A stretch of 64,000 nucleotides of DNA, from assembly GCA_011109175.1 (NCBI GenBank), contig RDEW01000044.1:11791-75790 (forward strand), written 5' to 3'. The position numbers were made by a program, and so were the translations under genes. Origin of the DNA: Dicyema japonicum (lineage: Eukaryota > Animalia > Dicyemida). The notes beneath the pieces are model-generated. The model saw nothing but the letters and a program-made list of their open reading frames with translations. It had not been told where the DNA came from and did no database searches. Shown here in pieces: positions 1-64,000 of the stretch. How positions within the stretch are numbered: position 1 is the stretch's first letter; every line of letters begins with the position of its first letter.

Positions 1-494
1 CTTAGTTGGCGGGGTGGTTTCGGGAATAGTTATTGGAGAGTGGTGATGTATACCCTTCTCTTAAGACACGTCGTGAGAGTATATTGATGAGAGTTGCACT
101 GCCTGCACAGGGTGGCAAATCCCTTTCCATTTTTTTCGGATAAGGTTTTCAAGTGATGAGAGTATTAGCTTTTTCTAGTTTCCCGAGATTACTAATAGTA
201 GTGGCTGTTAAGGCCTGAATGTCCCGGATTCTTTGTTTGTTCGTCCAGGACAGATTGATCTATTAATGAATCAATTGGCAAGCGATCTCAATAAGTCTAC
301 GTCATTATAAATTTAAACTTTAATTTTCAACGTTTACGGGTTATTACGGTACAACAGGGTTAGTAGAGTCTTTTGTAGACAACTAGTAAAAAATCATATC
401 TCTTGGGGTAATCGCAAATGTAAGAAGCTTAGACGACAAATGTCTGCTCGTATCATCTGCTTTCTATTCATTTACCACAATTGTCAACCAATCA

Positions 495-1495
495 AAGAAC
501 AAGGGATATTGCAATCTCACCAAAACGCCAAGATTACGAAGAGTGGAACATTAACCTATTATAGAATTCGAGTTTCTTTCCAAATTTCGTTGATATGAGA
601 GCATGTACTATTTATAGTTCTATTTATGTCAAGGAACAAGGGATATTGCAATCTCACCAAAACGCCAAGATTACGAAGAGTGGAACATTAACCTATTATA
701 GAATTCGAGTTTCTTTCCAAATTTCGTTGATATGAGAGCATGTTCTATTTATGTCTTCGAAAAGGAAATTTCTAATTTTAATTCTTTCTTCTTTCCCCTC
801 TCTTTGAACAGTTGCAATGGGAATAGTTGGTTCAGTTTCCTTACTCTCTGTAACCCAAAACCCGAAAATATCAAAAAACTGACAATTCTGCTGAAAAAGT
901 GTTCGGAGTGATATTTCATCATTAGGATTACCAATGAAACACAACTTCACTTATCAGGGACATACTGGTATCCAAGTTAATATCATCATATTAGTACGTC
1001 TTCCGGTAGATGATCCTTCGAAGTACCTTTGAAATTAATAGGTGGTATTCATACTTTTTTGTTATTTTACCTACACGATAATAAAATCGTGGTAAATAAT
1101 TTAATTTAAAAATATTTTTTAATTTAATTTGNAAAGGAAATTTCTAATTTTAATTATTTCTTCTTTCCCCTCTCTTTGAACAGTTGCAATGGGAATAGTT
1201 GGTTCAGTTTCTTCACTCTCTGTAACCCAAAACCCGTAAATATCAAAAAACTGACAATTCTGCTGAAAAAGTGTTCGAAGTGATATTTCATCATTAGGAT
1301 TATCAATGAAACACAACTTCACTTATCAGGGACATACTGGTATCCAAGTTAATATCATCATATTCGTACGTCTTCCGGTAGATGATCCTTCCAAGTACCT
1401 TTGAAATTAATAGGTGGCATTCATACTTTTTTGTTATTTTACCTACACGGTAGTGAAATCGCGGAAAATTATTTAATTTAAAAATATTTTTCACT
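495..1495. repeat. Nested local tandem duplications (~140 bp and ~370 bp)
   Basis: 495-610 repeats at 633-750; 760-1115 repeats at 1133-1490 across the single 'n' at 1132. Confidence 0.85.
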
Positions 1496-1604
1496 TTAAT
1501 TTTTTATTTATTTAATTTAAAAAAAATTAGACAATTTTTTTCAATAACAGATGTTGTTAACTTGAAAAATAAAATGATAAAGTAATCGATTTCATAATAT
1601 ACGA

Positions 1605-2337
1605 ATGACTAGTAACTCTATGATTGCATTCATTTATTCCGATTGCGCTTTAATTGCCTCTGATTGTGTTAAGGATAATGATATTCCTATGCGTGACTCT
1701 TAGTAATTTACATATAGCTGGCGATAACTTTTGCTACAGAATATTTCAAATCACCGATTTTATAGCAGTTGGGATATCAGGGGTAGAAATCGGAATTATA
1801 AACTTATACTATGAGTCATTCAACATAATATAGTTTCTGTCATCATTAACAGATAGTGAACATTATTATAAGGAATCTCATGTTTCTTTTTCGTTATCAT
1901 ATTTTTCCGGTAAACTCGCTGCTTATATGAAAAGTCATCGATATCCGACGGTTTGACGTTAATCTATTTTAGGAAGCTATAGTCATTGGCCTTGATAAGG
2001 ATATGAAGGTTAATCTGATGAAAATAGACACTAAGGGAAATTTGGCTGTGAAAGATATAGCTTGCATTGGAGCTAGATCAGCAGAGGTTCAGAGAATTTT
2101 AACTGAATAGTATTTATGTTCTCATTGCTTTTAGTGTTATAGGTTACCATCCTGAAAATACTGATCTTGCTGTTCTAATCTCCTTTAATCTTTTATTTAA
2201 TGAATCAACGTTTAAACGCTTTGGGGTTTTCACCAAGAGTATTAGCGTATATTTTTTTAGTGTGGATTATTGGTCCTTCTATGGAAAAGGGATGTTTCAT
2301 AACTATTAACAGAGATAGAAAAATCCAATTTGTTTAA
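1605..2337 (+). CDS. Divergent proteasome subunit-like (Ntn-hydrolase fold) protein, paralog A, 6 exons, ~204 aa
   Basis: Not in the ORF track. ATG at 1605; removing GT-AG introns 1693-1717, 1833-1856, 1951-1972, 2110-2134 and 2239-2260 gives an open frame to TAA 2335-2337: MTSNSMIAFIYSDCALIASD...YRIFQITDFIAVGISG...EAIVIGLDKDMKVNLMKIDTKGN...ACIGARS. The pattern matches 20S proteasome subunits and is colinear with paralog B. Confidence 0.8.
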
Positions 2338-2389
2338 ATTATTTAAAATTTAATTTATTAAAATATTTCTTTTTATTTATTTCAAATTC

Positions 2390-3640
2390 GTCTTATATTG
2401 TGGTGTTGTGGCTTTATGTTACCTGAAAAGATCAGAATGGCTTCCATCAAGTTTGATAGGAGAGACCAGAAGGGCATTCGTCCATGAAGGACAATATTTT
2501 TGAATTGTTAAAAAATCAAAGATTTTAATAGGACGACTTTACTAAGAATTATTGAAAATATACTATAATTACAATGTCTCTGACAATTAAGCTGTTGTCC
2601 TAAGAAATGACCCAAAAAACTGGAAACTGAGTCGAAATCCACATATGACTTGGTCTTAGTGACACTAAACAATGCAACTATAAGTCATATGCACGTAATA
2701 GGTCGATGAGAGGCTCAATCCATGAAACTTTTGAAATTTAGTTTTTTAATTGTAGCTTTGTACTAAGAATTCTAGTTCTGTTCAATTTATTATACTGAAC
2801 AACATATGCTTCCTTGTTTTTAAAAATATTTGCGAGTTAGTAACCCTACTAATATCTCTCTGTTTCTTCTAAAGGTATAATGACCAAGTTCTTCCAAATT
2901 TTGTGTAAATATGATTCAAAGTGGGAACACAGTATATCCGACGCTTAATGTCTCAAAACTTCTTAGATCAAACGTCTTCTTAGTTCATTACTTCCATTAC
3001 TTGCAAGATGGGTTAAATTTGAGACCTCATCCTGAAATCACCGCATCAACCATCCGAAAGCTTGGTTTTATCTTAAATATTTAAAAACGATTGGATGATT
3101 CTGTTCACTAGCCTCTTCCACTCCTTAGGAATCTCAAATCAGCATTGAGAACATCACAAACATCATAGTTGACGTTTACAGAATCTTCCCTGATGCTTAT
3201 GTAGTCTTCAGTGATGGCATCTTTCTGTGTGCAGACGGTTGAAGACAAACCTGTTCGCCAGGTCCCAATATTTTCTCCTTTCAATAACCTCGACTCTAGA
3301 AGATTTAAAATCCACACGTGCTAAAGTTAGGCATATTTGTAATAGGATATATCCATAAAGGGAGTTCATAGTGACGATCAAGTGGATTACTGCAAACCAG
3401 GGGTACCCAAACTTTTTCATCCAGCGCCCCCTTTGCATAATCAAAAACAATATTTTCCCCAAGCAAGTAATATGAATTTATTTCCAAGAATTATTGACGC
3501 AGCAAGTTGCAAATAAATTCTATATTTTTCAATATTAAACATAAACTATTCTCCACATGCGATATCTCAAATGAACTTATATTCTGAGAAGGTTGCTACA
3601 TTTCTGATATCAATACTTCTAGAATTGATGGAATAAGTTA
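2390..3640 (-). other. Possible multi-exon gene or pseudogene of unknown function
   Basis: Overlapping minus-strand ORFs (3108-3487) in non-repetitive, coding-like sequence with several ~22-29 nt GT..AG segments. I could not build a complete frame. Confidence 0.25.
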
Positions 3641-3834
3641 TTCACCAATTGTGTGAGGCTCCCCAATGATTAAAGTGATTTTATGAAAACAAAATTTTTT
3701 GAAAATATTGTCTCTAACCTGCGTTGACCGTTTTGTTTTTTCTTTAGTTTTTGGTCCGCTAAATTTATAAAATATAAAAACCGTTTGTATATTCTTTTTC
3801 AATCTGGAAAGTTTCATAACATTGTTTAAAATTA

Positions 3835-4060
3835 TTCCAAAGACCAGAATAACCAAACTAACCAACTCCTTGATCCTTCGAACGTTCCAGAACTTGTCTC
3901 CAGGAAACAACATTGTACCCATGGGAAAGAATAGTTGCATCCTCTTGATGCCGGCCAAGAATTGGGCGTCTCCTAAGAAAGGTGGACCCAATGATGCGAT
4001 CGGAGGAAAGGAAAATAATATTTGACCAACTAACCACATATCACCACATGGCGTCACGCG
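3835..4060 (-). mobile_element. SINE-like non-autonomous element, family 2
   Basis: Shares its head (GTG.CGCCATGTGGTG..TGTGGTT) and core (GCATCAT..G.TCCACCT.TC.TAGG.GACGCCCA...GGCCGGCA) with 16131-16460. Its tail GGATCAAG...GTTAGTTTGGTT matches the 3' end of the LINE at 35314-35375. Confidence 0.6.
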
Positions 4061-4184
4061 CCTCGTTTGAAAACAACTTTGGGCATATAGAGAAAAAAAG
4101 TTTTTTTACAAAATATATTTTTTAATTTTTTATAAATCGTGAAAAAAATTAAAAAATATTATTACAATATCCAATTATACTTTT

Positions 4185-4730
4185 AAGAAATGGCCAGTCC
4201 TTGACATTATAACATAAACTCGATTATACAACTCGCTAGTGAAACTTATACTACTATGTAACGCTGGTACCTGGGCATGCTCAAGAAATAAATTAAGGAT
4301 GCTTATTGCATTTCATAGAGACCAACTACGGCAGATGATGTTCAAAAGAAGTTATGCGAGGATGTTATCTAATCTTCTCTATAAAAGGACGAGGACCTCT
4401 GAAATTTTAAATGAAATTCTGGATACACGATAGAGGCTTTTCGGCCATATTCTGCGACTAAACCTAGATTTCCCCGCGAGCGTAGCCATGGAGGATTATT
4501 TCATGTTTGAAGCCCCCCGTTTCCATGGTCGCCCAAGGACGACACTGCCAGTCGTTCTCGACGAGGACTTCAAAGAAATGGGACGGCATCTTGGAAGTTG
4601 AAAGGATCTGACTGGTTACGTACTGCGGCTTTGAATAAGAGGAAGTGATTGAAATTAACTATGAATTGCTAACTCGTGTTGCACATGCTTTGTCAAGTCC
4701 TATGTCATAGCGATAAGTGCAAATAATAAT
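4185..4730 (+). mobile_element. RTE-like non-LTR retrotransposon, 3' fragment (family B), decayed
   Basis: Translates as LILLCNAGTW..AFHRDQLR..LFGHILRL..PASVAMEDYF..GRPRTTLPVVLDED with a (TAA)n tail. Confidence 0.75.
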
Positions 4731-4773
4731 AAATGGCCTGTTTTCTGTCGTCAGGAAGACATGATGATTGTCC

Positions 4774-6085
4774 AATTTCTTACAAATACGCACGTAAATT
4801 CACTTGGTGACCACAACGTAAGCGCGTCAAGTGGACACTAATTTTTTTTGAATTAATGAATCACAATAATTCATTAAAGCTTTCGCTTCCGAGGTTAAAT
4901 GGAGAAATATGTCCACCCTCGCCATTCCAATTCCTTACAAATACGCACGTAAATTCACTTGGTGACCACAACGTAAGCGCGTCAAGTGGACACTAATTTT
5001 TTTTGAATTAATGAATCACAATAATTCATTAAAGCTTTCGCTTCCGAAGTTAAATGGAGAAATATATTCACCCTCGCCATTTTCATCACACATTCCTCCG
5101 TTGGAGAAATCACTTCATTCATTGGCGGAAGACCTTTCACTGTGAAAATTTTCACCTAACTGATTGTCGTTTAGAGAAGCTTAATGTTTATTTGTCTAAA
5201 AGCTTATTGACCAGCAAGAAAAAAGCTGTTAGGAATAGTGTTTTTGGTGATATATACAAGTCCTATAAATTTGTTAAAACGAGCTAATGCGAGCTAATAG
5301 GTGTTTGCTGTGAATGGCGGAAACACAAATACGAGTGGCGGGTAACGTAAAATAAAATTAACCACATCATTTAGGGATTAGAAATGTGGTATGTGTCGTA
5401 GNAAATTTGTTAAAACGAGCTAATGCGAGCTAATAGGTGTTTGATGTGAATGGCGGAAACACTTGTAGGATTACAAATACAAGTGGCGGGTAACGTAAAA
5501 TAAAATTAACCACATCATTTAGGGATTAGAAATGTGGTATGTCTCGTAGTTGTGCGCCTGTAATAATTTACAAATTGGAGCTTGTGTCCGATCGCAACTT
5601 AGCGTTTTATCAGGTTATTCTTGTGTCCATATGTATTCAAAATTAATTTACATGTCAGAAGAAATGGGAGAAACTTTGACTTCCTCTACGTTAATAACAA
5701 GTTTCATTACCTCCAAAAATGCACACTCGTATTTCAGATGTAAGTGTTCAACCAGACAGTTTCGTTTGTGTATGTAGTTCGTACGAATAAGCATAAGATT
5801 TTCGAATTGAGTGTCGTAGAGAAAATACGAGTCTTTTTTTTTTATTCAGGGATTTTTAATGNCAAAGTTAATTTACATGTAGGAAGAAATGGGAGAAACT
5901 TTGACTTCCTCTACGTTAATAACAAGTTTCATTACCTCCAAAAATGCACACTCGTATTTCAGATGTAAGTGTTCAACCAGACAGTTTCGTTTGTGTATGT
6001 AGTTCGTACGAATAAGCATAAGATTTTCGAATTGAGTGGCGTAGAGAAAATACGAGTCTTCTTTTTTTATTCAGGGATTTTTAAT
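4774..6085. repeat. Three consecutive tandem duplications (~135-225 bp units)
   Basis: 4774-4927/4928-5080; 5266-5400/5403-5550; 5640-5860/5863-6085. Two of them have an 'n' at the junction. Confidence 0.85.
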
Positions 6086-7387
6086 GAATTTATTACCATG
6101 GTAAATGACAATATGTGGGATTGTAATTTTAGCTTGAAGCTCTTGTAGGAAAATAAAAAGATAAAGAGCCAATAGTCTTCCAAAATTATTGAGAGTCATA
6201 TCTTCGTGTCCTTATCTAAGAAGAGACATTTTATTGCAAATCAGCAACAAAGCCGGTCCGCATTCGAATATTTTTTGAATTATGCAAACACGACACATAG
6301 AAAAAGTGTTTTTTAAAGAACAAATCTGACGCTTCAAGATGGAGAAACAACGATACTGCAGGGCTAAGTAGAGATGATCTTTTCTGGATTTGGGTGGAAT
6401 TTAAACGTTAAGGGAGGAAAACATCTCGATGATGAAAATGATGGTTCAGTGAATCTGTCTTATTATCCCATTCACAGGGAAAAAACACAACTTGACACGG
6501 ATTTGGTGGAAAGCTTAACAGTGTTAGTTTTTATGTTCCCAACATTAATCCCTTAGGTATGACCGGCAGCTAGATATAGGTAATTTCATACGTTTCTGAT
6601 AACCGTTAAGAGGCCACCATCAATCCCTTAACCAGTTTTTGCAGATTACAAAATAACTTTTTACTAAGGTAACATTACAGGATTAAAAAAAATTTACACG
6701 CTCTTTCCTATCAAACAACTACAGAAAGTGATCCGATGGCCTCATGTGATCCAAGTGTTTCCAGTAACACGATGAAATGAGAAAAAAAATCGTCGTTTTC
6801 TTATCTCTATTCAAGGAGTTCACATAATTAACGACTGAATGTTTTCTTCACTATTTGCTGATATAGATTGACTTTTGTGACATTGGAAAATCTCTTTATT
6901 TCTTAGAGAGAAAGTTAAAATATAAATTTTTAATAGAAATACAATTTATCAGGCTCCACCATCCAAGAGACAGTTTTATTGTCACAGACGATTGCAAGGC
7001 GTTGTGAGAGCTTCTTTCACTTGGGTTTCTGTCTCGTGTCGCGATTATATTTTCGAATTTATTGATAATTCTTGTATCTATTCTCTTAAGGAAACACTTG
7101 ATGAAAATCGCATCCCACGTTTTCTAATACTGTTTCTTCTAGAAATGTCCTTTAATAGGTCTCTCTTACAGATCCGGGTTTTGGATATGGCCTAGTTAAC
7201 TTCTCTCTGGGTTTACACGAAGAAAATTAATGTGAAAGTTCAAAAAGACATACAACTTTTTCGGTCCTCGCTTGAGGGATCGGATTTATTCGTAAAGATT
7301 ATTTCATCAGCCCCGACTGTTATAGGAAATGACGTTGATCATGAAGTTACTACTCATTTCTATATAAATTCCCTGCTTAACATAATA

Positions 7388-7579
7388 TGTCACGAGCCTA
7401 GGGTGTTACCGAGCCTAGGTGGTTTCTTCAAATAGACACTAATTCCCTATGCTGTTTTTATTTAATAAAAAAATTTAATTTCCTTTATTTATCTCAAACA
7501 ATAAATTAATTTTCAATCTTTATCGAAAAATAACCTAAGTTTAACCACCTAGGCTCGGTAACATCCTAGGCTCGTGACA
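7388..7579. mobile_element. MITE with 37-bp terminal inverted repeats and TGT...ACA ends (Ginger-like)
   Basis: TGTCACGAGCCTAGGGTGTTACCGAGCCTAGGTGGTT at 7388 and AACCACCTAGGCTCGGTAACATCCTAGGCTCGTGACA ending at 7579 (1 mismatch), around an AT-rich core. Confidence 0.85.
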
Positions 7580-7762
7580 AAATAACCAATGGTTGTGACG
7601 AAATTAGTAAAGTATGTTTAAAAAGCCAATAAGTATTGTTCCATAGGATAGTCATATATGATGATAAGAAATACACTAACATTCAAGATGGTCTCTAGAT
7701 TTACAAATTTGTTGACTCTTTCATTAAAGAACTTTCGAAGACGATAGTAATCAAAAGAAAAA

Positions 7763-7834
7763 TGCATCAGCCGGGAATCGAACCCGGATCACAAGGTTGG
7801 AAGCCTTGCATAATAACCATTATACAACTGATGC
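7763..7834 (-). tRNA. tRNA-Gly (anticodon TCC)
   Basis: Reverse complement folds as a cloverleaf: acceptor GCATCAG/CTGATGC, anticodon arm CAAGG-CTTCCAA-CCTTG, T-arm CCGGG-TTCGATT-CCCGG. It is followed by a TTTTTCTTTT Pol III terminator. Confidence 0.95.
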
Positions 7835-9119
7835 ATTTTTTATTCATAACTATATAAAACAATAAATTTAAATTTCATAAATAATAAAATATTTTCAATA
7901 TTAAAATATGTCTGCTATTTGATAGCTCTTATTTGTGCAAAATTATCCAGAAAAAATTCTTTTAGTTTATTCCTCTTTCGCACGGTTTTGTGAACTTTCC
8001 AGAGATGGTTAGACTGGGATTTCAAAACTTGCAGGATTTTTGTTGCATATATTTTATGTTTTTGTAGCTTCCCTTGTCCGTGATGTTCCCATTTTTATAT
8101 CAAAAAAGTAGAAGGATTTGTTAGCTTCACATTTATTAATCGCTAGTAATCGTTATGATGAATTATCTTGTATTTGTCAGGTTTTCTGAACTCTCATAGA
8201 TATTTTAATCACCTGATCTGAGTTTGCTATGGAATATATCATCTTTAGATCGACTTTTTCACGTTTCTGACTATTTTACTTTGAGTTATAATTTGACTCT
8301 TAGTAGCGTCTGAAAATATCATAAGTGACAACGAAAGAACAAATGCGATATTTTAAATAATTTATTTTTATTTTTAAAATTATTATTTATGTCTCGATTT
8401 ATAATTGTTTTCCTAATTTAAACATAAATAAATAACACGACGTTCTCGATTCCAGGTTTCCAATCTAAAAGGATGTCACTTCTCAGACGGCCCTTTATTG
8501 GCCTTACTAATCTATTCTGATACCTTATCAGAAGGACGACATCGATGTATGTTTTCACTAGAGACAAAGCAATCACTTTTACATTCCTCTGCAACACCAC
8601 TGTCAGATCAACTACTAGGAATAATTACTCGAGTAGGAATAAAGGACATGACGACTTCCTAGTTGCTACAATCTCTCTTCCTCTGCGGAATAAAATCTCT
8701 CATTACTAATGAACATAAGAGATGCACATAACCCCTCAGTATAAAGGATTTTGTATTTTCTTGAAGGACTTGCAAAATTATCAAGACATGTTGAGTGGAT
8801 ATACAAATGCAAAAAATCAAACCTAGTTGANGTATGTTGTCACTAGAGACAAAGCAATCACTTTTACATTCCTCTGCAACACCACTGTCAGATCAACGAC
8901 TAGGAATAATGACTCGAGTAGGAATAAAGGAGATGACGACCCTTTAGTTGCTTCAATCTCTCTTCCTCTGCGGAATAAAATCTCTCATTACTAATGAACA
9001 TAAGAGATGCACATAACCCCTGAGTATAAAGGATTTTGTATTTTCTTGAAGGACTTGCAAAATTATCAAGACATGTTGAGTGGATATACAAATGCGAAAA
9101 ATCCAACCTAGTTAAAAAA

Positions 9120-10040
9120 TAAAATGGCCGTCACTAGAAGAATCCTTATATTGGTATCCTGGAACCTGTAATCCTCAACAATACACGTGGACACTGTATA
9201 GCATGGGTTCAAGATTGGTAGATGGATGGAGACATTCCAGAAAGCTCGGCTCCCTCCTCGGGGATGGTGAGGACATATCCCAGAGGAAAGTACTATCGAC
9301 GGTCGCACTGAACAGGATAAAGACGGATTGGTTGGCTGACAGACAAGTAACGATCGCGCTTCGTTTGCGCATCTATAATGCTTTCGTGAAACCGGTCCTG
9401 CTATGTATCTCTTCCTGCTGGGGAATCTCGGTCTCAGAAGCCAAAAATCTTAACTCCTTCCACCGAAGGCAATTACGAATACTTTGTGGGCTACAATGGG
9501 CGACACGGATCAATAATGAGGCACTGTACCGAAAGTGCTCAACGCGACCTGTGATNATATATCTCTTCCTGCTGGGGAATCTCGGTCTCAGAAGCCAAAA
9601 ATCTTAACTCCTTCCACCGAAGGCAATTACAAATACTGTGTGGGTTACAATGGCCGACACGGATCAACAATGAGGCACTGTACCGAAAGTGCTCAACGCG
9701 ACCTGTGACATGAGATGTGGTAGAGGCCCGATGGAGAATGTTTGGACACGTCCTACGGATGGGTCCCACATCACCTGCAAATTTGGCTATGGAGGAATAT
9801 TTCGCTGCAAGTGGAAGTAAATATCGTAGACGCCCGTGTACTACGCTACCGGGGGTGCTGGATGAGGATCTTAAGGAAATCAACCGGAGGCTCGTAATTG
9901 GGGAGGATCTGGATTCTATGAGAAGTTTGGCATGTAACAAGAGAGGATGGACGAGATTTATCGGTAAAATCGCTTTAAGTGCCGCACGTGTGGAAACATA
10001 ACAATTATGTTTCTAGGATAGTTGCCTATAATAATAATCA
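9120..10040 (+). mobile_element. RTE-like non-LTR retrotransposon, 3' part (family B)
   Basis: LRLRIYNAFVKPVLL, SFHRRQLR, RWRMFGHVLRM, RRPCTTLP; (TAA)n tail. Confidence 0.8.
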
Positions 10041-10231
10041 ATACACAGTAATGTCTTGATTAAAGTGCATGAAAAAAATTCTAATGGGTCGATTATTCCT
10101 TGAAAAAAACCTATCATTTTGAATTTCAACTATCTTAATAGCGTGAAGAGTATTAACAGACAAAAAAGAACTTCAACCAATTAGCCACATAGCACCACAT
10201 GCCATACTTTATTTTTTTAAATTTATTACAT

Positions 10232-10780
10232 ACAGAAGAAGCGCCGGAAGGGGAACACGTCATGCTGCTCTGAATGATGTGATCGTCAGAGCTCTGACGG
10301 CTTCAGGCTTCCCAGCACAGTTTGAACCGATGGGTCTTGATCGAGGAGATTGGAAGAGACCTGACGGGATGACCCTTTTCCCCTTCACGTCTGGAAGATC
10401 TTTGGTCTGGGACGCAACTTGCATAGACACGTTCTCAAGCACGAACATTTTTAAATCGGTTCAGACACCTGGAGCAGCTGCTTCGACTGCGGAAAACCTA
10501 AAAATCAAGAAATATTCTTGCCTCGGGGATCGCTACCGATTTACTCCTGTTGCGACCGAATCATCGGGAGCCGTTGGTCCAATGACGGCTGAATTCTTGC
10601 AAGAACTCGGAGGATTGCTTGCCAGAAAGAAAAGGGATCAACGAGAAGGGTTATGGCTAAGACAAAAGATTGGAATAGCCATACTCCGAGGGAACTCGTT
10701 CGCAATCCACGCAGCAGGCTTCCTCAACTGACATTTGTTTAATTGTTAAAAAAAATTTTTGTTAAAAAAAAAAATTATTA
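10232..10780 (+). mobile_element. CRE-clade non-LTR retrotransposon 3' end (restriction-like endonuclease)
   Basis: RHAALND..KRPDGMTLFPFTSGRSLVWDAT..K..KY..FTPVATE..G..G..LRQKIGIAILRGN, followed by an A-rich tail. Confidence 0.85.
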
Positions 10781-11984
10781 CATGTAAATCAAAAAATATT
10801 AAAAATTATATTTTAGAAATATTAAAACTAGGGCAAAATCCTGATGATTCAAGTTGTGATGCCTCCGGGATGAAATCTTACCGTGTGCATTCCGACTGAA
10901 GGTTCCACACATCTATGAAGCTTTGGGTATGCCTAGTAACACCTTCATCAGTTAATGATCACTGTGGAACCGAACCGTCTGTATTTGACCCAAACGCTAG
11001 AAAAAATAAAATTTGAATTTTTAAATAAATTTAATCTTCAAAATGTATACGTAACCATCGTTAATGTTCAATTTCCGGGGTCGTGTCCGACATATTAACC
11101 TAACTTAAACTAATTTTAGCCTTTTTAAATATAATAAAATTCTGATTTGTCTGATTTCAGTTAATTGAATTGACAGATTTAAGCATAAGACCTTTGAAAA
11201 CCGTTTTGACAGATATTAGTTCCTCATTCTAACTTAGCAGAACTTATCTATCACTTAGGCTTAAAGGTATATCTCAATTCCTCACTTGCGGTATAAGAAG
11301 TCTAATTAATTCGTTTAATGCTAATAAATGCGATCCTTTTTGGATGAGTCATAGATATTTAGTTTCTTATCCACAAGAAACCCAACTTTTCAGGAAGTAA
11401 AAAAATGTTACAATTTTAACTTATTTGAGTATGATTGACTCCCGAATTGATATGAAGACTAGATAATCTTATCTTTTCATCAAACAGTGATCGTATTAGA
11501 GGTCATCTAAGACACTTATTTACCACAAAAAGGCATGTCGTTTAGTTTACTCTAAAATCCGTGCGATAATGCTAGGTGTGTGATTCCATATAACTCTTGA
11601 CGTTCATTAGCTAGCAATAGAGAATTTAACTCGTGTAAACGTATGGTCACTTCTGATAGTAATTTCACATTTTGATCTCTGTGATGAGAACTTGAGAGAA
11701 CGTGCTCAACATGTTTTACCAAATCTGTGATAAATTGTTCAATAACAAGCAAAAAATGTACTTAAACGACCGACAACTAACACGTGGTTACAATTATGAG
11801 TAAATAAAATTCCATTAATGGGTATTTGATGAAATCGGAGGTTTGGTAATTGGATCGAAGATACGTGTAGTAAGGACTCTAGAGAGTACGGAAATAGCTA
11901 CACAATTAACATCAGGAACCACGTGAGTGTTCTTAATTTACGAAATTGTCATTTCCTACCAAAAAACAACCATTAAATTATATA

Positions 11985-12697
11985 TCAGTTTAAAATCATA
12001 TTTGCAATGTCGGAAATAAAGTTCCCCTTTTGAATTATCTGATTGAGGTACCAAACTGAATAAGTATGATGACTACTTGTATACTTTCCCAAGTTCGTCA
12101 AAGGCTCCGCATTGTAGAAGACATTGGAAGCTACCCGGATAGCATCATTAGTATCCGCCGGTCTGTCACTTCTTAGTCTACAGTGATGGAGTACATTTAC
12201 AAGCGAATTAAATCCCTCACCAACAGCTTTGCGCTAGATCCAATGCAAAAGACGTCGTTAGCGTAAACATTGGCTGTGACGTCAAAGCACATCAAACTAA
12301 TAGAATTCGACTCGACTCCGAGAATTAGCAACTCCTAAAGTACGCAATTCCCCCAAACTGTGTCAAATTTTCGTCCTTTCATATATTTTTGAAGTTGGGG
12401 TACGAAATGTCTCATCGGAATACAAATCCGATATTGTTGAAAATATTGGCTATTTTTTTAGTAAAAAAAAAACTTCGCGTAATATACGGATGCGTTGTGT
12501 AAGTCCAGAACTTCCCATTCCACACCAAACATTCCAACGGCGAGAGACTTTGTTATTTGAAATATCCTGATGCAAGGATCATCGCTATCTGAATGTAATA
12601 AAATGTCACATTGAGGAGTATCGTTATCACCTGCAGAGTCGGAGGCAATTATTGCACAGTTTGAGTATTTAAATGCAATAATCACGTTACTCGGCAT
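11985..12697 (-). CDS. Divergent proteasome subunit-like protein, paralog B, 6 exons, ~199 aa
   Basis: ORF 12458-12697 extended through introns 12589-12609, 12450-12473, 12335-12358, 12178-12200 and 12056-12076: MPSNVIIAFKYSNCAIIASD...IRIFQITKSLAVGMFG...YYANQYFQQYRICIP...ELLILGVES...FDVTANVYANDVFCIGS. Intron phases (1,2,0,2,1) are the same as in paralog A. Confidence 0.8.
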
Positions 12698-12893
12698 TTT
12701 ATTCTTATGTCATTTATTAATTCTATCCTCACATTACGTGCTTGTCATAACAACTAATTTATTTTAATAAATTGTCATTTTATTTTATGCACTAACGAAA
12801 AGTCAAAGAGTCAATTATTTATTTTTTATATGAAAAAAAGAAGTTAATTAAGCTTCCCTTGTGCCGCGGATAAATTATTAAATAATTATAAAA

Positions 12894-13157
12894 GTGTCCA
12901 AGAAAGCTCTTATCAATATGACAAAATGGAACTGCCAACCATACCTTTCATCTGGTACTACTTTTTCTTACTCCAATCAAACTGCTTGCATTGAACCGTT
13001 TGACCCTACTCTCTTAGCAGATCCTGATGAAGCTCTGAAACTGATCTCTCGAACGCGCTCGGACGTGACCAATCCTGTGAAGATTCCCAAAGGTGCGAGA
13101 ACTGCTGTTACCGAGGCTCTGATCTACACCATCAAGTTATTTTGGAGCACGTTATAG
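12894..13157 (+). mobile_element. CRE-like ORF fragment (region upstream of RT)
   Basis: The PVKIPKGARTAV motif resembles the pre-RT region of CRE-like elements. Confidence 0.4.
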
Positions 13158-13222
13158 ATTTCGCGTTTGTACGTCAAAAACAGTTACGAGTATGATACCC
13201 TGAATAATATTTTTCAATATAG

Positions 13223-13900
13223 AGCAGTGTTTTTCAAAATAAAGAGCATTGTTTCTCCACAAAGGACCGCGGAACAATCTTTAGTGATTTATATTAGTCA
13301 ACTTTTATATTATATTTTTTTAAATTGTTTGAATTGAATTTAAAAAAAAGTGCTCAAATTTATCCTTGAGGAATTTCCTGTTTAAATAATTCAACAAATA
13401 AAAAATATGGATTCACTCTGATATCTTCAGAAGGTAAATTAAAACCACAGTGTGTTTTCTGTTCGGTGCACAAGTAATGTTTAGTTGCCGTTCCGGATTT
13501 CAAAATTTAGTCAAGGAAAAGTCCCCAAATGCTATTGGTATACATTGTATGATCCACCGTCATGCATTAATTAAGAAGACCACGACTGAGAATTTGAAAA
13601 ATGTCATGAATGATATAATGATTAAACGGTGAACTATATTATAGCCAAAGCACTCAATTCTCGTCTATTTGCTTGGTTATGCAAAAAAAATGACTCTGAA
13701 TTTGAGACTTTTGCTGAATTCGCATGTATATGGCATTCATAAAAAAAATTATTGAAGAGAGCATTTATACTACGAAAAGAAATACATGAATTTCTTAAAG
13801 ACATCAAAATTTTCTAATAGTCGTTTTCTGACTTTATTGGCATTTTGGTCGATATATTTGAATCTGTTAAGAAATTATACAAAAAGTTGATAGCAAAAAT
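13223..13900 (+). mobile_element. hAT (Buster/ZBED5-8-like) transposon remnant
   Basis: CAGTGTTTTTCAAA terminus; GAQVM..RSGFQNLVKEKSPNAIGIHCMIHRHAL..VNYI..KALNSRLF. Confidence 0.75.
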
Positions 13901-14859
13901 TAACAAACTTGTCATCATATCCAAAAATAACCGAAATGGAGCTATTTGCGAAAGAGATTCACTAAACAATACATTGCGGACAAAACACCTTTAAGGGGAT
14001 TTAAACAAAATATTTTTCATCATCCAACGAACACTGATTAGAGAAGTTTTTCCTTCATGCGTATTATGTAATTTTTCATCAGCTTGGAAAACTTTCGATC
14101 TCCAAAATCATGTAACGGCAAATACACCCAATGAGCTATTTCAGATAGATTTGATCGATTTATAAGGGTAATAATTTTTTATGATTTCAGATTAAAAAAT
14201 CAACACGTAGACATTGAGTCTTCAACAGGAAGATAAGGATTAATAAAATAAGGTCCATTCACGATCAATTACAAAATATATTATTGATTTTTTCCAGAAA
14301 TATTATTTTTTGATTTACATAACAGTTTCTTCGACGTGATCCGTATAATCAGTTACCAGAATGGATCTTCACTCTGACCATGGAGGAATAATTCAAAAAA
14401 TATAATACAAACAAAAAACTCCAAAAAGTGTGCCTTCAATTTGTTTCACTCAAAACTTTCTTCTTGTGCTCCTGTCAGCTCTTGATCAAGATGATTCTCC
14501 AACTCCCAACAAAATCGTCATAGAAGAGTTATACGGACCATCTGAAAGTCAAGATACCCGAGCAAAGGGATGGCAATCATTGCAGAATATCCGTGTGATC
14601 GATACATTGCTGATCTTATGTATCTGAGAAGACATTCCAGATTGAATATACGATATTCTTGGGTAATAGTTCTTCATTAACGATTGATCTTAGTATTTTG
14701 TACATTAATTGGCAGAGAATCGTAGTTTGCTCATATTGGAAAGGATCGTTTATTCAGACATCTAATAAGACCCCAATAACATAATTAAGATAATCATCGT
14801 AGAATATCCATGTGATAGACATCGCTGATCTGATGAATCAGGTTCATATGAGTACTTNA

Positions 14860-15460
14860 ATTAATCACTGTTAAAATCCATTTGAATTCATTATTGTCCG
14901 AAGCATATCTTTTAAGATCGATACAATCAGCCATAAATCGTTCATAATTTTTAGAGACAGTGGCATTTTGATTTCTTCAGATGTTTTTAGAGAATAAAAA
15001 CTTGTGGAATCGTAATTTGATATAACTCTGCGAATAACATGATGTTTTGTTTCAACATATTTATCTGATATAAGTTTTGTCAATTTGCTAAAACCAAGAT
15101 TGCCGCTATTGTGTTCTTGGGATAAAATAATGAATTCTATCCTTTTGAAAAGCACAAACGACTGTCCTTAGAGATCCATCTTTTTTAATCAAAAATAAGT
15201 GATCATTTATCAATAAAAGACTTTGACATTATCTTCTAAGTGTTTTTTTAGGATGATCAGACATTCCAATAGGATATACTTTCTCTTTCAAATAACAAAT
15301 AATTATATTCAGTTCTTGTGACAATAATTAATGTGAACAATGATGTTGCAAATAGTTAGACACAAGTTTCTCAATATTTGGGTTCATGTTTGTGAACCTA
15401 ATTCGTAGATATCCTCTTTAAACAATTTTCAAGCGGTTTCTCATTTTGGTAATTGATACG
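14860..15460 (-). mobile_element. Retroviral-type (rve) integrase fragment, Ginger/gypsy-related
   Basis: Degenerate zinc-binding region (EHNSGNLGFSKL), then RFMADCIDLK..FKWILTV in an adjacent frame. A related fragment lies at ~13960-14170 (+). Confidence 0.5.
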
Positions 15461-15744
15461 ATACTGAAGCCTCTCTCGTATTGTTGCGAAATCGACTTAA
15501 TATTCTGGGAAGTTTGGTGCATTACTGTTTTCAGTACTTCAATAATTAATGATATTATCAGTTCCTCCCCAATTGTGTGGGGTTTCCCCAACTAGGCGAT
15601 AAGTAAAGCAATGTTATATGATGCAACAACGCAATCATCACTACGTATATTATTACTGGAGAATATTTTCTCCAGGCTCCGTTGATTTGAAATTCTATTA
15701 TATTAATTAGATGATTTTGCAGTAACGTTGCATATAATTAGATC

Positions 15745-16015
15745 GTAGGAGAGTTTGTTTGTAAAACACAGATTGGCGTTCTTTTGGCATGTTGTCCGCT
15801 CTGATTCCCTGGAAAGAACCATTATGTTGAGCAATATTACTGGGAAGAGAAGACCTAGTTTACTGAGGCCTCGGTGGCTATCCACGGTAGAAGACGTCAC
15901 GGGAATGCCTATATCAAGGCTACTCCAAATAGCAACGGATCGGGGAGAGTGGAGGAAACTCGTTCATGAGATCTCCAAGGGTCGGACACGACTTAATTGG
16001 ACAACATAACATATA
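15745..16015 (+). mobile_element. RTE retrotransposon 3' fragment (family A)
   Basis: Near-identical to 29190-29440: LAFFWHVVRSDSLERTIML..GKRR..PRWL..ATDRGEWR. Confidence 0.85.
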
Positions 16016-16130
16016 AAAATTAAATGATTGATATAAATTTTACGAATAATTTATTATCGCAATGAGATTGGTCTGTATGAACTGGGATCTTCTTTTGGTT
16101 TTCCGGCCTTATGAATAGGAGAGTTTGTTA

Positions 16131-16460
16131 ATTAGCCACGTGGCGCCATGTGGTGCTGCGTGGTTAATCGGGTTGAAATTTTCCGCTTGCTTGTCTCTTT
16201 CTTTTCTCTCTTCCTATTAGAGTGGCATCATGTGATCCACCTGTCTAGGTGACGCCCAGTGCCAGGCCGGCACGAAAAAGGATCATTTGCTTTTCCTCAC
16301 TCCACTGGAAGGGTTTCCACAACTGCATGTAATGGACGTCTTACCCTTTATGTTGATTCCGGATGGACTCTGTTTCTGTAGAAGTGGAAACTGGATACAC
16401 TTAATTAGTTGTTTACTTTAACTTATTTTTTGGTGTATCCGGGGTTAATTAATAAATAAA
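16131..16460 (+). mobile_element. SINE-like non-autonomous element, family 2
   Basis: 17-bp hairpin head, conserved core, and a tail ending CCGGGGTTAA(TAAA)n. The tail recurs at 35135-35295 (-) and 45320-45480 (-), with a related end at 63155-63215 (+). A head fragment lies at 10170-10205 (-). Confidence 0.65.
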
Positions 16461-16910
16461 TTAATTGGAGTGATGAGCGAGTTCTTCCATATTTGGGAGA
16501 TAGAGTTCCAGTTAACAAACAGGTTAAAAATTTCCGTTATGTAGATAATTGCGTATTTGCTTAGGTATTTTAGGTGAAATGAAGATACTTTGTCTGGGTC
16601 GCAGGCCCGTAAGTTTTTTAATCCGACGATAACCTCTGAAACCTGCTTATCTGAGAATAGTTCTTGGTAAGGTTCATTTTTCGGTTTTCGGGCACGTACT
16701 TTGATATCCAGTTGTTTAGAGAATTTCTTGAAGCTGATCGCAGCGTAATGTTTCATAAGTAGATTAGGGCGTATATGACAAATATTTTAGGAGAGGAGTT
16801 ACAGGTTCCATTCGCATCTTCCAACTCTGATTTACTTTGTTTTAATGTTTTCCAAAAATGATGAGATGAACTTTACCCGTCAAGGCGATTGATTAGAACA
16901 GCATGAGAAG
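16460..16910 (-). mobile_element. Ingi/Jockey-like LINE fragment (pre-RT)
   Basis: EVIVGLKNLRACDPDKVSSFHLKYL..IFNL..WKNSLITPI, continuing at 16060-16120 on the other side of the SINE insertion. Confidence 0.65.
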
Positions 16911-17269
16911 CAGCGTCCACGAAAAGCATTCGAATACTTGTGCCAATAATTTTTTTCCAATTTGTATTAAAATTGTCTAATTAATAGGGAGAATAGGTTT
17001 TTTCTTAGAAAATATTTAAAAATGCGCCAATAAGCGAGGATGACTATATAACAAATCCAGATGAGTCTGATAGTGATCTTGACCGTTCTTGACACTAAAT
17101 GGAGTCCAATAATAAAGGTAATAATGGTTGGACCTAAGAAGAGAATATTGAGTTATAAAATAATTACTTTTACTTATTTTTTNNNNNNNNNNNNNNNNNN
17201 NNNNNNNNNNNNNNNNNNNNNNNNNNNNNNNNNNNNNNNNNNNNNNNNNNNNNNNNNNNNNNNNNNGGC

Positions 17270-17850
17270 ATACAGTGTGTCTACCGCGCTCCCGACAATG
17301 TTGGACGGGCAAAGCGTGTCGACACAAGTAGCGTCCCAGACCAAAGGTTTCCCCTCTTCAAATGGAAAAATTGTGATCCCGTAGGGACGTTTTCCGTCTC
17401 CTCTGTCCAGGACAACAGGTTCTAGTATGGCTGGGTATCCCGTAAACTCCAGGGCTCGCTTGACAATTTTGTTGATCGCCTTGTGTTTTGGGAATCGTCC
17501 TGCACTTCTTCGACAAGAGAGGGCATGGTGTCTATAACAATAGACGGTGGCGCCACATTGGCATTTGTGAGTCCGGCAAATCTCCAGTCCAAGTCTGGTG
17601 AAGATGCCGATGCAGACATATCGTCGTCAAGGTGGGTCCCGACATTACCAACGGGGAGTGCATTGATCCATGCGCCACTCGACGTCTGTGTTGGTTTGAT
17701 TGGTTCAGAAGCTTCTCATATTTATCCTCGTAGATGGTCCTGTAACGGTCTTATTGCTCAGGCATCATCCCCTACCTGCGAAGACATAATGAGGTGGTTA
17801 AATGCATGTGCACTTGTGTCGTCAATATGGAATTAAGAAGACTAAAAACA
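17270..17850 (-). mobile_element. CRE-like element fragment (second subfamily)
   Basis: SGAWINALP..GTHLDDD and RPYGITIFPFEEGKPLVWDATCVDT; duplicated at 18538-18992. Confidence 0.7.
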
Positions 17851-18537
17851 GACTCAGTGCAGTCTATTGTTGCAAACAAGTCTATAGAGATTCGAGTGGA
17901 TCAACAGTAGACACGAAGGTACAAAAATACACCTGAGAGATTAAAGTATGATCAAAAGAACTTATAGCTTTTAAATGGTCAGTAAGTTAAATGGAATAGT
18001 GTCCTCTCAAAAGAACGTCACACTATTTAATGAATACAACAATTTCCTTGGTCAAATTGGACAATTAAAACGCATTCAAAAACATAGAAAGATCATATTC
18101 TGTCATTATGAAGAGATACCCAAATAGTTGGGTTAATCAATCAGTCTTATGTACCTCATTCTACTCTTCTGTGAATATCTAAGGAAGACCCTATTGGATC
18201 TCTTTTTTTTGCTATTGAAAAAATAACAATTTTGTATCTGAGGATTCCGCTTTGATATCTTAAAAATTTGGCCTTGCGTTGAATAAAAATAAATATTAAA
18301 TTATTAATTATTTTTCTCAAGCCTTTTGTTAATTTTATTTGTTGTTAGGTTGTATTTTTTCCTTGGTTCTCTTATAAATAAAAGTGTAGATACAGTTATG
18401 TTTAACAAACGTTCCTATGCCTTCATCACACTGTTTCTACTGAATAAAAGTCCTCATATTTTTCTTTACGGGCAATGCTATATTATATTGATGATCTATT
18501 TAACCAGGTTCATTTATAATTTTTTTTTCAACTATTN

Positions 18538-18992
18538 CAAAGCGTGTCGACACAAGTAGCGTCCCAGACCAAAGGTTTCCCCTCTTCAAATGGAAAAATT
18601 GTGATCCCGTAGGGACGTTTTCCGTCTCCTCTGTCCAGGACAACAGGTTCTAGTATGGCTGGGTATCCCGTAAACTCCAGGGCTCGCTTGACAATTTTGT
18701 TGATCGCCTTGTGTTTTGGGAATCGTCCTGCACTTCTTCGACAAGAGAGGGCATGGTGTCTATAACAATAGACGGTGGCGCCACATTGGCATTTGTGAGT
18801 CCGGCAAATCTCCAGTCCAAGTCTGGTGAAGATGCCGCTGCAAACATATCGTCGTCAAGGTGGGTCCCGACACTACCAACGGGGAGTGCATTGATCCATG
18901 CGCCACTCGACGTCTGTGTTGGTTTGATTGGTTCAGAAGCTTCTCATATTTATCCTCGTAGATGGTCCTGTAACGGTCTTATTGCTCAGGCA
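18538..18992 (-). mobile_element. CRE-like fragment, duplicate of ~17310-17765
   Basis: Near-identical sequence starting at a single 'n'. Confidence 0.7.
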
Positions 18993-19760
18993 AGATAGGA
19001 ATTTGTTTTTTGCACACACGGGGTCATTATGCAACCATTGCAAAAAAAACAGGAAACTGTAGATCAGTTGGCCACTCAGTGTAGTAAAATACTAAACAGT
19101 GATTATCTCCGAAGACATAATGAAGTGGTAAAGTGTATCTATCTTCATCTTTGTCGAGTTTATGGAATCAAAAGAAGCAGGAAATTGAAAGGACATTCGG
19201 TTCAGTGAATATTGAGGACTCAAAATGTCGAAATCAAAGTTGACACGTCGATTATGACAGAAACAAAAGTCCAATTCAATAAACCTGATATTTTTGCTTA
19301 CGAAAAATAAAGAAAAAAGTAACCTTAATCGAAGTGGGTATTACCTCACAAGACTGACTAAAGCAAGTTGAAGTTTAGAAACTTCAAATATATGATTTGC
19401 TTGCAAATGATCTTTCACTACTCTATGAATCCCAAGTAAAAATTATTCCAGTGGTTTTGACATGGGATGGAGTTGTCTCATGATGCTTCAGGAATAATAT
19501 GGGTAACTTATCTTTGAAGAATCAACGAGGATTTGCATCTAATCGGTTGTGCTAAAGAGTATGCTCATTGAACATAAGCATGGGATGAAAATATACGATG
19601 AAAAGTACGCCTCTGCTATCTCCCAACTTGTAGAAATGGCATGCCTTGAGGACAGCCCACTTGAATCTAACAGATATATTTTGACTAAATCTGATGTGGA
19701 GATGGGGAGTAACAGGGAGTTTATGGCACACTTTTCTAAGAGAAGTTTTGAATTTATGTA
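18990..19760 (+). mobile_element. R4/Dong-like (RLE-type) non-LTR retrotransposon 3' fragment
   Basis: DYLRRHNEVVKCI..NKPDIF..LIEVGITSQD..YDLLAN..IIPVVLTWDGVV. Confidence 0.8.
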
Positions 19761-19867
19761 ATTAATCAGATCCTTTATTGCCCAGAGACTGAATATCTTG
19801 TAATATATAATTTGTGAACAATTATAAATAATTAAATATCAATATTCACTAATTGTAAAACAGTTGA

Positions 19868-20173
19868 TTAGGCAAATATTGTTGATGCGAAATAAAATAC
19901 CTGGAAACTGTAGTCTGGTCCATTAGCCACGAAAACTATTTTGTCGTTGCTTGGTAAGGGAGAGAGTTTGTTCTGTTCGACACTAATGTAGGAATTTTTC
20001 TCCACAAATAGGTGACTCATGTGTAAACCACAATAATGGTCAGCCTTCTCCGCCATCGGATATACCTGGAACGTCCGCTTAGTTTCCTGTTTGACACTGG
20101 ATTCCTTCACTTGAAGGAAGTAAATAAATAAGATGTAAAATGACTCAGATTCAAGAATTTCCTCTTCAAACAT
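19868..20173 (-). CDS. Orphan ORF, possibly the last exon of an unknown gene
   Basis: 101-aa ORF in the gene-dense block, on the same strand as its neighbours; no motif recognised. Confidence 0.25.
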   Translation of the reverse strand: MFEEEILESESFYILFIYFLQVKESSVKQETKRTFQVYPMAEKADHYCGLHMSHLFVEKNSYISVEQNKLSPLPSNDKIVFVANGPDYSFQVFYFASTIFA

Positions 20174-20442
20174 TCACTTTATTATAGTTACTCACAATCT
20201 TCACCTCAATAGACTCGAATATAGCATTATCAGATAATAGCCCATAGTATCCACAAATTTAGTGAGTTAGTGGGGATTATCTCAAAGGTCAAACCAAAAA
20301 TGCCATAAAGGGTTAAACTTAGGGAATCGTCATCAAAACTAAATCTGAGAATTGAAATATCTTTAAATAATGAGAGAATATAAATTATCACAAAATTAAT
20401 AAATATTTGTGATTATTAAAAAATAATTAATGATTTTTACAT

Positions 20443-22497
20443 CTAAGCTGTAGTTTCCAATGTTTTGCGCAATTCATTAACATAAAATTTAAGTCGTTTT
20501 CCAAGGACGATGTTATTCCAGTTTAGAGATCTCCCCCTATCATAATTATCACATTTTATACTTTGGGTCGATTGATATAAAGTGGGTAAGCTTACAGCAT
20601 TCACCACGCGGTTCAATAAAGTACCCGAAAAACTGACAGTCCATTACAGCAAAATTCCCGTGATTACTGTATTCTAGGGATCGTCCAACGATAGCGTAGT
20701 TTCCATCAATACTCTGTTTGTGCCTTTCCGGTAATAATATGAGTTGTTACCATATCATGTAGCATATTCTGTCCACAATCCATTTTTCTTTGAATGTTAC
20801 AATTTCCGTATGCTTAGTGAGACTAGTCACACTGTACTCATCCTGCAAAAACCAGCCAATCCTTTAATTAACAAATTAATGCTACTTTTTATCAAAAATC
20901 TGATTGACTGTCGTTTTTACGTCGCACTTCAATCCATTTTTCTTTGAATGTTACAATTTCCGTATGCTTAGTGAGACTAGTCACACTGTACTCATCCTGC
21001 AAAAACCAGCCAATCCTTTAATTAACAAATTAATGCTACTTGTTATCAAAAATCTGATTGACTGTCGTTTTTACGTCGCACTTTACGGAAGTCTGACATC
21101 GCCAAATCTTCAAAATGGTGTCCTCGAACAACCGGGATTTTAATTCCACGCCATTTCCATTTGATTCCGTGGACTTTTCGTCCTCAAATTCACAATAGTT
21201 CACGTACTAATGTGAAACAGACTCAAACTTGATACAAGTCACTGATAAGCTTGTTTATGATAATCATAGGATTTTTGGGAGGGATAAACCTAACATTTCC
21301 CTGGAAGTCTTCAATCTGGGGTCTGCGAGTAAACAAACCTCAAATATGAAGTCATAGTGATTTATTAGTATTTCAGAAAATTCAATCGACTGGTTTTTCC
21401 ATGCTATTTCCTCCTTCAATTTTGAACTCATACTCCTCATAGACCTTGGTTTTGACATTTTCCTAGTGAAGATTGTTTCACAGAGACAAACACTGAGATT
21501 GTAGGCAGTCATCTATTAAATTTAACACAGTTCATACATGAGTTCGTTCACTGTTTTTAGATATTTTGTTTAGCAGTCTAATCCACATAATCAACACTTC
21601 TCTGTTTGTGTCTGGTAATAGGGTCACCAAGTCTCTAAGTAGATTAAGTCGCTTATTCTTGTCAACTGGAATTACTAATAAATCAACCATCAAAGTGAAT
21701 CAAATCAGTGAAAGGTTTAGTAAACAAAGGTTCTGTACTATTTCTGAGATATTTGCTAACAACAGTGGAAATAACGTAATTATTGTATTCCAGTAGAGAA
21801 AAACATTCTACACTGGTAAAATTAAGATACCATTGTTGAGTATTTTTTGATACAAATCTTCGTTCATCGTCGCACTTCCTGCTTTTCGGAAAATAAACTG
21901 AAGATCTGTGGCATTCTCGTAAAGGTGACAAATTGCTTCTTTTATGACAGAAGGGATGGGGGACCCTGTAGTTATATAATTCACAAGGTAGTCATTTTTG
22001 TTGTTATCTGACAGATATTTTTTCGAGAATCTAGAAAAACTTGATTTTTTACTTTGGGATTATTTTGACGATTTCTGACCTGGCAAGATTTCGAGAGACT
22101 TCAAGCTGTGAAACCGAGGAATTCCATATACTATTTTTGCGACTAGAATGAGGCACATAATGCACCTCTCAGAAAATGGTAGACATATGTTTAACTGAGA
22201 TTTCTGTGATTTGCTTATCTAAATTTTATGAAAAATTATGACATTTGTGAGGTATTTTAATTTAAAATCTTCTTTATTGTTATTATTGACGTTGGGTTTA
22301 TTCGAATATTTGATCAAATCGGGAATCTCGTAGTCCTCGCTTTTGGGAATAAGTTTTATGTTATCTAATGAAGATGAAAACTATATACTCAGAGATCCAC
22401 TTGATAAATATCTATGCTTTATAGTGAACTGTTTGATGTATGATTCCTTTCGGGCTAGTCGAGGTTTAACCAAATATTCTTTATTTGGAAGCAACAT
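20443..22497 (-). CDS. RhoGAP + START domain protein (DLC1/STARD13/STARD8/crossveinless-c family), 13 exons, ~538 aa
   Basis: Spliced through 12 GT-AG introns of 22-27 nt (ignoring the 154-bp duplication at 20776-21083). RhoGAP motifs: TGSPIPSVIKEAI...FIFRKAGS (Arg finger), KYLRNSTEPLFT, LLPDTNREVL, MTAYNLSVCL. START motifs: LKIWRC, YFIEPRGECCKLTHFISIDPKGRSLNW. The start codon is tentative. Confidence 0.88.
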
Positions 22498-23234
22498 TTA
22501 TCGTTTCTACTAACTACGTGGTTAACGCAAAATAAATTGCATATTAGATAGTTGCCATAGCGATTATACAGATATTCACTGCGTCTATTCGTTTAAAATC
22601 ATTATAAATTATGAATAAGCTAGAAATGACATATTGTTTCGATTTTTACTTATATTATAAGTGCTCTTAATGAGAACCATGCTTAGGCGATAATTTATAC
22701 TGATTAACTTTGAATTCAACAAAATTAACGATAACACCAACATATTATTGTTTCGATTTTTACTTATATTATAAGTGCTCTTAATGAGAACCATGCTTAG
22801 GCGATAATTTATACTGATTAACTTTGAATTCAACAAAATTAACGATAACACCAACATATAAAAGTACGATGCACTCTAAAATACCACAGTGATTGATATT
22901 GGAGAAATATCTGAGCAGTCAGCATAATCAAGTGAGACTACATTCTCCCAGGCTTGTTTGAATTTATCATTAATACCATCACTTGTTTTAGAGGCATAAA
23001 TCAATTCCTTAGGGATATTTACGCATTATAGCCAAAACCTTATTTGTATCTTCCAACTTGCGATCACTCACGTGTGCTCTAACCTCGATTTGATGCCAGA
23101 ATATTCATTATTGATTTTTATTAATTTAATAAAGCATTATTTTAAGGAAAATCTAAAATATCAGTAGCAGAAACTCTAATATTTGATGCCAGAATATTCA
23201 TTATTGATTTTTATTAATTTAATAAAGCATTATT

Positions 23235-26104
23235 TTAAGGAAAATCTAAAATATCAGTAGCAGAAACTCTAATTCCGTCATTAATTTTAATTATAGTAGG
23301 ATTATCAGGTAAGGAGAGCACCAGTTCATCCACTTTAGTGAGATATTTAATGACATCACAATACTCATTCAAATAATCTAGATCAGTTGCGTCAACGTAA
23401 ACTGCACTTATAAAACACAAAATACATCTTTTTGGTGTCCTGAATTCCCCTCTGAGAGATCTGACTAACTGAGTGACCTTTATGACGGTTTCCATTCTTC
23501 TACATGCTACCTTGCTATCAAAATTCCACATTTCAGGCCATTTTCTGTAAGCAACGGGTTTGTACGATTCCTTGCCTCCGTGATAAAGCAGCCACTCGCA
23601 AATAAATGGAATAAAGGGACTCAACAAGACTAAACAGCATTGACTACACCTATAAAGACACTGTTGAATAGACTGAATCTCATCACTGCATACAGTATTG
23701 AACCTCCACTTTGTCGCCTCCTTATTATCAAAGTTATGTGAATAACAACCAAATAAAATCCACACAGTTCATTCAGCCAAAAATTGCGAAGTTGTGACAG
23801 AATCAAATGAAAGTCTCGATTTTCGAAATGAACGTCAAACGAGGCCACAATCTGTGATGTCCGAGAATACATCCACATCTCCATATCCGTTTCAAATCCA
23901 GTCAACTAAGCATTATAACCAACAATCACAAGTGGAATTGGCAGTGGAGTAAAATCAGGGGACAATTTCATGTTAATAAAGCGAATAGTCTGCCATATTT
24001 TATTAAAAAACATGCGCACTGAAGTGAACAAATCTGAGCCTACCTTTACATGTGAGACTAAAATAAGAAAGAAGGAAACCTTTTATTTCATGAGAACACA
24101 AAGCAAATCTCAGAGAATCTGCTCCAACGACAAAATTATTATGCATAGGTCTCTAAGCATAACAAATCACAAACCTCAATAAAATTAAGGGGATCAATGA
24201 CATTGCCCACAGACTTACTCATTTTCCTACCCTTTCCGTCACAAACTAATCCGTGAAGCAAAACACCATCAAATGGCATCTTCCCCAATAATAGCAAAGA
24301 CATGAGCATCATACGGGCAACCCAAAAGAAGACGATATCACCACCAGTTTCCAAGAGAGCTTGAGGAAAATATTGATCAAGGTTTGGATTATCTGGCCAC
24401 CCAAATACAGCAAATGGAAGAAGAGCAGCAGAAAACCACGTGTCTAGCACATCGCTATCCTGTTCAACTGTTATTGTCTCAGGATTCGAATTAGGGAACA
24501 TCTGACCAGCGATATTGAACGCCTGTTCCTTTGATCTAGAAACAATCCAACTCGAATCAACGCCGTTGGATACTTTGAAGGCTGGAATTCGGTGTCCCCA
24601 CCACAATTGACGAGAAATACACCAATCTGGTGACTTACTCAACCATTCCTTCAATATATTCTCATAAAAGGGGGGAGTAATCCTAGGATTTCCAGATCTT
24701 AGTGTTTCGAGAACTTTTCGATGTCCATCTCGACAATCCATAAACCACTGTTCCATGATGATTTTTTCCAAAACATCTCCAGTTCGACTGCACGTGGGTA
24801 TTTGATAGGAATGATCAACATTTCCAGAATACAAATTTTCCTCTATCAGTCTGTCTACCAGAAGTCGACGAACTTCAAATCGGTTTAATCCCTAATTTTA
24901 TGAGATAATAAGCTAAACGTCGAAAGGAGTATCTGTCCCAAAAATATTCCCAGAGTCATCGATAATCCTACTTCCCGGTTTAAGCCCATGTTTGCTGGCT
25001 AATTCATAGTCAACTGGACTGTGATGAGGAGTTATTTTCAGTCCTCCCGATCCAGTCTCTATATCGACGGATATGTCTCCAATAATGGGAAGATTTTGAC
25101 GCGTGAAAGGGTGGAAGACAGAACGACCAATAAATCTGTTCCATCGTTGATCGTTTGGGTGCACCGCCACGGCCATGTCTCCCAACATTGTCTCTAGTCG
25201 TGTTGTCGAAACTGTCAATCGTTCATCTTAACAGTAAAAATGCAAACTACCGGAATCAACAATTGGATAAATAAAGTTGTGAAGGACCCCAAATTGTACT
25301 TTATACGGGTAGTTGGGGACATTCCTAAAACACTCCCCGTCGACTTTCAGGAGATTTACCTAAGACATAGAAAAGATGAGTGCCTCAATATCTGAAACAA
25401 CTGATTGCAGTGCAGGACACCAGTTCACGAATCTATTAGATCGATAGATCAAACCCATCTCATAGAGACGAATAAAGGACTCCTCCACCGCGGCAGTCAG
25501 ATTCTGTCTTAAATTACGAGACCAACCTTATCCATTGTGAAATATTTGAATCGTTTATCGAATGAGCATCCCAGTTTAGCCAACTGGTTGTAAATCTCCC
25601 CTTCTTTGCTAATTTTATAATATCACAAAACCTTATCCGCCATTTCTGAACCTCCTGGATAAAACCATTCCTTCCAAGATCAAATCTGTTCACTCCTTTA
25701 GATTCTGCCAAATGTCGTTCAACAATCGTCTGTGTTGCAATTCCAGCATGGTCACAGCCGGGGACGAACAGAGTTTTCTCCCTTCCTTCAAATCTCTTCC
25801 TGCGAACTATGATATCCTGCAATGTGCAGCCAAGAGCGTGCCCCATATGAAGATTTCCAGTTACATTTGGCGGTGGCATGCAAATTACAAATTTTTTGCA
25901 AGAATCCTCCTTTTCTATATTGAAATGCCCTGATTTCGTCCACCATTTTGTGAGGACTGGTTCTATTGACAGAGGATCGTATTTAGTATTTAATTGCCCT
26001 GAAATTATGTAAAAGTTACCTTTTTGGCCAAATATTCGCTGGAGGGAATTACCGCATCCCCTTATGACCAATTTAATAATGTTATTTGTTTTTAAATTTC
26101 TCAT
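23235..26104 (-). CDS. VARS: Valyl-tRNA synthetase (probably mitochondrial VARS2-type), 9-11 micro-introns
   Basis: Motifs [15 protein letters not shown] (HIGH), [48 protein letters not shown]. Required introns: 25609-25631, 25504-25526, 25360-25383 (GC-AG), 25227-25250, 24892-24918, 24153-24174, 24058-24079, 23906-23929, 23721-23749. Optional 3n introns: 25999-26019, 23402-23425. The basic N-terminus lacks acidic residues, like a mitochondrial presequence. Confidence 0.95.
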
Positions 26105-26320
26105 TCTTTAAAAATATTACAAATTAATTACATTTTATTATTATTAATGAGCTTTGAATTCTCGTTACAACTTCCCACCTGAAAACTAATAAATAGTATT
26201 TTTAAGTTTGTTGTATTATTGTTATTGAGGATTTTGAGGTTTATTTTCTAATTATTATTTATACTCACGCCAATCAAACCCTCACAAAGGGCTTACATAA
26301 ACTAAATATTTTTTCAACTC

Positions 26321-26688
26321 TTGTTAAGTGAATTCCTTATATGGACGAATTTATACAAAAACTTTAAGGACACACCATTTCACCGACTGTTATGCGAAAA
26401 AGGGTTCCCGCTACACGTATCTCTTTTTTTGGCAAATGAAAGTCGATCGACTCAGAACTTCTCTTCCACAATCGATTTCCTGTTCAAGAACGAGAGGAGG
26501 TGTTCCCTGGAAACGGTGGGTACAATGGAAGATCATAGACATTACTGGTTGTGGGAATTGGAATTATAGGGGATTACAATGAGCGTTTTATCCTATTTGT
26601 TGAAAAATGCGGCAGAGAAAGGATGGCAAACTTTTTAAAAAGGGATGCTATCATTGACTCGTATGTCGCAGCACAGAATAAACCATAA
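26321..26688 (+). CDS. Candidate small spliced gene of unknown function, head-to-head with VARS
   Basis: ORF 26321-26569 joins via a 23-nt GT-AG intron (26516-26538) to TLLVVGIGIIGDYNERFILFVEKCG...AAQNKP*. The 5' end is unresolved and no family was recognised. Confidence 0.35.
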
Positions 26689-27209
26689 GAGGGGTTTAAG
26701 GCGCAGAGGAGATTCAAGCTATGGCAGGACTTGAGAAGCCTCAAATTAATATTCTCTCTACTTTCCTTTGTTAATAAAGTTTTTTAAATTTATTACGCCC
26801 CTAGTGTTGAAGTGAGGGTAGAAAACAAATAAGAATCATAAAAACACGTATTCGACATTAGTGAAGGAGAGGTACGTCACCCTTTCAATCAAAAATTTCC
26901 AAAGTTTTATTCTATCCAAAATTATTGCTCCTCTAAATCCGCCTTTGCCCTCGTCAACTCTTTGAGGTCCCATTTGGGAACACGGCGTTCACTAAGTTAC
27001 TCTCATACTATATGCGGTGCTTTTCATTCACATGCAGATCTGCTCACTCAATTTAGTGATTAAGTTCTTTAAAAGTATTCCATATCCAAGAGCATTTTCC
27101 ATCTTTATTTGATTTAACACCAACATAATAATAAATTCACTCGATTAACTGTAACGTGTTTGTTGTGGTGTTTATACATTCTCTAAAACTTATTACAATA
27201 TAAGAGCTG

Positions 27210-29445
27210 TTGATAGGGAAAGACCTAGCAACCTACCCTATATTTAAATGCCAAGAAAATCTTATGAGCAAATTCTCCTACGATCTAATTGGAAGCAACG
27301 TTACTGCAAAACATCAAATCTCGAGTCTTCGTCACACAGAATCTCACAAGTTCGCAACATGGAACGTAAGAGGCTTAAGCGAAGGGAAACTAGAAGTCGT
27401 AAAAAGAGAAATGAGAAGGCTTGATATTGACCTGCTTGGAGTAAGCGAACTTCATTGGATTGACAGTGGTTTTTTTCGTTCTGATGATTTCGTCATATAT
27501 TATTCTGGTAACATTAATGCGAAGAGAAACGGAGTGGCCTTCATTGCTTCAAAGAAAATTGCACCTGCTATTGAAAGTCATAGAAAATTTAATGATCGGA
27601 TAATACTAATCCACGTCCGTGGACGACCATTGAATATTACGGTCATGCAAGTGTATGCCCCAACATCCATTGCCAAGGATGACGAAATTGACCAATTTTA
27701 TTATGAATTTCAAGAAGCACTAAAACTAATACCCAAAAAGGACATAACCTACATAATGGGGGATTTCAATTCAAAAGTTGAATGTATGCCACATACGGAT
27801 ATTGTGGGAAGTTTTGGTTTGGGGAAAAGAAATGAACCACTAAAACTAATACCCAAAAAGGACATAACCTACATAATGGGGGATTTCAATTCAAAAGTTG
27901 AATGTATGCCACATACGGATATTGTGGGAAGTTTTGGTTTGGGGAAAAGAAATGATGCTGGGGATCGACTGGTCCAATTCTGTCAGGAAAATGGATTTCA
28001 GATAACTAACATATGGTTCAAATAGCACAAACGACGATTATACACTTGTACGTCGCCAAATGGAATGTCTAGGAACCAGATTGATTATATTTTGTGCGCC
28101 AAACGTTGGAAAAGCTCTATAACAGCCGTCAAAACATATCCAGGGGCAGACTGTGGAACAGACCATCAGCTACTTGTTGCAAAAATTAGGAAGAAATTCA
28201 GAAACACTTGGAATACCCCCCGAGTAAAAAAATTCGATGTCTCAAACATACCACCAGAATACGCAATGGAAGTTAAGCACAATATTGGATTACTGGATTT
28301 GAACGGAAGGATGCCTGATGAATTATGGAATGATATGTAGTTGGTTATCAGGAACGCTGCAATAAAACATGTCAAATACAAAACGCCGGCCAAGTGCTCT
28401 GAGTGGCTTTCTGCCAACACCCTAAACATTGCTGAGGCTCGTAAAACTGCTAAAGTCTCTGGGAATATAGACGAGATAAGAAAACTTAATTCTGAATTCA
28501 AAAAGGCAGGCAGGAAGGATAAAGAAGACTACTGAAGGTTACACTGCAAAAAAATGGAAGATGAATATAAGAGAGGTCACACTAGAAATGCGTATTTACA
28601 ACTAAAAAGATTACGAGCCCCCTTTACGAAAATGATGGGCAAAATCAAGGACAAGGATGGTGTAGAACTGCTAAGCCAACAGAACATCCGATATGGTTGG
28701 AGAGAATATACGGAACGACTATATTCAGAAACTGTGTCCCTGAGATTCAGAGAAGGGAGCGCCGTCTTTGGTTTATTGCTGAATGTCAAGAAGACCAAAA
28801 TTATGACTGCTAATAATGGAATAATGGAACTAAAAATTGGGAATGAGAAAATAGAGAGTTGCGATAATGCTTTCTGAGATGTCTAATTAATTAGAATGGT
28901 GAGGCTTGGAAAATTATAGGCGAATTGCAGCCTTCCTGAAATTGAATAGAATTTGGAAAAACAAAGATATTTGCTTAAAGACCAAATGCAGACTGGTTAA
29001 TGCAATCGTGTTCACGGTTTGTCTATACGGTGCAGAATCATGGATACTGAAAAGGCGAATAGACGGAAAATTGATGCTTTTGAACTTTGGTGCTAGAGGA
29101 GTTTACTAAGAATCCCTTTGACTTGCAAAATAACAAACACCGATGTACTCAAACGGGTGGAGACGGACATTTCGCTAAAAGGAAGAATCGTAAAACACAG
29201 ATTGGCGTTCTTTTGGCATGTTGTTCGCTCTGATTCCCTGGAAAGAACCATTATGCTGAGCAATATTACTGGGAAGATAAGACCTAGTTTACCGAGGACT
29301 CGGTGACTATCCACGGTAGAAGACGTCACGGGAATGTCTATATCAAGGCTACTCCAAATTGCGACGGATCAGGGAGAGTGGAAAAATTGGCTCATGAGAT
29401 CTCCAAGGGTCGGACACGACTTAATTTGGATAACATAACATATAA
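27210..29445 (+). mobile_element. RTE-clade non-LTR retrotransposon (family A), internally deleted
   Basis: APE domain (TWNVRG, LGVSELHW, QVYAPT, MGDFNSK, NQIDYI, GTDHQL); most of the RT core is deleted near 28735; C-terminal LYGAESW and FELWC motifs; several stops and frameshifts. Confidence 0.92.
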
Positions 29446-30479
29446 TTATTACGACTGGATTTACGTTATTTTTGAAATCCTTAAGGATCCATGAATATTC
29501 CCTTAATTTGTTTGTAGTATTTTTTTACAATTGTCATCCATTCAAAAGTTATTTTCAGTTCTTTACATTCTAATTTGCACACATTTTTTCAATAATCTTT
29601 GGTGCATTAATATTTTTTGTTAACTTATTTGAAGTTGTCTGTACAAAAAAATCTATAGATACCACAGTCTACAAGCCAACTTTGGTTGTTTTCTTGCCGT
29701 TTAGCTAGTATTCCAGCCAGTCTGTGCAAACTTTTTCTGATTTTTAACTATTTCATTTTTGTGACTAGTTGATTATTCATATTTATTCTGTTCTCTCTTG
29801 ATTTTCTTTTAGTGGTGCTGAAACCACAGTTAACGCACTTTTTCAGTTTAGTAACTCGGGAACAATGAATTATTAGGATGATATACGACATTTTTTGTGA
29901 TTAACACCTTTGTTACTAGTGGACATATTATAACTTCCTTCTCTTCTCTACCATGAGGAACAAACTCTCATTTTCTCAAACATTTTCGAAATGCAAGGAA
30001 AAGCACATGTGCATGTCAATGGTTATTCACAAGAATTTTTATTTAGATTTTGATTTATAATCGACCGTCTGTTTTCTTACTCTCTTGTTTAAGGTAAGTA
30101 GGGTTGTAACTGATTTTTATAGGCTCGTCAATAGACGAAACCTTTTCCATTATGAAAATTAATACAGGATTTCAAAAAAGCCATATGAGAAAGCTTTGCA
30201 TGTACACCGGAGCACTCATATAGAAAATATTTCTTAACTTTTTTCTTGTGGTTTCTGAGGTTAATAATTTAATTAAAACCACAATCCAGAGAGTTATAGA
30301 CATTCAGTTAAGAAAGCAGTTTTCTAACTATAATTATTGTTGCTATTGATTAATGTCGGTGTATTATTTAAATCAGTGTTTCTCGGCGAGGGGAGAATTT
30401 TATTTGTCCTGGGGCGATTTTTTAATTATTATCATTAAAAAACACTCCCGAGAAAACAAAATTAGTTAATTTTCCCTTG

Positions 30480-31500
30480 TGTCGTATTCCGAATCTCCGT
30501 CTGCCTCGACCATGATCTACTGTTGCGCGCTAGTTCTCTTAGGTAGTCTAGGTCGTCTGCTGAAGTCAGTCTCGTATAACGTCGATAGGTCTTCATTCAA
30601 GATAGTCAGAAGTGTCGTTCTTGGCCTTCCACGGAATCCGGCTCCTGTGTGTGCGACATTTGCGGAGACCTGGTCATTTAGACGTAACACGTGGCCAAAG
30701 AGGCTCCATTTTGATTTGAAAATATCATCTGACAGCACGCTGGATTTGTATTTATTATAAAGGTTTGCATTAGAGATTTTCATAGGCCAGTTGATCTTGA
30801 TTACCGATTTGAGCTGAGTTCTGTGGAAAGAGTCAAGACTGTCCATTTCCAGCTTAGAAATTCCCCAAGTCCAGGAGTTGTAGGTTATAACAGGGATGAC
30901 AAAAGCTTTGTATATTCTAAGCCTGACGTTTAATCCTATCCTCTTCTTGTGATTCCATATTAACGATATTTTTTTCAGTGCACTCATAGCAAGGATCTTC
31001 TTACGAGTAACATCTTCAGAGTTTCCTAGAAGCGAGTCAACCTTTTTTTGCCTTCTCCATGACTCTTCCGATCTCCGATCAGTACGTGTAAGTATTGTAA
31101 ACTCCATTTTTTCTGGATTTAAGGATAAGAACCATTTCTAAAATATGTGTGGGAGTACGCTGAGCATGTGCTAAATGTTTGAGTATCCTCAGAAACAAAT
31201 TCCAGATCGTCCGCATAAATTATCTCCTCATAGTTGTTTCCAATCAGGGTCCTGAAATCTCTTAGTGTAGCTTCAAGGTAAACAATAAAGAGGCCCGTGG
31301 ATAGCGAGTCCCCCTGTGGAACTCCACGTGAAGTCGGAAAAAAGTTGGAGGTACATTTGCCAATTTTGACAGAAAATGAGTGTTCCGCATGAGAAGGCGT
31401 ATTATTTAACGTCGTCTGGGTGAAGAAAACTTTTCAGTACTTCCATAAGTTTTCCCCGGTGTACCGAATCGAATGCACGGGGCATATCAATGTCAAGTAA
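30480..31500 (-). mobile_element. RTE-like element (family B), RT and 3' part
   Basis: RGVPQGDSLSTGLFIVYL, IIYADDL, RLRIYKAFVIPVITYNSWTW, FGHVLR, GRPRTTL. Confidence 0.85.
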
Positions 31501-32570
31501 AAATGATCAATAAGCATAAATGATCAATAAATACACTATGTATTTTAATAACGGTAAAAATGGAATTTTCATAAACCACTTGTGGAAAAAGAAAACTTAT
31601 GCATGATGGCTATGCGTACATTATGGATAGACAATGTCATATATTAGAGATATGAGCTGAAAGGAAAATGCAAAGGCAGAGTAAGAACTGTTAACGAAGA
31701 ACGTAATGGAACTATGACACCACATGAACATCCACCAAATGCAGGACGTTTACATCACTGAAAACCGTCAATACGATAAAGAAGAGAGCGAGAGATTCTG
31801 AAGAAACTACATCCACAGTTATCCAAAATTGTTTAAGCACATACCCTATTGATGCTGATTGTGCGCTACCCAAAAAAACCTTTGCACGTACTGTTCGATA
31901 AATACAAGACGATAATGTTCTTACTGATGAACTTAAAAGTACTCTCAGAGGAGATGATTTTGTGCTACATGATAGTGATGGATTGCTTATATTAACAACA
32001 GCAAGAAACCTTGATCTTATGTCTATGAAAGAACATTGGTTATGTGATGGTATGAACATTGGTTCAGCTCCATTAGGTTTTCAGTTATACACATGTTACA
32101 TTATGTAAAACATGTACGGTTCCATTAGTGTACGCTATTGCTCGAGAAAAATCTCAAAAGAGAAAAGGCACAATTGAATCCACTATCATTTACCATAGAT
32201 TATGAGCGAGCAATGATCAATGCTATCAACAGAATTTTTTAAATGCAAATGTGTATGGCTGCTACTTTCACTTTGGGCAGTGTTTATTGCGAAAAATACA
32301 AAATCTAAGACTGCAGGTGTGGTATAATGACCCAGCAAATGCAAACTTAATTAAAAGTATTCAAGCACTAGCATTTGTTCCTTTACCTCAAGTCATTGAG
32401 GGTTTCCGAGCGCTCCTTGAAACTATAGATGACGAGACTGATGACATGTTGATAGATTTTCTGACCTATTTTGAGACAACATGGATCGGAGCCTTGCAAC
32501 GTGGAAGGAGAAGAAGACCATTGTTTAATTTAGAAATGTGGATTGTACACGACGAACATTTTTAATTAGT
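31500..32570 (+). mobile_element. Mutator/MULE transposase pseudogene (FLYWCH-type N-terminus)
   Basis: GKRKLMHDGYAY, CKGRVRT..HEHPP, HWLCDG, DYERAMINA, GCYFHFGQCLLRKIQ, LAFVP, YFETTWIG. Confidence 0.85.
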
Positions 32571-32639
32571 GATTTTTTATTAGGAAAGTTATAAATTTTA
32601 AGTAAAATTAATTATTTTATAGCACCCGTCTAACTCTCG

Positions 32640-33157
32640 TAATAATAATTCTCGAATCCATTACTCCAGTTCCTTAAAAGTTTGGAAAAACAGTCGACTG
32701 TATGTTTGCGAAGGTCGGGAATTTTGTGAGAATAAAAAACAAAAAATGGCACTTGGCAACAATCACAGAATTTATGGCCTCTAAATATGCAATTGCCGAC
32801 AGGGAAAGCAGAGGAAATATTTATTTAATAAATTTTATTGCAGAACACTATACTCTATTATGTTCAAATATATAAATGAACCAAATGTCGACCTATCTAC
32901 TTCCTCAGAATGGTTATCCAAGGAAAATAACGGCCCACGGAGCGAAGCATTGTACTGTCTTCTGCAAGATAGGAATTTGTTTTTCGCACACACGGGGTCA
33001 TTATGCAACCATTGCAAAAAAAACAGGAAACTGTAGATCAGTTGGCCACTCAGTGTAGTAAAATACTAAACAGTGATTATCTCCGAAGACATAATGAAGT
33101 GGTAAAGTGTATCTATCTTCATCTTTGTCGAGTTTATGGAATCAAAAGAAGCAGAAA
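32640..33157 (+). mobile_element. R4/Dong-like fragment (duplicate at 43097-43575)
   Basis: LQDRNLF..DYLRRHNEVVKCIYLHLC; truncated by the family-1 SINE. Confidence 0.75.
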
Positions 33158-33158
33158 T

Positions 33159-33470
33159 GGGCATAGTGGTTAGGCGTCGGGCTAAAGTGACTTATGTTAC
33201 GGGTTCGATTCTCACTGCTGTTCACCTGGTAAAAGGTTCCACGCATCTACGATGCTAAAATGGCTTGACGAGTGACGCCGTCATCAGTGGATACTCACTG
33301 CGGAACTAGATTGTCTAGAAAGGAACCACACACAAGAAAAAGAAAAAAGAAGTTAAGATCATTCTTTGGTTCTACGATTAGCTAAAATTAACTGTTCTTT
33401 ACTTAAATAAAGTGTGTGTCCCTGCCTATGTGGAACTATAAATATTATGTCTCTCGTGAAAAGGCTATTA
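33159..33470 (+). mobile_element. tRNA-derived SINE, family 1
   Basis: Pol III A box GGCATAGTGGTTAGG and B box GGGTTCGATTC; interrupts an R4-like RT fragment; dispersed copies elsewhere in the window. Confidence 0.75.
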
Positions 33471-33959
33471 TATCTAAAAACTTGTCATTGTCTGCGCCTT
33501 ATTAGGATTTTTTCCATTTTCCGACCGATAGCGTAACTTTATATTCATTAACATGGGATAAGGGTAAATATATTTTTGGATAAAAGAACATCTTAAAAGT
33601 CACAATAAGATCGGGTTTTTAGATCCTAAAGACCAAGACGAAGAAGAGCTGTTTCAGGATCTTCTAAATATATTCCTGTAGGGGCCATCAGAACCAGAAA
33701 TTGCACCAATAGATAATTTTTATTGAATCCTTAAAAAATTTTTTTATGAAGAGAGAGTAGAAGACCTGATATCTTTGATAATGCCTATCATTACACGGAC
33801 AATCTCTATGTTCCATTATCCCTCACTTGTCATTTCTCAATCCGATTGAGAATTTATTCAGTACGTGGAAAAACTACATGTTTCCGAAGGTGTTGAAAAT
33901 GAGAAAATTAAAAAAAAAAGTTTGTTTTTAACCTTAAAAAATTTAGTAACTCATAGCTC

Positions 33960-34370
33960 TAATTGTTCATAACAGTTTCGTTAATTATTCTCCTCCAAAT
34001 AGTCCTGTTTCTTGCTTTTTCTCTTAAGTAGTCAATGTTTTCAAGTTCTTTCCGATATTTTTCAGTTCCTGGTTAAAAATAAATGGTATTATAGCTCTTG
34101 ACGTTCTACGGAATCCTCCTCCGCTTTGCGTGCAGTATGTTTCCATTGCAATATTTGCCGAAATATTTATTTCCATTCGTGATTTCAAAATATCCATCGA
34201 TAGTTTGTGATATTTGCTACAGTTGTATAGATCCGAGTTCGAGATCTTTACCGGATATCGTATCTTTAGTGCGGCATGGAGCTGGGATCTATAGAAGTTG
34301 TACAGTCCCGTGCAAATGTTACCGCCAGGGTCAAGTAATTCATAAGATAAGCAAAAAATGTTACTTTTAT
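33960..34370 (-). mobile_element. RTE-like family B 3' fragment (duplicate at ~44380-44790)
   Basis: QLHAALKIRYPVKISNSDLY..SANIAMETY; the plus-strand 104-aa ORF is its shadow. Confidence 0.6.
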
Positions 34371-35313
34371 TTGATAATTTTTATTATTTTAAAAAGCAAA
34401 TATGCTTTTTAAATTTTAGCCAACCTAATCAATTTTTTATTTTTTTATTTCATCCCTTAAAAATGGGATTTTTCCACTTTTTATTTTTTTAACGAAAATT
34501 AACCCGTGCATATGTTACCGCCAGGGTCAAGTAATTCATAAGATAATCAATTTTTATTTTTTAATGAAAATTAAGCCGTGCATATGTGAATAAAATTGTA
34601 CGCTTTAGTTGAGTAGAAACTCTAGTACTTCTGGGTTAGATGAAAATCTGACTCCTGTTAGAGAATATATATTCTTTGGAATATTTTTAATGAAAATTAA
34701 GCCGTGCATATGTGAATAAAATTGTACGCTTTAGTTGAGTAGAAACTCTAGTACTTCTGGGTTAGATGAAAATCTGACTCCTGTTAGAGAATATATATTC
34801 TTTGGAATAATTTTAATATACATTCATTATAAAGATCACAGAATTAGTTTTATTCTGATTTACAAAACAGCTACTCGGTCAGACCAGATTCGAGTTAAAT
34901 GAGATTGTGAAGGACAGCAAATCCAAGTATATAGTGTCTATATGTTTTTGGGAGAGTAATTATAATTATATTTCCTAGTGCAGTGTTCTGCAGTTTTCGT
35001 GTCTTGTAGACAACATATATTTATCCCAAACCCGTAACCTAAGCCACTTAAGCCCGACACCTAACCACTATGCCACCCGGCTAAAGAACCATTGAATGAT
35101 CTTCATTTTTTTTTCTTTTTGTTAGGTATGTCCTATTTATTAACCCCGGATACACCGAGAAATAAGTTAAAGTAAACAACTAATTAAGTGTATCTAGTTT
35201 CAACTTCTACAGAAACAGAGTCCATCCGGAATCAACATAAAGGGTAAAAGACGTCCATACTTGCAGTTGTGTAAACCCCTCCAGTGGAGTAGGGGTGAGT
35301 CCTATGCCAATCA

Positions 35314-37735
35314 TTTATTTATTTAACACCCCTAGACAACGGTAAAACCAAACTAACTATCACTTGATCCCGATGCGTTCTACCAAAATCCTCATCCTTT
35401 TTCGGTGCTCCTCCCTCATGCCCACACAAGCTCCTACTGGACGGCTGACTGTATTTGCAGGGCCACCTTTCCGCAAGCCGGAGTTTAGTTTCATGAGGAC
35501 ATCCAGAGTAGTCGGTCCGGTTCTGTGTCTCCCACAAGTCCACCGCTCCGTGACTCTGAAAGCCTTCTTTTGTACGTCCTCGATTTTCTTAGTATTCGTC
35601 CATGATAACGAAGGTCCCCACGAAGCACACGCGTACGAGAAGCATAGTTCAATGTATTGTATGTAGATATTCATCAAGACCGAGTGGGTACCGGTCTTCC
35701 ATATTTTAGATAAACATTTCAATACATTGATTTCCTTCTCGCACTTAAGAACAATGTTTGCCACGTGTGGTGACAAACATAAGTGCGTATCCAGTGTCAC
35801 GACCAGGATCTTCTGACATTTGCTGAAAGGGATTTTAACGTTTTCCAATTTTAAGGTCTTCTCCAACCTTTCGTCCGAAGTAAACATAGACCGACTTTCT
35901 GGAATTTACCGTGAGTTGGTTATTAATAACCCAGGCGTTGAGTCGGTCCAAGTTAATTTGTAATCTTTCTGTAGCATTTTGGATATTTCGATCACGCGAG
36001 GCCAAAACAATGTCGTCCGCATATGATAGTAGAACATCGTTCTTGGATTCTGGTGTCGGGAGGTCTGTCAGATATAAATTGAATAAGGCGGGGGATAAAG
36101 GAGATCCTTAGGGGAAACCGTTTGGGAGAAGACGTGAGACTGATTTCAGTCCTCCGAGGCATACACTTCCCCTCCGTCCACTTAGAAATTTGTTATCCAA
36201 AGTTTAAGCTTCCCCGGGATCTCCGACTGGAAAATTTTCTTTGATAATATTTTTCTCGAAATAGAATCAAAGGCCTTGTTAATATCAATGGAACATAAGA
36301 CTGTTTTCAAATGCTTTGGTTTGTTTGAAAATCCGTCTCTAATGAAGTTGGTTAATTTCTGTAGGTACGTTGATGTAGAACAATCGCTCTTGTATCCGTG
36401 TTGAAAATCCTTTTCTAATAAAAAAGCCTTGATTCTTCCAAGTACAAGCCTCTCCAGGATTTTCGATACGGAACATAACAATAACACAGGTCTAAATGAT
36501 GCCGGGTCTTTCTTAAGTTTTCCAGGTTTCAGTATAGGTCGGATGTTGGCTTGCTTTCATAATAACGATTTTACATTCCAATTAATTGAATAGTTGAAAA
36601 TCGACGTTAGAAAACTGACTCCCATATCTCAAAGGTTCTTCAATAACACTACTGGAATGTTGACTTCTCTCTTGATCTTCATCACAATCGGGTTATGATC
36701 GCTTCTTGTTTCATAGAAGACTGACCAGGTAATTTTCGATGAAAGTGATGTGGAACAGAGTGCTACGTCAGGAGAGGTAGGCTGGTCCGTCTCTCTGAGT
36801 GGGGTCTTTGTATTTCTCGCTGAGTTATTCAGTATCGTTAGGGAGTCCGTTTTCCATAACAATTGCTTCCCTCTCGTGTCGGCCTGTTGGGTTGACAACC
36901 ATAAGGGGTGTTTTGAGTTTAAATCTCCACATTTGATGATCTCCTCGTAGATAGCCAATCTTGATAAATTTGGAATAACATAGTACTTTGGAGAGGAGCC
37001 GGGAAGAGACAAGTAGATATTCACGAGGCACAGACTTCCTTTCGTTGTCCCAAGCGAGATTCCAACTGCCTCAGTAACCTCGTCGTTTCCAACAAGTTTT
37101 CTCACTTCCGAAGTAATGTCTCTGCATTTCAGGTTCTTTTTGAATAGAGTAAGTAGTCCGCCCCCTCTTCTCTTTTTGCGGTCCATCCTGATAGCCTCGT
37201 ATCCAGGGAATGAAGGAGTGGGATCATTCATGCGGAGTTTAGTTTCTTGGATCATAGCCACGTCGATCTTCTGATTTGCCAGAATTGAACGGAGTTCCCT
37301 GACCTTGCCTTTAGTTCCGTTGATGTTCAATTGGAGAGCAGTAAATTTCCTTTCTCCACAGTGGGCTGAGGGTTTTCTCCAGGAATGTTTAGACTTTTTT
37401 TGAACACATCGCCGGGGGGTCGATAATGACCCCGAGAGGAAAGGGTCTAATGGTCCTTTTTTGGGAGTGCATTAGAAGCTCTCTGGGCGTTGCCAAATGC
37501 TTTTGAATTTTTTGAATTGATGGACCACATAACGCCACGTTACACACGCTACAATGACTAATTGTGTACACAACGAGGGACACGTGGTCACAACGAGGAT
37601 TTCGAAGTGCTCCGTTCAAGAGAACTGTCCGGTCTAATTTAATCGAAGGTGGCACCCATACAGCCATCAGGGCAATTTCCTCAAGTTTGATTGCATCAAA
37701 CGATGAAATTCTCTACGAAATATGGAATTTTCCCC
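35314..37735 (-). mobile_element. Ingi/Vingi/Jockey-like APE-RT non-LTR retrotransposon, decayed
   Basis: APE (NING, AMIQETKL, RGGGLL, GDLNSKH, SPDVAL, SDHNPI); RT (FQHGY, IDINKAFD, SPALFNLY, YADD, YACASW); (TAAA)n tail. Confidence 0.88.
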
Positions 37736-38825
37736 TAGTAGCAGTGGCGGGCTCGACGGAATGAGACCTGGCTACCTGAAGTATCTAACCTCTTTGTCTG
37801 TAGAAGAGCAGAACTTCGTCTTACTAATTCAATTACTTCACTTATGAATTGGATCATGTCTGGAGTTCTTCCCGAAGTTATCCGCCATGTCCTGTTCTCC
37901 ACCAATTTGATATCCTTTGATAAGAAGGGAGGCGGAGTACGACCAATTGCGGTCGCGTTTTTCTTCAGAAGACTGATTGATAAAATTGCCTCCAGACATT
38001 CTATTCCACTCGTCACAAAATTCTTGAACCTTTCAAGTATTCGCCTGGATGCTGTCCATTCAATGAGGACATTCACAAACCGCAGTATAAAAGAATCCCG
38101 GGGACATGTCCTGGTCAAACTGGACATCAAGAACGCCTTCAATAGTCTAAGGAGGGACAATATCCTGGAGGCGTGTGTTGAGAGATGCCCTAATATTTTC
38201 GAATTTGTGAATCAGTCATACAGTCTACCTTCATCTTTACTTTTCGGGGACTACCTAATCCATTCGTATTCTGGAGTGCAACAGGGAGATCCCCTTGGAC
38301 CCCTATTGTTTTGTCTTGCAATGGAGAAAATCACCAAACTTCCGTGCTCGCCCCTCAACCTATGGTATCTGGATGATGCGGTCCTCGGAGGACCCCCGGA
38401 TACTGTTTTCCGGGATTTGGAAGTGATAATTCCAGCATTGTTGGAGGCTGGACTAGAATAAAATTACACTAAATGCGAAATCTACAATTGCGGACTTTCA
38501 GAGGAGAAGTATTCATAAGCTTTGTCATGTTTCGGAAATTTACTGCCTGGAAGTATTTCCACACCCGATGAAGAACTTATATTCCTCGGATACCGGATCA
38601 CCATAAATGCAATGGGAAGAGCTATACGTGAAAAACGACTGTTACTCGAAGAGACTCTGAACCGCTTGTGTCTACTCGACATGCATACAGCATTATTCCT
38701 CCTGAAAAACAGTCACAACATACAGAGGCTTGCATATGTCCTAGGACTGCTCCCTATTTCACCCTGTATGACCAACTCACATAGATTAACGAGATCTTCC
38801 GTACGACAGCGGAACTTATCTTCAA
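37735..38825 (+). mobile_element. CRE-clade reverse transcriptase fragment (duplicate at 47620-48287)
   Basis: KKGGGVRPIAV, KLDIKNAFNSLRR, GVQQGDPLGPLLFCL, WYLDD. Confidence 0.88.
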
Positions 38826-40465
38826 GAAGCGATGGACATCACTTATTGATTCTCTATCGCCAAATACACCCGAGACACTGATATGGAGGAAAATTAAATA
38901 TTTGAGACGTTGCAATGAAGGCTCTGAAAAAGTCCTCCACGGACAGGGATGTAGCAACATCGACCCAAATATTTTAATGAAGCACTATGTCGCGATCAGC
39001 CATAAAAATTTCTCGAGGGAACACAGAGTCTACAAGAAGTTGTATCCATCATATGATTTGATTGTCTTTACTCCAAAAGAAGTTCGAAATGCAATCATGG
39101 ATGTCAAAAACTCCAGTTCCCGAGGTGCTGACAATGTCTCGATGATGGAACTGAAACACCTTGGTGAAAAAGCAACCAAATTCCTATCATACGTTTATAC
39201 TATATCTGTGAACAATAATATGATATTTTCTATATCGAAGAAATCCATAATTCTGTCAATTCGGAAGCCAAACAAGCCTGCAAACGATCCCTCTTCTTAT
39301 CGTCCAATTGCAATACTATGTGCAATGTCCCGAATTTTAGAAAAATTAATCTTAACACGAATCAAAAATAGTGTACCAAATCGAGTATTCCAGCATGGAT
39401 TCCGTGAAAATCATTCTACTACGACTCACTTAACAAAATTAACTCTACATATTTCTGATGGATTCTCTTATCCAAAACCACATAAAAGGAGCATAATGGC
39501 TTCAATAGACTTGAAGAAAGCATTCGACTCCGTTTCCCTTTGGTCTGGGACGCAACTTGCATAGACACGTTTTCAAGCACGAACATTTTTAGATCGGTTC
39601 AGACACCTGGAGCAGCTGCTTCGACTGCGGAAAACCTAAAAATCAAGAAATATTCTTGCCTCGAGGATCGCTACCGTTTAGATCGCTACGTAAAAATTTT
39701 TGTTTAAGAAAATAAATAAATATATTTCTGACCACTAATCCAAAACCACATAAAAGGACCATAATTGCTTCTATAGACATGAAGAAAGCATTCGACTCCG
39801 TTTCCTGGACGCTGAAAATTTCTAACACTCTTATAAATCCAAACATTAAAAGATGGCTGTCGAACTTTTTAAGTGGAAGAAGAGGACAAGTGATGTCAGA
39901 CAACAGAAAATCTAAATCCCGTTTATTGCCGAATGGTGTCCCTCAAGGTTCACCTCTCTCTCCCCTGCTCTTCAACCTGTATACCAATGACCTCCCACCA
40001 ACGACGATCCCTATACATTAATACTCTCATATGCAGATGACATTGTTATTTCAACGAGAGACTCTAACTATGAGAAGGCAGGGATAAAACTTCAAAGTTA
40101 TATTAGTATGCTGGAACATTGGCTCACATCAAATCGACTGGAAGTTTCTACAGGAAAGTCGTTTATAACAATTTTCTCTACATATATAAGATCATTATCA
40201 AATTGTTTGGATATGAAATTTCTATGAATAAGTCTCCAACAATACTAGGATTAAAGTTGGATACTCTCCTGACATTCGGCCAACATGTCAATGACGTTAT
40301 TACCAAAGTCAGGAGAAGGACCAACATATTGAAAATTTTGTCCCGATCACCAATCGGGCACAAAACCTTCTTACTACAGAAAATTTACAGACAATACATA
40401 CTGCCAGTAATCGAATATGCATGTCCCTCCTGGAGCTCGATGATTTCTGAATCGTCGTCTCAAAA
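38825..40465 (+). mobile_element. Ingi/Jockey-like LINE RT region, interrupted by a CRE fragment (39538-39735)
   Basis: PSSYRPIAIL, FQHGFR, IDLKKAFDSV, NGVPQGSPLSPLLFNLY, YADD, LGLKLDTLLTFGQHV, EYACPSW. Confidence 0.88.
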
Positions 40466-40734
40466 ANNNNNNNNNNNNNNNNNNNNNNNNNNNNNNNNNN
40501 NNNNNGCTTCAAGGTAAACAATGAAGAGGACCGGGGATAGCGAGTCCCCCTGTGGAACTCCCCGTGAAGTCGGAAAAAAGTTGGAGGTACATTTGCCAAA
40601 TTTGACAGAAAATGAGTGTTCTGCATGAGCAGGCGTATTATTTAACGTCGTCTGGGTGAAGAAAACTTTTCAGTACTTCCATAAGTTTTCCCCGATGTAC
40701 CGAATCGAATGCACGGGGCATATTAATGTCAAGT

Positions 40735-42196
40735 AAAAATGATCAATAAGCATAAATGATCAATAAATACACTATGTATTTTAATAACGGTAAAAATGGA
40801 ATTTTCATAAACCACTTGTGGAAAGAGAAAACTTATGCATGATGGCTATGCGTACATTATGGATAGACAATGTCATATATTAGTAATATGAGCTGAAAGG
40901 AAAATGCAAAGGCAGAGTAAGAACTGTTAACGAAGAACGTAATGGAACTATGACACCACATGAACATCCACCAAATGCAGGACGTTTACATCACTGAAAA
41001 CCGTCAATACGATAAAAAAGAGAGCGAGAGATTCTGAAGAAACTACATCCAAAGTTATCCAAAATTGTTTAAGCACATACCCTATTGATGCTGATTGTGC
41101 GCTACCTAAAAAAACCCTTGCACGTACTGTTCGACGACAGCGTACAGATCAAATACAAGACGGTAATGTTCTTACTGATGAACTTAAAAGTACTCTCAGA
41201 GAAGATGATTTTGTGCTACATGATAGTGATGGATTGCTTATACTAACAACAGCAAGAAACCTTGATCTTATGTCTATGAAAGAACATTGGTTATGTGATG
41301 GTATGAACATTGGTTCAGCTCCATTAGGTTTTCAGTTGTACACATGTTACATTATGTAAACATGCACGGTTCCATTAGTGTACGCTATTGCTCGAGAAAA
41401 ATCTCAAAAGAGAAAAGGCACAATTGAATCCACTATCATTTACCATAGATTATGAGCGAGCAATGATCAATGCTATCAACAGAATTTTTTAAATGCAAAT
41501 GTGTATGGCTGCTACTTTCACTTTGGGCAGTGTTTATTGCGAAAAATACAAAATCTAAGACTGCAGGTGTGGTATAATGACCCAGCAAATGCAAACTAAA
41601 TTAAAAGTATTCAAGCACTAGCATTTGTTCCTTTACCTCAAGTCATTGAGGGTTTCCGAGCGCTCCTTGAAACTATAGATGACGAGACTGATGACATGTT
41701 GAGAGATTTTCTGACCTATTTTGAGACAACATGGATCGGAGCCTTGCAACGTGGAAGGAGAAGAAGACCATTGTTTAATTTAGAAATGTGGATTGTATAC
41801 GACGAACAAGCAGAAGGCCTCCCAATAACTACGAATTCACTTGAAGGATGGCACAGATCTTTTTAACAAAGAGTGTCTATAAAACATCCAACCGTTTTTT
41901 GGCATGTTGCAAAAATACGAAAAGAACAGTCAGAGTGGGAGCTCACAGTAGAACAAGTGATGGCCGGAATAACAATAAGACAAGTAAAGAAGTACCAGGA
42001 TGTGAACAAAAGGATACACAGTATTATTGGAAAATATGATAAATAGACTCCAGTTGAATTTTTGACTGCCCTTTCTCATAACCTTTAATTAAATGTATTT
42101 ATCTTGAAATTTATCTCTGAATTTTAAAACCAAACTTTCCTGACGGCTAAATGTCCTGTCGGCCTAATATCTATCGGCCAAATGTCTGGACACCCT
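40735..42196 (+). mobile_element. MULE transposase pseudogene, second copy with 3' end and terminal repeat
   Basis: Duplicate of 31500-32570, extended through TTNSLEGWHR to subterminal repeats (CGGCC/TAAATGTC) ending GGACACCC. Confidence 0.85.
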
Positions 42197-42199
42197 TTG

Positions 42200-43060
42200 G
42201 TTGGGGGGTTAGGAATTTGTTCACTTTGTTTTTTATCCGGTGTAATGCAATGAGAGACAGTGTTTTGCGTATGGAAGTTAGTAGAATTATTGGTCTAAGG
42301 TTGCAAAGGGGACCTTTCCCTTATTTTTTAGTGGTATTAGCCAGCATCCTTTTAGTTCCAACGTAGTGTCTTCTTGGAGAGACCGATTGAAAACATTAGT
42401 GATCATTTTGTCTAGCTCCTTTGGGGCATGTTTTAAAAGTTCAGCTGGGATATTATCTGGTCCTGCATATCTTCCGGTGTTCAGTTTTTTAATTGTTTGA
42501 AGAGTTTCCGAAATGCTTTTTGGGTGCAATATAGTGGATTTGTCAGGTTTCAGTGGTTTTATTGTGTAATCAGTTTCGCTGATGTTGAATGGATGATCAA
42601 AATGCGAAGCTATTGTAGTAGCTTTGTTAAGGTCTCCAATGACAGTACGGCCGAGGTTATCGTGGACAGAGATCGGGGCCGAACTCCTCCCTCTGTTAAG
42701 GAAGCGAATTGCATTAAACATCCTTGGTCAGTCTTTATATTTCGTTATTTCGGACATTTGATTTTCTGCTTCACTTCTGGCTAGGAATTTTTGTATTTGT
42801 TTGATCTTTATTAGGACTCTGCCTCTCTGGGTGCGGAGCTCGTTGATTTTTTCCGGTGCACTTGTATTTTCGGATTGGAGCCATGAATTACAGAAAGTTG
42901 TCTGATATCCTAACTTCTTTGTTTGTGACTAGGTTTGAGGGTTGGACCCAAAACACTAGAGGCTGCTTTTTGTATAGCAACTACTATTTCCTCCCATATT
43001 TTATTTGCTGGTTTTTTATATTGTTGATGTTAATGGTGTTAATGCTATTCCTCAGAGTTA
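42200..43060 (-). mobile_element. RTE-like family B fragments (linker and RT start)
   Basis: KKLNTGRYAGPDNIPAELLK..LIPLKNKGK..RPIILL. Related fragments at 40506-40730, 56760-57015 (+), 57170-57840 (-) and 58960-59160 (-). Confidence 0.7.
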
Positions 43061-43576
43061 TTTTTTAATTAGTGATTTTTTATTAGGAAAGTTATAAGTT
43101 TGGAAAAACAGTCGACCGTATGTTTGCGAAGGTCGGGGATTTTGTGAGAATAAAAAACAAAAAATGGCACTTGGCAACAATCACAGGATTTATTGCCTCT
43201 AAATATGCAATTGCCGACAGGGAAAGCAGAGGAAATATTTATTTAATAAATTTTATTGCAGAACACTATACTCTATTATGTTCAAATATATGGATGAACC
43301 AAATGTCGACCTATCTACTTCCTCAGAATGGTTATCCAAGGAAAATAACGGCCCACGGAGCGAAGCATTGTACTGTCTTCTGCAAGATAGGAATTTGTTT
43401 TTCGCACACACGGGGTCATTATGCAACCATTGCAAAAAAAACAGGAAACTGTAGATCAGTTGGCCACTCAGTGTAGTAAAATACTAAACAGTGATTATCT
43501 CCGAAGACATAATGAAGTGGTAAAGTGTATCTATCTTCATCTTTGTCGAGTTTATGGAATCAAAAGAAGCAGAAAT

Positions 43577-43890
43577 GGGCATAGTGGTTAGGCGTCGGGC
43601 TAAAGTGACTTATGTTACGGGTTCGATTCTCACTGCTGTTCACCTGGTAAAAGGTTCCACGCATCTACGATGCTAAAATGGCTTGACGAGTGACGCCGTC
43701 ATCAGTGGATACTCACTGCGGAACTAGATTGTCTAGAAAGGAACCACACACAAGAAAAAGAAAAAAGAAGTTAAGATCATTCTTTGGTTCTACGATTAGC
43801 TAAAATTAACTGTTCTTTACTTAAATAAAGTGTGTGTCCCTGCCTATGTGGAACTATAAATATTATGTCTCTCGTGAAAAGGCTATTATA
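43577..43890 (+). mobile_element. tRNA-derived SINE, family 1 (copy within duplicated block)
   Basis: Essentially identical to 33159-33470. Confidence 0.75.
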
Positions 43891-45499
43891 TCTAAAAACT
43901 TGTCATTGTCTGCGCCTTATTAGGATTTTTTCCATTTTCCGACCGATAGCGTAACTTTATATTCATTAACATGGGATAAGGGTAAATATATTTTTGGATA
44001 AAAGAACATCTTAAAAGTCACAATAAGATCGGGTTTTTAGATCCTAAAGACCAAGACGAAGAAGAGCTGTTTCAGGATCTTCTAAATATATTCCTGTAGG
44101 GGCCATCAGAACCAGAAATTGCACCAATAGATAATTTTTATTGAATCCTTAAAAAATTTTTTTATGAAGAGAGAGTAGAAGACCTGATATCTTTGATAAT
44201 GCCTATCATTACACGGACAATCTCTATGTTCCATTATCCCTCACTTGTCATTTCTCAATCCGATTGAGAATTTATTCAGTACGTGGAAAAACTACATGTT
44301 TCCGAAGGTGTTGAAAATGAGAAAATTAAAAAAAAAAGTTTGTTTTTAACCTTAAAAAATTTAGTAACTCATAGCTCTAATTGTTCATAACAGTTTCGTT
44401 AATTATTCTCCTCCAAATAGTCCTGTTTCTTGCTTTTTCTCTTAAGTAGTCAATGTTTTCAAGTTCTTTCCGATATTTTTCAGTTCCTGGTTAAAAATAA
44501 ATGGTATTATAGCTCTTGACGTTCTACGGAATCCTCCTCCGCTTTGCGTGCAGTATGTTTCCATTGCAATATTTGCCGAAATATTTATTTCCATTCGTGA
44601 TTTCAAGATATCCATCGATAGTTTGTGATATTTGCTACAGTTGTATAGATCCGAGTTCGAGATCTTTACCGGATATCGTATCTTTAGTGCGGCATGGAGC
44701 TGGGATCTATAGAAGTTGTACAGTCCCGTGCAAATGTTACCGCCAGGGTCAAGTAATTCATAAGATAAGCAAAAAATGTTACTTTTATTTGATAATTTTT
44801 ATTATTTTAAAAAGCAAATATGCTTTTTAAATTTTAGCCAACCTAATCAATTTTTTATTTTTTTATTTCATCCCTTAAAAATGGGATTTTTCCACTTTTT
44901 ATTTTTTTAATGAATAAAAAGTGGAAAAATCCAATTAAGCCGTGCATATGTTACCGCCAGGGTCAAGTAATTCATAAGATAAGCAATTTTTATTTTTTAA
45001 TGAAAATTAAGCCGTGCATATGTGAATAAAATTGTACGCTTTAGTTGAGTAGAAACTCTAGTACTTCTGGGTTAGATGAAAATCTGACTCCTGTTAGAGA
45101 ATATATATTCTTCGGAATAATTTTAATATACATTCATTATAAAGATCACATAATTAGTTTTATTCTGATTTACAAAACAGCTACTCGGTCAGACCAGATT
45201 CGAGTTAAATGAGATTGTGAAGGGCAGCAAATCCATTGTGAAGACACCTAACCACTATGCCACCCGGCTAACCATGGAATGATCTTCATTTCTTTTTTTC
45301 TTTTTGTTAGGTATGTCCTATTTATTAACCCCGGATACACCGAGAAATAAGTTAAAGTAAACAACTAATTAAGTGTATCCAGTTTCCACTTCTACAGAAA
45401 CAGAGTCCATCCGGAATCAACATAAAGGGTAAAAGACGTCCATACTTGCAGTTGTGTAAACCCCTCCAGTGGAGTAGGGGTGTGTCCTATGCCAATCAT

Positions 45500-47620
45500 T
45501 TATTTATTTAACACCCCTAGACAACGGTAAAACCAAACTAACTATCACTTGATCCCGATGCGTTCCACCAAAATCCTCATCCTTTCCCGGTGCTCCTCCC
45601 TCATGCCCACACAAGCTCGTACTGGGCGGCTGACTGTATTTGCAGGGCCACCTTTCCGCATGCCGGAGTTTAGTTTTATGAGGGCCTCCAGAGTAGTCGG
45701 TCCGGTTCTGTGTCTCCCACAAGTCCACCGCTCCGTGACTCTGAAAGCCTTCTTTTGTACGTCCTCGATTTTCTTAGTATTCGTCCATGATAATGAAGGT
45801 CCCCACGAAGCACACGCGTACGAGAAGCATGGTTCAATGTATTGTTTGTAGATATTCATCAAGACCGGGTGGGTACCGGTCTTCCATATTCCAGATAAAC
45901 ATTTCAATACATTGATTTTCTTCTCGCACTTCAGAACAATGTTTGCCACGTGTGGTGACAAACATAAGTGCGTATCCAGTGTCACGACCAGGATCTTCTG
46001 ACATTTGCTGAAAGGGATTTCAACGTTTTCCAATTTTAAGGTGACAGTCTTCTCCAACCTTTCGTCCGAAGTAAACATAGACCGACTTTCTGGAATTTAC
46101 CGTGAGTTGGTTATTAATAACCCAGTTAATTTGTAATCTTTCGGTAGCATATTGAATATCTCGATCGCGCGATGCTAAAACAATGTCGTCCGCATATGAG
46201 AGTAGAACATCGTTATTGGATTTCGGTGTCTGGAGGTCGGCCAGGTATAAATTGAATAAAGCGGGGGATAAAAGAGATCCTTGGGGGACACCGTTTGGGA
46301 GAAGACGCGAGACTGAGTTCAGCCCTCCGAGGCATACACGTCCCCTCCGTGAGTATAGTCATCCTATGGAAAAGTTTCTTCGCCCTGTGAATATTTCGGA
46401 TGGCTTTCCACATTTCTAGAATTGTCCAAGTAAAGTATTTGATCGCATTTTCTAGAGATTTGAAGCTGTCCAAGTAACAATTCTTCAGTCTATCATCCGA
46501 GATTGCGCGATACAATTCCCAATTAGCAGCTTTGTAATTATAACTAGTAGGTGTTCTCCTCACTTTGACTTCTCTCTTGATCTTCATCACAATCGGGTTA
46601 TGATCGCTTCTTGTTTCGTAGAATAATGACCAGGTAATTTTCGATGAAAGTGATGTGGAACAGAGTGCTACGTCAGGAGAGGTAGGCTGGCCCGTCTCTC
46701 TGAGTGGGGTCCTTGTATTTCTCGCTGGGTCATTCAGTATGGTTAGGGAGTCCGTTTTCAACAACAATAGCTTCCTTCTCGTGTTGGCCTATTGGGTTGA
46801 CAACCATAAGGGGTGCTTTGCGTTTAAATCTCCACATATGATGATCTCCTCGTAGATAGCCAATCTTTGGGCAGGAGCCGGGAGGAGGTAAGTAGATATT
46901 CACGAGGCACAGACTTCCTTTCGTTGTCCCAAGCGAAATTCCAATTGCCTCAGTAACCTCGTCATTTCCAACAAGTTTCTCACTTCCGAGGTAATGTCTC
47001 TGCATTTCAGGTTCTTTTTGAATAGAGTAAGTAGTCCACCCCCTCTTCTCTTTTTATGGTCTATCCTGATAGCCTCGTATCCAGGGAATGAAGGAGTGGG
47101 ATCATTCATGCGGAGTTTATTTTCTTGAATCATGGCCACGTCAATCTTCTGATTTGCCAGGATTGAACGGAGTTCCCTGACCTTGCCTTTAATTCCATTG
47201 ATGTTCAATTCGAGAGCAGTAATTTTCCTTTCTCCACAGTGGGCTGAGGGTTTTCTCCGGGAATGTTTAGACTTTTTTTGAGCACATAGCCGGGGGTCGA
47301 TAATGACCCCTAGAGGAAAGGGTCTAATGGTCTTTTTTGGGAGTGCATTAGAAGCCCTCTGGGCGTTGCCAAATGCTTTTGAATTTTTTGAATTGATGGA
47401 CCACATAACGTCACGTTACACACGCTACAATGACTAATTGTGTTCACAACGAGGGACACGTGGTCACAACGAGGATTTCGAAGTGCTCCGTTCAAAAGAA
47501 CTGTCCGGTCGAATTTAATCGAAGGTGCACCCACACAGCCATCAGGGCAATTTCCTCAAGTGTGATTGCATCAAACGATGAAATTCTCCTCGAAATACGG
47601 AATTTTCCTTTAGTAGCAGT
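45500..47620 (-). mobile_element. Second copy of the Ingi/Jockey-like element, with a different internal deletion
   Basis: Colinear with 35314-37735 but retains the post-APE linker (YNYKAANW) and lacks part of the RT. Confidence 0.85.
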
Positions 47621-50600
47621 GGCGGGCTCGACGGAATGAGACCTGGCTACCTGAAGTATCTAACCTCTTTGTCTGTAGAAGAGCAGGACTTCGTCTTACT
47701 AATTCAAATACTTCACTTATGAATTGGATCATGTCTGGAGTTCTTCCCGAAGTTATCCGTTATGTCCTGTTCTCCACCAATTTGATATCCTTTGATAAGA
47801 AGGGAGGCGGAGTACGACCAGTTGCGGTCGCGTTTTTCTTCAGAAGACTGATTGATAAAATTGCCTCCAGACATTCTATTCCACTCGTCACAAAATTCTT
47901 GAACCCCTCAAGTATTCGCCTGGATGCTGTCCATTCAATGAGGACATTCACAAACCGCAGTATAAAAGAATCCTGGGGACATGTCCTGGTCAAACTGGAC
48001 ATCAAGAACGCCTTCAATAGTCTAAGGAGGGACAATATTTTGGAGGCGTGTGTTGAGAGATGCCCTAATATTTTCGAATTTGTGAATGTCATACAGCCTA
48101 CCTTCATCCTTACTTTTCGGGGACTACCTAATCCATTCGTATGCTGGAGTGCAACAGGGAGATCCCCTTGAACCCCTAGTGTTTTGTCTTGCAATAGAGA
48201 AAATCACCAAACTTCTGTGCTCGCCTCTCAACCTATTGTATCTGGATGATGCGGTCCTCGGAGGACCCCCGGATACTGTTTTCCGGGNNNNNNNNNNNNN
48301 NNNNNNNNNNNNNNNNNNNNNNNNNNNNNNNNNNNNNNNNNNNNNNNNNNNNNNNNNNNNNNNNNNNNNNNNNNNNNNNNNNNNNNNNNNNNNNNNNNNN
48401 NNNNNNNNNNNNNNNNNNNNNNNNNNNNNNNNNNNNNNNNNNNNNNNNNNNNNNNNNNNNNNNNNNNNNNNNNNNNNNNNNNNNNNNNNNNNNNNNNNNN
48501 NNNNNNNNNNNNNNNNNNNNNNNNNNNNNNNNNNNNNNNNNNNNNNNNNNNNNNNNNNNNNNNNNNNNNNNNNNNNNNNNNNNNNNNNNNNNNNNNNNNN
48601 NNNNNNNNNNNNNNNNNNNNNNNNNNNNNNNNNNNNNNNNNNNNNNNNNNNNNNNNNNNNNNNNNNNNNNNNNNNNNNNNNNNNNNNNNNNNNNNNNNNN
48701 NNNNNNNNNNNNNNNNNNNNNNNNNNNNNNNNNNNNNNNNNNNNNNNNNNNNNNNNNNNNNNNNNNNNNNNNNNNNNNNNNNNNNNNNNNNNNNNNNNNN
48801 NNNNNNNNNNNNNNNNNNNNNNNNNNNNNNNNNNNNNNNNNNNNNNNNNNNNNNNNNNNNNNNNNNNNNNNNNNNNNNNNNNNNNNNNNNNNNNNNNNNN
48901 NNNNNNNNNNNNNNNNNNNNNNNNNNNNNNNNNNNNNNNNNNNNNNNNNNNNNNNNNNNNNNNNNNNNNNNNNNNNNNNNNNNNNNNNNNNNNNNNNNNN
49001 NNNNNNNNNNNNNNNNNNNNNNNNNNNNNNNNNNNNNNNNNNNNNNNNNNNNNNNNNNNNNNNNNNNNNNNNNNNNNNNNNNNNNNNNNNNNNNNNNNNN
49101 NNNNNNNNNNNNNNNNNNNNNNNNNNNNNNNNNNNNNNNNNNNNNNNNNNNNNNNNNNNNNNNNNNNNNNATCCGTCATGTAGAAGTCACCTTTTCTGAT
49201 ATATTTTTTCTATACCGTTTCTGCATCCGATCTAGTACATACCAGAAGGATAGATTCTTGATTCAAATTTTAAGGCTTTGTCCTTCTATTTTCAAATCAA
49301 CACACCCTTCCATATTTATAGACTTGACCACAAATATCCCTTTGGATAAAGCATCTCCATCTTATCTGTCGATAAAGAGTCTCAATTTCGTCCGTAGGGG
49401 ATTCCTCTCACGTATAAATTCATAACTTTTGACGGTTAAAATTTATTACAGCTTTTTTGGATTACCATCTTTTCATAAAATCGTAGATGCGTCTTCACAG
49501 ATATTTATCTGCTAACAGTATCCACTTCCTCCCGTGTTGAATATTCCATGGCCCAACCACATGAACTCTTTGATGGAAAATCCCGATAGTGGTTCCAGGC
49601 TACACCAGTTACGGCGAAACTAAAGAAACTTCATTAATATTCGACTTCAAACTGACAATCACCTCTTGAGGAATGTAGTCAGTCACAATATCCTATATGG
49701 TTTTAAGTATATCCACATAAACAAGAAGTGACGACGAAATATTAAACCCCATTTATTACGGCCATAAGTACAATTTTTTAATATTTAAATTAAAAATTTT
49801 ATTATTATTTTTTTTAAATTTAAAAAACGTGAGTTAGAAAAAAGCCGTCAATTGAAATAAAAGATGGTATACAGGGGAAAATATCAAATCACCGAAGGCC
49901 GTGGAGACACTAATTGAAAAAAAACAAAAAAGAACACCAATGCCAAGAAGGAAATGCTCGCCTCAACGAACTTGTGTAGGTTCAAAGGATCAACACCGAG
50001 CAAAAATGAGAGCCATGACTCAACAGAAAAACATACAAATTTATCATGAATATTATGCCAATTGAAGGTATTGTGAGTTGATAAAGAAGGCAGAAGAAAC
50101 CTTTCTCTAAATAGAAGACGCTGTTGTAAACATTCATAAGTTGCATTGAAAATAAATGAATAAATTTAGAAAAATATTTTTTACACTGAAACTGTTCCCT
50201 CTATTGGTTCTACGAGTCATGAATTCGAAATCAACGGCATCAAAATAAGACTAAATGACTTACCAGGGAATGAATTTCATGATATTATTAACATTGACAC
50301 GATACAGACGACACAACAATTTTTGGTACAAATGGACTGGAAGCGAAATATAGAAAATAGAATAAAAGTAGGGACAAATCAAATAGAGAAAAATAATCCA
50401 TGTTTATGGGTTACCAAAATATAAAACACATATTAGACATTCTGATAACAGACTTCAACACTATTTGAACAATCTTGTTATAGCGCCAGATGTACTTCAG
50501 TTATATGGTTCTAAACCTCTCTAATATGTCGGTCTTCATTCTACTCAGTCTGTCTATTCTACACAGTAGACAACCTCGATGACTGTCGAGAAGTTACATA

Positions 50601-51805
50601 GAGAAAACTGATAAAGCAGATAGTGAAGAGCATGGCACAAGCGGAAACCTAAGTATTCATATGCTAATGGATAACGTGGGAGTCCATTCAACTACTGACT
50701 AATTTCGAAAATTGGACATGGATCACCTCCTCATGGCGAAAATTAGATGCTATTTTCGTACAACTAAAAGACCCTATTCTTCTTCCTCACAGGGATTTTT
50801 CTCATAAAATCCCTTTGTCTGCTACCAAGCTGTTACTAGGCAATTCCCTGTAAATTTTATAATTTTTTTTCGCCACCAATTTGGTCATTAATTTATACAG
50901 GGTCAACATACATGTAATCGACTTTACTAGGGGTCATCAACTAAGGAATCAGGCTCATGATCCTAATGTATAGCCACTGAGAAAGAATAGCTGAATTAGA
51001 GACATATTGCTCATTGTAGAGAATTAAACATTTCATCGATTGGTTTTTAAGTGAGTTGTCTGCTCGTGGAGAACACTACATACAACTGTCACCAACAAAC
51101 CCACCTTCTCTCCTTACCAAAACAACTATTAATTAGTTTGCTTGGTAGTGGTTAGGGGACGGGTGCTCAGTTATGTTACCAGTTGCTTCTATTAACTCCC
51201 GGAGGTATTCTAATGATATGTCATCGTACTTTGAATCCTATCAGTAATCTGCTGGTTACACTGACTATATGATGGATAGTTTTTCTCATGAGTACGGACA
51301 ATCCAAACACTCATTTAGACTCCAAATGACAATGAAATTATGTACCACCCCCTTCTTAATGAACCCATTATCTCCATTTATTTGCCCAGTGGCGTTTTAG
51401 GTCGCCGTTTTTCCTTTAATTTTAAATCTCGAATTTAAGATATACCTGATTTACCCTCGATACCAATCCTAATTCACAATTTTGAAGCTCATGAGTCATG
51501 ACACATCATGAGATATCCACTTTAGCCTTTCTCTTACACTCCACAGTCGTACTGAGGTCAACCAATTTTGAATGCTCCCTATTTTTAGAAAACCCCCATA
51601 TCCTATGTCTTTTAGAGTCCGTAAAAATGGTGAAGATTATATCCATAAGATGTTTGATAATCGATCTTTCCTGACCCAACTGTCACATAATAAAGGCATA
51701 ATTTAGAATAATTTTTTGTCATTTTTCATTAACTTTGCATCAACATCACAGTACGAATAAAAGTCAACATTTGCATTACGTTTTCGTTAGGTTATCAGTT
51801 CATTA

Positions 51806-52805
51806 ATGATTTACCGGCGTTCGGTTATTAATTCATTGATGATTCGCAACGAGGAGGTTAAAAATTTCTTTGTAGACTTGCGAATAATAAGCATTCTAAA
51901 AGAAGATACAACTCGAAAGATGTTGGCTGTCTATTGCAGACATGCAAATGACAATGCTATTGTGATATTCCAGAGACAGACAGTTGCAGTTGAGGATGTA
52001 CAGAAAATAATTGATTGTTGTTCAAATGAATATTCTGATCACATTAAGTATGCGGATAGTCGATTTCACAGATTTCAGTTATCTACAAAAATCATCATGT
52101 CCAGTATATTTTTAAATAATTTAGAAATATCTGTTGGTTTAATATTTCCTGCGGATCCGTACTTTATTGAAAGCTTCCGACGTTCTGAATTATCAGTTAC
52201 ATTACGAGAAACGGCAGAGGAATATTTTAAAATTACCTTTATCATGTTGACTCGTGTTCTTCGTGAGATGGTTGCAAATTTAGTAAAAATTTTAGTGGGT
52301 GTATGACTTGAGTGAGGGAAATAAAAATGTCCTGTTTAGAGACGATGATCCAGTTAATGGGTTCATACTCATTCCTGATTTTATGTGGGACCAAAAGGAT
52401 GATTATGAGCTGTGTATTTTAGCTTTTTGTAAAAGAAATGATATAATGAATTTGAGATCCCTGGGGGGAGAACATATTAAACTCTTGGAAAATATTCTTC
52501 ACCGTGGAACTGTATTTATGCTGTATTTATTTGTAGGAAGTCATCGAGAGTTTGTTCAAAGTCTACGACATATTTCTAGAATTTATGTCGTATATCCAAC
52601 CGAAATAAATCATTTCTACGTTTATTTTGCGGAGATTAAAAGTTACACGGTTGCATCACATTTTGGAAACGCACACCTGCTAGAGGACGTTATTGACAAT
52701 TTAAAGGAAAATCCTGAATTCTACAAAGAAAGAGCTATTTCCTTCATTACTACAGAATCTATTTACTTCTCCTTCAAACACTACATGAAGCCTCAATATA
52801 TTTAA
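51806..52805 (+). CDS. DCPS: m7GpppX scavenger decapping enzyme (DcpS) homolog with degenerate HIT motif
   Basis: Two ORFs are joined by a 25-nt intron 52271-52295 (EM|WVYDL). DcpS motifs: LIFPA, RETAEEY, DPVNGFILIPDFMW, IMNLRSL, AHLLEDVIDNL. The HIT triad region reads NHFYVYF. Confidence 0.88.
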
Positions 52806-53481
52806 CACATTACTGGTCTTTTTTGTTTTCATTAACAACTTACTTTTTTTCTAAATTATATTCATAGTCCTTGCCACTAAAGTGGGTTTTAGTCACCAAA
52901 GTATCTGCTTGTAACTTGAAAACATCAGTCTACCTTATGGCTCTGTCACTCCACCTTCTCTTATTTCAAGAAAGAGTCTCTTCTGGGATCTATTCCAATA
53001 GTAATGACCGTTCACACGTGTCTAGTTTTGATTTAAGTGCTTAGGAGACTTGAAATAAGTATTTTATTATTTGTAAGAAGAGTGTTTAAATAAGCAGTTT
53101 AAAAATCAAATTTGATGTTTACCCACGTGGGGCGTCTATTGTCCCACATCTCCAGGATCTCTGGGATCTTGTATTAGTACCTATAAATGATTAAAGTTGA
53201 AAGTTTTTGAAATTAGCATTGAAGGTCACTTGACAGGATGATATTGATTGAAATTTTCAGAAACTCAAAGTCTTCATATCTGGTTCACTCACTTTTTCGG
53301 AAATGTTCTTGCTTCTGTGATTCTTAAATGTTTATCTAAAAATTGTTGATACACAGGGCTTACCTTTTCTCCTGTCTGCACGTCTAATCCATTAACGAAT
53401 CTCTGTCATGCCTACTATTGAGTGTTATTTTCTTGCTGACCGCTTGTTTACGTGTTGGGAATAAATAGATGTTTAAAATAA

Positions 53482-54085
53482 TCGATGGTCTTGATCTAAG
53501 AGATGGAAAGAGACCTGATGGAATGACCCTTTTCCCCTTCACGTCTGGAAGATCTTTGGTCTGGGACGCAACTTGTGTAGACACGTTCTCAAGCACGAAT
53601 ATTTTCAAATCGGTTCAGACACCTGGAGCAGCTGCTTCGACTGCGGAAAACCTAAAAATCAAGAAATATTCTTGCCTCGGGGATCGCTACTGATTTACTC
53701 CTGTTGCGACCGAATCATCGGGAGCCGTTGGTCCAATGACGGCTGAGTTCTTGCGAGAACTCAGAGGATTGCTTGCCAGAAAAAAAGGGATCAACGAGAA
53801 GGGTTATGGCTAAGACAAAAGATTGGAATAGCCATACTCCGAGGGAACTCGTTCGCAATCCACGCAGCAGGCTTCCTCAACTGACATTTGTTTAATTGTN
53901 CGTTGGTCCAATGACGGCTGAGTTCTTGCGAGAACTCGGAGGATTGCTTGCCAGAAAAAAAGGGATCAACGAGAAGGGTTATGGCTAAGACAAAAGATTG
54001 GAATAGCCATACTCCGAGGGAACTCGTTCGCAATCCACGCAGCAGGCTTCCTCAACTGACATTTGTTTAATTGTTACAAAATTTT
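53482..54085 (+). mobile_element. CRE-clade 3' end, same family as 10232-10780
   Basis: RPDGMTLFPFTSGRSLVWDATC; its last ~170 bp is duplicated across a single 'n'. Confidence 0.85.
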
Positions 54086-54089
54086 AATA

Positions 54090-54408
54090 ATAAAAACCTT
54101 TTCACGAGAGACATAATATTTATTGCTCCGCATAGGCAGGACACACACTTTATTTAAGTAAAGAACAGTTAATTTTAACTACTCGTAGAACCAAGGAATG
54201 ATCTTCACTTCTTTTTTCTTTTTCTTGTGTGAGTGTCCTTTCTAGACAATTCAGTTTCGCAGTGAGTATTCACTGATGACGGCGTCACTCGTCAAACCAT
54301 TTCTGCATCGTATATGCGTGGAACCTTCCACCAGGTGAACAGCAGAAAGATTCGAACCCGTAGCCTAAGCGTCTTAAGCCCGACACCTAACCACTAACCC
54401 GGCTAGCT
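54090..54408 (-). mobile_element. tRNA-derived SINE, family 1 (independent insertion)
   Basis: Reverse complement reads AGCCGGGTTAGTGGTTAGG...GGGTTCGAATC with the same body and tail as the 33159 copy, in different flanks. Further fragments at 10895-11010, 35025-35135, 45240-45320 and 51140-51185. Confidence 0.75.
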
Positions 54409-55016
54409 AAAAAATTTTTTGTTTAAAAAAAATATAATTTTTAATATTAAAATTTGAATATTTCTAAGTTAAGCGAAGTCTGTCTAATTCGCAGAGTTGA
54501 TTTTCAATTTCAATAGAGACGTACTCCTATTACAAATATAATAATTATACGAGAGTATTTTCTAGTCTAGTGCGAATATTGATCAGGTTTATTCGATATT
54601 CTCGACTAGTGACGTAATCTTTGTAAATTAACATAAATACCACGTGTTCTATTAGTTTCCTCAAAATGTTCTATTGCGATAAGACTGTTCAATATTCGAA
54701 TCAGGTTCATTATTCTGTTGGCTGTAATGACTTCATTTCGATAATCATTTTCCAGTCTTCTGACCTCTTCGTTCCTTTTCCTTCGTGCGAGTGAACACAA
54801 GTCAGGAGGAATTACCATTTACGTTTGTTCGAATTTCAATATTTATAGTACCAATGATATACAAGAAGATAATATAGCCGCGAAATTCGAAAAATGAGCT
54901 TAATAAGATTATTTAAATAAACGATTTTATTTAATATTAAAATGATTCTCGAATCAATGTGAATTGAAGTATTAATAATATTAAGATTGAGTTGGTGATC
55001 TTAACAATTCAGTCTC

Positions 55017-55089
55017 AATTTTCGATGTGGTTCACCTTCACGTGGAGAAAATTGGATACTAGTATCAATCTGGCAACTAAAAGAACCAC
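55017..55089 (+). ncRNA. HDV-like self-cleaving ribozyme fold (partly degenerate)
   Basis: P1 AATTTTC(55017-23)/GAAAATT(55047-53); P2 GTGGTTC(55027-33)/GAACCAC(55083-89); P3/L3 ACC-TTCACGT-GGA; GG for P1.1 (55054-55); P4 TACTAG/CTGGCA; J4/2 with C55077-TAA. Confidence 0.65.
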
Positions 55090-55815
55090 AATTATTCCCC
55101 TGTCAAACTTTTCAACGACCTCTGGGAAGTCGGACTGGATGATGGCGGCTATTGAGCGGGCGCGTAGCTTTTGCTCCCAAAGATCGGATTTGCTACTCTT
55201 AATCCTTGCTGGAGACATCGAACAGAACCCCGGGCCCCATAAAAACGGGAAATTCCTTAATATCATGCAATTTAACATAAACGGCCTCACACACAATCAA
55301 ATGAACTTTTTGCATTTCTAACTTATCACAAAATTGATATTGCCATGCTACAGGAAACGAAACTATCAAGAAAGTCAGCGCTTCCACACTACAAAGACTA
55401 CTCAATTGTCCGCCGTGATCGACCGAATTCAAACAGAGGAGGCGGTGTTCTCATACACAAATCTATTCCATTCTCCGATACTTCCGCTCAGACACAAGCT
55501 CTGTTTGAATATGACAATCACATCGAACTTACTTCTGTCTTGGTGAAAATAAACCACACAAGGTATACATTTGTAAGTATTTATATCCCGCCACCAAGTT
55601 CCAGTATGAAACATTACTCCCCAAAACTAACCGAATTGCAAAAAATTGAAAATGTGATAATCTGCGGAGACCTAAATGCAAAAGATTTTCTCTGGCTAAT
55701 CGGCCAAAAGAGTAATGAGAGGGGGTTTCAGGTCCTCTCTCAAGTAGAACAATTAGTTATCCTCAATGACAGGAAATCACACACTCAAACAGCTTCCAGA
55801 CCAGGACACTCTAAT
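55017..55815 (+). mobile_element. 5' end of an Ingi/Vingi-like non-LTR element: HDV-like ribozyme, 2A peptide, APE domain
   Basis: LLLLILAGDIEQNPGP followed by NIMQFNING, LQETKL, RGGGV, IYIPP, CGDLNAK; one frameshift near 55300; truncated by a hAT end. Confidence 0.85.
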
Positions 55816-55816
55816 A

Positions 55817-56520
55817 CAGAGCTTTTCAAAAAATAATTCTCGCGGCACACTAATTGTAAAAAAAATAATCCACGGCACACATTAAAAATAAAAAAATTAA
55901 TTTTTTTAAGATGTGTAAAACTAAATACAAAAATCGGTAATTTAATGCCCAAATTTTTATTAATAAAAAAATGAATTTTTAATTATTATTGTTTTTGCAT
56001 ATATCATCAATATCAGGTCAAATGGTTAACAAAGGCACTCGCATTTCAGCACAAATCCGACGAGAAACAGTGTTATCTGACAAAGGTATCTTCATTATTT
56101 TTTGTTCATATTTATGACCAAACATAGTCCGAGCAATAATACGACAAGCAGGGATTATCAAGTTTTCGTTAATATTGTGAGGTTTTAGTTGTTTTGCTAT
56201 CACTTCTGAAATCAGGTATGAACATTTCAATGATTCCTTTGTGTTTAAAAAAGTTTCACTGAACATCATTTGACTAGATCTACGATTCATAGAAAAAACC
56301 AAATAATACTTAAGTTGTTTTTTTTCAAATGGATAAAATAATCGACAGATTTTTCGGAATAGTCCGGATGCTTGGAAGTAAAATGACTCTTTAGTTTGCT
56401 AGAAACCATAGCATCACTTGCCAAAAATCCATGCAAATTAGACATTGAGGTAGTTTATTTTTATTTTGCATATACATCCAAATGACAAATAAGAATCTTT
56501 ATAAGAACGACGAACTGATT
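55817..56520 (-). mobile_element. hAT (Buster-like) remnant
   Basis: SYLISEVIAKQLKPHNINENLIIPAC..IPLSDNTVSRRI; CAGAGCTTTTCAAA-like terminus at 55817. Confidence 0.8.
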
Positions 56521-57959
56521 TACCCATAAGCACGTTGATGCGCACGTTATTAAAAAATTAATAAATAATGGTTAACCAATGTAAATGTCAAATAATGTAT
56601 AATATGTCACATGGGCCAAGCGTTACCTATGGGCAGCCTGTTACATTAACCTTGAACCAAGATTAACTTCAATTAATTTTATAAATGATTTATTAACCAC
56701 AAAAAATTAAATTTAAGTAACTTTTTTTAGTCTACTCATTAATACAGTCGACTAGGAATTATGGTTGCGCATGTTTAATGGATTTATGAAATCAATACTA
56801 ACATATAATGATAATACTTGACCTGTTCGAATGCGGAATTTATGGCTTTCGATGCGATTCACAGAAGACAGCTTAGAGTGCTATTTGCCATGCAGTGGCG
56901 TTCTAGGATCTCTAATGTTGGAATTCATAAAAATTCAAGACTAGGCATCTAAGTCTAGAGATCACTGACGCCCGGTGGAGACAGTTTGGACACATCATGC
57001 GTATGGATCTCGCCACCGGGAGTTTTTTGGTAAGTACATTAAAGTGCATTCTGAAAGCACATTCCGTATCTTTTATGAATTCATGCTCTAATTGTCTAGC
57101 TTTTATCTTCTTCAGATCATCATCATAAAAATTTTCTAAATTTTCACTTTTCAATTATATTCTGATTAATTAAGATGATTTCATCCTGTCCAGGGGAGCG
57201 GCCATTCTTAAGTTTGACCATTGCATTTGAGATTTCGCCAGGTGTGGTAGCTTTATCAGTTAGGTGGCGTATCCACAAATATGATTAAATATTTCTCCGC
57301 GGACAGTTAATATATCCTCGAAATACGGCGCAATATATTCAACCTGATCTTTGGGATTTGTTAAAAATCTTCCATTCCCGTCGTGGAGTTTGAGTTTGTT
57401 CGTTTGTTTTCTTCTGTTGAGCAGACGCATTGCAGTGAAGATTTTTGATGAGTCTTTGAACTGTTCAACTTCTGCAGCTCTTAGATCAAGGAGGTTAGTA
57501 ATGTGCTTCTTATTTAAAATCTTTATGGTTTTCTGGCTGGATGTTCTTCTAAACTTCAAGATTTTATCCTATCAGGATCAGACTCATTATCCAGTTATAA
57601 TCTTAGTTCCCTTTGTTCTTTAATGAGGGCGAGGACTTCTGGATGTATAAATTTTTTAATCAGTGCTGGGACCAGGATCCGATACTTCCATTTGCTGCCG
57701 AAAAGATCCCATTCATTGTCTCCGGCCAGGTGCCTCCTGGAGGAAGTTAGGGATCCAGGTTTCGGATGAATCTCGTAATTAATATTTGGTAGTTATCTCT
57801 GATCGATGTAGAGCAGCGCTTCTCGATTCGTTTTGAGTTTGCACCTTCAAAAATTTTAAAAACCACCCAAATTTTAAATCTAAGAGAATTCGAATTTTAT
57901 TAAAAAATTAGTCAGGTTCCTTGAGACTTTTCCTGTCTTTTAGTTTTAATTAATTCTTC

Positions 57960-58915
57960 GAATCGTGGTTTTTTGTTTGTTAATGCATTCTGAGATCGTT
58001 TTTAGGAATTAAGCGTTTCGGTACTTAATTTTATATTTAGTAGAGATGAAAATCCAGATTCACATAGTTAAGTTGTTGCAAATGGAACCAGAACTTCCAG
58101 TGCTTTTTTTACAAGTGTCGGAAAACCAAATTGCAAACCTTACCAAAAAACCTTCAAAGAATTTGAGTCGTACATCATTTTCAGTTATGTAGATGATTGA
58201 ATTTCAATCTAATTGTCTTTAATCTCTTTTCTATCCTCCATCTTTTCTATTTTGAAAGCAAATTTATTCCTGAAGGAACATATTTTGTCAGAAGCATTTA
58301 TAATGCTCATCCCTTTCCCTTGAGATGATTGAATATGTCAGCAAAATATGCCAAAAAAATCACAAAATTTGAAGATTTGAAACAATCAAATAGTTCAGAG
58401 TTTTTTCAAATAAAAATTGTTCGATTTCACGTCTGAGAATAAAAAATCTTGTTAAAACACGGCCTCTTGAAAGCCATCTAACATCAGTATGATACAAGAA
58501 AACAGTGGCGTCAGCATCATAATCAGTACATAATGCTTTGAACAATCTATGATTCAAAGCCTTTCCTCGAATAAAATTTACGATTTTGACACACGAATTA
58601 AAGACATCTTTTAACTTCATTGGCAGAGACTTAGATACGAGTGCATGTTGATGAAGGGTACAGTGAGTGACTGTTACATCTGGAACATGTTTTCTTAAAA
58701 GGGCTGCAAACCCCGACCTGTTCCCCAGCATAACTGGAACACCGCCCGTGCAAATTGATCCTATAATTTCCAATGGAATATCGTGTTCATTAAAAAAAGT
58801 CTCGAATATTTGAAAAACATTTTTTGCAGAGGTTTCTGTTTTAAGAAATTTACAAAAAAGAAACTTTTTGGCAATTAAATTTTCTTGTACATAACGAACG
58901 AAGCAAATATATATT
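57960..58915 (-). mobile_element. hAT (Buster/ZBED8-like) transposase remnant
   Basis: ICTGGVPVMLGNRSGF..THCTLHQHAL..VNFIRGKALNHRLF..HTDVRWLSRG..FATTNLCESGFS. Confidence 0.88.
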
Positions 58916-59399
58916 TTATTTGATGATCATTTGCATATATGTACAAGTAATCATAATTTTTAGAATTAAAAGTCCTTGTCTTATTAGCTCAAAGTCCTTG
59001 TTGTGAACTTGGCAAAGACTATCTTGTGATCACTGTCGATAGCTGAACCTCCGTATGACCTCGAGGCACGTAGGAATGACTTTTCTTTGACTCGGAGATG
59101 ATGTAGTCAATTTGGCTGAAAATGTTAATAGAGCCTTCGGTAGGTAAGAATCGTTGCCCAGTCTATATCGTTAATAATAAAATATTTAATTATAGAAATT
59201 TATTAAATATAACTAATAAAAATTAAATAAACACGTTGCTGGCTAATGGTTGTTGTTGATAAAATCCATCTATATTCATCGGATTATGCCGACTTCTGTG
59301 CCGAATTGAGTTAAAAAAACCCAAATCGAACGCCCGCCGAGCTTGTTCGGCATGTTTCCGACACGGATGCATCTAGGATTTGTTTTCATCAAAACAACA

Positions 59400-62130
59400 C
59401 GAAATTTCTGGTTTTACGACCAATAATGTCTTCCTCAACAGCTGATTGTCGAGAACAATGGGATGCTTCGGTTATTTAAAGAACGCTTTCTAGACTCGGT
59501 CGTGTCCCCAGAGGTGGATGGGCTATTCTCTTGGAAGGGTTCAAGTCTAAGTTTGGAGAGGAAATAACAATGCCTGAGTTCAGAAAACTGATTATGTCCA
59601 AAAACACCAACAATTACCAGGCAATGAATATGATTCGAAGGGGACCTCAGATTCTAAGCCTGATATGCCTTCGACATTTATTGAGGCAATTTGTATGCTC
59701 GTTGTGAACGTACCTTTATTGCAGAGTTACGGACGAATCAGTCAATTGACCATTCTTCCAAGACCCCGTACGAAGAAAATTCCTTATGTAAATGTGGATA
59801 TTCTCGAATGCCTGAACCGTGTTATTAATGCTTGGATTAAGTTAATCACCCAACATCAATTGATCAAATTTCCTCTATTATTTATGCTCATGGGATCTAC
59901 AATTTTTTCCTTAAGAAATTTACCTCGCTGTTTGAATTTATCTATATCGAAATGCTTAGGATTGTAAACAGAGAGTACGTCTCTGGAAACTGGTTTTTTA
60001 CTGGAATTACGTACTTTATCCCAAAATGTGAAGCGCCACAGTCGAAAGGAATTACGCCCTATTACATGCATTTCGTCACTATAAACTTATGACAAAGTGT
60101 ATCAATGCCAAGATAGCGGATTATGTGGAAGCATTCGGCCTTCTATCTGATAACTAGATGGGAACAAGGAGATGTCAGGGTGCTAAAGAACAGGCACTAG
60201 TCAATAAATCACTTAATAAAGTAAATGGAGGTTGATTATATGCTGCATGGATTGATGTTAAAAAAGCATTTGGCTCGGTTCACCACAACTTTTTAATGGA
60301 AGTCCTTGAAAATTCCGTAATTCCCGAATGGATTATTAAAGTTGTGAGATTACTGATTATAAATTGGGGAGTGAAACTAATGTTGAATAATGAAAATATT
60401 CGTGATATTCACATTGAAAGGGAAAAGTCTATCCCCCATGACCCACTTAACCGTTTATTGACATATAAATATCCAAAAGTCTCCGTTTTACTTGATAGTC
60501 TGTCTCGTCATTCTCAACTAATCATCTTTTATTTATTGACGATTTTAAACTTATTTCGAATAGTGAAGATGTTATTGTCAAGATGATGGAAGATGTTAAT
60601 TTGTATTTCAGTCCTGTGGGGCTGGAAAGGAATCTAGAAAAGTCCGCTACAAATGTCTTGTGTTATCAGTTGTTAGAGGGAATGGACGGATATAAATACC
60701 TCGGTGTATTCCGGACAAATTCAAAATCCAGAAATGTTAAAAATAATTTCTTCGCAAGTAAACCAGAGAATTGAGAAACTGGTGAATACCAAACTAAACG
60801 CAGTGAATTTGTTTAAGGCTATTAACGAGCATGCTCTGCCTTTATATAACTATTATATTGGACTCATTAATGTGGAACCCTGTGAATACGATTTGAATGA
60901 CTCAGCTATCCGCACCATATTGATTAAACATCGAGTCCATCTCAAACCTGCATGCAAGCAGAGGCTTTATTTAACGTTCAATATTTCTTCTAAGTGAGAA
61001 GATGTTATATGGATTTTTTTATGATCTGAAACTCAGAAGTACTGTTTGCAGTAGAAATGCCGCAATTCTTCAAGCCGAAATATCGGAGAAAACAAATTTG
61101 GCATTAATCGAAGAATTTCTAAGGCACAAGTATTCTGTTTGCGACACTTCTGAGTTGGATATAAAATTGATATCGAACATGCAAAAAGAAGGTTTAATGA
61201 ATCAAATAAGATTGAAGAGTCTTTATTCCGTTATTTATAAGAATTTGTTGGAGGATTATGTGAATATAGAACATTCCTTTAATTGGATTCTAAAGGGAAT
61301 AACTCCCCAAGGTCGGAAGCCTTATTCTGTCTTATTCAAGATAGGAATCTGTTCTTTGAGAACAAAATGCAATGTGCACCCATTTAAAAAATGGAAGAAG
61401 ACAGTGGATAATTGTGCCACACGCTGTGAAAAGATGTTGCATGGGGATCATGTAAGAAGACATAACGGAGTCGTGAGATGTCTACATTTCCACTTTTGAA
61501 TAGAGTTTGGTCTCAAAAACGATAAGAAACTGAACACTCATTCAGAGCAATTTATTGTAATGAATGACTTAGTTGAAATCTGAGTTGACACGTTTATTTA
61601 AACGGACATAATTATTGATCTTAACAAGCCAGACGTGTTTGTTTTTGATAAAAGGAGAAACAAAATTACCTTGGTCGAAGTGGAAATAACATCTTCCCAA
61701 AATCTACACCAGGTGGAATGCGAAAAGCTGAGGAAGTATGATGACCTCCTTTCGAAAGAACTGGAGTTGATACACCACGCAGAGGTCAAGATTGTCCCGA
61801 TTGTACTCACTTGGAATGGCCTAGTGACTTCACATTCGTGGAACTATGCCAGATCATTGAATATAAGTGAAAGAACGAATGCGTATGTTCTGGTAATCAA
61901 GAAGACTTTGGAGAGTATGATTTTATGATATAGAACGAAGTCGACGTTTTGAGGCGTTATGATAAACTTAATGAAGGGGTAAAGGATATTTACTCTCGGT
62001 CTGATTATGAAGAAATTCAAGAGACTAGTGTGAGCGAGGTGATGACAATACATACTGAGGAAAAGGAAAAGGACTGTGTCAATTGGGTTTACTCCCATAG
62101 TTGCTCGAAGAGGAAATGAATTGGATAGAG
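59400..62130 (+). mobile_element. R4/Dong-like RLE non-LTR retrotransposon, long decayed copy
   Basis: ELRPITCIS, CQGAKEQAL, WIDVKKAF, YKYLG, NLFKAINEHA, RRHNGVVRC, NKPDVF..LVEV, IVPIVLTWNG; many frameshifts. Confidence 0.88.
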
Positions 62131-62225
62131 AACATCTTAATTATAATTAACCTATTAATTATTTTTAATGTTTAAAAAATAAAAAACTAATAAATAAAAT
62201 ATACGAATATTAAAATAATCAGCTT

Positions 62226-63048
62226 ATGATTGAGCAGGAATTTAGAATAAAAAGTAGTATGGATGTTCTAGTAACAACCAGTGATGCTGTGGAAGACATC
62301 GTTTGAACTGATTGGGTATTTTAGTGGTATAGAAGTCAATGTGGGCTGATTGAGGACATCAAGAACAGGAAATACTCAAAACTAGTAATTTGCAAAGGAA
62401 ATGGAATCGACATGAGCGAAGCTACGATTATTGAACCTGTAAATGTGGAACCTTGGGAGAAGTTCTCCTTCCCTAAGAGTTCAAATAAGTTCTCAATTCA
62501 ACTGAAAGACGGGACACAAATTCACATAAAGGCTGCTGACAAAAAAATATGCAGTGAATGGTTTTATCTGCTTATAATGAACTTATTCTACCCTAGTTCC
62601 TATGAGAACATAATAAATGTACAAACAGAAGACCTTCCTGACGGTTTCTTATGTTTATATGGTAGAGGAGTACATAGTGAGCATTGTTCCGAGTGACCTC
62701 ACTGACCGTCTGTGCATCGCTGGTAAGTATACTTTAACCATTTCCTTCAATTCACTACAACTTAAGACCAATGATGGCAATAAACTCGTAAATATATGGA
62801 ATTTCACAAAAATAAAGAAATACTTCGTTAAGGGACCCACCATATTTGGGATTGAATCGGGCTCAAAATGTGGGAGTTGGTGTGGGACATTTAGCTTTAA
62901 ATGTAAAAATTCCAACCTAATAGCCACCTCCTTTAAAATTAAAATGAAGGATTTCATCCAATATCAGAAAAAATTGGTGGACAAAAAAATATCCACAGAA
63001 AATATAGAGGACTACGATAACATTGAATACGCAAATGCAAATATTTAA
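62226..63048 (+). CDS. DOK-family adaptor (PH-like + IRS-type PTB domain), 3 exons, ~258 aa
   Basis: ATG 62226, introns 62301-62324 and 62644-62665. PH C-terminal helix HIKAADKKICSEWF; PTB motifs GKYTLTI...WNFTKIKKY...FGIESGSKCGSWCGTFSF; C-terminal YDN and YAN motifs. Confidence 0.82.
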
Positions 63049-64000
63049 ATTTATAAAATTACATTAGAGTGGATTTAACAATTTTATTTTAAAAAATAAG
63101 TGATTATTTAAATAACGTCTTCGGATGGTATTTTTGGTTGCCGGAATTGGGTTCACATACTAGTTGACATTACTTTTGTCTTTCTGTCTCGGTGATCCCG
63201 GGGTTAATAAATAAATTTAAATAACGTGGCTTTATTGTCTTTCTTCGATGATATCATCATCTGCGGGGATTTGAATGCGAAGCAACCCTTATGGCTGTAA
63301 ACTCAACTAGTTGACATGAGAGAGAAACTATTGTCATCGCAAACGGACTCCTTAACGATATTGAATGATCCATCGAGAAATACAAGGACACCAAGTCGTC
63401 TACATCACTTTTTTTACTCAGAAAAAAATTGCGTTGAAGACAGTCACCCTAAAGTTAAACAAGGTCGGAATCTCTTTCAACAGAAGTCAAAGAATCTTGA
63501 TGTGATATACATCTCTGTTTGACACCACACGTAGAAAACATTCAATTGAAATATGAGAAGAAACTGAACGTATTGAAAGTTTATCGGGAATATGTTAGAA
63601 CTCATTATGAATAATCACTCCATCTCTATGCAACACAAAAATTGCTAGAATTTAGAGGTTGGCCCCATCGGTGTTAAATAATGATGACATGGATTATTAA
63701 ATAATTTTATTGTTTTACTTTGCTTTTGGTAAGAACCACTTTGAATTAAGTAATGGTAAGTACCATTTAATCGCAATTTCACAATTAGTACTACACGTAT
63801 TTTAGTCTCTAAATAATTTTTATACTTTTCAATTGTTTCCGAAATTTCCCTGTTAGTTTTATTATATTGAAAATCAACAATTAGAACCTACACGAATTCA
63901 TATATTGAAAATCAACAATTAGAACCTACACAAATTTTAGTCTCAAATTTTTTTATTCCAATTTATTGTGTTCCAAAATTCCCTGCGAGTTAATTCATAT

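Follow-up and report, generated by a model that had tools for sequence, protein, structure and literature searches.

A family of divergent, predicted non-catalytic proteasome-subunit-like genes in Dicyema japonicum

Two spliced genes, g1 and g2, were identified in a 64,000-nt stretch of the Dicyema japonicum genome (the window). Both are probably intact genes kept by selection, in a multigene family specific to dicyemids whose products are likely non-catalytic structural or regulatory proteins with the Ntn fold. The 20S subunit genes of eukaryotes nearly always form a fixed set of 14, to which no more than a few isoforms, still recognisable as such, are added. In the reduced dicyemid genome studied here, this set is joined by at least 25 further copies of a proteasome subunit core, which have shed both class-defining features and yet show purifying selection. 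The D. japonicum genome is among the most reduced of animal genomes, with about 5,000 predicted genes (PMC6736024). If expressed, the family would be among its larger gene families.

Structure of the g1 and g2 genes

The g1 gene is located on the forward strand (1605..2337) and consists of six exons encoding 204 aa in the spliced model. Exon 1 (1605..1692) begins with the start Met, covers strands S1-S2, carries the motif MTSNSMIAFIYSDCALIASD and ends in phase 1. It is followed by exon 2 (1718..1832; CYRIFQIT..G..G; end phase 2), exon 3 (1857..1950; end phase 0), exon 4 (1973..2109; EAIVIGLD...ACIG; end phase 2), exon 5 (2135..2238; end phase 1) and exon 6 (2261..2337), which includes the stop codon TAA. 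The g2 gene is located on the reverse strand (11985..12697), and its spliced model also has six exons, encoding 200 aa. These are exon 1 (12697-12610; motif MPSNVIIAFKYSNCAIIASD; end phase 1), exon 2 (12588-12474; end phase 2), exon 3 (12449-12359; end phase 0), exon 4 (12334-12201; end phase 2), exon 5 (12177-12074; end phase 1) and exon 6 (12055-11985), which includes the stop codon TGA. The introns are 25, 24, 22, 25 and 22 nt long in g1 and 21, 24, 24, 23 and 18 nt long in g2. All ten are bounded by GT..AG, and they interrupt the two genes at identical aligned positions, after codons 29, 67, 99/98, 144/142 and 179/177 (g1/g2), in phases 1, 2, 0, 2 and 1. In-frame stop codons are present 8 codons 5' of the g1 ATG and 4 codons 5' of the g2 ATG. 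Standard stop codons are used in this genome, which speaks against the ciliate origin that introns of this size might suggest. Intron 1 of g2 (12589-12609, 21 nt) is by chance open and in frame throughout.

The spliced products of g1 and g2 are 34% identical over 196 aligned aa by local blastp (E 6e-42), and both reading frames are intact. The models thus recover the two spliced genes of ~200 aa that the original prediction had described, including the five introns shared in position and phase and the end-to-end alignment with most residues differing. The same five intron positions were found again in five more paralogues elsewhere in the genome, indicating that the models are not a chance reading, and g1 and g2 are predicted to be spliced as modelled. 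Because introns of 18–25 nt break every frame, standard annotation misses the family, which makes it a warning on gene counts in micro-intron genomes.

Assignment to the proteasome-subunit superfamily

Membership of the g1/g2 family in the proteasome-subunit superfamily (PF00227) is supported by comparisons with locally built profiles, for which a local alignment of 13 spliced family members served as the hhalign input. The profile search, set beforehand as a possible point of refutation, returned the proteasome fold, with Prob 97.1 and P 5.8e-11 over 161 columns against the alpha profile and Prob 95.9 and P 6.1e-9 against the beta profile. The scores of 76 (alpha) and 62 (beta) compare with a maximum of 26 in 150 column shuffles, and the reversed family alignment scored 12–17. 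The family also retains motifs typical of the core strands, namely RIFQI, G..G, E.I..G.D and CIG.

Shorter pieces gave further matches. Exon 4 of g1 matched profile positions 107–149 of PF00227 with an E of 4.9e-4 and 20.2 bits (18.7 bits in the whole-genome Pfam scan), which alone is below the cut-off of 22.4, and family member C338 reached 30.8 bits in the whole-genome scan, above this cut-off. PF00227 was reached in Pfam by 2 of 12 exon-4 pieces. In a feature search of the ESM Atlas, 25 of the 30 nearest named clusters of the N-terminal 74 aa of g2 carried PF00227, as did 22 of 30 for the other N-terminal family piece. Single family exons and exon profiles matched no proteasome chain in the PDB (phmmer/hmmsearch), as the exons are both too short and too far diverged.

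Canonical 20S subunits

All 14 canonical 20S subunits are encoded elsewhere in the Dicyema genome. They were modelled with a purpose-written spliced profile aligner, and archaeal alpha and beta sequences were added to the references. The alpha N-terminal signature revealed seven alpha types and one duplicate, and Dicyema PSMA7 shares 62–64% identity with mollusc PSMA7. The non-catalytic beta subunits comprise beta3 (C68; best PDB match PSMB3, E 5.6e-12), beta4 (C323:1854k; best PDB match PSMB2), beta6 (C13; best PDB match PSMB1) and beta7 (C146:821k; best PDB match PSMB4). For beta1, beta2 and beta5, loci with the mature TT(T) motif were observed; a word-index search of a Dicyema beta1 piece for beta references gave no match. 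Since all 14 subunits are located elsewhere and every ring position is served by a conserved gene of its own, the genes of the family are extra and do not represent any of the 14 standard positions.

These loci bear directly on the possibility, named in advance as one that could overturn the original prediction, that g1 and g2 are orthologous to two of the canonical non-catalytic beta subunits and merely evolve fast. Such an origin would fit the rapid sequence evolution for which dicyemids are known (PMC6543705), and beta3 and beta4 likewise have no Thr1 and no propeptide and are ~200 aa long. However, it is refuted by the clear beta3 (C68), beta4 (C323), beta6 (C13) and beta7 (C146) orthologues at separate loci. 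In addition, g1 and g2 are relatives of one another in a family that numbers at least 25 loci, and their single exons have no PDB match. We consider this explanation hardly credible.

Missing class-defining features

Family proteins start at strand S1, and each gene encodes only the ~200-aa Ntn-fold core. Their N-termini follow the pattern M-[TSP]-[ST]-N. In the hhalign register, Asn4 occupies the Thr1 position, and alpha residue 37-40 aligns with family residue 4-7. The ~35-aa N-terminal gate/H0 segment of alpha subunits (YDR...FSP.G..Q.EYA) is absent. A genome search for the alpha N-terminal signature PF10584 retrieved eight canonical alpha loci and no family locus, and an archaeal alpha profile had no match in the whole window translated in six frames. 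No upstream exon carrying an alpha N-terminus was found in the window or adjoining any family locus detected. With Asn4 in place of Thr1, no alpha motif and stop codons 4–8 codons upstream, the earlier claim that these proteins have neither an alpha N-terminus nor Thr1 was upheld.

Among the other active-site positions, the Asp17 equivalent (D20) is invariant, and the Lys33 position is occupied by Arg in eight of nine members and by Lys in C79. At the Gly128-Ser129-Gly130 position, the family has G132 followed by variable residues. The invariant residues of the family are Asn4, Asp20, Cys35, Arg37 and Cys130, and Cys14 is tightly conserved too. Judged by these residues, the g1 and g2 proteins are not catalytic 20S beta subunits, as Thr1 and GSG are absent. 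Peptide cleavage by the proteasome mechanism would be beyond the family proteins, which are also predicted to be unable to gate a pore.

Relationship to alpha and beta subunits

The sequence evidence on the parent of the family leans towards an alpha subunit, with a beta subunit not rejected. In the ML tree, all family members fall into a single clade (support 100/100), whose stem measures 2.6 changes per site and which is placed beside PSMA3/PSMA1 and outside the beta clade (beta support 100/99). When compared with single Dicyema proteins by hhalign, the family gave P values between 3.5e-5 and 1.3e-3 for five of the seven alpha types, about 0.07 for PSMA5 and PSMA2, and 9e-3 or worse for the beta proteins. 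Alpha and beta match each other with P 1e-34, whereas the family matches either with P about 1e-10 and is thus more distant. The nearest subunit is PSMA4 by hhalign and PSMA3 and PSMA1 by the tree, and no alpha type stands out that would make the family an orthologue of one of alpha1–alpha7. Of the likeness to alpha-1/PSMA6 proposed originally, the likeness to alpha subunits in general therefore stands with the higher hhalign scores against alpha, and that to PSMA6 in particular does not. Near-matches of intron positions to PSMA2, PSMA4, PSMA5, PSMA6, beta5 and beta6 are scattered and no better than chance.

Alpha subunits (PF00227 + PF10584) share with the family the core fold over 161 columns, the non-catalytic state, the A/C-I-G motif and the K/R-I-F/Y-x-I strand. 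They differ in having the N-terminal segment, helix H0 and gate, and the RPFG loop is shorter in the family. The alpha types are also far less divergent from each other than the family, with its at least 25 copies, is from them.

The family may instead derive from a propeptide-less non-catalytic beta subunit of about 200–205 aa, similar to beta3/PSMB3 or beta4/PSMB2, in which case the absence of the alpha N-terminus needs no explaining. We regard this origin as plausible but not favoured. Both beta3 and beta4 resemble the family in being ~200 aa long, starting at S1 with little or no propeptide, lacking Thr1 and retaining the Asp17 equivalent, and the family proteins are 200–204 aa. The loop ahead of the I.G.D strand is short, with a gap of 7 residues relative to alpha and 3 relative to beta. 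The N-terminal exon of beta3 is the best non-family exon of the family HMM in the genome (E 0.03), one nearest ESM Atlas cluster carries the name beta 3, and a single clade of family and beta was not rejected by the AU test (p 0.34). However, the alpha profile outscores the beta profile (76 versus 62), single Dicyema alphas outscore betas, the tree separates the family from the well-supported beta clade, and ahead of helix H3 the motif reads C-I-G, comparable to alpha A-I-G and not to beta G-S-G. Beta3 and beta4 also have their own Dicyema genes (C68 and C323).

Possible functions of the family

The family probably arose as a 20S proteasome subunit gene was duplicated repeatedly at the DNA level together with its introns, and it turns over by birth and death. 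Its proteins most likely play a non-catalytic structural or regulatory role in which the subunit fold still serves protein-protein contacts, whether in rings formed by these proteins themselves or attached to proteasome components. The family would then be a natural experiment in which an essential protease subunit was repurposed as a pseudo-enzyme. A more far-reaching proposal, which we offer as quite speculative, is that the old active-site cleft became a new non-threonine site, with gate-less rings of their own forming a dicyemid-specific particle or binding module and with paralogues serving different clients or host-facing roles.

Testis- or thymus-specific proteasome subunit isoforms are known in insects and vertebrates, and lineage-specific examples include the testis-specific alpha and beta paralogues of Drosophila and vertebrate PSMA8 and PSMB11. 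Like the family, these isoforms are extra to the canonical 14 and arose by duplication in one lineage. The family might similarly provide stage- or cell-type-specific subunits that replace canonical alpha (or beta3/beta4-like) subunits in 20S-like rings, and the particles would then have an open or altered gate. The fold, homologous to ring subunits over ~160 columns, and the retained core-strand motifs RIFQI, G..G, E.I..G.D and CIG agree with this, and many paralogues under purifying selection fit interchangeable isoforms. Nevertheless, we find this unlikely. Known 20S isoforms share 50–70% identity with their parent, keep its hallmarks and are easily assigned, whereas the family has lost the termini, is many times larger and is far more distant from its possible parents: its match to either class has P about 1e-10, that between alpha and beta P 1e-34. 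It also lacks the alpha N-terminal segment that aids ring contacts and gating. Canonical Dicyema subunits are conserved (PSMA7 with 62–64% identity to molluscs), so that their contact surfaces would need to accept very different partners, and more than 25 copies at 30–60% identity far exceed the need of seven ring positions.

HslV, Anbu and BPH are prokaryotic proteasome homologues consisting of a bare Ntn-fold core of ~175–240 aa, which form rings of their own and have an N-terminal Thr. They resemble the family in lacking an alpha-type N-terminal gate. They differ in keeping the Thr nucleophile, whereas the family has Asn and five spliceosomal introns. The family clusters with the 20S subunits of eukaryotes and archaea, and nothing points to horizontal transfer.

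Family size, selection and genomic setting

Searches of the D. japonicum assembly (67.5 Mb, 377 scaffolds) with the N-terminus, exon 4 and profiles of both retrieved at least 25 family loci on ~21 scaffolds, of which at least nine are intact. The original prediction described a pair; the genes belong instead to a large family, and its proposal that a family of non-canonical proteins with the proteasome fold has expanded in this lineage is supported. A 68-column N-terminal family profile searched against 1.84 billion representative proteins found no true relative, returning two spurious repeat proteins. The copies, more than 25, are mutually 30–60% identical overall and range from recent duplicates with 95–96% identity to old subfamilies, fragments and intron losses. 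One subfamily contains g1 with C61, C101, C338 and C317a/b, and another contains g2 with C35a/b, C334 and C356. Exon 1 is the best-conserved exon (mean pairwise identity 64%), and only the N-terminal S1-S2 hairpin is tightly conserved. Among the loci, several are fragmentary or without canonical splice sites, and the fragments show that the family is decaying in part.

The substitution patterns indicate that g1 and g2 are under purifying selection. dN/dS among family paralogues is 0.25–0.77, and pN is lower than pS by Fisher tests for g1 versus g2 (P 4e-8), g1 versus C61 (P 9e-6) and C35b versus C356 (P 8e-5). For C35b versus C334, dN/dS is not significantly below 1, and some pairs are near 0.7–0.8. 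The g1 alleles differ at six synonymous and four non-synonymous sites (dN/dS 0.17, binomial P 0.008) with no indel and the frame kept.

These patterns weigh against the family copies being non-functional relics, that is, unexpressed pseudogenes from an old duplication burst, which we consider very improbable. The four public runs matching the stretch, all from one study, yield unspliced genomic contigs of ~97% identity and behave as genomic DNA. This would suit relics, as would the fragmentary loci or those without canonical splice sites, the repeat-rich contig ends near LINE remnants and the dN/dS near 0.75 in some pairs. However, the frames and all ten splice sites of g1 and g2 are intact despite saturated dS (> 1.8), and pN is significantly lower than pS. 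The g1 alleles tell against relics not only by their six synonymous versus four non-synonymous differences and absence of indels, but also by their distribution, with 12 differences in the 70 nt that precede the ATG versus 10 in 615 coding nt. Intact, maintained genes are thus the preferred reading for g1 and g2.

Flanking sequences are alignable only between recent segmental duplicates. Carriage of the family by a transposon was considered and rejected, as old paralogues have only the gene itself in common. Family copies are located at repeat-rich contig ends beside LINE remnants, and a 350–500 bp repeat common to the surroundings of several copies is a LINE-like remnant lying outside the genes.

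Gene structure of g1 and g2

Two divergent proteasome-subunit-like genes, g1 (1605-2337, + strand) and g2 (11985-12697, - strand), are located in the window, which has a G+C content of about 35%. GT..AG interruptions of 18–25 nt break the open frames of the window every 90–140 nt. The published Dicyema japonicum assembly is 67.5 Mb in 377 scaffolds, with 36.7% GC and a mean intron of 38 bp (PMC6736024). Among animals, myxozoans aside, introns shorter than 30 bp have been reported only for Dicyema japonicum (PMC13644364). An exhaustive search of stop-free spliced models, scored by the similarity between both loci, yielded a single consistent structure per gene, with six exons encoding 204 aa in g1 and six exons encoding 200 aa in g2. 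Both genes contain five introns with phases 1, 2, 0, 2, 1 at matching aligned codons, and their products align end to end with 34% amino acid identity (E 6e-42). These models bear out the original prediction in every detail of coordinates, strands, introns, phases and end-to-end alignment. A tRNA-Gly gene (anticodon TCC; 7762-7835, - strand) lies between g1 and g2.

Members and duplication of the family

The Dicyema japonicum genome was searched with the g2 N-terminus, g1 exon 4 and profiles of both. These searches retrieved at least 25 loci, spread over about 21 scaffolds, and 20 of the loci have a clear exon 4. g1 and g2 thus belong to a family rather than forming a pair. The first 25 kb of their scaffold contains four family loci (C317, at about 0-0.5 kb and 2.1-2.6 kb, g1, and g2). 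Paralogues, named here by scaffold, were modelled by a depth-first search and a profile-guided spliced aligner. Seven members (g1, g2, C317b, C35b, C334, C61, and C79) are intact with all five introns, and two (C101 and C338) lack intron 1. Among the remaining loci are partial genes, genes with odd splice sites, fragments, and copies interrupted by assembly gaps; some of the wider family is in decay. Neither the genome paper (PMC6736024), in which the word "proteasome" is absent, nor the full-text literature searched for Dicyema and proteasome mentions such a family.

Conservation is far higher in the N-terminal exon, at 64% mean pairwise identity, than in the other exons, at 27–43%. Its consensus is M-[TSP]-[ST]-N-x-I-I-A-F-x-Y-S-D-C-A-I-I-A-S-D-S. 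Cysteines 14, 35, and 130, together with D20, G51, and G132, are invariant in the nine full-length members.

Some copies are very recent, including C35a and C35b (96% identity across 3.1 kb) and the pairs C348/C356 and C168/C214 (about 95% identity). The sequence common to older copies is the gene alone, introns included, indicating DNA-level duplication with birth and death. Retroposition was rejected as the origin of the copies because older copies share introns, and transposon cargo was rejected because they are alike only across the gene itself. A non-LTR retrotransposon has left remnants at 9200-10800 in the window, with one ORF resembling a reverse-transcriptase C-terminus and another that is retroelement-like. 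Positions 10301-10806 are a dispersed repeat outside the family genes, and copies of it adjoin family members at C356, C348, and C338 (90–95% identity) and at C332 (80%).

Selection on g1, g2 and their paralogues

The public runs covering the g1 stretch all belong to one 2019 study. Their contigs are unspliced with about 97% identity, and therefore represent genomic DNA of another allele. This second g1 allele has no indel and shows 6 synonymous and 4 non-synonymous differences (dN/dS 0.17; binomial P 0.008 against neutrality). Among paralogues, dN/dS ranges from 0.25 to 0.77. pN is lower than pS between g1 and g2 (P 4e-8), g1 and C61 (9e-6), g2 and C35b (2e-8), and C35b and C356 (8e-5); between C35b and C334, pN is not significantly below pS. 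All ten splice sites of g1 and g2 are intact and their frames are open, although dS is saturated. From this intactness and the substitution patterns, we conclude that g1 and g2 are probably functional coding genes under moderate constraint. The family shows purifying selection, and sequences beyond the S1-S2 hairpin have diversified rapidly. The public DNA variant of window positions 1504-2450 differs by about 2.8% (24 differences in 845 nt), more than the heterozygosity of 1.24% published for the whole genome (PMC6736024). The differences are densest immediately before the start codon of g1.

Proteasome fold and missing hallmarks

The proteasome signal is thin in individual exons. Among single exons searched against PF00227, only g1 exon 4 reached it (E 4.9e-4); two of 12 exon-4 pieces did so. 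C338 scored 30.8 bits in the whole-genome Pfam scan, above the family cut-off. Neither exons nor an exon profile had a match in PDB, and an N-terminal profile found no true relative among 1.84 billion representative proteins. An alignment of 13 spliced members was then compared by hhalign with an alpha and a beta profile, built from archaeal alpha and beta genes, mollusc-like PSMA7 proteins, and canonical Dicyema subunits. Both comparisons aligned in the expected register, over 161 columns with alpha (Prob 97.1, P 5.8e-11) and 162 columns with beta (Prob 95.9, P 6.1e-9). The observed scores were 76.1 and 62.0, respectively, against maxima of 26.2 and 24.3 for 150 column-shuffled controls, and reversed alignments scored 12 and 17. 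An independent method, the ESM Atlas look-up of N-terminal contiguous pieces, agrees with this result, with PF00227 in 22 of the 30 nearest named clusters for C101 and 25 of 30 for g2. The proteasome fold proposed in the original prediction is thus returned by profile searches and is established at the sequence level.

The same alignments bear out the proposed absence of both the beta catalytic Thr and the alpha N-terminus. In the beta register, Asn4 occupies the position of Thr1, D20 that of Asp17, and R37 that of Lys33, and only G132 is left of the G-S-G motif. The alpha alignment pairs residues 4-7 of the family with residues 37-40 of alpha, so that the entire gate/H0 segment is absent. An upstream exon restoring it appears unlikely because the start Met is conserved across paralogues, in-frame stops lie 8 (g1) and 4 (g2) codons upstream, an alpha profile has no match in the six-frame translation of the whole 64-kb window, and g1 alleles differ at 12 sites in the 70 nt upstream of the ATG versus 10 in 615 coding nt. 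The family is a bare proteasome-subunit core with neither Thr nucleophile nor alpha gate, and its proteins would be non-catalytic. Around the former active site, the three cysteines, Asn4, Asp20, and Arg37 are invariant, which leaves room for a putative new functional site.

Relationship to canonical proteasome subunits

hhalign favours alpha over beta, both with profiles and with single Dicyema proteins. The best match is PSMA4 (3.5e-5), followed by PSMA3, PSMA7, and PSMA6 (about 1e-4); the best full-length beta is beta3 (9e-3). The particular likeness to alpha-1/PSMA6 suggested earlier was therefore not recovered. In the IQ-TREE PMSF tree, all family members fall into one clade (100/100), whose stem measures 2.64 changes per site. 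The clade lies outside the beta clade (100/99), and its placement next to Dicyema PSMA3 and PSMA1 has unstarred support. A constraint joining the family with beta was not rejected by the AU test (p 0.34). In length, and in having a short loop ahead of the I.G.D strand, the family resembles beta3, and its HMM matches the beta3 N-terminal exon best among exons (E 0.03). When the family introns are placed on the columns of the alpha and beta profiles, their positions show only scattered near-matches.

Eight genomic loci carry PF10584, the N-terminal signature of alpha subunits, and their spliced models are PSMA1-7 and a second PSMA7. The Dicyema PSMA7 exon shares 62–64% identity with mollusc PSMA7, indicating no unusual divergence in the canonical subunits of Dicyema. 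Beta orthologues were called from PDB best matches of the largest exon per locus: beta3 at C68 (PSMB3, E 5.6e-12), beta4 at C323:1854k (human PSMB2, yeast C11), beta6 at C13 (human PSMB1, yeast C5), and beta7 at C146:821k (yeast PRE4 and human PSMB4, the top two matches being unnamed proteasome beta chains). Further beta loci contain the mature TT(T) motif, and we take these to be beta1, beta2, and beta5. The full set of 14 is therefore present without g1, g2 or their relatives, with beta1, beta2, and beta5 assigned from the TT(T) motif. The possibility that g1 and g2 are canonical non-catalytic subunits was rejected, since PSMA1-7, beta3, beta4, beta6, and beta7 have loci of their own. The family is thus extra to the canonical set. 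Its members might still substitute for canonical subunits in variant 20S particles, which we consider unlikely. We lean towards the view that the family proteins act via the protein-protein interfaces of the subunit fold, either by forming their own oligomers or by binding to proteasome components.

PSMA7 (alpha4) occurs twice in the genome (G000), at L001 (G000:C369:38 kb) and L003 (G000:C57:800 kb), and the C369 copy has an internal repeat of two exons adjoining an assembly gap. A second, separate divergent beta-like family was found at L026 (G000:C31:32.7 kb), L067 (G000:C212:810 kb), and L068 (G000:C132:0.2 kb). It is beta5-like and additional to beta1-beta7, and its N-termini, e.g., ATTILAMKYRGGVLLAADSRRT, retain the TT motif. 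In canonical beta5 (L008; G000:C345, about 336.6 kb, - strand) and alpha1 (PSMA6) (L011; G000:C323, about 233.7 kb, + strand), the most conserved stretch is encoded out of frame with its surroundings and is flanked on either side by 1-2 extra bases (net +3). The two stretches read ..TDSRATAGAVIGSS.., where the Asp17 region lies, and ..FKYKYGYDV..; unrelated residues result if the straight frame is kept. Paired indels in the assembly, genuine compensated frameshifts, or an event at the RNA level could account for the shifts.
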